Assembly (NCBI GenBank): GCA_963798915.1
Contig: CAWCVB010000002.1
Location: 96,001 to 160,000 of the forward strand
Origin: an uncultured Gemmatimonadales bacterium
GTDB taxonomy: Bacteria; Gemmatimonadota; Gemmatimonadetes; Gemmatimonadales; GWC2-71-9
DNA: 64,000 bases
Reading direction: 5' to 3'
Shown here in pieces: positions 1 through 64,000 of the stretch (positions within the stretch are counted from its first letter, which is position 1; every line of letters starts with the position of its first letter). Position numbers and translations under genes: made by a program. The notes under the pieces are model-generated. The model did not search any database. It saw nothing but the letters and a program-made list of their open reading frames with translations, and was not told the DNA's origin.

Positions 1-47
1 TAGGGGATGCATCTCGCCCATCCTGCCCATCTCGCCTCATCCTGTCG

Positions 48-890
48 TCACCCCCTCCGCCCTTCCAGCGGATGGAACTCGTTCCACCGGGTGATGTACG
101 GCCGGATCATGAGATCAAGGAATCGCTCCGTGGCAACCGGAAAGGGAAACCGGCTGCGAAATTCGGACGAGGTCAGGCCCAGCATGGTGCGCAGGTGCCG
201 GCCGAAACTCTGCGGTGAGGAATATTCCAGCCGATAGGAGACGTCGGCCACCGAGTACCCCTGGGTGCCGAACAGCCACGCAGCATGGAGCAGCCGGACA
301 GCGGCGAGGTAATTCTTGGGGCTGGGCAGCCGGGCCCGCTGGAAGCGCGACATGAGGGTACTGGGGCAGACCCGGAGTTCGGAGGCCAGGCGGCGAACCG
401 TCACCGTGTTGGGCGCCAGCCGAATGGTGGTTTCCAGGAAGAGCCGGGCATCGGGTGGTGCGTCCGGCAGGGCGCCCAGCACCGCACCCTGGATGCGGGC
501 AGCAGCACGGGAGGCGGGGCGGGCCACCGCCTGCCTGAGTTGCGACCAGCCCGAGGGCGACGACACGTCCACGACTTCGCGTACCCCCGAGGCGCCCAGG
601 CGCAGGAGCGCTTCCGACGACGCAGGATCGGGACGGGAGACCAGCGCCACGGTGGGCACGCCGGGAAAGTGCCGCACCAGTTGGCGCAGCGCGTCGGCAT
701 GATCGGGGGTGCAGCGGTGGACCGAGACCAGCACGGCGTCAACCGCGCGCTCGCGCACGACGCGCATGGCGTCGCGAACAGAATCCCGGTGCACCACGGA
801 AAAGAGCCCATTGCCCGCGGCATCCACGCGCTGGCGCTCACTCTGAGTGAGCACCGCGGCGACGGTGAGCGGGTCGGTGTCTACGGACAT
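48..890 (-). CDS. AraC-family HTH transcriptional regulator with N-terminal receiver-like domain
   Basis: C-terminal TLMSRF...YLAAVRLLHAAWLF...SVADVSYRLEYSSPQSFGRHLRTMLGLT is an AraC double-HTH signature. Start placed at ATG 890 (MSVDTDPL). Confidence 0.75.
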   Translation of the reverse strand: MSVDTDPLTVAAVLTQSERQRVDAAGNGLFSVVHRDSVRDAMRVVRERAVDAVLVSVHRCTPDHADALRQLVRHFPGVPTVALVSRPDPASSEALLRLGASGVREVVDVSSPSGWSQLRQAVARPASRAAARIQGAVLGALPDAPPDARLFLETTIRLAPNTVTVRRLASELRVCPSTLMSRFQRARLPSPKNYLAAVRLLHAAWLFGTQGYSVADVSYRLEYSSPQSFGRHLRTMLGLTSSEFRSRFPFPVATERFLDLMIRPYITRWNEFHPLEGRRG

Positions 891-1072
891 GCAGGCCACG
901 ACCTGTTGGATTGTCGGCAATGAGCGTAACGTCGTGAGGTCAATGCCCGCGCAACCCTGGCTCCAACCCTGCCGCCGCGCCGGTGCGCTCAATGCGCAAC
1001 CTTCCGGCGGCAGGGCGCATCTGAAACGCAAACCGCTCGTCCGCGCATCCTCCGCCGGGAACGGAGAATTTC

Positions 1073-4000
1073 GTGACTGACAACCCCGCTGATCTGGCCC
1101 GGCGCGTCTCGGACGCCCTGGGGCCGCAGTACCGGCTCGAAGGCGAGCTGGGCCGCGGCGGCATGGGCGTTGTCTTCCTCGCCCGCGACATCGCTCTGGA
1201 TCGTCCGGTCGCAGTCAAGGTCATCCATCCCGAGCTCGCCGGGCATGAAAGCATCACCCGGCGTTTTCTTGACGAAGCCCGCACCATCGCCCGGCTGCGC
1301 CACCCCAACATCGTCGCCATCCACTCGTCCGGCACTAATGGTGACCTGCTCTGGTACGTCATGGACAGGGTGCCGGGTGAGACGCTGCGCGCCCGCCTGG
1401 ACCGCGAGGGGCGACTGCCACCGGACGAGGCCGCCCGCATCACCGCCGACCTGGCCGGCGCACTGGATGCCGCCGGCGCCGCCGGCGTGGTCCACCGGGA
1501 CATCAAGCCGGAAAACGTGCTGCTGGAAGCCGGCAGCGGACGGCCGCTCCTGGCCGACTTCGGCATTGCGCGCGCCATGGAGGTCGATAACACCGATCCG
1601 CGCACCGCCCTGGGGGTGGCCGTGGGCACGCCCACCTACATGAGCCCGGAGCAGGCCGCCGGCGATCAGGTGGACAGCCGCAGCGATCTCTATTCGCTGG
1701 GCGTGGTCGCCTACGAAATGCTGAGCGGCAAGCCGCCATTCCAGGGGCCGCACCGGCTGGTGGTGTCGCAGCACCTGTCCCAGCGGCCGGCCTCGCTGAA
1801 AAAGATCCGGCCCGAACTTTCCCCAGTGCTGGCTGATGTCGTCATGCGAGCGCTGGAAAAGAATCCCGCGGAGCGGTGGCAGAGCGGGGCCGAGTTCCGG
1901 CAGGCGCTCCTGGGGCAGGGGACTGGGAGAGGGGCGGCCGCAGGCCGCCCCCAGACGACGGCTCGGCGCCGCGCGCGGCTCGCGGCCATATTCGGGACGG
2001 CCGTGCTCCTGGTCGGCTTGGGCGCCGTGGCGCTCTTCGGCCGCAGAAATGGCCCGCCGGCGGGAGTCAACCCGCGCCTCTCGCTGCTGGTGCTGCCGTT
2101 CAGCAATCTTCGCCACAACCGCGCCCTCAACTGGCTCAGCGAAGGCAGTGTCAGCATGCTGGCCCTCAACCTGTCCCAATGGAACGACCTCAAGGTCGTG
2201 GACAACGAACGGCTGCATGACATTCTCGACCAGCACGACATCCGGAACGGCGCCGACGTCGGCCTCGACATGGCGCGGCGTCTGGCCCGGGAAGCAGGGG
2301 TGTGGACCGTCGTGATGGGCGAGTACGAGCAGGTGGGCGACTCCCTGCACCTGACCGCGCGGGTCTATGATGTCGCCTCCGGACAGAGGGTGGAGACCGC
2401 CGAGGTCTCGGCGGCGCCGGGCGATGATGTGCGGCCGGTGTTCGACGACCTCGCCGCCCGGCTGCTGGACCTGTCCGGCGCGCCGTCGGAAACCCGCACC
2501 GTCCTGGCCGAGGCAACCACCTCGTCGCTCGAGGCCTTCCGGGCCTACCTGCAGGGTTCGGAATCGCTGAACAACTGGGACCTGGCGGCGGCGGAGCGCT
2601 CGCTCAAGCGCGCTACCGACATGGATTCGACCTTCGGGCTGGCCTATTACAAGTACGCGCTGACCCGCGGCTGGCTGGTCGGGGCGGACGACTCCCTGAG
2701 TTCGGTTGCCATGGCGCGCGCCACCGCGCATTCCACCAGCCTGCCACAGCGGCAGCGGACCATCATCAACGCCTATCGCGCCTTTATCGGCGGCAGCTTC
2801 CGCGAGGCGCGCGGGCTCTACAGCCAGCTCATTGCCCGCGACACGACTGACGCTGACGCCTGGTATGGGCTTGGTGAAGCGTGGTTTCACGACGAGCGCG
2901 CGCCTGAGGGCCATGCCACGGCCATGACCGAGTCGCTTCGGGCCTTTGACCGGACGCTGGCGCTGGACCCCGACTACGCGCTTGCCTATGAGCACATCGA
3001 ACAGATGCTGACCGGCGCCAGCCGGGACGGTGCCGGCATTGCCCTGATGCCCGGCGATTCCTTCGTGCCGGCGATGGGACGGAACGGGCGCAGCACACTC
3101 GACAGCGCCGCCCGCGCCGCGGCAGCACAGCGCGCCCGCAGTGCCGTCGTGACGCTGGCCCGGAACTGGGTCGCCACCCAGCCCACCACCTACCGGGCCC
3201 ACAGCGCCCTGGTGGACGCCTACATCGCTTCCAAGGACTACCCTGCGGCGCTCGCCGAGCTGGCGCGCTACGACGCCGTCGCGGCCAACCATCCGGAAGT
3301 CCGCTTCGTCGAGGCGAGGATCCGCTTTGCCTCGGGTGACGTGGATCGTGCCGCGCAGCTTCTGACCCAGGCACTGGACTCGGTCACGCCAGACGATTTC
3401 CGGAGCTTCGAGAGCACCCCGAATGTGCTGGGGGATGTTGCTGCCGCCGCCAACGTCTTTGCCATGCGGGGCGACGTGGCCAACGCCACCCGCGCCATCG
3501 AGTTCACCGATCGCGTCCGCCAGGAGGTGTTTCCGGGCCTCGTGGCCAGCGCGGGGGGAGGAGATCAGTGGCGCCGTTCCGCGCTGGCGCAGCTCTATGG
3601 CAACCTGGGCACGCCGGACGCGGCGCTGCGGCGCGTGTGGCATGCGACGGCCGAGGACTCGCGCCTGGCCCCACCAGAGCGGCGGAAGGCCATCCTGCGT
3701 GCCGGCGCCCCCGCGGCGGTGGGACTCTTCACCGGGCTCGTAATCGACACGTCGGCCCTGGCGGAACTCACTGCGCTGACCGGCGAGCCGCCCGCGCCCG
3801 AACTGCAGGCCTGGATGGCGCTTGCCCGGCATGACACGGCCGAGGCCCGGCAACTGATCTCGCAGCAGGACACCACCCGGCGGGAGAACGACCCGCGACC
3901 CCTCGCGGCGGCCGTCTATGCCGAGCTGGGCGAGTACCAGACGGCGCTGAAACTGCTCGAGTCATTCTCGCCGGCGGAATTTTCCACCCGCGGGTTCGAT

Positions 4001-4186
4001 CCGCGCTGGGGCCTGCTCGGCCGGGTGCGCCTGCTGCGCGCCTCGATCGAGGCTCGACTGGGGCATGCGGATGCCGCCCGGCAGGAATACCAGCTCGTGC
4101 TCGCGCAGTGGAAGGATGCCGATCCGAGCATGCAGGAATACGTCCGCATGGCCCGGGTCGGGCTGGCGGCATTGGAAGAAGGTTAG
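1073..4186 (+). CDS. Hanks-type Ser/Thr protein kinase with TM segment, TolB/CsgG-like domain and TPR repeats
   Basis: GRGGMGVV, VAVK, HRDIKPEN, DFG and GTPTYMSPE motifs; a hydrophobic TM segment; LLVLPFSN domain; helical TPR-like C-terminus. Confidence 0.92.
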   Translation: MTDNPADLARRVSDALGPQYRLEGELGRGGMGVVFLARDIALDRPVAVKVIHPELAGHESITRRFLDEARTIARLRHPNIVAIHSSGTNGDLLWYVMDRVPGETLRARLDREGRLPPDEAARITADLAGALDAAGAAGVVHRDIKPENVLLEAGSGRPLLADFGIARAMEVDNTDPRTALGVAVGTPTYMSPEQAAGDQVDSRSDLYSLGVVAYEMLSGKPPFQGPHRLVVSQHLSQRPASLKKIRPELSPVLADVVMRALEKNPAERWQSGAEFRQALLGQGTGRGAAAGRPQTTARRRARLAAIFGTAVLLVGLGAVALFGRRNGPPAGVNPRLSLLVLPFSNLRHNRALNWLSEGSVSMLALNLSQWNDLKVVDNERLHDILDQHDIRNGADVGLDMARRLAREAGVWTVVMGEYEQVGDSLHLTARVYDVASGQRVETAEVSAAPGDDVRPVFDDLAARLLDLSGAPSETRTVLAEATTSSLEAFRAYLQGSESLNNWDLAAAERSLKRATDMDSTFGLAYYKYALTRGWLVGADDSLSSVAMARATAHSTSLPQRQRTIINAYRAFIGGSFREARGLYSQLIARDTTDADAWYGLGEAWFHDERAPEGHATAMTESLRAFDRTLALDPDYALAYEHIEQMLTGASRDGAGIALMPGDSFVPAMGRNGRSTLDSAARAAAAQRARSAVVTLARNWVATQPTTYRAHSALVDAYIASKDYPAALAELARYDAVAANHPEVRFVEARIRFASGDVDRAAQLLTQALDSVTPDDFRSFESTPNVLGDVAAAANVFAMRGDVANATRAIEFTDRVRQEVFPGLVASAGGGDQWRRSALAQLYGNLGTPDAALRRVWHATAEDSRLAPPERRKAILRAGAPAAVGLFTGLVIDTSALAELTALTGEPPAPELQAWMALARHDTAEARQLISQQDTTRRENDPRPLAAAVYAELGEYQTALKLLESFSPAEFSTRGFDPRWGLLGRVRLLRASIEARLGHADAARQEYQLVLAQWKDADPSMQEYVRMARVGLAALEEG

Positions 4187-4250
4187 ACGGCGAGACGGCG
4201 AGACGGCGAGAGCGGCGAGCGGCGAGACGGCGAGACGGCGAGACGGCGAG
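4185..4250. repeat. Octamer tandem repeat (AGACGGCG)n
   Basis: Directly visible right after the kinase stop codon. The reverse complement occurs at about 58255-58290. Confidence 0.9.
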
Positions 4251-4319
4251 TATGTGCTGGTGAGAACCAATCGTCCAGCCGCCTAGCCGTTGAGCCATCC
4301 AGTCGCCTATCTTTCCCCC

Positions 4320-4694
4320 GGGCCGGGCGTGATGGTCGCGGGCGCGGAGACGCGTTCGAGGAAAGTCCGAGCTCCAGAGGGCAGACTGCCAGGTAACGCC
4401 TGGGCACCGCAAGGCGACGGACAGGGCCACAGAAAACAGACCGCCACGTGCGCAAGCACGCGGTAAGGGTGAAACGGTGGGGTAAGAGCCCACCGCCCCG
4501 AGCGTAAGCAAGGGGGCACGGTAACCCCCAGTCGGAGCAAGACCAAATAAGCGGCGAGGTGCGGCCCGCACCGACCATCCTGAGCGCAAGCGAAGGAAGC
4601 CGCGGGTAGGTTGCTTGAGGCGGCCGGCGACGGCCGTCCCAGAGAGATGACCATCTCCTGCAAGGGAAACAGAACTCGGCTTACTGCCTGGCCC
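4320..4694 (+). ncRNA. rnpB: RNase P RNA (type A)
   Basis: Conserved GAGGAAAGTCCGAGCTC, CAGAAAACAGACCGCC, GGTAAGGGTGAAACGGTGGGGTAAGAGCCCACC and AACAGAACTCGGCTTA segments; the 5' and 3' ends pair (GGGCCGGGC / GCCTGGCCC). Confidence 0.95.
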
Positions 4695-4696
4695 AG

Positions 4697-4728
4697 GCGG
4701 CCCCCGAATCCGGTTCGGGGGCCGCTTT
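4697..4728 (+). terminator. Intrinsic terminator after rnpB
   Basis: GCGGCCCCCGAA-TCCGG-TTCGGGGGCCGC hairpin followed by TTT. Confidence 0.75.
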
Positions 4729-4840
4729 ACGTGCGCCCTAGCACAGTGCCGGACCGGTGGCCTACCTTATGCTGTCCCGTCCGGCTTCCGCCGGCGGGAC
4801 AGCCGGTTCACCGGCGGCCCGATCTCGCTTCGAGGAACCC

Positions 4841-5608
4841 ATGACTACGCGTTCGCTGTCGTTCGCCCTGCTGGCCACCACCCTGATGCTGCCGCTGTCG
4901 GGCAAGGCGCCCACCACGCTCAGGTACAAGGTTACCCAGCATTTTGCCCAGACCATCGACCTGTCGGCCATGGGCCAGGATGTCCAGTCCCAGCAGGCCA
5001 CCTTCGATGCCTATCTGACCGTGACGACCCAGGACAGCGCGGGCGGGCACGCCCTGAGCGTCAAGGTGGACTCGGTGATTCCCGCGGCCGACGCCGATCC
5101 AATGGTCGCGAATACGCTGATCGGCCAGTTGAAGGACGCCAACGGCAGCGGCTTCGTCGATGGCAGCGGCGAGGTGAGCGGGTTCGCGTCAGGGATGGGT
5201 GGAGCGGGACTCAAGGGGCTGGTTCAGGTGCTCTATCCCAAGGTCCGCAAGGGCGTGAAGCCCGGGGACAAGTGGACCGACACGAGCTCGGTGACCGACT
5301 CCGTGCCCGGCGGGGCCGTGACCCGGAATGTCATCACGAACTACACCGCCACGGCGGGCGACACGTGGAATGGGCAGGCCACCGTCAAGCTGGTGACGGC
5401 CAGCTCCTACACTATTGCCGGCGGGCAGAGTGGCATGAGCCTCGAGGGCAATGGCAGCAACAACGGCACTGTGACGCTGAGCAAGGCCGGCCACGCGGTC
5501 TCAGCCGAGAACTCGGGCCAGGTCAACATCACGGCGACCACGCCGCAGGCGCCCGCGCCACTGCCGATCGTCAACAAGACGGCTTCATCAGTAGTGCTGC
5601 TACCATAA
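4841..5608 (+). CDS. Secreted beta-rich hypothetical protein
   Basis: GAGG RBS before ATG 4841; signal-peptide-like N-terminus; GC-rich third codon positions. Confidence 0.7.
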   Translation: MTTRSLSFALLATTLMLPLSGKAPTTLRYKVTQHFAQTIDLSAMGQDVQSQQATFDAYLTVTTQDSAGGHALSVKVDSVIPAADADPMVANTLIGQLKDANGSGFVDGSGEVSGFASGMGGAGLKGLVQVLYPKVRKGVKPGDKWTDTSSVTDSVPGGAVTRNVITNYTATAGDTWNGQATVKLVTASSYTIAGGQSGMSLEGNGSNNGTVTLSKAGHAVSAENSGQVNITATTPQAPAPLPIVNKTASSVVLLP

Positions 5609-5615
5609 GCGGCGG

Positions 5616-6515
5616 ATGAAAGTCCTGATTCGGGCGGGCGCACTGCTGGGCCTCGCTGCCTGTGCGCCCGCGGCCTCGAGCGGGGCCGGAAACGGGGGCG
5701 GTGTCGTGCCGCCGCCGCCGGGCGCCGAAGCGCCTGCTGCGCCGGCGCCCAAGCCTGGCGGTAACGAGCACGGCAAGGCCGTGGTGCTCAAGCTTCCACC
5801 GTATGATCGCTATCTGGTCGAACGCGCGGACACGCTCACGCTCCAGCTGCCCGATGGCAGTACCCAGACGCAGGCCTATCGCTGGAGCGCCTGGATGGAC
5901 GCGCGCGCCTCGGTCGAGACCGGCGGATATCACCTGGTGCTGACGCTCGATTCGCTGGAGGTCGATGCGCCGGGCGGCATGCCGGGCCAGCCCGCGCTCG
6001 ACAGCGCCCGCGGCACCCGCTGGACCGCGCATCTGGATCCCGATGGCCGGCTCAGCAGCATGGAAACGGACCGGGAAAGCTCCATCGCCAGCCAGTTTGG
6101 TGCGATGCTGTACTACATCTACCCGCCGCTTCCCGGCAACGACGTGCGTTCAGGAGCCACCTGGACCGACTCCACCACCGCGCCGACGCGGGCGCAGAAC
6201 TTCGATGTCCAGGAGACGGCCCGCATGGATTACCTGGTGACCGGTCCGGCGGTCCACGGCGACCGGGCCGTTCTCATGATCAGCGGCCACGGTACTTTCA
6301 CCCGCACCGGTTCGGGCCTCCAGTACGATCAGCCCATGCAATATCAGGCCGACGGCCAGCGGCAGGTGAATTTCTACCTCAGTCCCGACGGGACGCCGGC
6401 CGGCATGGACGGATCGGAAGCAAGCAAGTTCGTCATCACCGTGCCGGCCGTGGGGCAATCGCTCAACGCGGACCAGCGCGGCTCCTTCCGAATCAGCCCA
6501 ACCGGCGAGAGCTGA
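5616..6515 (+). CDS. Putative lipoprotein, probable paralog of the upstream gene
   Basis: Lipobox LAAC, Pro/Ala linker, and motifs shared with the upstream ORF (DSV/DSL, YP, WTD). Confidence 0.7.
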   Translation: MKVLIRAGALLGLAACAPAASSGAGNGGGVVPPPPGAEAPAAPAPKPGGNEHGKAVVLKLPPYDRYLVERADTLTLQLPDGSTQTQAYRWSAWMDARASVETGGYHLVLTLDSLEVDAPGGMPGQPALDSARGTRWTAHLDPDGRLSSMETDRESSIASQFGAMLYYIYPPLPGNDVRSGATWTDSTTAPTRAQNFDVQETARMDYLVTGPAVHGDRAVLMISGHGTFTRTGSGLQYDQPMQYQADGQRQVNFYLSPDGTPAGMDGSEASKFVITVPAVGQSLNADQRGSFRISPTGES

Positions 6516-6521
6516 TCCCGG

Positions 6522-7265
6522 GTGCGGGTTCTTCGCCGCACCATCCTGGGCATTGGCATCGGAGCCGGGCTGTTCGTGGCCTGGCTCTTTGCCATCTGGC
6601 CACCGCCAGTCTGGTATGCGACCCACTTTCCGGCGCGCACCGCGTTCATGGCCATGCGGGAGCGAAGCGGCGTGGAACTGGTGTCTTACCAGCCCGTTCC
6701 GCTTGACAGTATCGCGCCACTGTTCGCACAGGCAGTAATCACCGGCGAGGATAACCGGTTCTGGAGCCACGCCGGGCTGGATTTCGTCGAGCTCCGGCAC
6801 GCTGTGGGCTATCGGCGGGATGACTTTTCCGTCACCCGCGCCCGCGATGTTCGGGACATGCTGTGGGCCCTCGGGCATCTGTGGAGCCGGCGGGAAGAAC
6901 TGCGCGGCGCCAGCACCATCACCCAGCAGCTGGCCAAGAACCTCTACCTCTCACCCTCACGCAACCCGCTGCGGAAATTCAAGGAAGCTGTCACGGCCTA
7001 CCGCCTGGAGCTGGCGCTTGGCAAGCGCCGGATTCTCGAGCTGTACCTGAATGTCGTGGAACTGGGGCCAGGCATCTGGGGCGTCGGTGCGGCAAGCGAG
7101 GCCTATTTCGGCATCCGACCCAGCCGGCTGACCCGTGACCAGGCGGCAGCGCTGGCCGGCTCGCTTCCGTTTCCGCTGGAATCGAATCCCCATACCGCTC
7201 CCGGGCGAATGCGCTGGCGACAGTCGTGGATCCTCAGGCGGATGCAAGGCGAGGCGGCGGAGTGA
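6522..7265 (+). CDS. mtgA: Monofunctional peptidoglycan transglycosylase (GT51)
   Basis: EDNRFWSHAGLD, GASTITQQLAKNL, RKFKE and KRRILELYLN motifs. Confidence 0.88.
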   Translation: MRVLRRTILGIGIGAGLFVAWLFAIWPPPVWYATHFPARTAFMAMRERSGVELVSYQPVPLDSIAPLFAQAVITGEDNRFWSHAGLDFVELRHAVGYRRDDFSVTRARDVRDMLWALGHLWSRREELRGASTITQQLAKNLYLSPSRNPLRKFKEAVTAYRLELALGKRRILELYLNVVELGPGIWGVGAASEAYFGIRPSRLTRDQAAALAGSLPFPLESNPHTAPGRMRWRQSWILRRMQGEAAE

Positions 7266-7365
7266 CGACCTGTCCACCCTGTCACCTGCATCACAGCGCG
7301 CCCAGCCACTTCATGCCAAGCTGTTATCTTCAAACAGGTAACGCTTCAGGCTGGAGGTATGGATC

Positions 7366-7899
7366 ATGAACGACTACGAAGAGCGGCGTGGTTCGTTTGG
7401 GCGCTCGCTCGGCGCCATGACGGTGGCCGCGGCGGTCGGTGCGGGTGTCGCCCTGCTTTTCTCGACCGAAACGGGTCGCAAGACCCGTCGGAAGGTATCG
7501 AGCCAGATTCGGGAGATGGAATTGCGCGATCGCGCCGAGATGCTGAGCGCCGCCGCGCTCGAGGGCATTGAGATGATGCGTGGGCGGCAGTCGCATCGGC
7601 GGCGGACCACCATGTATGCCGCGTTGGGCACGGCTGCCGGCGCCGCTGCCGCCGCGCTGCTGGCCCCGGAGAGCACGCGCCGGGCACGCATCTGGGTCGA
7701 GGATACGCTGGATGAACTTCGCCACAACGCGTCGACCCGCTGGCGGGTGCACCGGGCCAGGCGCGACAACCGGATGACGCCCGATACGGCGCACGCCATG
7801 CGCCGCCTCGAGGATTCGATGGATCTGGAGCCCGAGCGGGACTACGTGAGCCCGGTGGCGGTACCGGAAGAACCCCACGGGGACATGCCGGGGTTGTAG
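7366..7899 (+). CDS. YtxH-like protein
   Basis: Two AAVGAGVALLF/AAGAAAAALLAPES YtxH-like motifs; GGAGG RBS. Confidence 0.6.
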   Translation: MNDYEERRGSFGRSLGAMTVAAAVGAGVALLFSTETGRKTRRKVSSQIREMELRDRAEMLSAAALEGIEMMRGRQSHRRRTTMYAALGTAAGAAAAALLAPESTRRARIWVEDTLDELRHNASTRWRVHRARRDNRMTPDTAHAMRRLEDSMDLEPERDYVSPVAVPEEPHGDMPGL

Positions 7900-7964
7900 A
7901 AGGGTGATCAGTCGTCGGTCTTCGGTCGTCAACTGCTGGTGAAGACCGACGACCGACGACACCC

Positions 7965-9077
7965 CTAATCCACCAACCTCAACGGCATTACCAAGGCGAG
8001 GTAACTGGCCGGATCGTCCCAACCGACTGGTTCGCAGGTCGCGGCGCGTTCGGGTGCCTTGAAGGTCAGCCGCACCTCGTCGGTGGGCATGAACTTGAGC
8101 ACCTCGAGCATGTAGGCCGCGTTGAAGCCGATTTCCAGCGGATCGCCCTCGTAGCTGACCGTCACCTCTTCCTGCGCCTCCCCCAGGTCCGGCGTCTGCA
8201 CTGACAGCTTGCACGCCCCGTTCGCGAAGCCCATCCGGATCCGATGGGTCTGGTCGCTGGCCACGATATGCATGCGCCTGAGCGCCGAGGTGAGCGCTGC
8301 CTTGTCCACGGTGGCGACCTTGTCGTTCTCCCGTGGAATGACCTGCTCGTAGTTGGGGTAGGGCCCTTCGATCAGCCGAGTGAAGATCTGGGTGGTCTTG
8401 CTGCGGAAGGCCAGGTGATTCTCGCTCCGCGCGATCTCGACGTCCTCGTCGGAGCCGAACAGGCGGCGGATCTGTTCCAGCGCCTTGGGCGGCACGATCA
8501 GGTCCGCCTCGGCGCCGGAACCGGCCGTGGTGGGCACGTCCATCTTGGCCAGCCGATGGCCATTGGTGGCGACCATCCGCATCCGTTCGGGTCGCAGTTC
8601 CCAGAGCACGCCGTTCAGGATGGGGCGGCTCTCTTCCGTGCTGGCGGCAAAGGCGACGTGAGTAATGAGTTTCTGCAGGTCTCCTGACGTGGCGTGCCAG
8701 GCCTTGTCGAACTTGACTGCCGGGAAGGCAGGAAATTCTTCCCGTGGCAGGCCAAGAAGGCGAAAGCGCGATCGGCCGCATTCGATGGTGACCCGCTGTT
8801 CGCCGGATGCCGTGAGCCGGATAGACGCGCTGGGAAGCTCGCGTACGATCTCCACCAGCTTGCGAGCCGGCAGGGTGATGGCTCCTTCCTGGTCCACCGA
8901 GGCGCTGGCGGTGGTGGTGACGGATATGTCGAGGTCCGTTCCGCTCAGGCGAATGCCGTCCTTGGTGGCTTCGAGCAGGATGTTGGCCAGCACCGGAAGC
9001 GTGGTCTTGGACGGCACCGCTGCCGCGACAGCGACGAGCCCTTCCTGCAACTGCTCCCGCGTGATTGTCAACTTCAT
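7965..9077 (-). CDS. dnaN: DNA polymerase III beta sliding clamp
   Basis: TLPVLANIL, ATNGHRLA, RLIEGPYPNY, GFNAAYM and LVMPLRL motifs; lies downstream of dnaA. Confidence 0.98.
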   Translation of the reverse strand: MKLTITREQLQEGLVAVAAAVPSKTTLPVLANILLEATKDGIRLSGTDLDISVTTTASASVDQEGAITLPARKLVEIVRELPSASIRLTASGEQRVTIECGRSRFRLLGLPREEFPAFPAVKFDKAWHATSGDLQKLITHVAFAASTEESRPILNGVLWELRPERMRMVATNGHRLAKMDVPTTAGSGAEADLIVPPKALEQIRRLFGSDEDVEIARSENHLAFRSKTTQIFTRLIEGPYPNYEQVIPRENDKVATVDKAALTSALRRMHIVASDQTHRIRMGFANGACKLSVQTPDLGEAQEEVTVSYEGDPLEIGFNAAYMLEVLKFMPTDEVRLTFKAPERAATCEPVGWDDPASYLALVMPLRLVD

Positions 9078-9322
9078 GCATGACCTCGGTGTGCTATGAT
9101 AGATACTACAAGACCATTTTAAATAACTAGCAGCAGTAGTAGAGGGTCTGGAAATGTGGACCGGCGCGCGAACCCCTGATCCTCAAAGCGCATCCAGTAC
9201 CCACCTGCTGTTGAACTTCTGTGTGCGTGGTGGAAGATAGACGCTCAAGTCCGCTCTTTCACGCCGTGATCAAGATTCCCCACACCGCCGCTTGTCCACG
9301 CGTGGACAGTCGTGGGGAAGAA
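9078..9322. promoter_or_regulatory. Putative oriC (dnaA-dnaN intergenic)
   Basis: DnaA-box-like nonamers at 9276-9284, 9292-9300, 9301-9309 and 9311-9319; trinucleotide run TAGCAGCAGTAGTAG (9128-9142); AT-rich ATTTTAAATAA (9116-9126). Confidence 0.75.
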
Positions 9323-10705
9323 TCAATCGACCGTGACCAGTTCCTGCCGTGCATGCTCCACCCGTTCACGGAATGCCCGGTCCCGTTGCATCTGCCGGTG
9401 GACCTTGTCCACGCTGTGAATGACGGTGGAGTGATCCCGCCCGCCAAAGGCATGGCCAATCTCCACCAGCTGCATCTGCAGCAGTTCCCGCGCGAGATAC
9501 ATCGCAATCTGCCTTGGCACGGTAAGGGTCTTGATCCGCGCCTTGCTGCGCAGGCCCTCGGGCGTCACTCCCCAGCGCCGGGCCACCACTTCCTGCACCC
9601 GGTTGATGGTGGGCTTGGGCTGGCCTTCCTGGTCCTCGCTGTCGCCCCGGATCTTGTCCGCCAGGGCCTCGCGCGCCAGCTCGATCGAAATCTCCCGGTG
9701 CTTGAGTGAAGCATACAGCAGCATCTTGATGATGCACCCCTCCAGCTCGCGCACGCTCGAGCGGACGTGTTCGGCGATGAACCGGAGCACGTCGTCCGGA
9801 ATGGTGAGCTCCAGGTGGTCCTGCTCCTGCTTCTTCCGCAGGATGGCAATGCGGTGCTCCAGGTCCGGCTGCCCGATATCCGCCACCATGCCCCATTCGA
9901 AGCGGCTCACCAGCCGTGCCTCGAGGTTGGGGATGTCCTTGGGCGGCCGGTCCGACGTCAGCACGATCTGGCGGCCGGCCTCGTAAAGTGCATTGAACGT
10001 GTGGAAGAACTCCTCCTGGGTCATCTCCTTGCCTTCCAGGAAGTGCACGTCATCCACGAGGAAGAGATCCGCATCGGCTCGGTAGCGGCGCCGGAATTCC
10101 GGCATGGTCCGACCGTGAATGCTCTCGATTACCTCATTGATGAACTGTTCTGCCCCGACGTACAGCACCCGGGTCGAGGGGTTCTTCCGCAGCACCTTGT
10201 GCGCGATCGCCTGCATCAGGTGGGTCTTGCCCAGCCCGGTCGCTCCATAAATGAACAGCGGATTGTAGGTCTTGCCTGGCGCCTCCGCCACGCCGTGGGC
10301 GGCCGCGGCGGCCAGCTCGTTCGACTTGCCGATGACAAAATGCTCAAAGGTGTAGCGCTCGTTGAGCGGCTGGGTCGTCGAGTTGATCGCCGCCGGCGTC
10401 GCGGTACTCGGGGCCGGCGCGACGAAGAAATCCATCTGGGGCCTGGTCTGGCGGTCGGCCAGTACCTGAAACCGGATGTTGAGGTCCTGGCCCATGACGT
10501 CCCGGGCAATGCGGGCCAGGATGGGAAGATGCTTGGTCTCGTTCCACTCGACCGCAAACTGGTCGGGTGCCCCCACGACGAGATGCTCCGCATCCAGCGA
10601 AATCGCCTCGGTGGGTTCGAGCCAGCTGTGAATGGTGTGTTCGGGGAGCTCACGCGCAGCGGCTTCCAGAATTTGCTTCCACGCGTCCCGTGCGGACAAC
10701 TGCAT
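9323..10705 (-). CDS. dnaA: Chromosomal replication initiator DnaA
   Basis: YNPLFIYGATGLGKTHL, QEEFFHTFN, RLVSRFEWG and GGRDHSTV motifs. Start placed at MQLSARDAW. Confidence 0.98.
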   Translation of the reverse strand: MQLSARDAWKQILEAAARELPEHTIHSWLEPTEAISLDAEHLVVGAPDQFAVEWNETKHLPILARIARDVMGQDLNIRFQVLADRQTRPQMDFFVAPAPSTATPAAINSTTQPLNERYTFEHFVIGKSNELAAAAAHGVAEAPGKTYNPLFIYGATGLGKTHLMQAIAHKVLRKNPSTRVLYVGAEQFINEVIESIHGRTMPEFRRRYRADADLFLVDDVHFLEGKEMTQEEFFHTFNALYEAGRQIVLTSDRPPKDIPNLEARLVSRFEWGMVADIGQPDLEHRIAILRKKQEQDHLELTIPDDVLRFIAEHVRSSVRELEGCIIKMLLYASLKHREISIELAREALADKIRGDSEDQEGQPKPTINRVQEVVARRWGVTPEGLRSKARIKTLTVPRQIAMYLARELLQMQLVEIGHAFGGRDHSTVIHSVDKVHRQMQRDRAFRERVEHARQELVTVD

Positions 10706-10760
10706 TTGTACTCGAAACTGATGAGGGTGATTCCAAGGGCGAGGGATGTTACGAGTCGGG

Positions 10761-10769
10761 TGTGGAAAA
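10761..10769 (-). promoter_or_regulatory. DnaA box upstream of dnaA (possible autoregulation)
   Basis: TTTTCCACA on the minus strand matches TTWTNCACA. Confidence 0.55.
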
Positions 10770-10843
10770 GTCAAATGGGGTCGCGAGTCGCGAGTCATGA
10801 GTCGTGGGTCGAGTGCCTCAGGAGTGGATTCTCCCACCGTCTT

Positions 10844-10926
10844 CATCCTGAAGGAGTGCAGCGACTGAAGGATCCACCAGCGCATTCCGGGGAATGGCAA
10901 AGCAGATCCTTCGCGTTGCCCAGGAT
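10844..10926. repeat. Palindromic element (CATCCTG...GAAGGATC / GATCCTTC...CAGGAT)
   Basis: Nested inverted repeats with the same architecture as 23324-23414. Confidence 0.55.
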
Positions 10927-10962
10927 CGGGGGTTAGGTTTTTTCAATCGGCGACCTTCGGCT

Positions 10963-11036
10963 CCCACGACCCACGACCCACGACCCACGACCCACGACCC
11001 ACGACCCACGACCCACGACCCACGACCCACGACCCA
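10963..11036. repeat. Heptamer tandem repeat (CCCACGA)x10
   Basis: Ten perfect copies plus a partial copy between dnaA and rpmH. Confidence 0.95.
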
Positions 11037-11094
11037 ACTTGACCCAACCCCATCCCCTTGGCTAACTTCCCCGGCTCACTGGAGGAGTCGCTCG

Positions 11095-11256
11095 ATGAAG
11101 CCGTCGTATCGTCCGCGCAACAAGCGCCGGATCGCCAAGCATGGATTCCGCGCCCGCATGGCCAATCGGTGGGGCCGTGCGGTCTTGTCGCGCCGTCGGA
11201 AGAAGGGGCGCAAGCGCCTCACGGTTTCCATTCCGTCCAAGCACGGGAGCGCCTGA
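11095..11256 (+). CDS. rpmH: 50S ribosomal protein L34
   Basis: [22 protein letters not shown]...[18 protein letters not shown]; divergent from dnaA. Confidence 0.97.
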
Positions 11257-11609
11257 CGGCGCCGGAGCGTCTCGCCCGGGCCGCTCGGCTCGGGCGGGCC
11301 GCAGATATTCGCCGATGCCTGCAGATGGGACGGCGCCGGCGGTTTGAGCACCTCGAGATGATCTGGGTCGACAATGCAACGGGCCACCCGCGTCTGGGAC
11401 TCATCGTTCCGAAGTTTGGAGCGAACGCGGTGGCCCGTAATCGTTTGCGGCGCAGGATCAAGGAAATCTGGCGCCGGGAGATTCAGCCAGTGCAGCCCGC
11501 TTGGGACCTCATCGTCCGGATCCGCCGCGAGGCGTACCAGCAGTCCTTTGCCGACCTGCGCCACCAGCTCATCGGCTGGCGAGACATGGTGCTGCCGGAC
11601 GGTGGCTGA
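11253..11609 (+). CDS. rnpA: RNase P protein component (probable CTG start overlapping the rpmH stop)
   Basis: RLGLIVPK...[16 protein letters not shown] motif and conserved synteny. The start codon is inferred. Confidence 0.9.
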
Positions 11610-11839
11610 TGCTCGATCTCCGCACGCTGCCGCGGCGGCTCCTGACCGGAATGATCCGCGGGTACCAGCTCGTTATCTCACCGGCGCTCCCCGCCGCCTG
11701 CCGCTACACTCCGACCTGCTCGCAGTATGCTCTGGAAGCGATCCAGCGCTACGGCGTCCTCAAGGGATCCTGGCTGGCCGCGCGCCGGGTGGCCAGATGT
11801 CACCCGTTTCATGAAGGTGGCACTGATCCCGTTCCCTGA
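11609..11839 (+). CDS. yidD: Membrane protein insertion efficiency factor
   Basis: YQLVISP...[15 protein letters not shown]...RCHPF...DPVP motif. Confidence 0.95.
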
Positions 11840-11858
11840 ACCCGTGACCTGACAAGAC

Positions 11859-13595
11859 ATGGACCGTCGTGTCATCTGGGCAGTGGCGCTGATGATGCTC
11901 GTCGCGCTCGCTCCCACGTTCTTCCTGAAGCGCCCGCCGGCGCCAGTAGCATCTCCGGCGGATTCCGCCGCTGCCATATCCCGGCCGGCCGACACGGCCG
12001 CGCCCGCTCCCGCCGTCCCTGGGGCCGTGGGCCCGGTCGATTCGCTGGCGACCGCGACGGTGACGCCGCCCACCGCGGCTCCGGCCGACACCGTGACGGT
12101 GACATCGCCGCTCTACAGCTTCCGGCTCTCGACTCGAGGTGCCGCGCTGATCGGCGCCCGGCTCACCCGATACCGCTCCATGGGCTTGGGCGATTCTGCC
12201 CAGGCCGAGCTGGTGCGGCCGGGCGAGCGCCTCTATGCCCTCGCCATCGTGAGCGGCCGCGACACCATTTCGCTCGAGAACTGGAGTTTTGTCCCCTCGG
12301 CGCGCCAGGTCTCGGTGGAAGAAGCCCCGGCGCCGCTCACCTTCACCGGCAGCAACGGGGCCTTGAGTGCCCGCATCACCTACACCTTCTATCCGGGCTA
12401 CCGCTTTGACGTCGAAGCCCAGGTGAATGGCGTGGGGGCGAGTGGTGGCCTCGCCATGATCGGGCTGGGCACCGGCCTGGAGAATACTGAAAAGGACTCG
12501 CTGCAGAACTTCATCAAGTACGCCGTGGTGGTGAAGAACAGCGGGGCGGACCGGACCGATTTCCGGTCGCTCGACCCGGGGGAATTCAAGGTGATCCCGG
12601 GCCCGTTCGAATGGGCCGCGGTCAAGTCCAAGTACTTTGTGGCGAGTCTGTTTGCCTTTGACAGCAGCTCCACCACGGGGCGCATCAGCGGCGTCACGGC
12701 GGCCGTGCCGGCGTCGGAAGGAAAGAACCCCCACGCCGCGCGGGTCCGCGTCACGATGCCGGTTCCCGCGGCCGGCACCATCCGGTTCAGCGGATATGTG
12801 GGGCCGATGGAGTACGACCAGCTCCGCAGCATCGGCCACGAGTTTGATGACGTGAACCCCTATGGCTGGCCGGGGGTCCGCACCGTCATCCGCTTCTTTG
12901 CGGTGCCGGTGCGCTGGCTGCTGGTGCAGATGCATGCGCAGCTGAACCTGGCCTATGGCCTGGTGCTGGTGCTCTTTGGCATCCTGGTGCGCCTGCTGCT
13001 CTGGCCCCTCAACCAGAAGGCCATGCGCGCCAACATGCGGATGCAGGAGCTGCAGCCGGTGCTCAAGGCGGCACAGGAGCGGCACAAGGACAATCCGCAA
13101 ATGCTGCAGCAGGAGATGTTCCGGCTGTACAAGGAGTACGGCGTCAATCCGATGAGCGGCTGCTGGCCCATGATGCTGCCCATGCCCATCCTGTTCGCAC
13201 TCTTCTTCGTCTTCGAGAACGCCATCGAGCTGCGGGGCCAGAGCTTCCTCTGGCTTCCGGACCTTGCCCGTCCCGATCCGCTCTACATCATCCCGGTGGT
13301 AATGGGCCTCTCGATGTATGCGGTGAGCAAGGTGGGCCAGATGGGGATGCCGCCCAATCCTCAGATGAAGATGATGCTCTACGTCATGCCCATCATGATG
13401 ACGGTCTTCTTCCTGCGCTTTGCCTCGGGGCTCAACCTGTACTATGTGGTGAGCAACCTGGCGAGCATCCCGCAGCAGTGGATGCTGGGCCAGGAGCGGC
13501 GCCGTCGCACGGCGCTGGCCATCGCGAATGTGACGACGCACAACGAAGCGCCTGCCGGAGGAGGCACCGGAAAGAAGCGTCGGAAATCCTCATGA
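11859..13595 (+). CDS. yidC: Membrane protein insertase YidC
   Basis: N-terminal TM, periplasmic domain, GVNPMSGCWP and FLWLPDL..PDP motifs; synteny. Confidence 0.95.
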   Translation: MDRRVIWAVALMMLVALAPTFFLKRPPAPVASPADSAAAISRPADTAAPAPAVPGAVGPVDSLATATVTPPTAAPADTVTVTSPLYSFRLSTRGAALIGARLTRYRSMGLGDSAQAELVRPGERLYALAIVSGRDTISLENWSFVPSARQVSVEEAPAPLTFTGSNGALSARITYTFYPGYRFDVEAQVNGVGASGGLAMIGLGTGLENTEKDSLQNFIKYAVVVKNSGADRTDFRSLDPGEFKVIPGPFEWAAVKSKYFVASLFAFDSSSTTGRISGVTAAVPASEGKNPHAARVRVTMPVPAAGTIRFSGYVGPMEYDQLRSIGHEFDDVNPYGWPGVRTVIRFFAVPVRWLLVQMHAQLNLAYGLVLVLFGILVRLLLWPLNQKAMRANMRMQELQPVLKAAQERHKDNPQMLQQEMFRLYKEYGVNPMSGCWPMMLPMPILFALFFVFENAIELRGQSFLWLPDLARPDPLYIIPVVMGLSMYAVSKVGQMGMPPNPQMKMMLYVMPIMMTVFFLRFASGLNLYYVVSNLASIPQQWMLGQERRRRTALAIANVTTHNEAPAGGGTGKKRRKSS

Positions 13596-13621
13596 CCGAC
13601 GACTGATGACCGACGACCATC

Positions 13622-14935
13622 ATGCTGTCCGACCCCATCGCCGCCCTCGCCACCCCGCCCGGTCGTTCGGCCCTCGCGGTCGTGCGCCTGGCGGGCACCG
13701 GGGCCTTTGACGTCGCCCGACGCGTAGTCAGGCGCTTCGAGTTGCGGCCGAGGGTTGCCGTGCTCGCCACATTCGTGGACAGCAAGGGCGAGCCGATCGA
13801 CCGCGGCATCTACACCAGTTTCCCATCACCCCACAGCTTCAGTGGCGACGATACGGTGGAGTTCTCCTGTCACGGAGGACTCACGGCCCCAGCCCGTCTC
13901 CTCGCCGCGCTTCACGCCGCCGGCGCCCGTCCGGCAGCGCCCGGCGAATTCACCCGTCGCGCGGTATTGAACGGGCAGCTCGACCTGCTCCAGGCCGAAG
14001 CCGTGGGCGACCTCATCGATGCCACGGCGCCGGCCCAGGGTCGTGCCGCCTTGGCCCAACTCGACGGCAATCTCTCCCGGCGGATCCGGCAGCTCCGGGA
14101 GCAGCTGCTCGAGGTGGAGACGCTGCTGAGCTACGACATTGATTTCCCCGGCGAAGACGATGGCCCCATCCCACCGGAGCGCCTGCGCGACGCCCTGGAG
14201 CGCGCCGCCGCACAGGTGGACCGACTGCTGGCAACGGCGCCAGCCGGCGAGCGGCTGCGCGAGGGTGCACTGGTGGTGATCGCGGGCCGGCCCAATGCCG
14301 GCAAGTCGTCGCTCTTCAACGCGTTGCTCGGCAGCGACCGGGCCCTGGTCACGGAGATTGCGGGCACCACGCGCGACGCCATCGAGGCACACCTCGGTTT
14401 CCTCGACTGGCCGGTGCGGCTGGTGGACACCGCCGGCCTCCGCAGCACGGATGACCGCATCGAGGCCATGGGCGTCGAGGTGAGCCGGCGGTGGCTCGAG
14501 GCCGCCGACCTGGTGCTGCTGTGCGTTGAATCGGGACGCGATCTCACGGCCGACGAGCGTGACCTCGGCACGCGCTATCCGTTGCTGGTGGTGAGGACCA
14601 AGGCCGATCTCTATCCCGATGCCGATGGCGTGTCCGCCGTGAGCGGGGAAGGGCTGGACCGGCTCCGCCGTCTGGTGGCGGAGCGATTGTTCGGAGGCCG
14701 GGTGGCGCTGGCCGATCTTGAGCCGGGGCTGACGCGGGCGCGCCATCGCACCGCGCTGGCCGCGGCTCAGGGCGAACTCGCTGCCGCGCGCCCCTTCCTG
14801 GGCCGGGACGGCGACGCCGCGCTGGCATCACACCACATCCGGCGGGCCGTGCTCAGTCTCGATGAATTGATTGGCGTGGTGGATGTCGAGGATGTGCTGG
14901 ACCGGGTCTTTGCCGGATTCTGTGTGGGGAAATAG
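13622..14935 (+). CDS. mnmE: tRNA modification GTPase MnmE
   Basis: GRPNAGKSS, GTTRD, DTAG and C-terminal FCVGK motifs. Confidence 0.97.
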   Translation: MLSDPIAALATPPGRSALAVVRLAGTGAFDVARRVVRRFELRPRVAVLATFVDSKGEPIDRGIYTSFPSPHSFSGDDTVEFSCHGGLTAPARLLAALHAAGARPAAPGEFTRRAVLNGQLDLLQAEAVGDLIDATAPAQGRAALAQLDGNLSRRIRQLREQLLEVETLLSYDIDFPGEDDGPIPPERLRDALERAAAQVDRLLATAPAGERLREGALVVIAGRPNAGKSSLFNALLGSDRALVTEIAGTTRDAIEAHLGFLDWPVRLVDTAGLRSTDDRIEAMGVEVSRRWLEAADLVLLCVESGRDLTADERDLGTRYPLLVVRTKADLYPDADGVSAVSGEGLDRLRRLVAERLFGGRVALADLEPGLTRARHRTALAAAQGELAAARPFLGRDGDAALASHHIRRAVLSLDELIGVVDVEDVLDRVFAGFCVGK

Positions 14936-14974
14936 GCGCAGGGGCGACGCATGCGTCGCCCCTGCGCCTATTTC
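14929..14974. repeat. Perfect 46-bp palindrome built on a REP-like core (possible bidirectional terminator)
   Basis: GAAATAGGCGCAGGGGCGACGCA|TGCGTCGCCCCTGCGCCTATTTC lies between convergent genes and overlaps the mnmE stop. Confidence 0.85.
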
Positions 14975-14994
14975 TTCCCGTCTTCCCACCTGCA

Positions 14995-15939
14995 TCACGC
15001 CGTCTGAATCCCCCGCGCCGCCTCTTCCGCTGCGGCGATATCCTCGGCGCTGGCGCGCAGGGCGTCGGCGATCCCGCGCTCACGCACGATGGCATCGCTC
15101 ATCCGCCATCCCAGGTAATAGCCGGCTCGTTCGGGAAGCACTCGTCCGTTGACCAGCCGGGCGCTCGGGCTCATCCCGCCGGTCAGGTACCGGAGCCTGA
15201 GGCCCAATCCCCGCAGGTCCAACTCCGGGCCGGTGACCCGGCGCAGCAGTGACTCCATTTCCCGAAGCCGGGTGTACTGGCGCCGCGGGTAGCCGAAATA
15301 ATCCGCCGCGCCGAACCCGGGCGCCACCATCTCGGCGGCGTGCACCGCCAGCCCCTCGTTGACCAGCAGCTCCCGCAGCGTCGCGCGGCTACCGGTGGCC
15401 CAGAAGTCGTAGTAGCCGGCGTTTTCGTCCACCAGCCGCTTCATCTCGCTTGCGCTCGTGGGCGAAGTGTATCGCACCGCATGCGCGAGTTCATGGGCCA
15501 CCCAGACGGGAATCAGCTCGGGGGAAAGTCCCATGCCGTAGGTTTCAGCGTTGGGCCGGCCGGTAAAGTGCTCCACACAGATGAACGCAGCCCCACGCCC
15601 GTCGAGCACCAGCTCGCCGGCATTGGCCGCGCCCATGCCCACCATGAGGTAGACGTCCGTGGGTCGGTCGAGCCGAAGCAGGTCGGCAGCGGCACCGGCG
15701 GCATCTTCGGCCAGCACGTCGAGATCATGTGACACCATGACGGCGCGGAGATCGTCCCGCCTGGCCCGCAGCGCGTCCTGTACCACTCGTGCAGCCTGCG
15801 GCGAATCCGGATCGAGCACATAATTGCGCCAGTAGGCATCGAGCACGGGCCGGTGCGCCTCGCGATAGCGGGCATACGCAGCTTCAGGTTCGTCAGCATC
15901 GATGACGGAGAGAAATTCTGGCAACAGATTGATGAGCAC
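14995..15939 (-). CDS. Putative Zn-dependent protease (DUF2268-like)
   Basis: HELAH zincin motif followed by NEGLA and GYYLG. Confidence 0.65.
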   Translation of the reverse strand: MLINLLPEFLSVIDADEPEAAYARYREAHRPVLDAYWRNYVLDPDSPQAARVVQDALRARRDDLRAVMVSHDLDVLAEDAAGAAADLLRLDRPTDVYLMVGMGAANAGELVLDGRGAAFICVEHFTGRPNAETYGMGLSPELIPVWVAHELAHAVRYTSPTSASEMKRLVDENAGYYDFWATGSRATLRELLVNEGLAVHAAEMVAPGFGAADYFGYPRRQYTRLREMESLLRRVTGPELDLRGLGLRLRYLTGGMSPSARLVNGRVLPERAGYYLGWRMSDAIVRERGIADALRASAEDIAAAEEAARGIQTA

Positions 15940-16016
15940 GCGCCATGATAGAACGTGGGTGGTGTCTACGCAAGACGGAAGACGGGAAGACGGGAAGGCG
16001 GGAAGGCGGGAAGAAA

Positions 16017-16886
16017 TTAGCGGTAGGAACTTCCGGTCTTTCCGTCCTCCCGGCTTCCCGCCTGCTTGTTGCGCGAGACTTCGTCCAGGAACCGGCGCTC
16101 GGTGGGCGTGAGACTCGCGATTCCATTGGCGCTGATTTTGTCGAGCAGGCGGTCGAGCTCGGCGGTGGTGCTGTCGGGTTCGGGCCGGGTGCGGCTCCGG
16201 ACCGTGGCTGGTGGCGAGCGCCGGCCTCTCGCAGCCTCACGCGCGGCCGGCGGCACCCGCACCATCCGTTCAACCGGGCGCGGCTGGAACCCGGGCCCCT
16301 GGGAGGGTTGCAGGCGGAAGAACAGGAAACCGAAGATGGCCCCACCCACGTGTGCGATGTGGGCGATACCGTCACCCGGCGCCAGCAGCGAGAAGGTCAC
16401 GTCCAGCGCCACCAGGCCAATCACCAGCGTGCGGGCGCGGATCGGCACCGGAATCGGAAAGACAAAGAGGCGCGCGTCGGGCCAGTACAACGCGAATGCC
16501 ACCGCCAGGCCCAGAATGGCGCCGGATGCGCCGATGATGGGGCCCACCGGCATCACCAGGCTCAAGGCCCAGCAGAATGCTGCCGCGCCGATACCGCAAT
16601 AGAAGTAATAAAGCAGGAATTTCCGGCTGCCCATCCGCTCCTCGACCGGGCAGCCGAAGACGAACAGGCCGAGTGAATTGGCCAGCAGGTGGAGCAGGCC
16701 GCCGTGGACAAAGAGATAGGTGACGAGACCCCACGGCTGGGAGATCACGTGTGCGGGGTCGAACGCGAGCGCCAGGCTGATGCCGGGCGCCGTAAAGATG
16801 GTCTCCAGCAGGAGCAGCACCACGGCGTTGGCGGCAATCAGGCGGCCAACCCATGGGGTGATCCGGGGATACGACAGCAAGCTCAT
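16017..16886 (-). CDS. Rhomboid family intramembrane serine protease
   Basis: HLLAN, GASG and AHIAHVGG motifs; C-terminal LDRLLDKISANGIASLT domain. Confidence 0.9.
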   Translation of the reverse strand: MSLLSYPRITPWVGRLIAANAVVLLLLETIFTAPGISLALAFDPAHVISQPWGLVTYLFVHGGLLHLLANSLGLFVFGCPVEERMGSRKFLLYYFYCGIGAAAFCWALSLVMPVGPIIGASGAILGLAVAFALYWPDARLFVFPIPVPIRARTLVIGLVALDVTFSLLAPGDGIAHIAHVGGAIFGFLFFRLQPSQGPGFQPRPVERMVRVPPAAREAARGRRSPPATVRSRTRPEPDSTTAELDRLLDKISANGIASLTPTERRFLDEVSRNKQAGSREDGKTGSSYR

Positions 16887-16928
16887 GGGCGCGGGCGCCT
16901 TGCCTCTTTGGTGTCCGGCATGCCGCTA

Positions 16929-17936
16929 CTACTCAGCGGGCCGGCGTGCGGAGCGGCAGATCCGCTCACACAGCTCGGGAAATTCGATGCCGACCGCCGC
17001 CGCCGACTGCGGCATGAGGCTGGTGGCCGTCATGCCCGGCAACGTATTTACCTCTAAACAGAAGAGCCGGCCCTCGGGTGTCAAGCGAAAATCCACCCGG
17101 GAGTACCCCCCCAGCTTCAGGGCCTCGTGGGCCAGGACGCCGAGCCGGGCGCACTCGCGAGCCACCGGCTCCGGCAGGTCGGCTGGAAAGGTCTCCGTGG
17201 ACATGCCGGGCGTGTATTTGCACTCATAGTCGAAAATATCATGCCGGGGGACGATCTCACCGACGGCGAGCGCCCGTCCGTCAAGAATGCCCACCGTCAG
17301 CTCGCGACCCGGGATGAACTGCTCGACGATGACTTCGTCGTCGAACTGTCCTGCCAATGCGACAGCGGCCTCGAAGTCGTCAGGCCGCTGCACCACCGTG
17401 AGTCCCACCGTGGAGCCCTCCTTGGAGGGCTTGACCACCACAGGCCAGCCGAACTGCTGGCCAGCCCGGTTCACCGGCACTGGCGCCATGCACCAGTCAG
17501 GGGTCGGGACGCCGGCCTGGCGAAAGAGCCGCTTGGAGATGTCCTTGTCCATGGCCATGCCACTGCCCAGGCGACCGCTGCCGGTGTAGGGCACACCCAC
17601 CATTTCCAGCAATGTCTGCAGGGTCCCGTCCTCACCGTGGCCGCCGTGCAACGCCAGAAACAGGACCTCCGCATCGCGGACGGCCCGGAGCCCGGCCAGT
17701 CCCGAAAGGAGGAGGCCCCGCTCCAGGCTCCTGAGCCGCTCGAGCGACGGTGGCTCGGCACCCACCGCCGTGGCGAGCAGACCGGGCTCTTCCTGCTCCG
17801 GTACGTAGCCGAGGGCGGTATCCACCACGGCGACATCATGGCCCCGCGAGCGCAGTGCCGCGACGATCTGTCCGGCGGATGCCAGTGCCACATCGCGTTC
17901 GGAGGAGGTGCCGCCGGTCAATACGGTGATGTGCAT
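16929..17936 (-). CDS. ddl: D-alanine--D-alanine ligase
   Basis: GGTSSERDV, LHGGHGEDG, DYECKY and LEVNTLPG motifs. Confidence 0.95.
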   Translation of the reverse strand: MHITVLTGGTSSERDVALASAGQIVAALRSRGHDVAVVDTALGYVPEQEEPGLLATAVGAEPPSLERLRSLERGLLLSGLAGLRAVRDAEVLFLALHGGHGEDGTLQTLLEMVGVPYTGSGRLGSGMAMDKDISKRLFRQAGVPTPDWCMAPVPVNRAGQQFGWPVVVKPSKEGSTVGLTVVQRPDDFEAAVALAGQFDDEVIVEQFIPGRELTVGILDGRALAVGEIVPRHDIFDYECKYTPGMSTETFPADLPEPVARECARLGVLAHEALKLGGYSRVDFRLTPEGRLFCLEVNTLPGMTATSLMPQSAAAVGIEFPELCERICRSARRPAE

Positions 17937-17961
17937 GCAGCCCATGTATGTAACGTGAATT

Positions 17962-18023
17962 GAAGGGGCGACGCTTGCGTCGCCCGGGATCCCGGGAATG
18001 CGTCGCCCGGGAACGCGTCGCCC
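17962..18023 (+). repeat. REP-like palindrome plus two half-REP copies
   Basis: GGGGCGACGCTTGCGTCGCCC followed by two further GCGTCGCCC copies. Confidence 0.75.
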
Positions 18024-18028
18024 GCACG

Positions 18029-18574
18029 TCAGGCCCGAAGCATCCCCGTCCTCAGCATGCGTTCGATCGCCCGTTCGGGGTTCATCGCAATGTAACGCCG
18101 CACGTAACCCAAGGCTCGCTGGTTCGGAATGATGCGATCGTAATAGCCGCGCTGCCATACTGCGGCGCCGGATGTGCCTCGCAAGCGGTTGATCTGCCGT
18201 GCTGCGCATGATTTGAAGCCGCCAACCACCGCGCCAAGGGATGGTCGGCGTGCGACGACACCTTGGCTTGCATTCGTGAGAGTGACGATGCCATGGACAT
18301 GGTCAGGCATCACCACGAATTCATCAAGCTGGATTGCCTCGTGATGATTCAGCAGGTCATGCCACGCTGCCAGCGCGACTGCTCCCGGCTTGCTCAGATG
18401 CACGCCATCCGATTCGAGCCATCCAAAGATCGGCCGGCGTCGAGTGGTGCAGACAGTGATGAAATAGTGGCCTGGCGAGGTGTAGTCGTGTGATGCGTGC
18501 CGCATGTTGACACGACACGGGAGGTCGATAGGCATGGCGGTTTCCCGAAACAGGGTGTCGGGGAACGGTGCCAT
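18029..18574 (-). mobile_element. REP-associated tyrosine transposase (RAYT, HUH Y1 family)
   Basis: DYTSPGHYFITVCT, HUH motif FVVMPDHVH, WQRGYYDRII and catalytic YIAMNP; flanked by inward-facing REP palindromes. Confidence 0.88.
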
Positions 18575-18703
18575 AGCGGGTGGCCGAGATCTTCACCGTC
18601 TTGACGCGTGAGTAAACGATTCCACGCGCATCGGGTCCGGCGGCCGTGCGTGGGGTGACGGGATACTGCACAGGCGCCGGGTGACGGCGAAACCAACGGA
18701 CGG

Positions 18704-18973
18704 GCGTCGGGCGTCGGGCGACGAGGTACGGGACTGGCGTCGGGCGACGGGGTACGGGACTGGCGTCGGGCGACGGGGTACGGGACTGGCGTCGGGCGAC
18801 GGGGTACGGGACTGGCGTCGGGCGACGGGGTACGGGACTGGCGTCGGGCGACGGGGTACGGGACTGGCGTCGGGCGACGGGGTACGGGACTGGCGTCGGG
18901 CGACGGGGTACGGGACTGGCGTCGGGCGACGGGGTACGGGACTGGCGTCGGGCGACGCAAGCGTCGCCCCTAC
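18704..18973. repeat. 26-bp tandem array (8 perfect copies, 18730-18937) ending in a GTAG-type REP (18950-18973)
   Basis: Unit GGGACTGGCGTCGGGCGACGGGGTAC with no spacers. The terminal REP reads GTAGGGGCGACGCTTGCGTCGCCC on the minus strand. Confidence 0.92.
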
Positions 18974-20355
18974 CGCCCAATCATCCGCTGCAACAGGTCA
19001 TATCGGCTCACGATCCCGACCGGCTTGCCATCACGGACCACCAGCACGGCCGGACTCTCGCGGGTCAGCGCCGCAGCAAGGCGATCCACCGGAAATTCGG
19101 GGTCGACTTCGGGGAAGGGTCCTTCCATCACTTCCTTGACCGGACGATCGAGCAGGGCGGGCTGCGAGAGCGCCCGGGTCATGAGCGAATTCTCGATCAG
19201 GCCGCCCACGCAACGCTCGTCCTCCATGACCGGAACCTGGCTCACGCCATACGATGCCATCAGGTTGAGCGCCTGGCGCACGGCAGCGTTGGGCGCGACC
19301 TGCACCAGTGCCGGCGACCCGTCGCGCCGGGCGCCGATGACGTCCGCCACGGTAACGGGCGTTCGGTCCAGCATCTGGTTCTCTTCCATCCAGTCATCGT
19401 TGAACAACTTGGACAGGTACCGTTCGCCGGTGTCGCAGAGAATGGTTACGATGCAGGCCTCCGGATCATCCAGCTCCTGCGCAAGGTCCAGCGCCAGCGC
19501 CACATTGAGCCCGGTGGATCCACCAACCAGGATGCCCTCTTCCCGCGCGATCCGGCGCGCCATGAGCATGGCGGTGCGGTCCGGCAACTGGCGCCACTCA
19601 TCGATCTGGTCAAACCACACGGTCGTCGGGATCTTGTCGCCGCCGATCCCCTCGACCTTGTAGGGATGGCCCACGCCCATGACACCGGTCTCGGCAAAGC
19701 CAGCATAGAGCGAGCCCACCGGATCGCCCGCAATCACGCGGACGGCCGGGTTCTTTTCCTTCAGGTATTTCCCGGTGCCACTCACCGTCCCGCCAGTGCC
19801 GGCACCAGCCACAAAGTGGGTCACCCTGCCGCCCGTCTGCTGCCAGATCTCGGGCCCGGTGGTGCGATAGTGCGATTCGGGATTGACCTGATTGTAGAAC
19901 TGGTTGGCGAGAACGGCGCCAGGCGTGTCGTGAACGATCTGCTTGGCCTTCATCACGTAATTGTCGGGATGATCGGGCGGGACCGCGGTGGGCGTGACCA
20001 CCACGTCGGCGCCGTACGCCTTGAGCAGTCGCACCTTTTCCTGCGACATCTTGTCAGGCATGGTAAAGATGCAGCGATATCCCTTGAGCGCTGCGGCAAC
20101 GGCCAGCCCCACCCCCGTATTGCCGCTGGTGCCCTCGACGACCGTCCCGCCCGGCTTGAGTTCGCCAGCGCGCTCGGCGGCTTCGATAATGGCAAGGCCG
20201 ATCCGGTCCTTGACCGAGCCGCCGGGGTTCACGTATTCCGCCTTGCCGAAGATCGGCGTGCGCAGGCCCGCCCCGACTCGCCCGAGCCGGATCAGCGGTG
20301 TCCAGCCGATGGTGTCGAGCACGGACTCGTAGGGAGCGGGGTGCGGCGCGGTCAT
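18970..20355 (-). CDS. Cystathionine beta-synthase with C-terminal CBS domains
   Basis: PLP lysine NPGGSVKDR, TSGNTG, GTGGT and YLSKLFNDDWM motifs; CBS pair. Confidence 0.9.
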   Translation of the reverse strand: MTAPHPAPYESVLDTIGWTPLIRLGRVGAGLRTPIFGKAEYVNPGGSVKDRIGLAIIEAAERAGELKPGGTVVEGTSGNTGVGLAVAAALKGYRCIFTMPDKMSQEKVRLLKAYGADVVVTPTAVPPDHPDNYVMKAKQIVHDTPGAVLANQFYNQVNPESHYRTTGPEIWQQTGGRVTHFVAGAGTGGTVSGTGKYLKEKNPAVRVIAGDPVGSLYAGFAETGVMGVGHPYKVEGIGGDKIPTTVWFDQIDEWRQLPDRTAMLMARRIAREEGILVGGSTGLNVALALDLAQELDDPEACIVTILCDTGERYLSKLFNDDWMEENQMLDRTPVTVADVIGARRDGSPALVQVAPNAAVRQALNLMASYGVSQVPVMEDERCVGGLIENSLMTRALSQPALLDRPVKEVMEGPFPEVDPEFPVDRLAAALTRESPAVLVVRDGKPVGIVSRYDLLQRMIGR

Positions 20356-20759
20356 GGAATTTCCTGGCTTCCAGGATTGCGGAAGTGAACCGGCTGGATG
20401 AAGGCACCCGCCACGGGAGCACCCCGAAGCAGTGCTGGCGCGAACTGGAGCCGGCGTCCTCCCGCCAACGCGGCCGAATCAAGGGCCGGGTAGCCGCTCG
20501 ACTCGGCGATTCGGGTGGAGTCAGCGTCGAGCCGGCCGGTGGAATCAGCGAAGAGCCGAAGCAGGACAGTTCCCTCGATGCCCTGCTGAGCCAGCGCGGC
20601 GGGGTAGAGCACCGGGGACACGGCATTGATGGCCACTGGCGGCTCGTCGCCCCGCTCCACGACCGGCTGGGCCGCGGCTGGCAGCGCTGCCGCCCCGTCC
20701 TGGCGCGAACGGCAGGCGGCAACAGCAAGCAGCAGGAGCAGGACGGTGGATCGGCGCAT
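20352..20759 (-). CDS. TonB C-terminal domain lipoprotein
   Basis: YPAALAQQGIEGTVLL...SSGYPALDSAA motif; lipobox VAAC. Confidence 0.8.
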   Translation of the reverse strand: MRRSTVLLLLLAVAACRSRQDGAAALPAAAQPVVERGDEPPVAINAVSPVLYPAALAQQGIEGTVLLRLFADSTGRLDADSTRIAESSGYPALDSAALAGGRRLQFAPALLRGAPVAGAFIQPVHFRNPGSQEIP

Positions 20760-20855
20760 GGCGAAAGCTAGCCAGGACGGGCAGGGCGGGCGAGACGGGC
20801 AGGGCGGATGAGAAGTGAGTTTGCTTCGGTGCTCACAGCTCACAGCTCACAGCGC

Positions 20856-22028
20856 TCAGCTCACAGCGCTCAGCTTCCCCACCACCCTCTCCAGCTCATC
20901 CGCCCCACTCACCGTCCCTTGCGCCGCTCTCGCTGACCCACCGCCGCGGCCGCCAACGTCAGTCAGTGCTGCCTTGAGAACCGCGCCGGCATTCCATCCC
21001 GATTCTGGCCCCGCGGCAACGAAGATGGTCGTGGGCTCGGTCTGTGTGGCCACGAAGCGCACGCCTGCGATGCCGCCCATCGCCTGCGAAATGGCGCGGA
21101 GTTCCTCCGCCGAGTAGTCGTGCGACAGGAGTGTAATGCGCCGGACGCCGCCGGCATCCGGTTCGACCCCTTCGGCCAGCGCCCTGGCACGTGAAATCGC
21201 CACTTCCGCACTGAGCTTTCTCAATGTGGAGCGTGCGTCCCTGAGCTGAGCGGCGAGTTGCTCGATGGCCTGGGGAACCTCGCCCTTGGGTGCACTCAGC
21301 GCGCTCGACGCCGCGCCCAGCAGCGACTCGTTCGCCCTCGCATGCGTGATGGCGCGCCAGCCGGCCACGAACGACACCCGCGCCGTTCCTTTCACCCGTT
21401 CCGCGCCGAGCACCAGTATCGGGCCGATCTCTCCAGTATGGCGAACGTGGGTGCCGCCGCATGCGCTCCGGTCCAGGTTGTCGATCGCAATGATGCGGAG
21501 CGTTCCGGTGCGCCTGGAGGCCTTCCGCAGCCCCGCCACCTCATCAGCCGCTTCAAAGGAGACCGTGACCGGCCGGTCTTCCATGACGATCTCGTTGGCG
21601 CGCCGCTCGACAGTTGCCAGCTGCTTCTCGCTCATCATCTCGCAATCGAGATCCACGGTGCTGGTCTCGTCGCCGAAATGCACGCTGGTGGTGTGAGCGC
21701 CGAGCAGGGCCTCGAGGAGGGCGGATAACAGGTGCTGGGCGGTGTGCTGCTGGATGTGATCGAGCCGCCGGGGCCAGTGCACCACGCCCTCGACCTCTGT
21801 GGCGCTCGTAAGCGGTTCGGCGAGCAGGTGGGCAATGCGTTCGCCCTCGTCCACCACATCCAGGACGCCGACGCCGCCAAGCATGCCAAGGTCATGCGGC
21901 TGGCCGCCGGACGTCGGATAGAATGCAGTGCGATCCAGGTAGACTCGCCGACCGCCTTCGGCGCGTTCGATGACCCGGGCAGTGAACGTGGTAAGAAACG
22001 AATCAGTGTAGTACAGCCGCTCGGTCAC
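20856..22028 (-). CDS. Alanyl-tRNA editing protein (AlaX-like with DHHA1)
   Basis: TAFYPTSGGQPHD, QQHTAQH, CGGTH and GGRGGG motifs. Confidence 0.9.
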   Translation of the reverse strand: MTERLYYTDSFLTTFTARVIERAEGGRRVYLDRTAFYPTSGGQPHDLGMLGGVGVLDVVDEGERIAHLLAEPLTSATEVEGVVHWPRRLDHIQQHTAQHLLSALLEALLGAHTTSVHFGDETSTVDLDCEMMSEKQLATVERRANEIVMEDRPVTVSFEAADEVAGLRKASRRTGTLRIIAIDNLDRSACGGTHVRHTGEIGPILVLGAERVKGTARVSFVAGWRAITHARANESLLGAASSALSAPKGEVPQAIEQLAAQLRDARSTLRKLSAEVAISRARALAEGVEPDAGGVRRITLLSHDYSAEELRAISQAMGGIAGVRFVATQTEPTTIFVAAGPESGWNAGAVLKAALTDVGGRGGGSARAAQGTVSGADELERVVGKLSAVS

Positions 22029-23248
22029 GGCGTGGTACCGTGCTCCACCGCGTACGCCACCACGTGATCAACGCCGTCCGGGTCAGTCCACACGCCAAGG
22101 ATCTCGTGCTGGGCGATCTGTGTGGGCATGAAACCTGGCGGCAGCGTGACCGTGCCCTGCCAGCGTCCGTCAGCAAGGAAGACTTTCCAATCGGTGGCGC
22201 CCGCGTGCCCCGCCGGGACAAAGTCTTCGACCCAGATGGTGCTGTCGTCGGCAATACGGAAGGTGGAGTAGGGCGGCACGAACGCGGGCAATTCGACCTT
22301 GGAAAGTGCCTCGCGGTACGCCTGTGCGAACGCCATCGGAAGCCGGTTGCCGGAGAACGACCGGCGCAGACTGTCGATCATCTGCCGTGCGCTGGCCGAA
22401 TCAAGCGGAGTGCGTTCCTGTTGCAGCCGGATGCTGGTGATGAGCCGTCCCTGGAAATCGAGCCCATCCAGGCGGTAGGTGTCGGCAGTGCCCACCAGCA
22501 GCGTGCCATCATGGGCCCGAATGGTAGTGGTGCGGCCGAACGGGGAGGGCAGGACGCCGAGGAAGCCCTCCGTGGCGGCAATGAGGACGTCGCTGCCGGG
22601 GAGCGAGGCGATGAGCGTGTCGGAGGCGGCATCGGATTGGACCATCCAGATCCAGGTACTGTCGCGCCGAGGCCCGCTCGGTTCGCCGGTGGTGTGCTCG
22701 GTGGTGGCCAAGGCGATCCATTGGCCGGTCGAGAGCCGGCCGATTGGTGCAACGGACAAGGGTGCCTTCCTGTCCGCGCTGAAATTGATCAGGCGGGCAA
22801 ACCTGCCGGTGTCGTCAAAGAGCGAAAGCCGGCGCAGCTGGGAATCATAGACCGCAATGGAATCGCCGACTTCCAGCAGGCGCGACATCCAGCGGAACTC
22901 GCCGGGCCCTTCGCCGTCGCCGCCCTCGCTGGTGAGCAGTGTCCCGTCGGGCGAAAACCAGCGAAGCGCATGGGCCCCCCGATCAGCCACCACGACGCGC
23001 CCATCACGAAGCCGGAACGCGCCCGCGACCGGGCCCACGATCTGCGAGGTGTCGGCCACGCCGCCGCCGATCTGCAGGGTCGGCTGGCCGGTCACCTTCC
23101 ACTCTGATCCCGGCGCCCACGCCGGCACGCGATTGGTGACGATATGCACACCCGAACTGTCGCTGGCGGCAACTGGCTCCGCCGGCTTCTCCTTGCCGCA
23201 GGCGGCGACCGTCACGATCGCGATCATGGGTGCGAGGATTCGACGCAT
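22025..23248 (-). CDS. Putative beta-propeller lipoprotein
   Basis: Lipobox VAAC; GGDGEGPGEF NHL/6-bladed propeller motif. Confidence 0.7.
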   Translation of the reverse strand: MRRILAPMIAIVTVAACGKEKPAEPVAASDSSGVHIVTNRVPAWAPGSEWKVTGQPTLQIGGGVADTSQIVGPVAGAFRLRDGRVVVADRGAHALRWFSPDGTLLTSEGGDGEGPGEFRWMSRLLEVGDSIAVYDSQLRRLSLFDDTGRFARLINFSADRKAPLSVAPIGRLSTGQWIALATTEHTTGEPSGPRRDSTWIWMVQSDAASDTLIASLPGSDVLIAATEGFLGVLPSPFGRTTTIRAHDGTLLVGTADTYRLDGLDFQGRLITSIRLQQERTPLDSASARQMIDSLRRSFSGNRLPMAFAQAYREALSKVELPAFVPPYSTFRIADDSTIWVEDFVPAGHAGATDWKVFLADGRWQGTVTLPPGFMPTQIAQHEILGVWTDPDGVDHVVAYAVEHGTTP

Positions 23249-23261
23249 CGGAACTCCTTTG

Positions 23262-23318
23262 GGCGGCTCGGCGGCTCGGCGGCTCGGCGGCTCGGCGGCT
23301 CGAGGGTCGAGGGTCGAG
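23262..23318. repeat. Octamer (GCGGCTCG)n followed by heptamer (TCGAGGG)n
   Basis: Directly visible. Confidence 0.85.
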
Positions 23319-23323
23319 AAGTG

Positions 23324-23414
23324 TGTCATCCCGAGGCCGCGTAGCGGCTGTAGGGATCTACTCGCCCGTGTCCCGACGCTGGCCAGTAGATCCCTCGCTC
23401 TGCTCGGGATGACA
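23324..23414. repeat. 91-bp palindromic element (TGTCATCCCGAG ... CTCGGGATGACA)
   Basis: 12-bp terminal inverted repeats and internal GGGATCTACT / AGTAGATCCC arms. Confidence 0.8.
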
Positions 23415-23433
23415 ATTCGCTAATTTCGGCATT

Positions 23434-23481
23434 CTTCCCGTCTTCCCGTCTTCCCGTCTTCCCGTCTTCCCGTCTTCCCGT
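23434..23481. repeat. Octamer tandem repeat (CTTCCCGT)n
   Basis: About six copies next to the mutS stop; the same unit occurs at 14974-14987, 15972-16062 and 58290-58330. Confidence 0.9.
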
Positions 23482-23484
23482 GCC

Positions 23485-26073
23485 TCACCCCTGACGCCCC
23501 CTCTCCGCTTTCCGCTGCAACTCCGCCAGCCGGTTCAACGCCTCGAGCGGCGTGAGTTGATTCAGATCCAGGCCCCGCAGGTCATCCATCACCGGATCGG
23601 AGGGCGGGACGAAAAGGGCAAGCTGACCCGGGTCACGTGCTGGCGGCGGAGTGCCCGGTACGACCCGATGATCCCCTTCGAGTGTGCCCAGCACTTCGCG
23701 CGCCCGGCCGATTACACCCTCGGGAAGGCCGGCCAGCTGGGCCACGTGAATGCCATACGACCGGTCCGTCCCACCCGGCTGGAGCCGATGGAGGAAGACC
23801 ACCGTGCCGCCACTCTCCTGCACCACCACGTTGCAGTTGCGTGCGTGCGCCAGTCGCTCGGGCAGCTGCATCAATTCATGATAATGCGTGGCGAACATGG
23901 TTTTGCAGCCGATCGAGTCGTGCAGGTATTCGGTGACCGCCCAGGCAATGGCCACGCCATCGTAGGTGGACGTGCCCCGGCCGATCTCATCCAGGAGGAC
24001 CAGGCTCCGCGGCGTGGCGTTATGCAGGATGGCGCTGGTCTCGCTCATCTCCACCATGAAGGTGCTCTGGCCCTGGCTCAGATTGTCGCTCGCACCCACC
24101 CGAGTGAACAGTCGGTCCACCACGCCGATCTCGGCGCGTTCCGCGGGCACGAAGCTGCCCATTTGCGCCAGCACCACGCAGAGCCCGATCTGGCGCAGGA
24201 TGGTGCTCTTGCCGGCCATGTTCGGCCCGGTCACGAGCAGGACTCGCTCCGCCTCGTCGAAGTGCACATCGTTGGGCATGAAGCGCTCGCGCGGCATGAG
24301 CCGCTCGATCACCGGGTGCCGACTCTGCGTGAGCCGGAGCCCAAACCCGTCGCTGATCACCGGCCGCTGGTACCCATGCCGCATCGCCTGATCAGCGAGC
24401 GCACCAAGCACATCGAGTGTGGCCAGCGCGCCGGCGGACGCCTGCAGGCGGCCCACGAGCGCACCCGCGGCGGCCCGAAGCTGGGCAAAGAGGTCTCCCT
24501 CGCGCACCAGCAGCCGTTCCTCGGCGCCGAGCACCTTGGCCTCGTACTCCTTGAGCTCGGGCGTGGTGTAGCGCTCGGCGCCGGAGAGTGTCTGCCGGCG
24601 GTCGTAGTCGTCCGGCACCCGCCCGATGTGCGCATGGGTCACCTCGAGGTAGTAGCCGAACACCTTGTTGAAACCCACCTTGAGCGACCCGATGCCGGTG
24701 CGTTCGCGCTCGCGCTGCTGCAAGGTCGCGATGTAACGGCGGCCCCCATCGCGGAGGTCACGCAACTCGTCCAGCTCAGCGTCGAAGCCTGGCCGGATGA
24801 TTCCTCCATCGCTCAGCAGTGCTGGCGGGCGCTCGGTCAGCGCGCTGGAGAGCTGGCCACCCAGATCGCCGTGGAGGTCAAAATTCTGCTCCAGCGCGGC
24901 AAGCCGGGCACTCGCCTCACGATTGCCCACGGTGCGCAACGCATCCAGCACGTCCGGCAGCCGCGCCAGTGAGTCGCGAAGCGCTGCCATCTCGCGCGGG
25001 GTCGCGCGGCCCGCCGCCGCCCGCCCGCCCAGCCGCTCCAGATCGCGGACGCCATCCAGCGCATCCCGTAGCCGCTCGCGTCCCCGGTGATCGGCGGCGA
25101 GCACACCCACCGCATCGAGCCGGGCGTTGATCTCGCCGGGGGACGACAGCGGGGAGAGCACCCATTGGCGCATGAGCCGAGCGCCCATCGGCGTCACTGT
25201 ACAGTCCAGTGCCTCGAGCAGTGTGGCACCGCGTGCCCCGGCGCGCAGCGGCTCCACCAGTTCAAGATTCCGGCGGGTCATCTCGTCGAGCCAGAGAAAG
25301 GCGTTGCTTCGGCGGATGACGGGCCGGGTCAGGTGAGGGAGCCCGCCCGGCTGAAGTTCGGTGAGATAGCGCAACAGGGCACCGGCGGCCCCGACGGCGG
25401 CGTCGTCGCCGGCGCCAACTCCCAGGCCATCGAGCGATGCCAGAGTGAACCGGCGGCAGAGGTCATCGCGACCCAGGTCAGGATCAAACTCCCATGCCTC
25501 GCGCGGCGTCCGCATGACGGTCTCGTCCACGGGGATCCGGGCGTCGGCCGCCGCGACGATCTCGCGGGGCGACAGGCGGGCCAGCGCTTCGGCCACGCCA
25601 TCGGCACCGATGGTCTCGAGCAGGAACTCCCCGGTGGAAATGTCCACCGCTGCGAGCCCGCACATGGGCCCGAGACAGAGCCCGACGAGGTAATTGTTGC
25701 GGCTGCCCGGCAACCAGCCATCCTGCAGCATGGCGCCGGGCGTCACGGTCTCCACGACTTCCCGCCGGACAATGCCCTTGGCGAGCTTGGGGTCTTCCAC
25801 CTGCTCGCAGATGGCGACGCGGTGGCCGGCACCAACCAGCTGGCGCAGATATTCGGCAGCGGCCTTGACCGGCACGCCGGCCAGCGGCACGCCGTCGCCG
25901 CGCGCCGTCAGGGTGATGTCGAGCACCCGGGCGCCAAGCTCGGCGTCCTCGAAGAACATTTCGTAGAAATCGCCCATGCGAAAAAAGAGGATCGCGTCCT
26001 GATGGCGAGCCTTGATTTCGCGATACTGCTGCATGAGCGGGGTGCCGGCCATGCGGTGGGTACTACCGGTCAC
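23485..26073 (-). CDS. mutS: DNA mismatch repair protein MutS
   Basis: TPLMQQY, GDFYEMF, TGPNMAGKST, DEIGRGTST, FATHYHEL and SYGIHVA motifs. The start may instead be ATG 26052. Confidence 0.97.
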   Translation of the reverse strand: MTGSTHRMAGTPLMQQYREIKARHQDAILFFRMGDFYEMFFEDAELGARVLDITLTARGDGVPLAGVPVKAAAEYLRQLVGAGHRVAICEQVEDPKLAKGIVRREVVETVTPGAMLQDGWLPGSRNNYLVGLCLGPMCGLAAVDISTGEFLLETIGADGVAEALARLSPREIVAAADARIPVDETVMRTPREAWEFDPDLGRDDLCRRFTLASLDGLGVGAGDDAAVGAAGALLRYLTELQPGGLPHLTRPVIRRSNAFLWLDEMTRRNLELVEPLRAGARGATLLEALDCTVTPMGARLMRQWVLSPLSSPGEINARLDAVGVLAADHRGRERLRDALDGVRDLERLGGRAAAGRATPREMAALRDSLARLPDVLDALRTVGNREASARLAALEQNFDLHGDLGGQLSSALTERPPALLSDGGIIRPGFDAELDELRDLRDGGRRYIATLQQRERERTGIGSLKVGFNKVFGYYLEVTHAHIGRVPDDYDRRQTLSGAERYTTPELKEYEAKVLGAEERLLVREGDLFAQLRAAAGALVGRLQASAGALATLDVLGALADQAMRHGYQRPVISDGFGLRLTQSRHPVIERLMPRERFMPNDVHFDEAERVLLVTGPNMAGKSTILRQIGLCVVLAQMGSFVPAERAEIGVVDRLFTRVGASDNLSQGQSTFMVEMSETSAILHNATPRSLVLLDEIGRGTSTYDGVAIAWAVTEYLHDSIGCKTMFATHYHELMQLPERLAHARNCNVVVQESGGTVVFLHRLQPGGTDRSYGIHVAQLAGLPEGVIGRAREVLGTLEGDHRVVPGTPPPARDPGQLALFVPPSDPVMDDLRGLDLNQLTPLEALNRLAELQRKAERGRQG

Positions 26074-27060
26074 TTGTCCACGACAAGAAAGGCGCCCGGA
26101 AAGTCGTCGCGCAGCTTGCGGATTGCAGCCACCGCATCGGCGCGACTGCTGAACGCGCCCGCCCGCACCTTGAGAAAGCCGCCTTCCTCGACAATCAGTG
26201 CCTCGTAGCCCAGCTGGCGCACCTTGGTCGCATTCTCATTGGCCATGGCGCGGGTGCCGGCGGCGATGACCTGAACTCGAAAGATGGTCGTGGGTCGCTG
26301 GGGCGCGGGTCGTGGTATCAAGACGGGCGACGAGCACGCCAGGCTGCGAGTCGACGGTCGACGGTCGACCGGTATCCGCCGACTGACGACCGACGACCGA
26401 CGACCCGTTGTCCGTCTGTCCGTCTGTCCGCCCACCCGCCTCTGCAACCACAATCGTGTCCCGCGGTGGCCCCGGCGGCGCCTTGCTGCTTCCCTCCGCG
26501 AGCGCGGTGGCGGAGCAGCGACGGGCAAAGGCCTGGAGCTGGTCGCGCACGGCCGGACCGGCTTCATCGGCACGCGCCAGGCCCATGCCCACCCACTCGC
26601 AGCCGGAGTGCTCCTGCCGGGCATCGAAATAGGTCCGTGCCGCCCAGAAGGCGGCATCGGCAAAGACATCCGAGCGGGGAAAATCGGAACGAAGCCGCTC
26701 GAGGTCACGCATGGCCGCCGGAAGGTTGCCGCCGGCGTAGTCCAGCTGCGCCAGGCGCAACAGTGCATCGTCACCCCAGGGCGAGAGCGACTGTTCCACT
26801 ACCACCTGCTGCAGTGCGTGCCGCATGCTGTCGGGATCGGCCACGAGGGTGGCGGCCGTGTACAGCGCCTCGGCCTGCAGCGGGCTGCCGGGCGCGGCCT
26901 GCTTGCGCACGTCGCGGACGATGCTCATTGCCGAATCCCGGTATCCGTCCTGCGCGAGTGCCACCGCCTGCCTGAGCCTGGGATCGGTCTGCGCCATCAG
27001 ACCGCGGCTCACCAGCAGCAGCGCAATGATGGCGATGCAGGCCGGCCGAACGTCACGCAT
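26070..27060 (-). pseudogene. Secreted TPR + SPOR domain protein, frameshifted in the linker
   Basis: Signal peptide and TPR-like part in ORF 26236-27060; the SPOR domain (FRVQVIAA...KVRAGAFSSRADA) lies in another frame ending at 26070. This may be a sequence error. Confidence 0.7.
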
Positions 27061-28124
27061 CAGGCCTGCCCCGCGACGGCAGGGTTGGTGTAGGCAATGC
27101 GCATGACCATGTCCGTCACGATCGACTGTTCCGTGGAAAGTGTGGTGCTCTTGAGGGCCCGGTCCGCCGCCAGCGCCGCCTCGAGCGCGCGACGGATGCG
27201 CGGCGCGCTCCAGACCGCCGCCCAGCTGCTCCAGCGCCGGGCCTCGGCACCCCACGCGCCGAGGCCCGGCGGCCGGGCGGCCTGCATGGCGGCAAAGGCG
27301 GCCTTCTCCAGCGCCGGCCCCTTCCGCCCGTGCTCGTATTCGCCACGCACAACCCCGACACCGACCAGCGTCGTGCCGAGGAGCGTCACCAGCCGCACGC
27401 CATTGACGCCCGATTGATCGAGGACCCGCGGCAGCAGGGCGAGCGCCCTCGCCGGGTCATCGTCGAGCACCGCGTCGCGCCAGTCGAACGGGGTCTCGCC
27501 GTGGCGGACACCCACCAGGTCGGCCACCTGCTCGACCGTGATGTCGATGCCAGCGGGGAGCGACGCCAGCTTTTCCAGCTCGATGCCGATGGCGCTCAAG
27601 CTCTGGCCGGTGGCCGCGAGCAGGTGCTCGGCGGCCTCGGAGGCAAAACTGAGCCCGCGCTCGGCGACGCGCCGGTCAAACCAGCGCCGGGCATCGGATG
27701 GACTGGCGATAGCGCACTCGACCGCCGCGGCGTGCTTCTGCAATTCCTTGTCGGGCTTGTCATCGGCGGCGCCCTGGACCAGCAGGAGAATCGTCTCGGG
27801 CGACGGACGTTCGAGGTAGTGAACGACGGCGGTCCGCCCACGCGTGCGCCGCTTCCACTGCTCGACATCGCGAATGATCACAACCCGCCGGTCGGCCATC
27901 ATCGGCACCGTGTTGCACAACGCCTCCACCGCCTCCGGGTCGAGCGAGGCAGCGGAGACCTGGTCCAGGTTGAAGTCGCGCGTGGCGGGTTCGAGCATCT
28001 GGTCCAGGATGTAGCGAATTGCATCATCCTTGAGCGCGTCTTCAGGACCGTAGAAGTAGTAGGCAGGCGCCGGCGTCCCGCGCTTGAGTGCGGCGGCCAT
28101 CTGCTTCAGGGTAGTGGAAGCCAT
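27060..28124 (-). CDS. holA: DNA polymerase III delta subunit
   Basis: YYFYGPE, DFNLDQV, PMMADRRVVII, ELEKL and DRALKS motifs. Confidence 0.88.
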   Translation of the reverse strand: MASTTLKQMAAALKRGTPAPAYYFYGPEDALKDDAIRYILDQMLEPATRDFNLDQVSAASLDPEAVEALCNTVPMMADRRVVIIRDVEQWKRRTRGRTAVVHYLERPSPETILLLVQGAADDKPDKELQKHAAAVECAIASPSDARRWFDRRVAERGLSFASEAAEHLLAATGQSLSAIGIELEKLASLPAGIDITVEQVADLVGVRHGETPFDWRDAVLDDDPARALALLPRVLDQSGVNGVRLVTLLGTTLVGVGVVRGEYEHGRKGPALEKAAFAAMQAARPPGLGAWGAEARRWSSWAAVWSAPRIRRALEAALAADRALKSTTLSTEQSIVTDMVMRIAYTNPAVAGQA

Positions 28125-28132
28125 GGGGGAAG

Positions 28133-28669
28133 TTAGCGTCGGGAAGCGGCCGTTGCCCAGATGGCGCAGAGCGTCTTGGCGTCCTGGATTTCGCCGGAGC
28201 GGGCCATGTGGAGGATGCGTGACCACCGCAGGGTATGAAGCTCGAGGAACTCGTCCGCCTCGCGTTGAGCGTCGCCGGCCGCGAGGCCCGATGCGAGGAA
28301 GAGGTGGATCCGCTCGTCAGTGAAGCCGGGGGTGGTGTAAATGGTGCTGAGCCGCCGCATCTCGATGGCGGAGTAGCCGGTCTCCTCGCGCAACTCCCGG
28401 TGGGCGCAGTCCTCCGGATCTTCGTCGGGCTCCAGGCGCCCGGCTGGCACTTCCCACACGTAGCCATCGGCGGCGTGGCGGAACTGATGAATCAGGACGG
28501 CGCGCGGATCAGAGTCAGCGGGATGGTCGAGGAACGGGAGCACCGCCGCCGCGCCCGGGTGGCGGATCATCTCGAGAATGCCCTCCGAACCATCGGGAAA
28601 GCGTACCGTGTCGAGGTCCAGATTCAGAACCTTGCCGGTATACAGATGCTGGTTGGCAATGAGAGTCAT
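28133..28669 (-). CDS. NUDIX hydrolase (ADP-ribose pyrophosphatase-like)
   Basis: Nudix box GRLEPDEDPEDCAHRELREETG; TTPGF and DAKT motifs. Confidence 0.9.
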   Translation of the reverse strand: MTLIANQHLYTGKVLNLDLDTVRFPDGSEGILEMIRHPGAAAVLPFLDHPADSDPRAVLIHQFRHAADGYVWEVPAGRLEPDEDPEDCAHRELREETGYSAIEMRRLSTIYTTPGFTDERIHLFLASGLAAGDAQREADEFLELHTLRWSRILHMARSGEIQDAKTLCAIWATAASRR

Positions 28670-28680
28670 GGGTGGGCACC

Positions 28681-28703
28681 GTAGGGGCGGCCTGCGGCCG
28701 CCC
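28681..28703 (+). repeat. GTAG-type REP-like palindrome
   Basis: GTAGGGGCGGCCTGCGGCCGCCC. Confidence 0.6.
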
Positions 28704-28787
28704 AAGGATTTTCAGGTATGCATCGGGACGTCGCGATGGGGTTCGAACCCGAGTGAGATCTGAGCGGTCGAAGGACGCCCGAACAGA

Positions 28788-30278
28788 TCAATCCATCGGC
28801 AACCCATCCGGTCCCAGCACGGTGACCGGCCCGAGACCGAGGGCCTCCACCGTCGGCTGGATCTTGGCCAGGTCGCCCACGACCACGATGGTGAAGCGGT
28901 CCGGGTGCAGCTCGGCCTTGGCCAGCCGGTTCACGTCGGCCGTCGTCACCGCCTCGGTCCTGGTCACGAAGTCGGTCAGCTCCGAGGGAGGCAGGCCGAA
29001 GAAGGCAAGGTCGGCCAGCTGGCCCGCCACGCCGGCATCGGTCTCGATCCGCCGGGGGTAGCTCCGAACCAGCGCCCCCTTGGCAAATTCGACCTCGGCT
29101 GTGGTGGCGGGGCGACCCTCGCGGATGTCCTTGAGTTCCCGCATGAACTCGATGAGCGAGCTGTCCGTCTTGGCGGTGAAGACGCCGGCGCTGGCAACGA
29201 ATGGACCGGGGCCGCGATCAAAGGACCAGCTGCTTCGCGCGCCGTAGGTGTAGCCCTTGTCTTCGCGGAGGTTGAGGTTGATGCGGCTGGTGAACTGGCC
29301 GCCAAGCACCGCATTCAACACGGTGAGCGGGTAATACTCGGGCGACCGGCGCGGAACGCCGGCATGACCGATTCTGATCTCGCTCTGCGCGGCGCCGGGC
29401 TTGTCCACCAGAAACACGCCGGGCGAGCTCGAGGTCGGGGCCGCCGGCGCCTGCATGGCGTTTGCCGGCACGGTCCCGCGCTTCCAGCCGCCAAAGGCCA
29501 GCTTGGCGTAGCGCTCGGCCTGGTTGGCGGTCAGATCTCCCACCACAACGAGCACCGCGTTGTTGGGCAGGTAGAAGCGATGATAGAAACCGGTGATGTC
29601 ATCGCGAGTCAGCGCCGTGATGGATGCTGTCGTGCCGCCCGCTTCGTGACCATAGGGATGGTCCTCGCCGTACACCAGGCGATCGAACGTCTGGGTGGCG
29701 ATCACGGTCGGCTGGTCCTTCTGTCGCGCGAGGTTCTGCAAAAGCAGCTTGCGGTCGCGCTCTATCTCCTCCGGCTGGAACGCCGGCCGAGTCACCATCT
29801 CACCCATCAGCGCAAAAGCCGAGTCGGCCGTCCGCGTGAGAGTCGTAAGGCTGACCGACGTTTCCTCGGTCCCGGAGCTCGCGCGGAGGTTGGCGCCAAG
29901 GCGATCCACGGCCTCGGCAAACCCGGTGGCCGAGCGTGCATCGGTGCCTTCCTCCAGCATGCCGGCCGTCATGGAGGCGATGCCGGGCATGCGACCGTCC
30001 TGCGCTGCGCCGGCGCGGATCACCAACCGGGCGTTGATGGCCGGCAGTTCCGAATCGGACACCACCCAGAGCGTGAGGCCATTGGGCAGCGTGCGCTGTA
30101 CCACCTTGGGAGCACGCACAGCGGGGACCGGTCCCGCCACCGGCTTCACCGAACGATCCAGTTGCTGCGCCTGCGCCGTTGCACCGAGCAGGCAACTCGC
30201 CGCCATCACCCACCGGCCCATCCTGCCCGCCATGTCCGTCTTGCCCGTCCTGCCCGTCCTGCCCGTCTTGTCCGTCAT
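28788..30278 (-). CDS. M16 peptidase, non-catalytic subunit
   Basis: TLPNGL and RINLNLREDKGYTYGA motifs; no HxxEH. ATGA overlap with the upstream gene. Confidence 0.88.
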   Translation of the reverse strand: MTDKTGRTGRTGKTDMAGRMGRWVMAASCLLGATAQAQQLDRSVKPVAGPVPAVRAPKVVQRTLPNGLTLWVVSDSELPAINARLVIRAGAAQDGRMPGIASMTAGMLEEGTDARSATGFAEAVDRLGANLRASSGTEETSVSLTTLTRTADSAFALMGEMVTRPAFQPEEIERDRKLLLQNLARQKDQPTVIATQTFDRLVYGEDHPYGHEAGGTTASITALTRDDITGFYHRFYLPNNAVLVVVGDLTANQAERYAKLAFGGWKRGTVPANAMQAPAAPTSSSPGVFLVDKPGAAQSEIRIGHAGVPRRSPEYYPLTVLNAVLGGQFTSRINLNLREDKGYTYGARSSWSFDRGPGPFVASAGVFTAKTDSSLIEFMRELKDIREGRPATTAEVEFAKGALVRSYPRRIETDAGVAGQLADLAFFGLPPSELTDFVTRTEAVTTADVNRLAKAELHPDRFTIVVVGDLAKIQPTVEALGLGPVTVLGPDGLPMD

Positions 30279-31666
30279 GGCGTCGCCTCCGTCTCTGTTG
30301 CGGCAAGTTCGGTGTGTCCATTCGGGACGATCGAGAGCACGACCTTGGGTTGATGTACCAGGTATTGCCCGGCGACCCGCTTGATGTCCGCCGCCGTCAC
30401 CGCGCGCGAGCGGGCCAAGTCTTGATTGAAGAGGTTGGGGGTGCCGCGCATGGTGTTGTACGAGTTGAGCCGGTCCGCCTTGCCGAGCGTCGATGCCAGA
30501 CGGAAGACGAAGGAGGATTCGACGCCGTTCTTGGCGGCTTCGAGTTCTTCCGCGGTCGGCCCGTCCTTCGCGAGACGAGCGATTTCCTGGTAGACCTCGC
30601 GCTCCATCTGGGACAGGCTGCTCGAGTCGCGTGCGGTGACCGAGACCTGGAAGGTGCCGGCCAGCTCGCGATTGCTGGAGAAGGCGCTGGCGCTCTGTGC
30701 GGCCTGCTCCTTGTACACCAGGCGCTGGTAGAGACGGGAGGTCTTTCCCTGGCCCAGGATCGTGGCCAGCATTTCCAGCGGTGCCTCGTCCGCATTCCAC
30801 GCCTCGACCGTGGGCCAGGCGATATCGAGCCGCGCCAGGGTGACGCGGTCTTCCAGCACCGCCCGCCGGTCTGCATCAAGATGCGTCGGACGCGGGGTCG
30901 GGTCGGGAATCGGCTCGCCGCGGGGGATATCCCCGAAATATTTCTCGACCAGCTTCTTCACCTCGGCCGTGTTGACGTCTCCGGCGATGGCCAGCGAGGC
31001 GTTGTTGGGCGCATACCAGGTGCGAAAGAATTGCTGCACGTCGGCCAGGGAGGCGTTGGTGAGGTCCTCCTGGTACCCGATGGTGGGCCAGTGATAGGGA
31101 TGATCGTCGGGGTAAAGCATCTCACCCATGCGGATGGACGCCATGCCGTAGGGGCGGTTCTCGTAGTTCTGGCGCCGTTCGTTCTTCACCACGTCGCGCT
31201 GGTTGTCGAGCTTGGCCTGCGACATGGACGGCAGCAGCCATCCCATGCGGTCGGCCTCGAGCCAGAGCGCCAGCTCGAGGTAGTTGGCGGGCACGGTCTC
31301 GTAGTAGTTGGTGCGATCCGTGTTGGTGGAACCATTGAGGGTCCCGCCCGCTTCCTGGACGTACTTGAAGTGCTGGTCGTCGCCCACATGCTCGGAGCCC
31401 TGGAACATCATGTGCTCGAACAGGTGTGCGAAGCCGCGCCGCCCAGCTGCCTCCCGGCCCGAACCAACGTGGTACCAGACATTGACCGATACCACGGGCG
31501 CCGAGTGGTCCTCGTGCACGATCACGTCGAGGCCATTCGGCAGCGTAAACGCCGTTGCCGGCACCTCGATTTCCTGCGCCTGCGTTGTGGCGGCCACCAG
31601 CAGCAGCCCGCCTGTCACCATCAACCATCTGCCCGCCTTGCCCGTCCTGCCCGTCCTGCCCGTCAT
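30275..31666 (-). CDS. M16 peptidase, catalytic subunit
   Basis: GFAHLFEHMMF (HxxEH), NGST and VVKNERR motifs. Confidence 0.92.
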   Translation of the reverse strand: MTGRTGRTGKAGRWLMVTGGLLLVAATTQAQEIEVPATAFTLPNGLDVIVHEDHSAPVVSVNVWYHVGSGREAAGRRGFAHLFEHMMFQGSEHVGDDQHFKYVQEAGGTLNGSTNTDRTNYYETVPANYLELALWLEADRMGWLLPSMSQAKLDNQRDVVKNERRQNYENRPYGMASIRMGEMLYPDDHPYHWPTIGYQEDLTNASLADVQQFFRTWYAPNNASLAIAGDVNTAEVKKLVEKYFGDIPRGEPIPDPTPRPTHLDADRRAVLEDRVTLARLDIAWPTVEAWNADEAPLEMLATILGQGKTSRLYQRLVYKEQAAQSASAFSSNRELAGTFQVSVTARDSSSLSQMEREVYQEIARLAKDGPTAEELEAAKNGVESSFVFRLASTLGKADRLNSYNTMRGTPNLFNQDLARSRAVTAADIKRVAGQYLVHQPKVVLSIVPNGHTELAATETEATP

Positions 31667-33141
31667 GGCCTGACCTCCTGTCCAGCATGGTCCACCACGC
31701 TAATCGGTCCGAGGCCGAGCGCCTCGATGCCCGGCCTGATCCTGGCGATATCGCCCACCACCACCACCGTCAGGTGTGAGGGGTCGAGATACTTCTGCGC
31801 CGCGCGCTGCACGTCCGCTGCGCTCAAGGCCTGGATGTGGCCAAGGTCTGCCGGAATAGTGCTGAGCGGAAGGTTGAAGACGTCGAGTGTGCTGAGCCCG
31901 CCTGCCACCTGGCGAGTAGTTTCGAAGTCACCGAGGGTGCCGAGTACCACATAGGACTTGGCCCGCGCCAGCTCGGCGTCGGTGGGCGCTTCATCGCGGA
32001 TGCGGCGGAACTCGTCGAAGAAAATGGCAAGTGAGCTGTCCGTGACATCGGTGCGCACCGCCGAGCTTGCCGCGAACGGGCCCGGCACCGGTCGCCAGGA
32101 AAAACCGGATCCTGCGCCGTACGTGAATCCCTTCTGCTCGCGCAGGATCTGGTTGAGCCGGGAGGAAAACGATCCGCCGAGAATGGTATTCATCAGGGTG
32201 ATCGCGGGATAATCAGGCGATCGACGATTCACGCCCGGTGCGCCGATCATGATGACGCTTTGCGCGGCGTTGGGCTTGTCCACCAGGTAGACTCGGGTGG
32301 GCGCGGGTGGCGGCGCCGTGACCGCCGAGGCGGGGGCAAGCGGCAACGGTCGTACCGGCGCCTTCCAGCCTCCCAGCGCCTTGGCGGCCATGGCCCGTGC
32401 CTGGGCCATGGTCAGGTCGCCGGTCAGGATCAGCGTGGCGCGCGAGGGATCGGCCACCCGGTTCCAGAAGTCACGTACCATTGCCGAGTCGAGCACGACT
32501 GTACTGGCGGAGTCTCCCGAAATCGGGCGGTGATAGGGATGACTCTGCGGGAAAACGGTGTAGCCGAACACGTCGGATGCCACCGACGCGGGGCGATCGC
32601 GCGCCTGCAGCAGCGCCGCGATGCGAAGGTCCCGCTGGCGCTTCACGTCCGCTGAGGAAAAGGCAGGCCGCAGCAGCACGTCGGCGAGGGTCGTCATTGC
32701 TTCGTCAAAGGTGCGTCTGGGAGCGCGCAGCGAGAGCGTGAAGGCATCCCACGAGGCGCCGGTGATCAGCGTCGCTCCGAGGAACTCGAGCTGTGCCGCG
32801 AGCTGAAAGGCATCGCGGCCTCCGGCCCCTTCGTCAAGCATGCCGGCCGCAAAGGTGGCCAGTCCCGGGCGATCGCCATCGAGCCGGGCCCCGCCATCGA
32901 TGAGCAGCGTGGCCTGCACCAGGGGCAGTTCGGTCATCCGGACGACCTGCAGGGTGAGCCCGTTGGGAAGCGTGGCGCGCTGCACATCAGGCATCACCAG
33001 TCTGGGTGCGGGACCCAGTGTCGGTGCCGTGGCCACGGCCGGCGCGACCTGCGCGTGCAGGCGTGCTGTGCCAAGCAGCGCTGCGACGGCCAGCGCACCC
33101 AACCCGCCCATCCTGCGCGTCCTGCCAACTTCGCCCGTCAT
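31663..33141 (-). CDS. M16 peptidase, non-catalytic subunit
   Basis: RLNQILREQKGFTYGA motif; lacks HxxEH. Confidence 0.88.
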   Translation of the reverse strand: MTGEVGRTRRMGGLGALAVAALLGTARLHAQVAPAVATAPTLGPAPRLVMPDVQRATLPNGLTLQVVRMTELPLVQATLLIDGGARLDGDRPGLATFAAGMLDEGAGGRDAFQLAAQLEFLGATLITGASWDAFTLSLRAPRRTFDEAMTTLADVLLRPAFSSADVKRQRDLRIAALLQARDRPASVASDVFGYTVFPQSHPYHRPISGDSASTVVLDSAMVRDFWNRVADPSRATLILTGDLTMAQARAMAAKALGGWKAPVRPLPLAPASAVTAPPPAPTRVYLVDKPNAAQSVIMIGAPGVNRRSPDYPAITLMNTILGGSFSSRLNQILREQKGFTYGAGSGFSWRPVPGPFAASSAVRTDVTDSSLAIFFDEFRRIRDEAPTDAELARAKSYVVLGTLGDFETTRQVAGGLSTLDVFNLPLSTIPADLGHIQALSAADVQRAAQKYLDPSHLTVVVVGDIARIRPGIEALGLGPISVVDHAGQEVRP

Positions 33142-34499
33142 GTTGTCCCCCGTTCCGCCGCGGCAAGACTCCGCTTGCCCTCTGGCACCACCGAGATAAT
33201 CACCCGCGGACCGGTCAGATACTTCCGCGCCACCCGCTGCACGTCGGCCGCGGTCACCGCGCGAATACGGTCGAGATCACGCTGGAAGCCATCAGGAGTG
33301 CCAATCGCGTAGTAATACTCGTTGAGCTGGTTGGCCTTGGCGCGGACGCTTTCGATGCCATTGAGGAAGTCGGCCTCGAGCGAATTCCTCGCCTGCTGGA
33401 GTTCCCGCGGATCGGGACCATCGGCGGCAAGCCGCTGAAGCGTGGAATCGATGTCCTGCTGCAGCTCGGGCAGCGCATGTCCGGGCCGCGCCGTGGCGAT
33501 GACCTCGAAGGCGCCGTCGAGGCGCTGGCCTTCCTGGAAGGCAAAGAGGTTGCTGGCGGTCTGCTTGTCGTAGACCATCAGCTTGGTGAGCCGGGAATTC
33601 TTGGCGCCGGTGAGGAGATAGGCCACGATGTTGAGCGGCGCATCGTCGGGATCCCAGCCCTTCACCGTGTGCCAGGCGTAGTAGAGCCGGGGGAGCTGGA
33701 CCCGGTCCTCCAACACCAGCGAGGTATCGCGCTGGAGAGTGAACGGCGCCGGCGTGGGGCGGGTGATCGCGGGTCCCCGTGGAATGGCACCGAAGTAATG
33801 CTCGACCATCCGCTTGACGCTATCGGCGTGGACGTCCCCGGAGACGACGATGGCGGCGTTGTTGGGAGCGTAATACTTCCGGAAGAAGTTCTTCACATCC
33901 TCAAGCGACGCGGCCGAGAGATCGGCCATCGAGCCGATGACGGGCCAGGAATAGGGATGGCCAGCGGGATAGAGCATCCTCGGCAGATGATCTGCGACCA
34001 TGCCGTAGGGCTGGTTCTCGTAACTCTGGCGGCGCTCGTTCTTCACGACGTCCCGCTGGAGGTCCACCTTGGCCGAGTCCATGGTCGGCAGCAGCCAGCC
34101 CATCCGGTCAGCGTCGAGCCAGAGCATGAGCGGCAGGGCGTTGGCCGGGCCGGCTTCGTAGTAGTTGGTGCGGTCCTCGGTGGTGGAGCCGTTGTTGTCG
34201 GCGCCGGCGGCTTCCAGCCGCCGGTCGAACTCGGGGTAAGGCGCGTGCTCCGAACCCATGAACATCAGGTGCTCGAACAGGTGGGCAAAGCCGGTCCGGC
34301 CCACCTGTTCATCGCCGGAGCCGACATGATACCACTCATTCACCGAGACCACCGGCGCCGAATGGTCTTCGTTGACGATCAGCGTGAGGCCGTTCGAGAG
34401 TGTGTCAATGACGAACGGCACGTGCAGCGGCGCGCTCTGGGCCGCCAGCGGCGCCGCGATGACCGCAAGCGTCAGTGCCGTGAGGCAATGCAACCTCAT
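33138..34499 (-). CDS. M16 peptidase, catalytic subunit
   Basis: GFAHLFEHLMF motif; signal peptide. Confidence 0.92.
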   Translation of the reverse strand: MRLHCLTALTLAVIAAPLAAQSAPLHVPFVIDTLSNGLTLIVNEDHSAPVVSVNEWYHVGSGDEQVGRTGFAHLFEHLMFMGSEHAPYPEFDRRLEAAGADNNGSTTEDRTNYYEAGPANALPLMLWLDADRMGWLLPTMDSAKVDLQRDVVKNERRQSYENQPYGMVADHLPRMLYPAGHPYSWPVIGSMADLSAASLEDVKNFFRKYYAPNNAAIVVSGDVHADSVKRMVEHYFGAIPRGPAITRPTPAPFTLQRDTSLVLEDRVQLPRLYYAWHTVKGWDPDDAPLNIVAYLLTGAKNSRLTKLMVYDKQTASNLFAFQEGQRLDGAFEVIATARPGHALPELQQDIDSTLQRLAADGPDPRELQQARNSLEADFLNGIESVRAKANQLNEYYYAIGTPDGFQRDLDRIRAVTAADVQRVARKYLTGPRVIISVVPEGKRSLAAAERGTT

Positions 34500-34570
34500 G
34501 AGGTAACCTCGAGTTTCTGGTAAAAGCGCACACGAACGCACGAAAGGCGTGATGGAATCAATTGCTTTCG

Positions 34571-35227
34571 TTATTGCGTGTTTTCGTGTGATGATCTGAC
34601 GGTGCTCTCCCTGCTACGATCCAACCAGCTCCAGCTCCGCATCCAGGCCACCGGCGCCTTCAGCGCTTCCCAGAAGAGATAGCGCAGCTCCAGGTTCGGG
34701 TTGTCGGAGATCGGGCTCGATGGCGTGGGCGAGGTGAACGCTTCCAGCGCAACGCGCCGAGCCTCGAGTCGCAGCCGGCACATGTGAAACGGATCGCTCA
34801 CCAGCAGGACGGTGCTCAAGCCCCGCTGGTGCAGCCAGGCCGCGACATCGGTCATGGAGGCGTAGGTGGACCGCCCGCGGGGTACGACCACGATGGCGCT
34901 GTCGGGGACCTCCTGCGCCAGCAACCAGTGGCGTCCCACCATGGCTTCGCTGGTCGTGTCACCTCGTCCGACACCACCCGTAACGATGATGCGGCTGGCC
35001 AGTCCGTCGCGATAGAGGCGCATGCCGTGTTCCAGGCGGGCGCGCAGTACCGGGGAGGGGCGGCCGTTGTACTGGGCTGCGCCCAGGATCACCACCGCAT
35101 CGGCATGGTGCCGCTGGTCCTGCTGGCTGACGACCAGGACCATGACCAGCCAGGTGGTATAGAAGAGGCCGGCGACGACCACGAGCAGTCCGGCGAGCTT
35201 CAGCAACCGGCGTAGTGGATTGCGCAC
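34571..35227 (-). CDS. YdcF/DUF218 family protein
   Basis: DAVVILGAA, IIVTGG, SEA and VSDPFHM motifs. Confidence 0.85.
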   Translation of the reverse strand: MRNPLRRLLKLAGLLVVVAGLFYTTWLVMVLVVSQQDQRHHADAVVILGAAQYNGRPSPVLRARLEHGMRLYRDGLASRIIVTGGVGRGDTTSEAMVGRHWLLAQEVPDSAIVVVPRGRSTYASMTDVAAWLHQRGLSTVLLVSDPFHMCRLRLEARRVALEAFTSPTPSSPISDNPNLELRYLFWEALKAPVAWMRSWSWLDRSRESTVRSSHENTQ

Positions 35228-35265
35228 GCCGGAAGGTACGGCCGGCAGCGGGGACTGTCACCATC

Positions 35266-36657
35266 TCAGAGATTGAAGCTCTCGCCCAGCTTGGGTACGT
35301 GCACCTCCTCGACCCCCTCCTCCTTGAGGATCTTGGCCATGCCCTCGAGCGCATCCGGATCGCCGTGGACGCAGAAGGCGCGGCGGATGGGGCCGCCCAG
35401 CATCTGCACCCACTTCCGCAGCTCGTCCCGGTCGGCGTGTGCTGAATAGCCATCCAGACTTTCCACCTCGGCCCGCAAGTCCATCTCCTCGCCGAAGACG
35501 CGGATCCGTCGCTCGCCGTCGCGGATTCGCCGGCCCAGCGTTCCCGCGGCCTGGTAGCCAACAAAGAGGATGCAGTTCCGCTGGTCGCCGCCGTGATTCT
35601 TGATGTGGTGCAGGATGCGTCCGGCTTCCACCATGCCGGACGCGGAAATGATGATCGCCGGGCCGTTGAGGGAATTGAGCCGCTTGGACTCCTCGACATC
35701 ATGCACGTAATGCACCGCGCTGAAGTCGAGCAGCGGCTGGTCCGCCTTCACCATGGCCTCGGCGTCGTCGAAGACCTCCGGATGCATCCGGAAGACCGTG
35801 GTGCTCTCGACCGCGAGCGGGCTGTCCACGTAGATGGGAATCCGGGGAATCTTGTTCGCCCGCATCAAGCCATGCAGCGCATAGACCACTTCCTGCGTCC
35901 GGCCCACCGCAAAGGCGGGGATGAGCAGTTTCCCGCCGCGTGCCGCGACCCGGGCGACGATCTTGCCGAGTTCCTCTTCCGAGCCGACCGGCGACGAATG
36001 GGTGCGGAGCGCATAGGTAGACTCGATGATGAGCGTGTCCACCGGTCCCGCGGGCGGCTGCGGGTCGCGAATGATGGGCAGGCCCCAGCGACCGATATCG
36101 CCGGAAAAGACCAGCCGGTGCGGCGTGTCCTCGGTGATCCGGAGTGCCACGCTGGCCGATCCAAGGATGTGCCCCGCATCGGAATATTCCATCACCAGGT
36201 TCTTGCGCAGGTGCTGCGGCCGGTGGTACGGCACCGAGACCATCAGCTCCTCGGCCGCGACGGCGTCCCGCATGGTGTAGAGCGGCTCCGATTCCGGCGC
36301 TGCCCGGCCGTGGCGCTTCACGTACTCGAAATCCATTTCCTGGATGTGGGCGGAGTCGGCCAGCATGACAGCGCAGAGGTCACGCGTGGCCGGCGTGGTG
36401 TAGATCGGGCCGTGAAAGCCGCGATTCACCAGCAGGGGCAGCCGGCCGGTGTGGTCGATGTGGGCATGGCTGACCACCACCATGTCAATGCGACGCGCAT
36501 CGAACGCGAGGTTGCGGTTGAGTTCCGCCGCTTCCTTGCGGCGACCCTGGAACAGCCCGGCGTCGAGGAGCAGGCGCATCCCGCAGCATTCGAGCAGGTG
36601 CATCGAGCCGGTGACCTGGCCCGCGGCGCCGTGAAAAGTCAGTCGAAGATCAGACAT
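35266..36657 (-). CDS. MBL-fold beta-CASP ribonuclease
   Basis: GAAGQVTGS, SHAHIDH, AGHILGS, ESTY, FAVGRTQE and YSAHAD motifs. Confidence 0.92.
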   Translation of the reverse strand: MSDLRLTFHGAAGQVTGSMHLLECCGMRLLLDAGLFQGRRKEAAELNRNLAFDARRIDMVVVSHAHIDHTGRLPLLVNRGFHGPIYTTPATRDLCAVMLADSAHIQEMDFEYVKRHGRAAPESEPLYTMRDAVAAEELMVSVPYHRPQHLRKNLVMEYSDAGHILGSASVALRITEDTPHRLVFSGDIGRWGLPIIRDPQPPAGPVDTLIIESTYALRTHSSPVGSEEELGKIVARVAARGGKLLIPAFAVGRTQEVVYALHGLMRANKIPRIPIYVDSPLAVESTTVFRMHPEVFDDAEAMVKADQPLLDFSAVHYVHDVEESKRLNSLNGPAIIISASGMVEAGRILHHIKNHGGDQRNCILFVGYQAAGTLGRRIRDGERRIRVFGEEMDLRAEVESLDGYSAHADRDELRKWVQMLGGPIRRAFCVHGDPDALEGMAKILKEEGVEEVHVPKLGESFNL

Positions 36658-36708
36658 GGGAATCCGAGGTTGGGGATCATGCAGGGGCAGCCGGCGGCCA
36701 CCCATACA

Positions 36709-37353
36709 TCATCGCGTGCCGAACAGCCGGTCACCGGCGTCGCCCAGTCCCGGCAGGATGTAGCCGCTGGCATTGAGCTCGCGATCGAGCGCTGCAGCAA
36801 AGATGAGCACATCAGCGTGCTCCTCCAGCATCCGGCGCACGCCCTCCGGCGCGGCCACCAGGCAGAGGAAGCGGACCCGGCGCGCTCCGGCCTGCTTGAG
36901 TGCGGCCACCGCCGAGACCGCGGAGCCACCGGTGGCGAGCATCGGGTCGAGCACAAAGAAATCCCGCGCATCCTCGCCGCCGGGAATCTTGAAGTAATAG
37001 TCCACCGGCAGCAGGGTTTCGTGGTTGCGGTACAAGCCGATGTGCCCCACCCGCGCCGATGGAATGAGCTGGGCGATGCCATCCACCATGCCCAGTCCGG
37101 CCCGGAGAATGGGCACCAGGGTCAGCTTCTTGCCCGCCACCTGCCGGCCCTCGGTCTGCTCCAGCGGCGTTTCGATCGTGACCGGTTCGGTCGGCAGGTC
37201 CTTGGTGACTTCGTATGCCATCAGCATGGCGATCTCGTTCACCAGTTGCTTGAAGTCGCGGGTGCTGGTGCCCCGGTCCCGGAGCAGCGTGATCTTGTGC
37301 TGGATCAGCGGATGGTCAAGGACCGTCAGGTTGGGAAAGGCGGGTGGCAGCAT
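36709..37353 (-). CDS. upp: Uracil phosphoribosyltransferase
   Basis: [18 protein letters not shown] and [16 protein letters not shown] motifs. Confidence 0.97.
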
Positions 37354-37374
37354 GGACGCAATATGTCCCGGGGC

Positions 37375-37470
37375 GGGCAGGATGGGCAGGATGGGCACGA
37401 TGGGCACGATGGGCAGGATGGACCGGGGACCCACGACCTGCGACTCGCGACTCAGGACCCGCGACTCACG
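37375..37470. repeat. Nonamer (GATGGGCAG)n plus degenerate heptamer (CGACTCG)n
   Basis: Directly visible between upp and the upstream gene. Confidence 0.85.
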
Positions 37471-38617
37471 ACAAAGTCCACCTCCCACCGGGTCGTTGCC
37501 CACTCGAGCACCAGCATGCCTCCCCGCTCGCCATGCGGGCGGAGGAGATGGTGAAGGACTTCGACCGGGGCTCCGGAAGCGCCGACTGCCGGAGCGGCAC
37601 GCGGGCCAGGTCCTGTTCCGGGTCGTACTCGGTGCCCCATTGTCCGGTCTGCCGGTTGATGACCAGCACCGCCCCATCCTGGGCTGGGATGGTCCAGAGG
37701 GTGTACAGGCCGGCCGGCACCGTCACGTCACCGAACGAAAGCGCGGCGCCAGTTGAAAACTGGGTGGCGGCATTGGCGCCGGTGCGCCATACGGTGTCGA
37801 GCGGCACGATGCCGCCGAAGATGGTCCGGCCCCGCATGTGCGGGCGGCCATAGTCCACCATCAGCCGGGTTCCGCCAATCACGATGCGAGCCGTGTCGCG
37901 CGGCGACATCAGGCCGGTCGGACCGGTCCGGGTCTCTGCCTCCGCAAAGGCGCGCGCCACGGCGTTGATGTCTGCCGAATCCTGGCGCGCGACCTCGATC
38001 TTGACCGTTGTCCTGGCGCCGGACAACCCCAGCAGGCGACCCTCGCCATCAATGCGGGCGCGCATGGGATTGCCATAGTAGTCGATAGACACACTGTCAC
38101 GGCCGTCGCGGGTAAGCGTGGTGGGGGTCGCGGTGAGCACGCCGGGAATGATCATGTCCACGGTGATGCTGTCGCGCTTCTCCCGCGTCAGCTGCCGGGT
38201 CATCTGGCCATAGAGCGCATACGTGCTGTTGAACATCGGCACCGCGCCGGGGCGGACGTGCATCACATAGCTTCGCGTGCTGTCTCCCTGGCGGAGCTGC
38301 ACATCGGCGCTGTCGCCGTGCACCCCGATGGTCACGGCCTCGAGCGGTGGCAGATCGAGGCGATTGCCGGGGCGGCTGGACGCCTCGAACCGGGTGACGC
38401 GTCCATTCGGCCCCAGCGTTGCCTCGTAATGGAGGAGACTGACGCGGGGCGCACGGATGACGCGGTCGCCCACCAACGAGGTGCGGGTGCGGGTGAAGGT
38501 CTCCACTGAAACCGTGTCGGTTCCCAGCCGCACGACAAAGGCGCCGCGGTCGGACGGTGCCTGCGCCAGGACGGCAGCCGGAAGCGCCAGGAGCAGGGCA
38601 ACGATCGGGTATCTCAT
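37452..38617 (-). CDS. Secreted DUF2911-domain protein (3' end apparently frameshifted near 37540-37570)
   Basis: [36 protein letters not shown] and QWGT motifs. A natural-looking tail ([11 protein letters not shown]) sits in an alternative frame ending at 37452. Confidence 0.75.
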
Positions 38618-38628
38618 GAGATCCTTGG

Positions 38629-38979
38629 TCAGACCTGGAGCTTGACGAGTCGGCAGACACGTTCGTTGCGCCGACACACGCCGGCCTTGAGCAGTCCATG
38701 TGCTGCCCCGGGCGGCCGATCGAGCACGGCCGCGGGCGGAGCGGCGAAGTAGGCCGAATCCTCGCTGACCGCGGTGGTATCGAAGCGCACCACCAACCCA
38801 TCCCGCAGCGTCAGCGTGGGCGGATACTCTGTGCTGATCCTGGCGCCGGGCTCCGTGACCAGGAGCAGCCGGACGCCGCCGGGCAGCGGATGCCGCTCGA
38901 GCGAGAGCAGCGCGGGGGCCGGCGGCGGGCCGCTGCAGGCAGCGGCCAGCCACAACAGCACGAGACCGGATTTATGCAT
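38629..38979 (-). CDS. Small hypothetical lipoprotein
   Basis: Lipobox-like AAAC; C-terminal VC...VC pair. Confidence 0.55.
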   Translation of the reverse strand: MHKSGLVLLWLAAACSGPPPAPALLSLERHPLPGGVRLLLVTEPGARISTEYPPTLTLRDGLVVRFDTTAVSEDSAYFAAPPAAVLDRPPGAAHGLLKAGVCRRNERVCRLVKLQV

Positions 38980-39063
38980 GGCCTCTATTGTAAGCAATGG
39001 GACCGCCGGGCGTCAGCGCGGCCTTGGAAACGGTGGGGCCGAGGCCTATATTCCCCGCCCTTC

Positions 39064-39117
<54 letters not shown>

Positions 39118-39136
<19 letters not shown>

Positions 39137-39374
39137 TGGCTCGCCGATTGCCGTTCGTGTGATTGCCGCGTTCCCAGCTCGGGGGTTCACCTGCGGCCGC
39201 GTTGCGGCCTCGGTGTCCTCGCCCTGCGGGCTCGGATCGATTCCCTCCCTAGCCATGGCTCGCCGATTGCCGTTCGTGTGATTGCCGCGTTCCCAGCTCG
39301 GGGGTTCACCTGCGGCCGCGTTGCGGCCTCGGTGTCCTCGCCCTGCGGGCTCGGATCGATTCCCTCCCTGGCCA
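39118..39374 (+). repeat. tRNA-linked 119-bp tandem repeat (2 units plus a third copy of the tRNA 3' end)
   Basis: TCGATTCCCTCCCTAGCCA recurs at 39118 and 39237, and at 39356 with one mismatch. Confidence 0.92.
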
Positions 39375-39377
39375 TCA

Positions 39378-39452
39378 CAGGATGGGCAGGATGGGCAGGA
39401 TGGGCGGGATGGGCGGGATCGGAAGAAGGGGCGATGCTTGCGTCGCCCCTTC
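39378..39452. repeat. Nonamer repeat followed by a REP-like palindrome (39425-39452)
   Basis: (CAGGATGGG)n followed by GAAGGGGCGATGCTTGCGTCGCCCCTTC. Confidence 0.8.
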
Positions 39453-39505
39453 GCTGTCTCGAAGCAATCTGGCAGCCCGACCCAAATCGCCGATAGGCCC
39501 GCTGG

Positions 39506-39991
39506 TCAGCCCCGGCGTGCGGCCTCGATTGCGGCGATGTCGATCTTCTGCATCCCCATCATCACATCGAACGCCCGCTTGGCGGCAGCCGGATCGGGAT
39601 CGGTGATCGCCTGCGTCAGGGCGATCGGCGTGATCTGCCAAGACAATCCCCATTTATCCTTGCACCAGCCGCACGCACTCTCCTCACCACCGTTGCCGAC
39701 GATGGCGTTCCAGTAGCGATCCGTTTCCGCCTGGTCGGTGGTGGCGACCTGGAACGAGAACGCTTCATTGTGCTTGAATTCGGGCCCGCCGTTGAGCCCC
39801 AGGCAGGGAATGCCGATCACGGTAAACTCGACCGTCAACACGTCCCCCTGCTTCCCTGACGGATAGTCACCCGGTGCGCGGTGCACCTTGCCGACGGAAG
39901 AATCAGGGAAGGTCCTGGCGTAAAACTGCGCCGCCGCCTCGGCATCGCGATCGTACCAGAGGCAGATGGTGTTCTTTGCTGGCTTGTCCAT
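39506..39991 (-). CDS. VOC/PhnB-like protein (3-demethylubiquinone-9 3-methyltransferase family)
   Basis: ICLWYDRDAEAAAQFY, LNGGP and CGWCKDKWGLSWQI motifs. Confidence 0.9.
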   Translation of the reverse strand: MDKPAKNTICLWYDRDAEAAAQFYARTFPDSSVGKVHRAPGDYPSGKQGDVLTVEFTVIGIPCLGLNGGPEFKHNEAFSFQVATTDQAETDRYWNAIVGNGGEESACGWCKDKWGLSWQITPIALTQAITDPDPAAAKRAFDVMMGMQKIDIAAIEAARRG

Positions 39992-40456
39992 GTCCGTGCT
40001 CCATCGTGATGAGCCAAAGCCGCCGAATCAGAAGTCTCGGAGTCTTGGCAGGTCCTGACAGCCAGTCAAGCCAGGAGACCGTCGGTATGTGGAACAACCC
40101 CGCGCCGTGGGACGAGCGGCGCCTCCTTAGCGATTCGGGTGCCTGAGGATGAGACAAAGCAGGATCGCTCCCGGCTTCGCCATCTACCCTTCCATCGAGA
40201 TGATGATGATATCACCGGGCACTGGCGGCGTTGAGCCCGAGGGGAGGAGCCCCCGCGCGAGGCGCCCGAGCAGCGATCAGACTGGGGGCCGAGATGGCCA
40301 TGCTGGAGGGTCTGACATCGGAGGCGCCACCCGCCTCCGCGCCGCCGGCGGAGTCCGCGGACTCCCAGGGCGGGGCTCCTTGAACGAGCGGGTTGGCAGT
40401 TTCGCATTTGCTCAACGCTCAACGCTCGACGCTCGACGCTCGACGCCTTCCGCTCC

Positions 40457-40483
40457 TGTCACAAGACTGTCCCCTTCCGTGTC
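40457..40483 (+). promoter_or_regulatory. ECF41-type promoter upstream of the sigma factor gene
   Basis: TGTCACA-N16-TGTC. Confidence 0.7.
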
Positions 40484-40499
40484 ATCTTATCAGAGTCGA

Positions 40500-41378
40500 A
40501 TGGAAACGCGCGCGGAAGTCTTTGCTTCAGTACGGCCCATGCTCTTCTCCATTGCCTACCGGATGCTTGGCAGCGTGATGGACGCGGAAGACCTGGTCCA
40601 GGATGCCTACCTGCGGTGGCAGGAGGCAGCCGAGCCGGAGGTGCGCTCGCCCCGCGCCTACCTGACGACGATCGTCACACGGCTCGCGATCAACCAGCTG
40701 CGTTCCGCCCGGCATCGACGCGAAACCTACGTGGGGCCCTGGCTCCCGGAGCCGCTGGTGAGCGATACCGTGCCCGACCCATCCGCCTCCGTGGAGCTTG
40801 CCGAATCGCTCTCGATGGCTTTCCTCGTGCTCATGGAGCGATTGTCGCCGGTGGAGCGCGCCGTCCTCCTGCTGCATGACGTGTTCGACTTCGACTACGG
40901 CGAGATCGCGCGGATCGTGGACAAGACCGAGGTGAATTGCCGCCAGCTGCTGGCCCGGGCCAGGAAGCACGTCGGCGCCGCCCGGACCCGCTTCCAGGCC
41001 GATCCGCAGCGCGCGGCGCAACTGGTGGAGCGGTTTCGCCAGGCATCGGTGCAGGGCGACATGGATGCCCTGGTTTCGTTGCTGGCTGAGGATATCACCC
41101 TCTGGGCCGATGGCGGCGGCAAGGTGCGCGGGGCAGCGCTGAAGCCGGTCCACGGCGCGGACGCGGTGGCGCGGTTTGTCATGGGTACTATGGAGCGCTT
41201 TGTGCCTGCCGGAACCAGCTTCCGCTCGGCTCGCATCAATGGTCAGGCAGGATTTATCGCCTATCTGAGCGGCCAGCCACAGGCAGCGATGATATTCGAC
41301 ATCCAAGCCGACCGCATCCGCACCGTCTACGCCATCGGCAACCCCGACAAGCTGCTGAATCTTCCTGCCACGGACTGA
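40500..41378 (+). CDS. ECF sigma factor, ECF41/SigJ group, with SnoaL-like C-terminal extension
   Basis: DAEDLVQD plus the ECF41 motifs YVGPWLPEP, DGGGK and NPDKL. Confidence 0.92.
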   Translation: METRAEVFASVRPMLFSIAYRMLGSVMDAEDLVQDAYLRWQEAAEPEVRSPRAYLTTIVTRLAINQLRSARHRRETYVGPWLPEPLVSDTVPDPSASVELAESLSMAFLVLMERLSPVERAVLLLHDVFDFDYGEIARIVDKTEVNCRQLLARARKHVGAARTRFQADPQRAAQLVERFRQASVQGDMDALVSLLAEDITLWADGGGKVRGAALKPVHGADAVARFVMGTMERFVPAGTSFRSARINGQAGFIAYLSGQPQAAMIFDIQADRIRTVYAIGNPDKLLNLPATD

Positions 41379-41385
41379 TGTCCGC

Positions 41386-41412
41386 TGTCACAAACACGAG
41401 CCGGCTCCTGTC
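41386..41412 (+). promoter_or_regulatory. ECF41-type promoter upstream of the DoxX gene
   Basis: TGTCACA-N16-TGTC, identical spacing to 40457-40483. Confidence 0.7.
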
Positions 41413-41445
41413 ATCCCTTTGACATCAGGACCAGGAGCGGTTGCC

Positions 41446-42015
41446 ATGATTGCAGCGCATATCGAAGACGTCACCCTCTGGGGTGCTCAGGTGTTCCTTG
41501 CCCTCTTCTTCCTCGGAGCAGGCGCGCCGAAACTGATCGGCCGCGGGCTGGAGCGATGGACCGGATTCTCGGACCTGCCCCGCGCCTTGGTGATCGTTAT
41601 CGGCCTGTCGGAGGTGCTTGGCGCGGCCGGCCTGGTGCTTCCATTGGCAACCGGCATCCTTCCTTGGCTGACACCGCTGGCCGCCGTCGGCCTGGCGGTG
41701 GTGGTGCTCATGGCCTCCGGCTTTCACCTGCGTGCTGACGAACGCCTGCCGGCGCTCGAGACAGCACTCTGGGCCAGCCTGGCCGCCGTCGTCGCCGTTG
41801 GCCGTTGGAACCCGATGGCATCCCGCGTCAAGGTGCCAGGATGGCTGCTGATAGCGGCCCTGTGCCTGCTGGTGCCCGCGGTGATCATCAATGTGGTGAT
41901 CCTGCTGAGGCGGCCGGTGGAGAAGGGAGTCGACGGTCGTCAGTCGTCAGTCGTCAGTCGTCGAGCGGTGCCGATCTGGCCCATCCGTCCTTCCTGCGCG
42001 AGCAGGAATCCATGA
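41446..42015 (+). CDS. DoxX-family membrane protein
   Basis: LWGAQVFLALFFLGAGAPKL, IGLSEVLGAAGLVLP and LTPLAAVGL motifs; AGGAG RBS. Confidence 0.8.
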   Translation: MIAAHIEDVTLWGAQVFLALFFLGAGAPKLIGRGLERWTGFSDLPRALVIVIGLSEVLGAAGLVLPLATGILPWLTPLAAVGLAVVVLMASGFHLRADERLPALETALWASLAAVVAVGRWNPMASRVKVPGWLLIAALCLLVPAVIINVVILLRRPVEKGVDGRQSSVVSRRAVPIWPIRPSCASRNP

Positions 42016-42081
42016 GGGTTCACCCGGAGTGAGTGGCGATGCCCATGGCCCTCATGGACCCCCGCTTTCGCGGGGGTGACG
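41986..42081. repeat. Palindromic doublet element (TTCCTGCGCGAGCAGGAATCCATGAGGG ... CCCTCATGGACCCCCGCTTTCGCGGGGGTGACG)
   Basis: Two inverted hairpin units; the element supplies the DoxX stop codon. Confidence 0.7.
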
Positions 42082-42100
42082 ACAAGGCGAGTTTCGGCCC

Positions 42101-42179
42101 GCCCATCCCGCCCATCCCGCCCATCCCGCCCATCCCGCCCATCCCGCCCATCCCGCCCTTCGACTGACGACTGACGACT
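42101..42179. repeat. Nonamer (GCCCATCCC)x6 plus heptamer (GACTGAC)n
   Basis: Directly visible. Confidence 0.9.
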
Positions 42180-42239
42180 TACTATTCGGTGGGACTCGGA
42201 GCGCGTGCTGGCGGGACAAATTCCGAGGAGACTCCGCCG

Positions 42240-44504
42240 ATGACCAGGAGAACGAGGGCTTCCGTCGTGCGGCCGGCCTGTGCGGCTCTGCTGTTGCCGG
42301 CACTGATCTGTCTGTGCCTGGTGTCATCGCGCTTGGCCTGGGGGCAGGTGCCGGGGCCGGTGGCCGGCGCTGCGACAACCGAGGCGCGCATTGATTCACT
42401 GCTCGCGCGCATGACGCTGCAGGAAAAGGCGGGGCAGCTCACCGTCATCGGTCGCGACAACCCTCGCTTTCAGGAGCTGGTTCAGGCCGGCATGGTCGGC
42501 GCCACCGGTGGTGTGCTGGCCGACACCAATGTGGTGAAGTACACCAGGCAGGTGCAGCAACTGGCCCTGCAGTCCCGGCTTCGCATTCCCATTCTCTTCA
42601 CGGGCGACGTGGTACACGGCTTTCGCACCATCTTCCCGGTGCCGATGGCCGTGGCGGCCTCATGGGATCCAGCGCTGCTGCACCAGATGGACAGTGTGGC
42701 GGCGGTGGAGGCAACCGCTGCCGGCGTGACCTGGACCTATGCGCCCATGGTTGACATCGGCCGTGACGCGCGGTGGGGACGGGTACTTGAAGGGGCGGGA
42801 GAAGATCCCTATCTCGGCAGCGTGATGGCGCGCGCCGCGGTGCGCGGGTTCCAGGGCTCGAGCCTGGCCGACCGGACCACGATGCTGGCCACCGCCAAGC
42901 ACTTTGCTGCCTACGGCGCGGTTGAGGCGGGCCGGGACTACAACTCGGTGGACATGTCCGACTGGCAGCTCCGGTCGGTTATCCTGCCGCCCTTCAAGGC
43001 GGCTGTGGACGTCGGCGCCGGCTCGGTCATGGCGGCGTTCGTGTCGCTGAACGGCGTGCCGGCGACGGCAAACCGCTACCTCCTGACCGACATCCTGCGG
43101 AACGAATGGCATTTCAGCGGAATGCTGGTGTCGGACTATGACGCGGTGCCGCAACTCCAGCAGCACGGGGTCGCCACCGATTCGGCCGACGCCGCCAGGC
43201 AGGCGCTGCTGGCTGGCGTAGACCTGGACCTGCATAGCGGGACCTACCTGGCTACGCTGCCGGCGCTGGTGCAGTCGGGCGCGATACCCCGGGAGGCGCT
43301 GGATACCGCCGTGCGCCGGGTGCTCCGTGCCAAGCTCGCCCTGGGGCTCTTTGATGACCCCTTCCATTACGGCGACTCCACCCTCAGCCAGGATTCATTG
43401 CTGGCGGCGCACCGTCCGATCGCGCGCGCCATGGCCGCACGCACCATGGTGCTGCTTCGCAACGAAGGATCCGTGCTCCCACTCCGAAAGGACCTGCCCT
43501 CGCTCGCGGTCATCGGGCCGATGGCCGACAACCAGGCCGACCTCCTGGGTGCGATGCATGCCGTGGGTCGGGACAGCGAAGCGGTGACGGTGCTTCAGGG
43601 AATACGCGAGGCGGTCGCCCCGGGCACGCGCGTGCGCTATGCCCGAGGCGCCGGGTTCATGGACACCAGCTCGACCGGGTTTGCCGACGCGCTGGCGGCA
43701 GCGCGCCAATCGGACGCAGTGGTCATGGTGCTGGGCGAGGGAACCGGCATGAGCGGCGAAGCCGACAGCCGGGCGGACCTGGGTTTGCCGGGACGCCAAC
43801 TGGAGCTGGTCCAGCAGGTCGTCGCGCTTGGCAAGCCGGTTGTGGTGGTGCTGATGGGAGGACGCCCGCTGGCGGTGCCGTGGGTTGCCGAGCATGTGCC
43901 GGCCATTCTCGAGGCGTGGCTGCCGGGCACCGAAGGCGGTCACGCCGTGGCCGACGTGCTCTTCGGCGACATGAATCCCTCGGCTAAACTTCCCATGACC
44001 TTTCCCCGCAGCGTGGGCCAGGTCCCGATCTATTACGCGCATCAGGCCACGGGCCGGCCGTTTGAGCCGAACGACAAGTACACCACCCGTTACATCGACG
44101 TCCCCAACTCGCCGCTCTACCCGTTCGGCTACGGGCTGAGCTATACCTCCTTCAGGTATTCTCCCCTGACGCTGAGCGCGGACCAGCTTGGCTGGAACGA
44201 CACGCTCATGGTCTCGGTCACGCTCTCCAACAGCGGCAAGCGAGACGGCGCTGAAGTGGTGCAATTGTACATACGCGACCTCGTGGCCAGCGTGAGTCCG
44301 CCGGCGGAGCTGCTGAAACGGTTCAGGCGGATGCAGCTGAAGGCGGGGGAGTCGACGCGCGTGACCTTCCGGCTGACCCGGAAGGACCTCGCTTTCTATC
44401 ACGCTGACGGAAGTTTTGCAGCGGAACCCGGCGGGTTCGAAGTTCAGGTAGGCGGCAGCTCGGCCCAGGGCGAAACACAAGCATTTCAGCTGCTGGCCCG
44501 CTGA
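42240..44504 (+). CDS. bglX: GH3 beta-glucosidase (BglX-like)
   Basis: RDARWGRVLEGAGEDPYL, KHFAAYG, VSDY, SGEA.SR and PLYPFGYGLSYT motifs; Fn3-like tail. Confidence 0.9.
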   Translation: MTRRTRASVVRPACAALLLPALICLCLVSSRLAWGQVPGPVAGAATTEARIDSLLARMTLQEKAGQLTVIGRDNPRFQELVQAGMVGATGGVLADTNVVKYTRQVQQLALQSRLRIPILFTGDVVHGFRTIFPVPMAVAASWDPALLHQMDSVAAVEATAAGVTWTYAPMVDIGRDARWGRVLEGAGEDPYLGSVMARAAVRGFQGSSLADRTTMLATAKHFAAYGAVEAGRDYNSVDMSDWQLRSVILPPFKAAVDVGAGSVMAAFVSLNGVPATANRYLLTDILRNEWHFSGMLVSDYDAVPQLQQHGVATDSADAARQALLAGVDLDLHSGTYLATLPALVQSGAIPREALDTAVRRVLRAKLALGLFDDPFHYGDSTLSQDSLLAAHRPIARAMAARTMVLLRNEGSVLPLRKDLPSLAVIGPMADNQADLLGAMHAVGRDSEAVTVLQGIREAVAPGTRVRYARGAGFMDTSSTGFADALAAARQSDAVVMVLGEGTGMSGEADSRADLGLPGRQLELVQQVVALGKPVVVVLMGGRPLAVPWVAEHVPAILEAWLPGTEGGHAVADVLFGDMNPSAKLPMTFPRSVGQVPIYYAHQATGRPFEPNDKYTTRYIDVPNSPLYPFGYGLSYTSFRYSPLTLSADQLGWNDTLMVSVTLSNSGKRDGAEVVQLYIRDLVASVSPPAELLKRFRRMQLKAGESTRVTFRLTRKDLAFYHADGSFAAEPGGFEVQVGGSSAQGETQAFQLLAR

Positions 44505-44536
44505 GGCCGGCGGTCGCGACCCTCGACCTTCAGCCC

Positions 44537-45637
44537 ATGCACTCCTGCTTTGCCGTGACTACGCCGGGCCTCGAAGCCATCACCGCCCGCGAGCTCACCG
44601 CGCTCGGCATAGCGATCACCGAAACGGAACCGGGCGGCGTCGCGTTCCAGGCCGATGCCGCCGAACTCGCTCGCGCCAACATCTGGCTGAGAACGGCGTC
44701 GCGCGTATTGGTGCGAATCGCGCAGTTCCACGCGTTCTCATTTCCCGAACTGGAGCGGCACGCTCGCCAGGTGGCGTGGGGCGAGTATCTCGCCGACGGC
44801 ATTTCACCGGTATTCCGGATCACCTCGAAAAAGTCGAAGCTGTACCATCAGGGCGCGATCGCCGAGCGACTCCAGCGATGCACCGGGATCCCGGCGCCCG
44901 CCGATGATGCCCCGGCCGACTCGGGACAGCTGTTCGTGGTGCGAGTGCACCGGGACCAGGTCACGGTCAGTGCGGATGCATCAGGCGAACTGCTCCATCG
45001 GCGCGGGTATCGGCTGGAGCAGGCCCGCGCGCCGCTTCGCGAGACGCTCGCAGCCGCAATGCTGCTGGGGGTGGGATGGGACGGCAGCGTACCGCTGGTG
45101 GATCCGTTCGCGGGTTCCGGCACCATCGCGATTGAAGCAGCCATGATCGCACGCAACATGGCGCCGGGCGCGCGGCGATCATTCGCTGCGGAACGGTGGC
45201 CCAGCATGGCAGGAGGAGTGTTCGCGGCGGGTCGAGCGTCGAGCGTCGAGGGTCGAGAGCATGACGCTCGACGCATCATCGCCAGCGACCGCGATGCCGG
45301 CGCGGTCGCGGCAATGGGTCGGAACGCCGAACGCGCCGGCGTGGCTGCCGATCTCTCGATCCGGCAGGCGGTCATCTCCGAGCTGCGGTTGCCGGAGCAG
45401 CCGGGCTGGATCGTGACCAACCCGCCCTACGGAGTGCGCGTGGGCGACCGCCTGCGGCTTCGGGATCTGTATGCCCAGACCGGCACGCTGCTTCGCACGC
45501 GCGCCCGCGGGTGGCGGCTGGCACTGCTCAGCACCCATCCGGCACTGGAGCATCAGCTGGCGCTGCCACTGACGCCTGTCTGGCAGTCCACCAATGGCGG
45601 CATCACTGTCCGGCTGGTGACGGCCAGTCTGCCTTGA
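44537..45637 (+). CDS. THUMP-domain RNA methyltransferase (RlmL-like)
   Basis: LHRRGYR, APLRETLAAAML, DPFAGSGT and TNPPYG motifs. Confidence 0.88.
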   Translation: MHSCFAVTTPGLEAITARELTALGIAITETEPGGVAFQADAAELARANIWLRTASRVLVRIAQFHAFSFPELERHARQVAWGEYLADGISPVFRITSKKSKLYHQGAIAERLQRCTGIPAPADDAPADSGQLFVVRVHRDQVTVSADASGELLHRRGYRLEQARAPLRETLAAAMLLGVGWDGSVPLVDPFAGSGTIAIEAAMIARNMAPGARRSFAAERWPSMAGGVFAAGRASSVEGREHDARRIIASDRDAGAVAAMGRNAERAGVAADLSIRQAVISELRLPEQPGWIVTNPPYGVRVGDRLRLRDLYAQTGTLLRTRARGWRLALLSTHPALEHQLALPLTPVWQSTNGGITVRLVTASLP

Positions 45638-46514
45638 GTCGTGCCAGCGCATCCTTGAGCCCATTCACTCGCTCCCGCAAGACGTCGTCCGCGCTCAGCC
45701 TGCCGTGCGCCGGATTCCGCGCCAGATCGGCAAACTGATCCTCCGCTGCTTGTACCGTAGCACGGTCGGAGGGGGCGCCCAGCTTCCATGGACCGAATCG
45801 GGTAAGCTGGCCGGTGCGCAGCGAATGGCGCACATAGTCGGCCAGGCGAATGTGCGGGGCGTTCCGGTGCTGGTCGTGCAGTGCTGGCACGTGCACCGGG
45901 GCGTAGTCCATCCGCAGTGATGCGGTCCAGTCCTGCCACTTGAATGCATTGATATGCTCGTAGCCCGCGATCGGCACCCAGGGAATCCTGAGCGCGTCGG
46001 CGACGATCGCGGCGTGCATGGCACCCGAGATCACGCATCGGCTGGCGGCCATCTGTGCGAGCGTCCGGTCCACCGAGGCCCACGGATCGAGAAAGGTCAG
46101 TCCCAGGCGGTTGCAGAATGACCGCCAGTCGAACATCGGCCGGCTGATGTGATGGGGCATGAAGGCCACGCGCCCGGTGCGCCGGCCGGGCGGCACCAGG
46201 TCGGTGATGAGGGCGGCGGAATCGGTGATGGCCAGCTCGGGCGGGAGGCCCAGCGCCGCCGCAGTGCCGGGTCCCCGGACGGCGTAGAAGCGCCAGCGCT
46301 CATCCACTAGCGGGAGTTCGCCGTATCCCACTCCGGCGCCGAGGACCACCTTGAACGGCTCCCGGGGGAGCCGGGCATGAAGCACCGTCCCGATGCCGAG
46401 GAGCAGGGGATCGGGGCCGTCCGGGCTGGCACCGGGCAGGACCCTGGGCCAGAGCCAGAGATTGAGATCGTCGCCAAAATTCCCGTACGAATCGTGGAAG
46501 TAATGTATTCGCAT
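45603..46514 (-). CDS. Polysaccharide pyruvyl transferase (ExoV-like)
   Basis: GNFGDDLN.WLW, AVRGP, FMPH, AMHAAIVADALRIPW and FKWQDW motifs. Confidence 0.85.
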   Translation of the reverse strand: MRIHYFHDSYGNFGDDLNLWLWPRVLPGASPDGPDPLLLGIGTVLHARLPREPFKVVLGAGVGYGELPLVDERWRFYAVRGPGTAAALGLPPELAITDSAALITDLVPPGRRTGRVAFMPHHISRPMFDWRSFCNRLGLTFLDPWASVDRTLAQMAASRCVISGAMHAAIVADALRIPWVPIAGYEHINAFKWQDWTASLRMDYAPVHVPALHDQHRNAPHIRLADYVRHSLRTGQLTRFGPWKLGAPSDRATVQAAEDQFADLARNPAHGRLSADDVLRERVNGLKDALARLKADWPSPAGQ

Positions 46515-46648
46515 GAATTTAGGTCAAGTGCCCCGGGGCGGAGGTGTCAAAAAATTGAATAGGGAAAAACCTAGGGGACAAATTTCCGGGTAGGTGTTAG
46601 CGTAGTCTCGCCCCCTGATGGCCGGCTCGTGCCGGCAGGAGTGTCGAG

Positions 46649-47002
46649 ATGGCGCCAGCGAACCGCCGGGACATTGATGTGCTCATCGAAAAGCATGAGA
46701 CGCGCCTCCGCGATGATTTCGACGACCGGGACATCGCGATCTATGTCCGGAGCCTGCTGGTTTCGATGACCGGCCAGTGGCACTTCAGCGCCATTACGCC
46801 GGAGACCCACCTGTACCGGGACCTGCGCTGGAACGTGGAGAGCGCCGAGCGGTTCCGTGCCACGCTGGAGGCGGTGTTCCGGGTGGAACTTGCCCCGTGG
46901 GAATTCCTCTGTGGCCGGACCGTCCGCGATCTCACTACACTTCTGGGCCGGGCGCTGAGCCGGGACCGGCGCCGCTTCGGCGGCGCTCCACCCGCCGCGT
47001 GA
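46649..47002 (+). CDS. Acyl-carrier-protein-like protein lacking the DSL serine
   Basis: ITPETHLYRDL...LEAVFRVEL...TVRDL follows the ACP pattern; AGGAG RBS. Confidence 0.55.
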   Translation: MAPANRRDIDVLIEKHETRLRDDFDDRDIAIYVRSLLVSMTGQWHFSAITPETHLYRDLRWNVESAERFRATLEAVFRVELAPWEFLCGRTVRDLTTLLGRALSRDRRRFGGAPPAA

Positions 47003-47081
47003 TCCGGGTTCCCATGCCCATATCTCACCCCCTGAGTTACTGTCGGCCACTCAGCCGTCCCCCTGTGGGAGAGGAGCGCGC

Positions 47082-47399
47082 ATGTTCACCGGCAAGGAAG
47101 ACCACGTCATCAGTCTCGAGCAGGCCCGTGTACTGGTCCAGCGCTGGCGCGAGCGGGGTTCCGCCCTGGCGGGTGACCCTGGCTCGGAATTTTTCGGTCG
47201 GGATGTCATTGAAAAGATACTCGGGCAGCCAGGCTGTGTGGGTCTTCGGATCCATCACGGGCGCAACGCCAAGGGGCAGCACACCATGCTGCTCGTGGGG
47301 GCTGACGCAGACGGCAACGAGCTGCTGGATGGCACCATCGCGGAGCAGGGCATGCCATGCCCACCGTTTTGCGGCGACGGAGGCATGCTCAGCCCGTGA
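47082..47399 (+). CDS. Small hypothetical protein with C-terminal PCPPFC motif
   Basis: GAGGAG RBS; 105 aa; no signal peptide; stop overlaps the next start (GTGA). Confidence 0.8.
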   Translation: MFTGKEDHVISLEQARVLVQRWRERGSALAGDPGSEFFGRDVIEKILGQPGCVGLRIHHGRNAKGQHTMLLVGADADGNELLDGTIAEQGMPCPPFCGDGGMLSP

Positions 47400-48106
47400 G
47401 TGCGCCCGCGGACCTGCTGTGGCATCTGGTCTCGCCTCTAGTGCGGGCCATGCGGCACCTGCCGCTCGCGGCGGGCGGCATTCTGTTTCCCATCGTACCG
47501 ATTCTGGCCGCCTGGCCGCGGCGGCACCAGCTGTCGGTGCCGCTGCGATGGGTTGTGGTATACCTGATCGTTACGCTGGCCGAAGAACTCTTCATGCTGT
47601 ACTGGAGCCGGCACGGCCGGCATAATCTCTGGATCATCAACCTGTACACGCCCATCGAGGCGTTCATGCTGGCCATGATGTATGCCGGCTGGCAGCTGCG
47701 GGAGCGGTGGCGTTTCATGATCTACCTGTCGCTGGCGGGTTTCGTCGCCTTCTGGGTGCTGATGATGTTCACCATCGAAGGGTTTGACACCTTCCCGAAG
47801 TTCAGCAAGCCGGTGGAGGCGCTGCTGGTCATCACGGCGTCGGCCTGGACGCTGGTCCAGCGATCCCGGCACGCCGCTTCACCGCTGACGTTCCACCCCT
47901 GGTTCTGGGTCTCGGTCGGGACGCTGCTCTACTTTGCCTACCTGCTGCTGCTCAATCCGGTCGGGATGATGCTGCTGAACCCGCGGCCCGACCTCTTCCG
48001 GCTGGCCTACGGCATCAACGGCGTCCTCACGACGATCATGTATCTCTTCTGGCTGCGCGCCATCTTCCTGGTTCGCACACCGGCGAAAGGCGACGCCCCC
48101 GCATGA
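47396..48106 (+). CDS. Polytopic (about 7 TM) membrane protein
   Basis: Multiple hydrophobic segments; NLWIINLYTPIE and FWVSVGTLLYF motifs; overlaps both neighbours. Confidence 0.8.
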   Translation: MSAPADLLWHLVSPLVRAMRHLPLAAGGILFPIVPILAAWPRRHQLSVPLRWVVVYLIVTLAEELFMLYWSRHGRHNLWIINLYTPIEAFMLAMMYAGWQLRERWRFMIYLSLAGFVAFWVLMMFTIEGFDTFPKFSKPVEALLVITASAWTLVQRSRHAASPLTFHPWFWVSVGTLLYFAYLLLLNPVGMMLLNPRPDLFRLAYGINGVLTTIMYLFWLRAIFLVRTPAKGDAPA

Positions 48107-48873
48107 ACGTTTCTCCCGGCGATCTGTTCTGGATCCTGGTGATCGTCACGCTCGCTGCGGCGATCCTGATTCTGGCGTTCGCGGCCAGTCTGGTCATCCA
48201 GCAGCGGCGTCTGGTCCGTGCCACCCGCTCCTTCGGCGGACGACTCCTCTCGGCCCAGGAGGACGAGCGGCGCTGGGTGGCGCGCGAGCTGCACGACGAT
48301 ATCATCCAGCGGGTTGCAATGCTGGGCCACGAAGTGGAAGAGATCGCCTCCCATAATGGTTCGAGCCCGGCCGAATTTGCCAAGCGCGCCAGCGGTCTCC
48401 GGGCCGAACTCGACGACCTGGCGGAAGAAGTACGGCGACTGGCGCACCGGATGCATCCGACCACGCTCGAGCACCTCGGGCTGAGCGCTGCGCTGGAGCA
48501 GCTTGCCACGGAATTCCGCGGCCAGGGACTTGATGTGCGGGTACGCGGGGCGCTGCCCGATGGCGAGCTGTCGCCCGAGGCCGCGACCTGCCTGTTTCGG
48601 GTGGCCCAGGAAGGCTTGCGCAATGTGCTGAAGCATGCGCAGACCCGAACAGCGATGGTGCGGCTGGGCACGGAGGCCGACGGCGCGTTGCTCGAGGTGG
48701 CCGATGGCGGCGCAGGCTTTGACCGCAGTTCCGCGGCCGCCCAGGCCGGCCTCGGCCTCTCCAGTCTCTCGGAGCGCGTGCGGCTCCTCCATGGCAGGCT
48801 TACCGTGCGGACCCGTCAGGGGCAGGGCACCAGCGTAACGGCGTGGGTACCGCCGCTCGTCCGGCGGGCATGA
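48103..48873 (+). CDS. Histidine kinase (HisKA_3) with a single N-terminal TM
   Basis: AQEDERRWVARELHDDIIQ, RVAQEGLRNVLKHA, DGGAGF and GLGL motifs. Confidence 0.92.
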   Translation: MNVSPGDLFWILVIVTLAAAILILAFAASLVIQQRRLVRATRSFGGRLLSAQEDERRWVARELHDDIIQRVAMLGHEVEEIASHNGSSPAEFAKRASGLRAELDDLAEEVRRLAHRMHPTTLEHLGLSAALEQLATEFRGQGLDVRVRGALPDGELSPEAATCLFRVAQEGLRNVLKHAQTRTAMVRLGTEADGALLEVADGGAGFDRSSAAAQAGLGLSSLSERVRLLHGRLTVRTRQGQGTSVTAWVPPLVRRA

Positions 48874-49511
48874 CGCGTCCGCGCATCCTGATCGCCGATG
48901 ATCATGCGCTGGTGGCTGCCGGTCTTCGCGCCATGCTGGAGCCGGCGCATGAGGTGGTGGAGGTCGTCTCCAATGGGCTGGATGTGATCGAAGCCGTCGA
49001 GCGGCATCAGCCCGACCTGGTGCTGCTGGACATTTCGCTCCCGGGCCGGAGCGGCATGGAGGTGGCTCGCGACCTCGCCGCGCATCCATCCGGCGTGCCG
49101 TTCGTCATGCTGACCATGCATGCGGATCCCATCTACGCCGATGAAGCCATTGCCTCGGGCGCCATCGGATTCGTGCTCAAGATGGCCGGGCCGGATGAAC
49201 TCCGATTCGCGATCGCGCAGGCGCTGCAGGGCCAGGTATACATCACGCCGCGACTGCCCGCGCGCAGCAGGCCGCTCACGGCGCCGAAGGGCCTGGAGGC
49301 GGAGAGCGCGCTGGCGGCACTCACCCGGCGCCAGCAGCAGATCCTCAAGCTGATCGCCAAGGGATGGAGCCTCAAGGACATCGCCGATGAGCTGGGGATC
49401 AACATCCGCAGTGTGGAGTTCCATCGGAACCGTATCCGCAAGACACTGGGGCTGACCAGCACGGCGGCCCTGGTCCGCTTTGCGCTGGTTCATGGGCTGG
49501 TGAAGCATTGA
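48870..49511 (+). CDS. NarL/LuxR-type response regulator
   Basis: ILIADDH, LLDISLP and LTMH motifs; HTH LTRRQQQILKLIAKG..KDIADELGI..RSVEFHR. Confidence 0.94.
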   Translation: MTRPRILIADDHALVAAGLRAMLEPAHEVVEVVSNGLDVIEAVERHQPDLVLLDISLPGRSGMEVARDLAAHPSGVPFVMLTMHADPIYADEAIASGAIGFVLKMAGPDELRFAIAQALQGQVYITPRLPARSRPLTAPKGLEAESALAALTRRQQQILKLIAKGWSLKDIADELGINIRSVEFHRNRIRKTLGLTSTAALVRFALVHGLVKH

Positions 49512-49651
49512 CAGGGCGAACTGCTTTGCGCACCTGATCGGTGCGGATGTCGGTCCCACACGCGCCTTTACGATCTACCTCGTGCAATGACCGACGCCGC
49601 CAGCGCGCCGATGCTGGGGCACGGGATGGCCTGAAGTCGTGAGGTGATACC

Positions 49652-50155
49652 ATGTCCAGATTCAGCATGCTGATCGTCAGCACGGTGCTTCTGATTCCGG
49701 GCGCTGCACTGGCCCAGGGCCGGCCACTGGCCCCGACGGGATTGTGGGGAAGTCTCGCGGTCGGCCCCTCCACGCCGTACGATTATGGAGCGACCCTGTC
49801 GCTGGCCTATCGCAGCGGCCACTACATCTTTCGGGGCAGGTTCTCCGCCGTTGGAGAACTCTTCGGGAACCAGAACGGCGAATACGGCCTGCTGGTCGGC
49901 CGCGTCGTGACGCCGATGCGCGGTTCGGTGCAGTTCAGTGTGGGGGCGGGACTGGGCCTGGTGACCGGGTGGCAGGGCGGAGGCGTGTTTGCCAGTGGCG
50001 AGCCGACCGACGACGTGATGGGCGTACTGCTGAACGGGGAAACGCGGATCCGGCTCACCAGCTTTCTCGGGCTTTCGGCCACGCTGTTTGGCGACCTCAA
50101 TGGGCGGGAGTCCTTCGGCGGTCTTGCCGCCGGGATCTACCTTGGGCAATTCTAG
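49652..50155 (+). CDS. Secreted, possibly outer-membrane beta-barrel-like hypothetical protein
   Basis: GAGGT RBS; signal peptide ending ALA; Gly/aromatic alternating strands; terminal Phe. Confidence 0.6.
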   Translation: MSRFSMLIVSTVLLIPGAALAQGRPLAPTGLWGSLAVGPSTPYDYGATLSLAYRSGHYIFRGRFSAVGELFGNQNGEYGLLVGRVVTPMRGSVQFSVGAGLGLVTGWQGGGVFASGEPTDDVMGVLLNGETRIRLTSFLGLSATLFGDLNGRESFGGLAAGIYLGQF

Positions 50156-50171
50156 CAGGGACTGGTGACGC

Positions 50172-51396
50172 ATTGACCTGACGTCGGGGGCGCCGTTCTG
50201 GCCGGTGCGCGACGGCCTCATGGCCACTTACCCGGCATTGACGTCGGACATCGAGTGCGACGTGCTGGTGGTGGGTGGCGGGGTCACCGGTGCGCTCTCG
50301 GCCTGGCAGCTGGTGCAGGCGGGACTCGACACGGTGCTCGTGGACGCCCGCGAAATCGGCTGGGGCAGCACCAGCGCCTCCACCGCGCTCCTGATGTACG
50401 ACCTGGACGTCCAGCTCGTGGACCTGACCCATCAGGTCGGCCGGGAGCGCGCCGAGGCGGTGTACCGTGCGGCGCGCGAGGCGGTGCACTCGCTGTGCGC
50501 CATGAGCGGTGCGCTGAGCGCTGAGCGTGTACCGTCCAGCGTCCGACGCGTCCCGACTCTCTACCTTGCCAGCCGCGCGAGCGACGCCGCAAGGCTGAGG
50601 CGCGAGCAGGCGGCGCGCGAGCAGGCGGGACTCGAGGTGGAATACTGGGACCGCGAGGAGATCGCGCGGCATTTTCCGTTCAGCCGAGCTGCCGCGCTGT
50701 GGCATGAGGACGCGGCGCAGGTGGATCCGCTGGCGTTCACGCATGCGTTGCTGGCCGATGGGGTGAGGCACGGGTTGAGAGTCTTTGATCGGACGGCGGT
50801 CAACGGTCGACGGTCGACGGTGGCGACGGACGACCGACGACCGACGACTGTCGACCTCAAGCGGAGCGTACATACGCGCCGATCGTCTCGTCTACGCCAC
50901 CGGCTACGAAACCGAGCAGCGGCTGCGGCAGCCGTCGGTGCATCTGCACGACACGTATGCCTTTGCCAGTGAACCGGTGGAAGACCTCGCCGACTGGCAC
51001 CGGCGGGCCCTCATATGGGAAACTGCCAGGCCCTATCTCTATCTCCGCACCACCCAGGACAACCGGGTGATGGTCGGCGGCGGCGATGACCGCCACACCA
51101 CACCCGAGCGCCGGGACCGGGCGCTGCCGGAGAAGCTGGAGCAGCTGCTGCGCCGGGCTCGGCGCATGTTTCCCGGCCTGGACCTCACGCCAGCCTTTGC
51201 CTGGGCCGGGACCTTTGCCGAAACCGACGACGGCATGCCGTATATCGGATGCCATCCCCGATATCCCGGCGCCATCTTCGCGGCCTGCTACGGCGGGAAC
51301 GGGACCGTGTTCGCGATGATGGCCTCGGAGATTGTGCGCGATTGGTGCTTGGGACGGAAGAACGAGATGGCGGAGTGGTTCGGGTTCGGGAGATAG
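50172..51396 (+). pseudogene. FAD-dependent oxidoreductase (DAO/glycine oxidase-like), frameshifted at a heptamer tract
   Basis: DVLVVGGGVTG and GSTSASTALL in the first frame; VYATGYE, WAGTFAETDDGMPYIG and YGGNG in the +1 frame. Confidence 0.8.
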
Positions 51397-51478
51397 GAGG
51401 AAAGCGCGAAGCGCCGCAGGGGCGGGTCTCTGGGCCGCCCCTCTCTCTCCCGTGCAGGCGGGGCTCGGCAACAGGGAA

Positions 51479-51584
51479 CACGAAAACACGAAAACACGAA
51501 AGCACGGAAGAGAAGCACGAAAGCACGAAAGCACGAAAGCACGGAAGCACGGAAGCACGAAAACACGGAAGCACGGAAGCACGA
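51479..51584. repeat. Octamer tandem repeat (CACGAAAG/CACGGAAG)n
   Basis: About a dozen degenerate copies. Confidence 0.9.
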
Positions 51585-51639
51585 AGTGGTCGATGATGGA
51601 GCGTCGACCGTTGACTATCGACGATATTCGGGAGGCGTC

Positions 51640-52092
51640 ATGATGCGCATTTGTTCTGGTGTCCTGGTTCTGATGTGTACGCTCACGCCAGCCCTCCACG
51701 CCCAGCAGGGTCCGCCGCCATCGGTCATGATTGCGCACACGACGCCCAAGGCCATTGGCGCGGCGATGCTGGAGGTGCTGCAACCCCAGAAATTCAAGGT
51801 CGCCAAGGCGAGCAAGGGTCGCATTGTCCTGTCGCAGAACCGCGGGAACGTGGCGCAGGCCACCGGCGAGGTGATGCGGGTGCGGCTCGAGATGGTGTTT
51901 GCCGTGGAGCAGGTGGGCGACAGTCTCAAGATCACTGCCACCAGTGAAACCTACTACGCTGACCGGGGCCCGATGGGGGAGCAGGCCCGGTCGGTGGACG
52001 TGAACAAGGAGCGGCAGAACTTCGAGTTGCTGCTGAATGCGACGAAGGAGAGGATCGAACACTCCTCGCCGGCCGATTCCGCCGGGACGTAA
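51640..52092 (+). CDS. Secreted hypothetical protein
   Basis: GGAGG RBS; signal peptide ending LHA. Confidence 0.65.
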   Translation: MMRICSGVLVLMCTLTPALHAQQGPPPSVMIAHTTPKAIGAAMLEVLQPQKFKVAKASKGRIVLSQNRGNVAQATGEVMRVRLEMVFAVEQVGDSLKITATSETYYADRGPMGEQARSVDVNKERQNFELLLNATKERIEHSSPADSAGT

Positions 52093-52172
52093 GCGTAGCC
52101 CGGCAAGGCGACAGCGGCACAGGAATCTCGTTGGTGGGCAGGCCAACCTTCTGTCTCGTCAGGGGAAATCAC

Positions 52173-52613
52173 ATGCGTGCATTGGTCGCCGGACTTCTGG
52201 TAATCGGATTGGCCGGCCTGGCCGGCTGTGGCGGAGACAGCACCGGACCATCCAGCACGTCGATCGCCGGCACCTGGACCATGTCCATCAGCAACCTCTC
52301 GGCCAATGGTGTGACCTGCAACGCGAGCGGCATCACCATGACCCTGACCGCGAACGGTTCCGTCTTCACCGGCAACTACGGCGGCGTGCTGTCGTGCGGC
52401 CCGACCGGCGGGGTGCCCGACTCGGCGCCAGTGAGCGGCACGATCATCAATGGGGTCCGGAACGGCACCCAGGTGTCGTTCGACCTGGACACGTCGGACG
52501 CGCATCATACCGGGACCATCAGTGGCAACTCCATGAGCGGCACCGCGAGCTACCGGTTCAACTTTGGCAGCGGGCCGGTGGTGCTCAGCGGCTCGTGGGC
52601 CGCGGCCCGGTGA
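52173..52613 (+). CDS. Hypothetical lipoprotein
   Basis: Lipobox LAGC followed by GGDSTGP; beta-rich. Confidence 0.7.
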   Translation: MRALVAGLLVIGLAGLAGCGGDSTGPSSTSIAGTWTMSISNLSANGVTCNASGITMTLTANGSVFTGNYGGVLSCGPTGGVPDSAPVSGTIINGVRNGTQVSFDLDTSDAHHTGTISGNSMSGTASYRFNFGSGPVVLSGSWAAAR

Positions 52614-52635
52614 CCCCTCACTCAGGAGCATCATC

Positions 52636-53508
52636 GTGTTCTTCATTCTCTTTCTGCTGATCGCAGCTGGAGCGCTCATTGCGCGGCATATACTCAAGCC
52701 GGCCGACGAACCAGGCGCGAGAGCAAGCCTGCTCCTGATCGTGGGTGTCGCAGCGGGACTGCTGGCACTCGTCAACTGCTTTACCGTCATCCCGGCAGGT
52801 CACGTGGGCGTGGTGGATCTGTTCGGCACCGTGTCCGGGACGACCCTCAAGTCGGGGATCAATCTGGTCAACCCGTTGGCCAGAGTGGTCAAGATGTCGG
52901 TCAAGACCCAGGAAATGAAGGAAGTGATGGAGGTGCCGTCAAAGGAAGGCCTGACCGTCCAGCTGGAAATCAGCGTGTTGTACCACCTCAATCCGGAGAA
53001 GGCCGCAGATGTCTACCGGACGGTGGGGCAGAGTTATGAGTCGGTTCTGCTCGAGCCGCAGTTCCGCTCAGTCACCCGCGGCGTCACGGCCAGCTTCGAG
53101 GCCAAGGCCCTGTACACCTCTGAGCGCGAGCACCTCTCGAAGTTGATTGCCAACGAGATCGTGGCGGCGACCGCCCCACGCGGCATTACGGTCGAGGGCG
53201 CTCCGCTCCGCAAGGTGACGTTGCCGCCGGGCCTCTCCACCTCGATCGAGCAGAAGCTGCAGGCGGAGCAGGAGAGCCAGCGCATGCAATTCGTCCTGAC
53301 CAAGGAGAAGCAGGAAGCCGACCGGAAACGGATCGAGGCCGAGGGCATCTCGGATTTCCAGAAGATCGTGCAGCAGGGTATCTCCCAGCAGCTGCTGCAG
53401 TGGAAAGGCATCGAGGCCACTGAGAAGATCGCCTCATCGCCGAATACCAAGGTGATCATCGTGGGTGCGGGGCGGGATGGCCTGCCAGTAATTCTGGATA
53501 CGAAGTGA
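52636..53508 (+). CDS. SPFH/prohibitin family protein
   Basis: IPAGHVGVV..FG, PSKEGL, SIEQKLQAEQE and EAEG motifs. Confidence 0.9.
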   Translation: MFFILFLLIAAGALIARHILKPADEPGARASLLLIVGVAAGLLALVNCFTVIPAGHVGVVDLFGTVSGTTLKSGINLVNPLARVVKMSVKTQEMKEVMEVPSKEGLTVQLEISVLYHLNPEKAADVYRTVGQSYESVLLEPQFRSVTRGVTASFEAKALYTSEREHLSKLIANEIVAATAPRGITVEGAPLRKVTLPPGLSTSIEQKLQAEQESQRMQFVLTKEKQEADRKRIEAEGISDFQKIVQQGISQQLLQWKGIEATEKIASSPNTKVIIVGAGRDGLPVILDTK

Positions 53509-53587
53509 GTTGCCCCAGCGCGGGGCTCGGCAACAGCGCGCACGAAGGCACGAAAGCACGAAAGCACTGCATGATTGCGAGGCGTCC

Positions 53588-54085
53588 ATGAGTTACGACA
53601 TGGAGTTCCATGGGAAGTTTGCTATTCAACCGCCGCTCCGCCCCGAGCATGTGGCGTATCTTGGGGCCTTCAATCGGACTCGGCGCGTCAAGCGTGATCC
53701 CGAGCTCACCGCGCTCCGGGGCGATCCCATTCGAACGGCGGCCGGCCTGTCCATCGGTGAGGAAGGTGGATACTTCGTGGGCGAAACCGGAGCTTTCGGC
53801 GAGGACCGTGGCGCTGACGTGCTGGATGCAAATCGGCCGCCGGTCGGCCAGCCGGAACTCTGGTGCCATTGGGCTCCGACACCGGACGGATCAGCGATTG
53901 TCTGGGACGGACAGGAGAAGTTTTACGAGTACGAGCGATGGATCGCCTACTTGATAGGCCACTTTCTGGCGCCATGGGGATATCTGATCAACGGTAAGGT
54001 CGAGTGTCTCGGTGAAGATTGGTGCGAGCCGAGCGCACTCAGGGTCGAGGACAATCACGTGTTCTTTTGGGGAGCGGAGGTCTGA
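53588..54085 (+). CDS. Hypothetical protein (Trp-rich C-terminal half)
   Basis: GAGG RBS; QPELWCHWAPT..G..IVWDGQEKFYEY..WI.YLI.HFL.PWGY..NG.V motif. Confidence 0.7.
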   Translation: MSYDMEFHGKFAIQPPLRPEHVAYLGAFNRTRRVKRDPELTALRGDPIRTAAGLSIGEEGGYFVGETGAFGEDRGADVLDANRPPVGQPELWCHWAPTPDGSAIVWDGQEKFYEYERWIAYLIGHFLAPWGYLINGKVECLGEDWCEPSALRVEDNHVFFWGAEV

Positions 54086-54152
54086 TGGCGTCCTGGTCGC
54101 GACTCGAAGACGAAGCGATCGATTCAGGATATGTTGCAATGAGGCAGTTGGC

Positions 54153-56150
54153 ATGACGCCTTCTGATCGAGAATTGCTTTCACGGGCATGGTACCATGCG
54201 GAGATAGCTCATTTCCTACGTGAAGATGCCAGCACTATTCTCGGGCACCTCGCCCGGCGGAGTGAGTTCGCAATCGAGCGGGAGCAAGGCGAGGCATGGT
54301 TCGAGGAAGTCGAACTGTTGAAGGCGGCGCTTCGCGAAATCGACGGTTATTTGCTGCTTGAATTTACAATTCCTCGGATGGGACGCCGCGTTGACGCTGT
54401 GGTGCTCAGCGGGTCAGCTATTCTCGTAATCGAATTCAAGATCGGTGCGACGGTATTTGAGAGGGCCGCGGTCGAACAGGTTTGGGACTATGCTCTTGAT
54501 CTGAAGTATTTTCATCGGGCCAGTCATGAGCGCCCCATCGTGCCGATCCTCGTTGCATCCCGGGCCCAGGCCAGTGAGGCTCCCCAGCTGATTGCCGATT
54601 CGGATCTTGTCTTCCGGCCTCTACTGCTTGCTGCGGCAGATCTATCCGTGGGTGTGATATCAGCCATAGGCGCCATTACGGGGACTCCGATTGATGCCCC
54701 AGCGTGGTTGGCGTCACCATACTTGCCGACGCCAACCATCGTGGAGGCGGCGCGAGCGCTATATGCACGGCATTCTGTTGAGGAAATAACCCGCTCGGAC
54801 GCTGGCGCGAAGAACCTGCTGGTCACAAGTCATCGAGTCGAAGAATTGCTCGACGCGGCACGCGCTTCTAACGAGAAGGTGATCTGCTTCGTCACCGGAG
54901 TTCCGGGCGCAGGAAAGACGCTTGTAGGGTTGAACGTGGCCACGCGCCGTGGAAAGCAAGATTTGCCGACCCATGCTGTCTTCCTGTCCGGCAATGGACC
55001 GTTGGTGGCAGTGCTGCGCGAAGCGCTGACGCGCGATGAGCTGGTCAGGAGGCGTCGGACTGGCGAAAAGACCAAGAAAGGGAAGGTCAAGAAGAGCGTG
55101 GAGGCATTCATTCAGAATGTCCATCACTTTCGGGATGATGCTCTCGCTGACGCGGCGCCTCCACCGGAGCATGTCGCCATCTTCGACGAGGCACAGCGCG
55201 CTTGGAATCTGAACCAGACCGCCAACTTCATGAGACGACGAAAGCACCAGCCACATTTTGACAGATCAGAGCCGGAGTTCCTGCTCGAGTATATGGACAG
55301 GCACCTCGATTGGGCTGTGGTAGTGTGCCTCGTTGGCGGCGGCCAGGAAATCAATACAGGTGAGGCGGGTATCGGCGAGTGGATACAGGCGGTGGAGCGA
55401 CGGTGTCCACACTGGAAGATGTACATCTCGCCACGCCTGAGTGACTCTGAGTATCAGGCAGCAGGGTCTCTGACCGAAAGTCGGTCATCGATCGTGCCAC
55501 AATTGGATCAGCGGCTACACCTATCGGTCTCGATGCGGTCATTCCGGGCCGAGCGCCTGTCTGATTTCGTCAAGGCAGTGCTGGATTGCGAGACTGGTAG
55601 GGCGCGCACGCTTCTCGAAAACCTGGCCGGCCGTTACCCGATCGTGCTCACCAGAAATCTTGATACGGCTCGGCGGTGGCTCCGGGCTCGAGCAAGAGGC
55701 TCCGAGCGCTTTGGTATTGTGGCCTCCTCCAAGGCGATGCGGCTCAAGCCCCACGCGATCGATATTCGTGTAGCTATCGACCCGGTCCATTGGTTCTTGG
55801 ACGACCAGCACGACACGAGATCGAGCTACTACCTCGAGGATGCTGCTACTGAGTTCCAGGTCCAAGGGCTCGAATTGGATTGGAGCTGCGTTACATGGGA
55901 CGGCGACCTGCGGTACGGTGGCTCGGGATGGGCATTCCACGACTTCCGTGGTAGTCGATGGCAACGAATTGTGAAAGCGGAAAACCGAGCCTATCTGCGA
56001 AATGCTTATCGGGTATTGCTAACCCGCGCCCGCCAGGGAATGGTGATGTTTGTTCCCGAAGGGGTCCAGGAAGACCCGACTCGACGGCCAGAATTCTACG
56101 ATCACACCTACTCCTATCTTCGTGACCTCGGTATCGCCAGCATCGACTAG
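54153..56150 (+). CDS. DUF2075 (Schlafen group 3-like) helicase with N-terminal nuclease-like domain
   Basis: Walker A GVPGAGKT, FDEAQR, GGGQEI, QVQGLELD and YRVLLTRARQG motifs; N-terminal E...RVD...IEFK. Confidence 0.85.
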   Translation: MTPSDRELLSRAWYHAEIAHFLREDASTILGHLARRSEFAIEREQGEAWFEEVELLKAALREIDGYLLLEFTIPRMGRRVDAVVLSGSAILVIEFKIGATVFERAAVEQVWDYALDLKYFHRASHERPIVPILVASRAQASEAPQLIADSDLVFRPLLLAAADLSVGVISAIGAITGTPIDAPAWLASPYLPTPTIVEAARALYARHSVEEITRSDAGAKNLLVTSHRVEELLDAARASNEKVICFVTGVPGAGKTLVGLNVATRRGKQDLPTHAVFLSGNGPLVAVLREALTRDELVRRRRTGEKTKKGKVKKSVEAFIQNVHHFRDDALADAAPPPEHVAIFDEAQRAWNLNQTANFMRRRKHQPHFDRSEPEFLLEYMDRHLDWAVVVCLVGGGQEINTGEAGIGEWIQAVERRCPHWKMYISPRLSDSEYQAAGSLTESRSSIVPQLDQRLHLSVSMRSFRAERLSDFVKAVLDCETGRARTLLENLAGRYPIVLTRNLDTARRWLRARARGSERFGIVASSKAMRLKPHAIDIRVAIDPVHWFLDDQHDTRSSYYLEDAATEFQVQGLELDWSCVTWDGDLRYGGSGWAFHDFRGSRWQRIVKAENRAYLRNAYRVLLTRARQGMVMFVPEGVQEDPTRRPEFYDHTYSYLRDLGIASID

Positions 56151-56715
56151 GGCCCGGCTGGTCGCTCCTGCGAAGCGACGACCCGGACGCCCAAGCCGGT
56201 ATGCTAGAGGCATTAACTGTCAGTCGGATTCACGAGCATTGCCGCTCTACTCGCTACGACTCCACCCGCAGTCATCGATGCCCTCTTCTGAACCTCGTTT
56301 CTACTGTGCTTGCCAAACTCCATCAACGATGCTTCCGGCCGGCGGTCAATTTCCTGGGGGAATCCATTGTTGTTTTGTCTGTTGGCTTGCCCTCCCGTCA
56401 CATCGAATTCCGGCGCGCGGGCTAGTGGGGATTGCGGGGTGGTCCATCGTGGAGGTCGCGAGCAGCGCATACTCCGCCGCCGGACCGCGTTTACCACATG
56501 TGGTTTGGCCTGCCGGATCAGGCGCTACTCGAGTCGCGGGGTGAGTTTGGTCTGTATGGCTGGATCCTGATATACAATGTGAGCATGCGATGCACGTCAA
56601 GCGGAGTGCTCGGGCAGCAGGCGCCTGATCGCGCGCCGCGCGTTTCACCCGCATGTCCGCTGACGGACGACTGGCCTATTTTCATTTGACCATCAACCCC
56701 TAACCCCTGATCCCC

Positions 56716-58176
56716 ATGACCGACGACCTCTCGCCCACCCTCGATCCCTCCTCCTGGCCCGCCCTCCGTGCCCTCGGCCACCGCATGGTGGACGAGATGA
56801 TGGAGTATCTCGAAACCCTGCGCGAGCGGCCGGCCTGGCAACCGATGCCGGACCGGGTGCGCGCAAGCTTCGGCGGCCCAGCGCCCCGCGAGCCCGAGGG
56901 CGCCGAGCAGGCGTATGCCGATTTCGTCCGGAATGTGCTGCCCTATCCCACCGGCAATATCCATCCGCGCTTCTGGGGCTGGGTGATGGGCAACGGCACA
57001 CCGCTCGGCGCCCTGACCGAAATGCTGGCGGCCACCATGAATCCCAACGTGGGCGGCGCCGACCATGCCGCCAATCTGGTCGAGGCGCAGGTGATCGAGT
57101 GGTGCAAGGAGATGACCGGCTTCGATGCCAAGGCCTCCGGAATTCTGGTTTCCGGCGGTTCGATGGCGAATCTCGTGGCACTCACGGTGGCGCGGAATGC
57201 CAAGGCCGGATTTGATATCCGGCGGCTCGGCGTCTCGGCGGCGCGACGGCCGCTCGTCGCTTGGTACGCCTCGACCGAGACGCACAGCTCGGTGCAGAAG
57301 GCCGTGGAACTCATGGGACTGGGTGATGAGTCGTTCCGCCGCATGCCTGTGAATGACCAGTATGAGATTGACGTCGCTGCGCTCGCAGCGGCGATCGCTG
57401 CCGACCGTGCCGCCGGCTGCCAGCCGTTCTGCGTGGTCGGGAACGCCGGCACCGTGAACACCGGTGCCATTGATGACCTCGAGGCGCTGGCAGCGCTCTG
57501 CAAGCGCGAACAGCTGTGGTTCCACGTGGATGGCGCCTTCGGCGCGCTTGGCGCGCTGGTACCGGAATACCACGAGCGGCTTCGCGGGATGGACCAGGCC
57601 GATTCGCTGGCATTCGATCTGCACAAGTGGATGTACATGCCGTACGAAGTGGGCTGCGTTCTGGTGCGACATCCCGATGCACACCGCGATACGTTCTCGC
57701 TCACACCCGGCTATCTCACCCATGCCACCCGCGGTACCGCGGCGGGCGACGTCTGGTTTTCTGAGCTTGGTCCCCAGCTGAGCCGGGGGTTCCGGGCACT
57801 CAAGGTGTGGATGAACATCAAGGCCTATGGGCTCGATACCTTCGCGACGCTGATCCGAGAGAATATCGAACAGGCGCGCTACCTCGGCTCGTTGGTGGAC
57901 GCGCATCCCGAGCTGGAACTCCTCGCGCCCGTGCCGCTCAACATTGTCTGCCTTCGGTATGTGGTACCGGGCTGGAGCGACGAACAGCTCAATGCGCTCA
58001 ATGCCGAGCTGCTGATTCGACTGCAGGAAAGCGGCGTCGCCGTCCCGTCTAATGGCATGCTGAATGGCCGCTATGCCATCCGAGTGGCCAACACCAACTA
58101 CCGCAGCCGGCGTGAGGACTTTGACCTCCTGGCGGCGGAAACGGTGCGGATTGGCAGGGAACTGGCGGGCGGGTAA
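56716..58176 (+). CDS. Group II PLP-dependent amino acid decarboxylase
   Basis: HPRFWGW, SGGSMAN, HSSVQKA, GTVNTGAID, HVDGAFG and DLHKW motifs. Confidence 0.92.
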   Translation: MTDDLSPTLDPSSWPALRALGHRMVDEMMEYLETLRERPAWQPMPDRVRASFGGPAPREPEGAEQAYADFVRNVLPYPTGNIHPRFWGWVMGNGTPLGALTEMLAATMNPNVGGADHAANLVEAQVIEWCKEMTGFDAKASGILVSGGSMANLVALTVARNAKAGFDIRRLGVSAARRPLVAWYASTETHSSVQKAVELMGLGDESFRRMPVNDQYEIDVAALAAAIAADRAAGCQPFCVVGNAGTVNTGAIDDLEALAALCKREQLWFHVDGAFGALGALVPEYHERLRGMDQADSLAFDLHKWMYMPYEVGCVLVRHPDAHRDTFSLTPGYLTHATRGTAAGDVWFSELGPQLSRGFRALKVWMNIKAYGLDTFATLIRENIEQARYLGSLVDAHPELELLAPVPLNIVCLRYVVPGWSDEQLNALNAELLIRLQESGVAVPSNGMLNGRYAIRVANTNYRSRREDFDLLAAETVRIGRELAGG

Positions 58177-58254
58177 GCGGTCGCGGGTCATCGGTCGTCA
58201 ACGATTAAGCGTGTCATCTTGCTCGGGATGAGGAATCGGCGAGCTTTTGTCCAG

Positions 58255-58331
58255 CCGTCTCGCCGTCTCGCCGTCTCGCCGTCTCGCCGTCTCCCGTCTT
58301 CGCCGCTCTTCCCGTCTTCCCGTCTTCCCGT
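58255..58331. repeat. Octamer repeats (CCGTCTCG)n and (CCGTCTTC)n
   Basis: Directly visible. Confidence 0.85.
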
Positions 58332-58367
58332 CATATTCCATGCTTCACCCCGACAACCCGGACAACC

Positions 58368-61343
58368 ATGTCGATCGCGGCCCGTACCTGCCCGTCGTGC
58401 CATACGTCCTTGCCCGACGAGGCGCAGTTCTGCATGCAGTGTGGCAAGGCCACGCCCACCGAGCCGGGCGTGCCACAACGCACCATGCCCACCGGCGAGT
58501 TCGAAGTTGCCAAGGTGCGCCGGGTGCTGGCCGACCGGTATCGGGTCGATCGGGTGATCGGCGAGGGCGGGATGGCCACGGTGTACCTCGCCGAGGACCT
58601 CAAGCACAAGCGCCAGGTGGCGGTGAAGGTGATGCGACCGGAGCTGGCGGCGACGCTGGGCTCCGAGCGCTTCCTGCGCGAGGTGGAGATCGCGGCCCAG
58701 CTCAATCATCCGAATATCCTGCCGATGTTTGATTCCGGCACGGTGGTCGACAGTCAACAGTCGACCGTCGACAGTCGGCCGTCGACTATCCTCTATTACG
58801 TGATGCCCTTTGTCGAGGGCGAGTCGCTCGCGAGCCGCCTCAGCCGGGAAGGCGAGCTGCCGGTGCCGGTGGCGCTGCAGCTGGCGCGGGAAGTGGCCGA
58901 GGCGCTGGGCTACGCCCATAAGCGCGGCATCATCCACCGCGACATCAAGCCAGCCAACATTCTGCTGCATGAAGGTCATGCACTCGTGGCGGATTTCGGC
59001 ATTGCGCGCGCGCTCGACGCCGAAGGCGAGGCGATCACCCGGACCGGACTTGCCATCGGTACCCCGCAGTACATGAGCCCGGAGCAGTCCACCGGCGACA
59101 AGACCGTGGATGCGCGGACTGACATCTACGCGCTGGGTGCGGTGCTCTACGAGATGCTGACCGGCGAGCCACCCTTCACCGGGCGAAGCCCGCAGGCCGT
59201 GGTGGCTCGCAGCCTGACCGAGCGCCCGAGACCGATTGCCGCCACCCGGGAAGGACTCCAGCCCGGCATCGAGGAAGTCGTTGCCAGGTCACTGGCCCGG
59301 AGTGCGGCCGATCGTTTTCCGACGGCATCGGCATTTGCCGACTCGCTCTCCTCACTGGTGACGGGAGCCCGCGTCCTGCCAGCGGGATCTGTCGAGCCGG
59401 CTTCGTCGCCCAGGTTGTGGATCACCCTTGGCGTGGCGGCTATGCTTGCACTCGGTGCCGTCACGTTCATGGCCGGTCGCTGGGGCCTCCCAAGCTGGGC
59501 GCTGGGCGCAGCCATCGCCCTGGGCGCAGCGGGTGGCGCCATGCTGATCCTGACGGCGGCCGCCGAGAAGCGCCGCCGGGCCGGCACGCCGCCCAGGGGA
59601 CCTGGTGCCTACCTCACTTGGCGCAACGCAGGCATCGGCGGCATCGCTGCCGTCATCGCCTGGGCGCTGATGGCGGGCATCGCCTCTGCCGGCCGCGTGA
59701 AGCCGCTTGCAACGGGCCCGTCCATGACGCATGTGGCCGTCCTGCCCTTCCAGAACCAGGGCGACTCGGCCAACAACTACATCGTGGACGGCATCACCGA
59801 CGAAGTGCGCGGCAAGCTGTCGCAGGTGAACGGGCTCACGGTCATTGCCAATGCCAGTTCGTCGCAGTACCGCGGTTCGCGCGTGCCGCCGGCGCAGATC
59901 GCCGGTGAACTCGGTGCGCAGTACCTGCTGATGGGCCGGGTGCGCTGGGCCGGGGGCGCGGCGTCCGCCTCGAGCCGGCTGCAACTGGTGGCCGAACTGG
60001 TCAATGGGACCACCGGTGCGACCGACTGGCAGCAGACCTTCGATGCCGACCTGACCGACGTCTTCGCCGTGCAGGGACAGGTGGCTACCCGGGTGGCGGG
60101 CGCGCTGGGCGCCCAGCTTGGCGCGCGCGAGACGGCCGACCTCGGCAAGCGTCCAACCGAGAACCCTGCAGCGTGGGATGCGTACCTCAAGGGCCGGTCA
60201 TTCACCGGTGGAGATCCCGTCACGCTTCGACAGGCGCTGGACAACTTCGAGCAGTCGGTGGCCCTGGACTCCGGGTTTGTCGACGCCTGGGCGGGCCTCG
60301 CGACCGCCGCGACCCGGCTCTATTCGAATGGCGCCCGGGACCCCGCCGTGGCACGGCGAGCCAGAGAGTCTGTCGACCACGCGCTCCGTCTTGGGCCCGA
60401 GAATGCCGCCGCGGCGGCGGCGGCGGCACTGTACTACAACGGTATTGGGCGCGATCCCGCGAAGAGCGCGGCCTCCATCGAACGCGCCATGCAGCTGGCG
60501 CCGAACGATCCCGAAATCCTGCGGGCCGCAGCTCGGACTGATGTCAACGATGGCAACTATGAGAGGGCGACCGGACGTCTCGAGCGGGCACGGGAGCTCG
60601 ATCCCCGGAATGCGGCCGTACTCAATGCGCTTAGCACCGACTATCTCTTTATCGGACGCCTGCAGGAAGCGGAAGAGGTCGGCAACGCCGTGATTGCGCT
60701 CGAACCGGAGAACCTCGGCCATTACCAGCTCCTGGTCAAGATCAAGCTCGCGCAGGGTGACCTCGACGGCGCACGGGCCGCTGCCACGCGTGCCACGGCC
60801 CGTGTCTCACCACCCGTGGTCGCGGCCTACCTTGCCGGCTTTGAAGAACTCACATTTGTACTCGATCCTTCCACGCAGGTGCTGGTCGGCCGGCTCACAC
60901 CGTCGGCATTCGACGGAGATCGCGCCTGGTGGGGCCAGTCACTGGCCACCTACTATTGGGATGAAGGTCAGCGCGAGTTGGCGAAGGCCTATGCTGACTC
61001 CTCCCTCGAGACGGGACTGGCACAGGTACAGCAGGCGCCGAATGACCCATCGCTGCTAGTCCTGTATGGCGTGGCACTCGCACATGCGGGAAAGGCTGAC
61101 TCCGCCGTGGCTACGGGCCGCCGAGCCATTGCCATGTATCGCTCCGATGCCTCCGCCTCCCTGGCCTATGACCGGCTGCAGCTGGTCCGCATTTATCTCG
61201 CAGCCGGGCGGCTGAACGAGGCTCTCGACGCCCTGGAAGAGCTCCGGAAGCAGCCGACTCCGGTCACGCCGGGCTGGATGAAGCTCGATCCGATGTTCGC
61301 GCCGCTGAAGGGGAATGCGAGATTCGGGAAGATGGTGAACTGA
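58368..61343 (+). CDS. Ser/Thr protein kinase with N-terminal zinc ribbon, TM helices, TolB-like domain and TPRs
   Basis: CPSC/CMQC, GEGGMATV, HRDIKPAN, DFG, GTPQYMSPE and VAVLPFQN motifs. Confidence 0.92.
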   Translation: MSIAARTCPSCHTSLPDEAQFCMQCGKATPTEPGVPQRTMPTGEFEVAKVRRVLADRYRVDRVIGEGGMATVYLAEDLKHKRQVAVKVMRPELAATLGSERFLREVEIAAQLNHPNILPMFDSGTVVDSQQSTVDSRPSTILYYVMPFVEGESLASRLSREGELPVPVALQLAREVAEALGYAHKRGIIHRDIKPANILLHEGHALVADFGIARALDAEGEAITRTGLAIGTPQYMSPEQSTGDKTVDARTDIYALGAVLYEMLTGEPPFTGRSPQAVVARSLTERPRPIAATREGLQPGIEEVVARSLARSAADRFPTASAFADSLSSLVTGARVLPAGSVEPASSPRLWITLGVAAMLALGAVTFMAGRWGLPSWALGAAIALGAAGGAMLILTAAAEKRRRAGTPPRGPGAYLTWRNAGIGGIAAVIAWALMAGIASAGRVKPLATGPSMTHVAVLPFQNQGDSANNYIVDGITDEVRGKLSQVNGLTVIANASSSQYRGSRVPPAQIAGELGAQYLLMGRVRWAGGAASASSRLQLVAELVNGTTGATDWQQTFDADLTDVFAVQGQVATRVAGALGAQLGARETADLGKRPTENPAAWDAYLKGRSFTGGDPVTLRQALDNFEQSVALDSGFVDAWAGLATAATRLYSNGARDPAVARRARESVDHALRLGPENAAAAAAAALYYNGIGRDPAKSAASIERAMQLAPNDPEILRAAARTDVNDGNYERATGRLERARELDPRNAAVLNALSTDYLFIGRLQEAEEVGNAVIALEPENLGHYQLLVKIKLAQGDLDGARAAATRATARVSPPVVAAYLAGFEELTFVLDPSTQVLVGRLTPSAFDGDRAWWGQSLATYYWDEGQRELAKAYADSSLETGLAQVQQAPNDPSLLVLYGVALAHAGKADSAVATGRRAIAMYRSDASASLAYDRLQLVRIYLAAGRLNEALDALEELRKQPTPVTPGWMKLDPMFAPLKGNARFGKMVN

Positions 61344-61370
61344 GACGGACGGGGCGGACAGGAAGGACTG

Positions 61371-61466
61371 GCGGACAGGTCGGACGTGAGGCTGGCGCGG
61401 GACCTGATCGGTTCGCTCAAGAAATCATTTGGCGAGCAGGAATTCCGCGACGATTACCGCTCGGCG
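61371..61466 (+). pseudogene. Orphan fragment resembling the Ku C-terminal region
   Basis: Translates to ADRSDVRLARDLIGSLKKSFGEQEFRDDYRSA, which aligns by eye with AKTDMTLATQLVETLTRPFDAAEYEDEYRKA of the downstream Ku. Confidence 0.55.
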
Positions 61467-61520
61467 GCAGGACGTGAGGCAAGGGCAGACAGGCTACGGT
61501 CGTCGGACGTCAGGCGACCC

Positions 61521-61640
61521 GATTGCTTCGGCTGCTTCGCACCCTCGCAATGACGCGTGCCTCGCGTCGACCGTTGTCTGTCGACCGTTGACTGTCGACC
61601 GTTGACTGTTGACCGTCGACCCCTGCCCGCCCTGCCCGCC
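61521..61640. repeat. Palindromic half-element (GATTGCTTCG...CTCGCAATGACG) followed by heptamer and nonamer tracts
   Basis: Directly visible. Confidence 0.6.
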
Positions 61641-61730
61641 TGGCCCCTCCTGCCTCTCGTGACGCGCCGCACGGTTACCCTGTTCCATTGCCCCTATCTT
61701 TCCCGTAACCCCTTGGGAAGAAAGGGGGAT

Positions 61731-62570
61731 ATGATGGCAAGCCGTGCCACGTGGTCAGGCGCGATCTCGTTCGGCCTGGTCACGATTCCGGTGAAGCTCT
61801 TCGGAGCCACCCGGTCCGAGGATGTGTCGTTTCGCCTGATTCACGCCGACTGCGGTACGCCCGTGGAGCGCCGCTGGTGGTGTCCATATGATGAAGAAGA
61901 GGTCGAGTACAGCTCGCTGATACGCGGCTACCAGTACATGAAGGGAAAGTTCGTGCTCTTCACTGATGAGGAGCTCGAGAACCTTCCTGTTCGCAGCAAG
62001 CACACAATCGACATCTCGGCATTCGTGCCCGAGGCCGATGTCGATCCGCTGTATTTCGAACGCACCTACTATCTCGCTCCCGACACCAGGGGCGACAAGC
62101 CGTACGCCCTCCTCATGCGCGTGCTGGAGCAGGAGAAGCTGCTCGGCATCGCCACGATTACCATTCGAAAGAAGCAACAGCTCTGCGCCGTACGACCGCA
62201 TGCGGGTGCGCTGCTCCTGGAAACCTTGTTCTATCCGGATGAAGTGGACCTCGAGCATGGCGTGGACCTGTCCGACACCTCGGTGGCCAAGACCGACATG
62301 ACTCTCGCCACCCAGCTGGTCGAGACCCTCACGCGGCCCTTTGACGCCGCGGAATATGAAGACGAATACCGGAAGGCGGTGCTCCAGATGGTGGACGCCA
62401 AGCTGGAGGGCAAGGAAATCGAGACCCCGCCGGAACAGGAGGCAACGGTGATCGACCTGCGCGAAGCGCTCTCCCGCAGCCTGGCGGAGCGCAGGAAGCG
62501 GGGCGGGAAAAACCGGAATGCTCCAGCGCGGTCACGCCGCCGGAAGACGCGCACCAGCAAGGCAAGCTAG
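61731..62570 (+). CDS. ku: Non-homologous end joining protein Ku
   Basis: WSGAISFGLVTIPVKL, YFERTYYLAP and VIDLREALSRSL motifs; basic tail. Confidence 0.95.
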   Translation: MMASRATWSGAISFGLVTIPVKLFGATRSEDVSFRLIHADCGTPVERRWWCPYDEEEVEYSSLIRGYQYMKGKFVLFTDEELENLPVRSKHTIDISAFVPEADVDPLYFERTYYLAPDTRGDKPYALLMRVLEQEKLLGIATITIRKKQQLCAVRPHAGALLLETLFYPDEVDLEHGVDLSDTSVAKTDMTLATQLVETLTRPFDAAEYEDEYRKAVLQMVDAKLEGKEIETPPEQEATVIDLREALSRSLAERRKRGGKNRNAPARSRRRKTRTSKAS

Positions 62571-62573
62571 GCC

Positions 62574-63653
62574 ATGGCCAGGTCGGTTCAGGCGGAGGCA
62601 GTGCTGGCGGCGCTCGAGCAGGCCGATACCGACGCGACCCTGCGCGTCGGCAAGCACCGGGTGGACGTCACCAGTCTGGACAAGAAACTCTGGCCCCGCG
62701 CCCGGCCGGGCGTGACCAAGCGGGGTTACCTGCGGTACCTCGCCCGGGTGTCGGACGCACTGCTCCGGCACGTCAAGGACCGGCCGGTCTTCGTGGTGCG
62801 CGCCCCTGACGGCATCGATGGAACCCAGTTCTTCCAGAAACACTTCCCGGATGCCGCCGGCTTTGTGCGCACGCTTTCCATCTGGACCGAGGATGAGGGC
62901 AAGCCCACCCGCTATCTGGTGCCCTCCAATCTGGCCACGCTGCTCTGGCTGGGGCAGCGCGCCGCCGTGGAAGTCCACGTCTGGTACTCGAGCGTGGCGC
63001 GCGGTACCGACGGGCGCTCGCTGGGCACCAGGTATGCCTCGTCGGCGGCGCGGCTCGAGGCATCGCGGCTCAACTTTCCCGATTTTCTGGTGATTGACCT
63101 CGATTCCTACGTCTATTCGGGCAAGGAAAAGTCCGGCGCCGAGCCGGAGCTGCACCGCAAGGGATTTAACGCGGTGCGAGACGTGGCGCTGGAAGTGCGG
63201 GACGTGATTCTTCCACTCGGGCTCGAGCCCTTCGTCAAGACCTCTGGCAAGACCGGCTTGCACCTCTACATCCCGATTGTGCGCGACTTCACGTTTGACG
63301 AAGTCCGCGCCATGGCGGCGACTCTTGGCGAGTTCGTGGTGCGGCGGCTTCCCAGGAAGGTGACGCTGGCCTGGAGTGTCGAGGACCGCACCGGCAAGGT
63401 CTTCTTCGACTTCAACCAGAATGTGCGGGGCAAGTCACTGGCCGCTGCCTACTCGGTGCGGCGGCAGCCGGCCGCCACGGTCTCGACCCCGGTGACGTGG
63501 GAGGAACTGCCGGACATCTATCCCACCGACTTCACCGTGCACACCGTGCCAGATCGGCTGGCCACCATCGGCGATCCCTGGGAGCGAATCCTCGGCGCCA
63601 AGCATGACCTGGCAGGCGCGCTCGGCGTGAGTGCCGACGCGCCGTCGCGCTGA
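62574..63653 (+). CDS. ligD: LigD primase-polymerase domain protein
   Basis: RAPDGIDG..FFQKH, IDLD, KTSGKTGLH, AAYSVR and VSTPVTWEEL motifs. Confidence 0.9.
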   Translation: MARSVQAEAVLAALEQADTDATLRVGKHRVDVTSLDKKLWPRARPGVTKRGYLRYLARVSDALLRHVKDRPVFVVRAPDGIDGTQFFQKHFPDAAGFVRTLSIWTEDEGKPTRYLVPSNLATLLWLGQRAAVEVHVWYSSVARGTDGRSLGTRYASSAARLEASRLNFPDFLVIDLDSYVYSGKEKSGAEPELHRKGFNAVRDVALEVRDVILPLGLEPFVKTSGKTGLHLYIPIVRDFTFDEVRAMAATLGEFVVRRLPRKVTLAWSVEDRTGKVFFDFNQNVRGKSLAAAYSVRRQPAATVSTPVTWEELPDIYPTDFTVHTVPDRLATIGDPWERILGAKHDLAGALGVSADAPSR

Positions 63654-63656
63654 CCG

Positions 63657-64000
63657 ATGCCCGCCATTCAACCAATGCTGGCGACCCTGATCAAGCCGCG
63701 TGCCCTGCCGCGCGACTGGATCTATGAGCCGAAGCTCGATGGGGTGCGGGCCCTGGTGAAGCGGAACGGCACGCGCATCCAGCTTCTCTCCCGCTCGGGC
63801 AGGCGGATGGATGGCAGCTATCCTGACGTGGTGGAGGCCCTCGGCACGGTACTCCGGTCCGATGCGCTGCTCGATGGCGAGCTGGTGGCGATTGATCCCG
63901 AAACGGGGCTCTCCGGTTTCAACCGGCTGCAGTCCCGCATCCATGTGCTCCGGCCGAATGCGGCACTGATCCGGGCGGTTCCGGTTCAGCTCTGGCTCTT
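63657..64000 (+). CDS. ATP-dependent DNA ligase (LigD ligase domain), truncated by the window end
   Basis: PMLATL, adenylation motif YEPKLDGVR, SRSG and LDGELV. Not in the ORF track because the window has no stop for it. Confidence 0.88.
   Translation, partial: MPAIQPMLATLIKPRALPRDWIYEPKLDGVRALVKRNGTRIQLLSRSGRRMDGSYPDVVEALGTVLRSDALLDGELVAIDPETGLSGFNRLQSRIHVLRPNAALIRAVPVQLWL

What the first reader, a model, noticed from the sequence alone, without database searches (positions are those of the whole stretch)
47082..49511. Four-gene signalling module: PCPPFC small protein + polytopic membrane protein + sensor-less kinase + NarL regulator
Seen: four genes with overlapping stop/start codons at every junction (GTGA 47396, ATGA 48103, ATGA 48870), so they are probably translationally coupled. 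The kinase has one TM helix and no sensor domain. The 105-aa protein has no signal peptide, carries a GCVGLRI motif and ends in PCPPFC plus a short tail. Established: HisKA_3 kinases pair with NarL-type regulators, and sensor-less kinases often use an accessory membrane subunit. Inference: the membrane protein is a split receptor or processing/export factor, and the small protein is a signal precursor or redox/metal switch whose CPPxC could be released as a cyclic (disulfide or thiolactone) peptide. That would be an Agr-like communication system in a diderm bacterium. I recall similar unannotated CPPxC proteins beside two-component genes in Bacteroidota but could not verify this.
Basis: partly seen in the sequence, partly recalled or inferred. 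Interest (0 to 1): 0.82.

Follow-up and report, generated by a model that had tools for sequence, protein, structure and literature searches.

The report
Three-part membrane sensor feeding a kinase
A small cysteine-motif protein and a seven-helix membrane protein, both from uncharacterised families, sit almost invariably side by side in front of a sensor-less histidine kinase in several bacterial phyla, and most likely form its missing sensor rather than a peptide-pheromone system.

Summary
The four genes, their 4-base overlaps, the single-helix kinase and the PCPPFC ending are all as described.

The small protein is not a peptide precursor. It is a folded ~100-residue domain (AlphaFold2 pLDDT 90) with no match in Pfam, NCBIfam or solved structures. 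The family is large: 2256 cluster representatives. Tandem two-domain forms are common, and about a third carry an export signal.

The membrane protein models as a seven-helix bundle with a GPCR/rhodopsin-like arrangement and also belongs to no named family.

In 82 distinct loci from Gemmatimonadota, Bacteroidota and Ignavibacteriales, the small gene is directly followed by the 7TM gene in 79. A kinase follows in at least 66. Nearly all of these kinases have one N-terminal membrane helix and no sensor domain. Their catalytic class varies between HisKA_3 and PAS+HisKA.

Best reading: the small protein and the 7TM protein form a portable input module for single-pass kinases. The Agr-like reading is not supported. 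A thiol or metal switch remains possible but is not universal. Physical binding was not tested because the complex predictor was unavailable.

The parts
47067..47076 (+). Shine-Dalgarno-like GGGAGAGGAG ahead of the small gene
   Evidence: Sequence. The GGGAG core and the ATG are invariant in the alignment with five relatives.
47082..47399 (+). Gene for the 105-aa small protein: a leaderless alpha/beta domain of an unnamed family that ends in PCPPFC plus 8 residues
   Evidence: ORF. No Pfam or NCBIfam hit. 2256 family representatives. AF2 pLDDT 90.1. No fold match: Foldseek best E 0.088, VIA best Z 2.8.
47355..47372 (+). Codons for P92-C93-P94-P95-F96-C97 (the PCPPFC motif)
   Evidence: Invariant in 14 close homologues. 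Across 233 domain instances C93 is present in 186, P94 in 194 and C97 in 183, and the two cysteines are kept or lost together.
47396..48106 (+). Gene for the 236-aa seven-helix membrane protein (GTG start, unnamed family)
   Evidence: ORF. The start fits homologue N-termini. No Pfam or NCBIfam hit. AF2 pLDDT 92.7. GPCR/rhodopsin-like 7-helix arrangement, VIA Z 10-14.
48103..48873 (+). Gene for the 256-aa histidine kinase: short N-terminal stub, one membrane helix, QQRR, then HisKA_3 and HATPase_c
   Evidence: Pfam HisKA_3 E 1e-08 and HATPase_c E 7.4e-11. N-terminal helix at residues ~8-31.
48124..48195 (+). Codons for the kinase's single membrane helix (about residues 8-31), the proposed docking helix for the 7TM protein
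   Evidence: Hydropathy 2.98 over 19 residues. The same type of helix is found in 66 of 67 kinases that follow a 7TM gene. Docking is inferred, not tested.
48870..49511 (+). Gene for the 213-aa NarL-type response regulator (REC + GerE)
   Evidence: Pfam Response_reg E 1.8e-26 and GerE E 3.7e-14.

Best explanation
The operon encodes a two-component system whose sensing part is split over three polypeptides. The kinase has no sensor of its own. It has a very short outside stub, one membrane helix and a basic QQRR stop-transfer, and about 30 residues later comes the phospho-accepting helix (HisKA_3). I propose that the stand-alone seven-helix membrane protein is the receptor/transducer. It would pack against the kinase's single helix in the membrane and pass conformational changes straight into the kinase's dimerisation helix. 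The 105-aa PCPPxC protein would be a soluble co-sensor that docks on this receptor, or on the receptor-kinase pair, and sets its state. The phosphorylated NarL-type regulator then changes transcription. Here the small protein has no export signal, so in this organism it should act from the cytoplasmic side, perhaps reporting a thiol-reactive, redox or metal cue through the C93/C97 pair, with C52 possibly involved. Shown: the gene anatomy, the family sizes, the predicted folds, and the very tight gene linkage across phyla and across kinase classes. Inferred: all physical contacts, the direction of signal flow, the cue and the target genes.
For: 1. Linkage. In 82 distinct loci from Gemmatimonadota, Bacteroidota and Ignavibacteriales, the small gene is directly followed by the 7TM gene in 79. 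Two of the exceptions are cut by a contig end.
2. Co-occurrence. In one sample of 301 genomes of the window's phylum, the small protein is found in 39 and the 7TM protein in 41. These are the same 39 plus two more.
3. A kinase follows the 7TM gene in 55 of the 82 short loci, and in 11 of the 16 loci that I re-fetched with wider flanks.
4. 66 of 67 such kinases have one N-terminal membrane helix, only a short stub before it and no extracytoplasmic domain.
5. The catalytic class of the kinase changes while the pair in front of it stays. It is HisKA_3 here and in L009, L010 and L101. It is PAS+HisKA, sometimes hybrid with a REC domain, in L091, L092, L094, L096 and L102. This is the pattern expected of a portable input module.
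6. No flanking genes are conserved beyond the module, except by plain synteny among the five closest relatives.
7. The 7TM protein models with high confidence (pLDDT 92.7) as a seven-helix bundle. Its best structural neighbours are GPCR-like designs, GPCRs and microbial rhodopsins, with VIA Z 10.2-14.2.
8. The small protein models as a compact domain (pLDDT 90.1). Polar residues Q49, R56 and Y58 and the cysteine pair are near-invariant.
9. All three junctions overlap by 4 bases, which fits production of the parts together.
Against: No contact between any two of the proteins was tested, because the complex predictor was unavailable. The small domain occurs both with Sec or lipoprotein signals and without. 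Meanwhile the 7TM partner keeps the same lysine/arginine bias in 71 of 78 members, which suggests N-terminus out and C-terminus in for both kinds. One fixed docking face therefore cannot hold for the whole family. In the window's own clade the charge bias is nearly balanced (6 versus 7), so its topology is uncertain. Two genomes (G243, G298) keep the 7TM gene and the kinase without any small gene. At least five loci keep the small gene and the 7TM gene with no kinase within 4 kb or more. So neither link is obligatory. No fused 7TM-kinase protein was found, although that search is weak. The cysteine pair is missing from some lineages that keep the module, so a thiol or metal switch cannot be the general mechanism. 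No expression data were found.
Confidence: 0.55

Rival explanations
1. Agr-like communication. The small protein is a precursor. The membrane protein cuts and exports a cyclic CPPxC peptide, which the kinase then senses from outside.
For: The small gene has no leader here and sits directly before a polytopic membrane gene, a kinase and a regulator, with overlapping codons. The cysteine pair near the C-terminus is highly conserved.
Against: The whole ~100-residue chain is conserved and models as one compact domain. Tandem two-domain proteins are common. 51 of the 149 listed relatives have an ordinary hydrophobic leader or lipobox. Some lineages lack the cysteines yet keep the module. The membrane protein has no peptidase or transporter family match. 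The kinase has almost nothing outside the membrane with which to bind a peptide. The regulator is GerE-type, not LytTR-type.
Confidence: 0.03
2. The small protein and the 7TM protein are not the sensor. They are a brake or a monitored effector of the kinase, as LiaF is for LiaS or BceAB is for BceS. The kinase would read membrane stress or the work-load of the 7TM protein, and the operon would mainly regulate itself.
For: The layout is the same as in known systems with accessory membrane proteins encoded in the kinase operon. I saw only search listings and the starts of abstracts for PMC3543457 and 10.1101/2020.02.28.969956. The kinase has a single membrane helix and no sensor domain. No other conserved target genes lie nearby. 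Two genomes keep the 7TM gene and the kinase without the small gene.
Against: The 7TM protein has no ATPase partner and no LiaF-like or transporter family match. The pair is attached to kinases of two catalytic classes, which fits an input module better than a specific effector. Nothing here separates activation from inhibition, so this rival overlaps with the best explanation in everything except sign.
Confidence: 0.2
3. The 7TM protein is a membrane enzyme, for example a lipid hydrolase or a thiol-modifying enzyme. The small protein is its substrate or cofactor carrier, and the kinase is a co-located regulator.
For: One of the three nearest language-model clusters carries the automatic name 'Lysoplasmalogenase', but with no common Pfam family. 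A buried acidic residue in helix 3 (E88) is kept in 45 of 78 members, and N77, F170/W171 and Y179 are also conserved.
Against: No enzyme family was matched by any of 78 members at E<=0.1, apart from scattered single hits. The structural neighbours are receptors and rhodopsins, not hydrolases. The automatic cluster name rests on no family assignment.
Confidence: 0.1
4. The adjacency is only inherited gene order, and the small and 7TM proteins have no functional tie to the kinase.
For: Most loci come from two phyla, and related genomes share gene order by descent.
Against: The order holds across three phyla, at 12-72% identity of the 7TM proteins to the window's (one member at 9%), and with different kinase classes, while all other neighbours differ. 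The phyletic patterns of the two families coincide in 39 of 41 genomes.
Confidence: 0.02

Closest known systems
LiaFSR / VraTSR-type systems (HisKA_3 kinase, NarL-type regulator, accessory membrane protein in the operon). Known to me from memory; for PMC3543457 I saw only the search listing and the start of the abstract.
   Same: A HisKA_3 kinase with hardly any extracytoplasmic part, a NarL-type regulator, and an accessory membrane protein encoded just upstream in the same operon.
   Different: The accessory protein here is a seven-helix bundle of an unnamed family, with no LiaF-type match. The kinase has one membrane helix rather than two. A third soluble component is present.
UhpABC (membrane receptor UhpC + kinase UhpB + NarL-type UhpA). 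Recalled.
   Same: A separate polytopic membrane protein acts as receptor for a HisKA_3-type kinase with a NarL-type regulator. UhpB and UhpA models are among the best NCBIfam matches of the kinase and the regulator.
   Different: Those matches are far below the curated cut-offs (108.9 versus 408 bits; 86.6 versus 258 bits). UhpC is a 12-helix MFS protein and UhpB has its own multi-helix domain. Here the receptor has 7 helices and the kinase has 1.
KbaA-KinB of Bacillus subtilis (Pfam PF14089). For PMC6011975 I saw only the search listing and the start of the abstract.
   Same: A small polytopic membrane protein that acts on a histidine kinase pathway. Three of the 78 7TM members give weak KbaA hits.
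   Different: The hits score 17.6-22.8 bits against a cut-off of 27. They cover half of the profile, in a shifted register, and occur only in three closely related members. KbaA is not encoded with a small CPPxC protein (recalled).
SpdC-WalK of Staphylococcus aureus. For PMC5854430 I saw only the search listing and the start of the abstract.
   Same: A multi-helix membrane protein that controls a histidine kinase's activity.
   Different: SpdC is an Abi/CAAX-type protein. No such family was matched here.
7TMR-DISM receptors (Pfam PF07695): bacterial seven-helix modules fused to kinases and cyclases
   Same: Seven membrane helices used as a signalling input for histidine kinases, common in Bacteroidota.
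   Different: In 7TMR-DISM the seven-helix module is fused to the output domain, and, as I recall, it carries large extracellular domains. Here it is a separate 205-240-aa protein. Profile-profile comparison gives probability 1%, and none of the 78 members hits PF07695.
Agr quorum sensing (AgrD/AgrB/AgrC/AgrA). Recalled.
   Same: The gene order: small protein, membrane protein, kinase, regulator.
   Different: See the membership test. The precursor, processing enzyme, kinase class and regulator class all differ.

Membership tests
HisKA_3 / NarL-type two-component system | Kinase with HisKA_3 dimerisation/phospho-acceptor domain and HATPase_c | tested here: met
   PF07730 36 bits (cut-off 24) and PF02518 42.9 bits (cut-off 26.4).
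HisKA_3 / NarL-type two-component system | Regulator with receiver domain and GerE/LuxR-type helix-turn-helix | tested here: met
   PF00072 92.9 bits and PF00196 52.5 bits.
Agr-type peptide quorum sensing | Short precursor peptide (about 40-50 aa, recalled) whose mature part is a small excised ring | tested here: not met
   The protein is a 105-aa chain conserved end to end. It models as one domain (pLDDT 90.1). Tandem two-domain forms and forms with Sec or lipoprotein leaders exist.
Agr-type peptide quorum sensing | AgrB-type membrane endopeptidase | tested here: not met
   No Pfam family at E<=1 for the window's membrane protein. No AgrB hit among 78 members at E<=0.1.
Agr-type peptide quorum sensing | Kinase with its own multi-helix sensor, and a LytTR-type regulator (recalled definition) | tested here: not met
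   The kinase has one helix and HisKA_3. The regulator is GerE-type.
7TMR-DISM (PF07695) | Sequence-profile membership of the seven-helix module | tested here: not met
   None of 78 members hits PF07695 at E<=0.1. hhalign of A4 against 9 genuine 7TMR-DISM modules gives probability 1%.
KbaA (PF14089) | Score above the curated cut-off of 27 bits | tested here: not met
   Best scores are 22.8, 20.0 and 17.6 bits in 3 members. The other 70 members scanned gave no KbaA hit, and the window's own protein gave none either.
GPCR / microbial rhodopsin fold | Seven-helix bundle with the same helix arrangement | tested here: inconclusive
   VIA Z 10.2-14.2 over 178-212 aligned residues, and the list is filled with GPCRs, GPCR-like designs and rhodopsins. 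The tool warns that Z below about 13 is common for helical bundles. Foldseek best E is 0.063. Identity is 3-12% and there is no sequence evidence of kinship.
Intramembrane-sensing kinases with accessory proteins (Lia/Bce kind) | Kinase without an extracytoplasmic sensor domain, plus an accessory membrane protein in the operon | tested here: met
   One N-terminal helix with a short stub in 66 of 67 kinases. The 7TM gene lies directly upstream.
Intramembrane-sensing kinases with accessory proteins (Lia/Bce kind) | Accessory protein homologous to LiaF or to a BceAB-type ABC transporter | tested here: not met
   No such Pfam or NCBIfam match.
Thiol/metal-binding small proteins (CxxxC type) | Conserved cysteine pair placed to bind a metal or form a redox-active disulfide | not testable with these tools
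   C93 and C97 are kept or lost together (186 and 183 of 233 instances). C52 is present in 163. The CopG match at Z 2.8 is within noise.

The most novel reading that the evidence does not exclude
FCB-group bacteria possess a so far undescribed class of receptor. A free-standing GPCR-like seven-helix protein uses a dedicated small protein of a new fold as its ligand or co-receptor, gated by the CPPxC cysteine pair, and signals by lateral contact with a single-pass histidine kinase. In lineages where the small protein carries an export signal, it could even be a self-made protein signal sensed from outside.
Probability: 0.25. Interest if true: 0.8.

Novelty: new variant of a known kind. Interest (0 to 1): 0.62.

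Why it matters
Sensor-less histidine kinases are common, and for most of them the source of the signal is unknown. Here a large, unnamed pair of protein families turns out to be their near-constant companion. The small protein has 2256 cluster representatives. The pair is present in about one genome in eight of the Gemmatimonadota sampled and one in nine of the Bacteroidota sampled. If the pair is the sensor, three things follow. It defines a new three-component input module. It gives a function to two families of 'hypothetical proteins'. It also adds a free-standing seven-helix receptor to bacterial signalling. The small domain has no detectable structural relative, so a solved structure would probably add a new fold. 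The unexplained mix of exported and leaderless forms makes the system a good test case for how a signalling module changes sides of the membrane.

Tried and rejected
Binding is therefore untested.
- Fused 7TM-kinase forms: none among 7996 longer candidates. The tool itself calls this weak evidence.
- Fold of the small protein: Foldseek best E 0.088, VIA best Z 2.8 against 48,161 chains, and a sequence profile against PDB chains gave 0 hits at E<=1. The CopG row (Z 2.8) is not above noise.
- The 7TM profile against PDB chains gave one hit at E 0.27, which I ignored.
- KbaA lead: sub-threshold in 3 related members only. I could not obtain KbaA sequences for a profile comparison, because one search gave no locus.
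- 7TMR-DISM: hhalign probability 1%.
- 'Lysoplasmalogenase' automatic cluster name: no family support.
- The language-model atlas for the small protein returned only 'hypothetical protein' clusters. Source names of 10 family members are all 'hypothetical protein' or blank.
- P0067 (4303 aa, 10 stretches) is a MucBP/Ig repeat protein. I treat its match as spurious.
- Topology inversion as an explanation for exported versus leaderless small proteins: rejected, because the lysine/arginine bias of the 7TM partner has the same sign in both groups.
- Tree of 90 single-domain members: the export-signal state needs 11 changes against 28.8 for shuffled labels. Only 2 of 87 inner branches are well supported, so the number of switches is unresolved.
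- Promoter scan of 46400-49900: no sigma-70-like site, but this phylum's promoters may differ.
- RNA evidence: no RNA holder listed. No reads were laid.
- Literature: searches for CPPxC-type motif words, for a 7TM accessory protein of kinases, and for HisKA_3 with a small protein in Bacteroidetes found nothing on these families. This covers only the held library. Supplements were not consulted.
- Earlier notes of this scan: nothing.
Full report
**The observation**

The window holds four co-directional ORFs:
- 47082-47399: 105 aa
- 47396-48106: 236 aa, counted from the GTG
- 48103-48873: 256 aa
- 48870-49511: 213 aa, counted from the ATG

The sequence shows GTGA at 47396, ATGA at 48103 and ATGA at 48870. 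Each start codon therefore overlaps the preceding stop by four bases.

The starts are supported by relatives. A GGGAG box and the ATG of the first gene are invariant in five relatives. The N-termini of 20 homologues of the membrane protein fit the GTG start.

Pfam finds HisKA_3 and HATPase_c in the third protein and REC plus GerE in the fourth. It finds nothing in the first two. NCBIfam agrees. Its best kinase and regulator matches (MctS/MctR, UhpB/UhpA, NarX/NarL) are all far below their cut-offs.

The kinase starts with about seven residues, then one hydrophobic helix, then QQRR. The conserved histidine box follows about 30 residues later.

**The small protein**

A word-based search found only 14 relatives, all from Gemmatimonadales-type records. 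PCPPxC is invariant among them.

A profile search of 1.84 billion representatives found 2256 proteins at E<=0.001 and 960 at E<=1e-10. The 149 that I inspected fall into three forms:
- About 100-aa leaderless proteins like the window's.
- 125-180-aa proteins with an N-terminal hydrophobic leader or a lipoprotein box. 51 of the 149 have such a stretch. One of these, P0067, is a spurious repeat protein.
- 210-290-aa proteins with two copies of the domain.

None of 13 diverse members hits Pfam above noise or NCBIfam. Source names are 'hypothetical protein' or blank.

With an 83-sequence alignment, AlphaFold2 gives a confident compact alpha/beta model (pLDDT 90.1, pTM 0.77). That model has no structural neighbour. 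Foldseek's best E is 0.088, and VIA's best Z is 2.8 over 48,161 chains. A sequence profile finds no PDB chain.

Across 233 domain instances the near-invariant positions are G54, R56, Y58, Q49, L47, G73, P94 and the pair C93/C97, which are present or absent together. C52 is present in 163 and replaced by Ala or Val in 60.

A protein conserved along its whole length, folded and often duplicated in tandem does not behave like a leader-plus-core peptide precursor.

**The membrane protein**

Close relatives are again 'hypothetical' Gemmatimonadales proteins. I collected 78 members from the loci below.

AlphaFold2 gives pLDDT 92.7 and pTM 0.86. The model has seven long membrane helices after a short N-terminal helix.

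In the all-against-all structural search the listed neighbours are GPCR-like designs, GPCRs and microbial rhodopsins, apart from one entry titled only 'membrane protein'. Z is 10.2-14.2 over 178-212 aligned residues. Foldseek gives nothing below E 0.06.

The tool warns that such Z values are common for helical bundles. I therefore claim a GPCR/rhodopsin-like seven-helix arrangement, not kinship.

Other tests for a known family gave nothing:
- No member hits a known bacterial seven-helix family.
- Three related members give sub-threshold KbaA hits.
- A profile-profile comparison with nine genuine 7TMR-DISM modules gives probability 1%.

Lysine and arginine are enriched in loops 1-2, 3-4, 5-6 and the C-terminus in 71 of 78 members. 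This suggests N-terminus out and C-terminus in. The window's own clade is nearly balanced, 6 versus 7.

Conserved positions include P35, N77, W79, a buried E88 in helix 3, W99, W120, F133, F170/W171, G175 and Y179.

**Gene context**

I examined 82 distinct loci. They came from a scan of species-representative genomes and from whole-genome searches in the window's phylum and in the phylum of a Cyclobacteriaceae carrier.

| Feature | Count |
|---|---|
| Small gene directly followed by the 7TM gene | 79 of 82 |
| Locus cut by a contig end just after the small gene | 2 of 82 |
| Other order: 7TM, kinase, small (L081) | 1 of 82 |
| Kinase follows, seen in the short loci | 55 of 82 |
| Kinase follows, among 16 loci re-fetched wider | 11 of 16 |
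| No kinase within 4 kb or more | 5 loci |
| Regulator only | 1 locus |
| Undetermined | 10 loci |

Some loci carry three tandem 7TM paralogues (L101, L102), two small genes (L044, L068) or two modules in a row (L032).

In one sample of 301 genomes of the window's phylum, the small protein is found in 39 and the 7TM protein in 41. These are the same 39 plus G243 and G298, which have the 7TM gene and the kinase but no small gene. In 401 genomes of the other phylum, 45 carry the small protein. The other neighbours differ from locus to locus, apart from plain synteny among the five closest relatives.

**The kinases**

Of 67 kinases that follow a 7TM gene, 66 begin with a short stub and a single hydrophobic helix. 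A basic motif follows the helix in 56 of the 62 distinct kinases. In the one exception the ORF caller probably cut the helix off.

Pfam shows that the catalytic core varies:
- HisKA_3 in the window and in L009, L010 and L101.
- PAS plus classical HisKA, sometimes with a C-terminal receiver domain, in L091, L092, L094, L096 and L102.

By a simple histidine-box pattern, 54 of 62 distinct kinases are HisKA_3-like. The motif used is recalled, not curated.

The constant part is therefore the pair in front and the kinase's single helix. The catalytic core is not constant.

**Interpretation**

The simplest account is that the 7TM protein is the missing membrane sensor or transducer of a single-pass kinase. 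The small protein would be a third, soluble part of that sensor. The 4-base overlaps fit joint production.

The short distance from the kinase's helix to its histidine box, with no HAMP or PAS domain in the window's version, fits direct helix-to-helix transmission.

I did not show any contact, the sign of control, the cue or the regulon. The complex predictor was not available.

A brake-type role, as in LiaF, fits the same data and differs only in sign.

The Agr-like reading fails on the nature of the small protein, on the membrane protein and on the kinase and regulator classes.

A thiol or metal switch through C93/C97 is attractive for the leaderless, presumably cytoplasmic protein of this window. 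It cannot be general, because lipoprotein-type tandem forms without the pair still sit before a 7TM gene and a kinase.

**Open problem**

The same domain is exported in some lineages and leaderless in others, yet the charge bias of the 7TM partner does not flip. Three explanations remain:
- The small domain works on different faces of the membrane in different lineages.
- Leaderless forms leave the cytoplasm by an unknown route.
- The small protein contacts something other than the 7TM protein.

The family tree clusters the two states (11 changes versus 28.8 for shuffled labels). It is too poorly resolved to count switches.

**Comparison and novelty**

As a kind of system this belongs with two-component systems that use accessory membrane proteins: Lia, Bce, Uhp, KbaA-KinB and SpdC-WalK. 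I know these from memory and from search listings and the starts of abstracts only.

Both accessory proteins fail every membership test I could run, and the small one has no detectable structural relative. My searches of the held literature found no description of either family.

I therefore rate it a new variant of a known kind. It is of solid interest to people who study bacterial signalling, but it is not the diderm Agr system that was proposed.

Noticed in passing
window 50205-51396 (+): A DAO-family FAD oxidoreductase is split over two overlapping frames. 50205-50972 covers profile positions 1-181 and 50785-51396 covers 171-353. In relative L007 it is one 402-aa ORF. This is a frameshift, either real or an assembly error.
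   Followed up: partly
window 51479-51585: A tandem array of an 8-base unit (CACGAAAG, 13.8 copies, 86% matches) lies directly upstream of the ORF that starts at 51586.
   Followed up: no
window 46649-47002 (+): A 117-aa ORF with no Pfam match lies 80 bases upstream of the module on the same strand. It is conserved at 64-76% identity in the five closest relatives but not in more distant carriers of the module, so it is probably plain synteny.
   Followed up: partly
L101 4757-7132 and L102 4388-6862: Three tandem paralogues of the 7TM gene lie between one small gene and the kinase.
   Followed up: no
L139 and L140 (genomes G243, G298): The 7TM gene and the single-helix HisKA_3 kinase are present with no small PCPPxC gene upstream, even at E<=10.
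   Followed up: partly
L081 960-1325 (-): An odd arrangement. A small PCPPxC gene, ending ...CPPYCN at the very C-terminus, lies downstream of a 7TM-kinase pair and is followed by an unrelated 253-aa gene.
   Followed up: partly
L013 6669-10046 (+): In this Gemmatimonadales locus the kinase is followed by a 1125-aa ORF instead of a NarL-type regulator. I did not scan it against any family.
   Followed up: no
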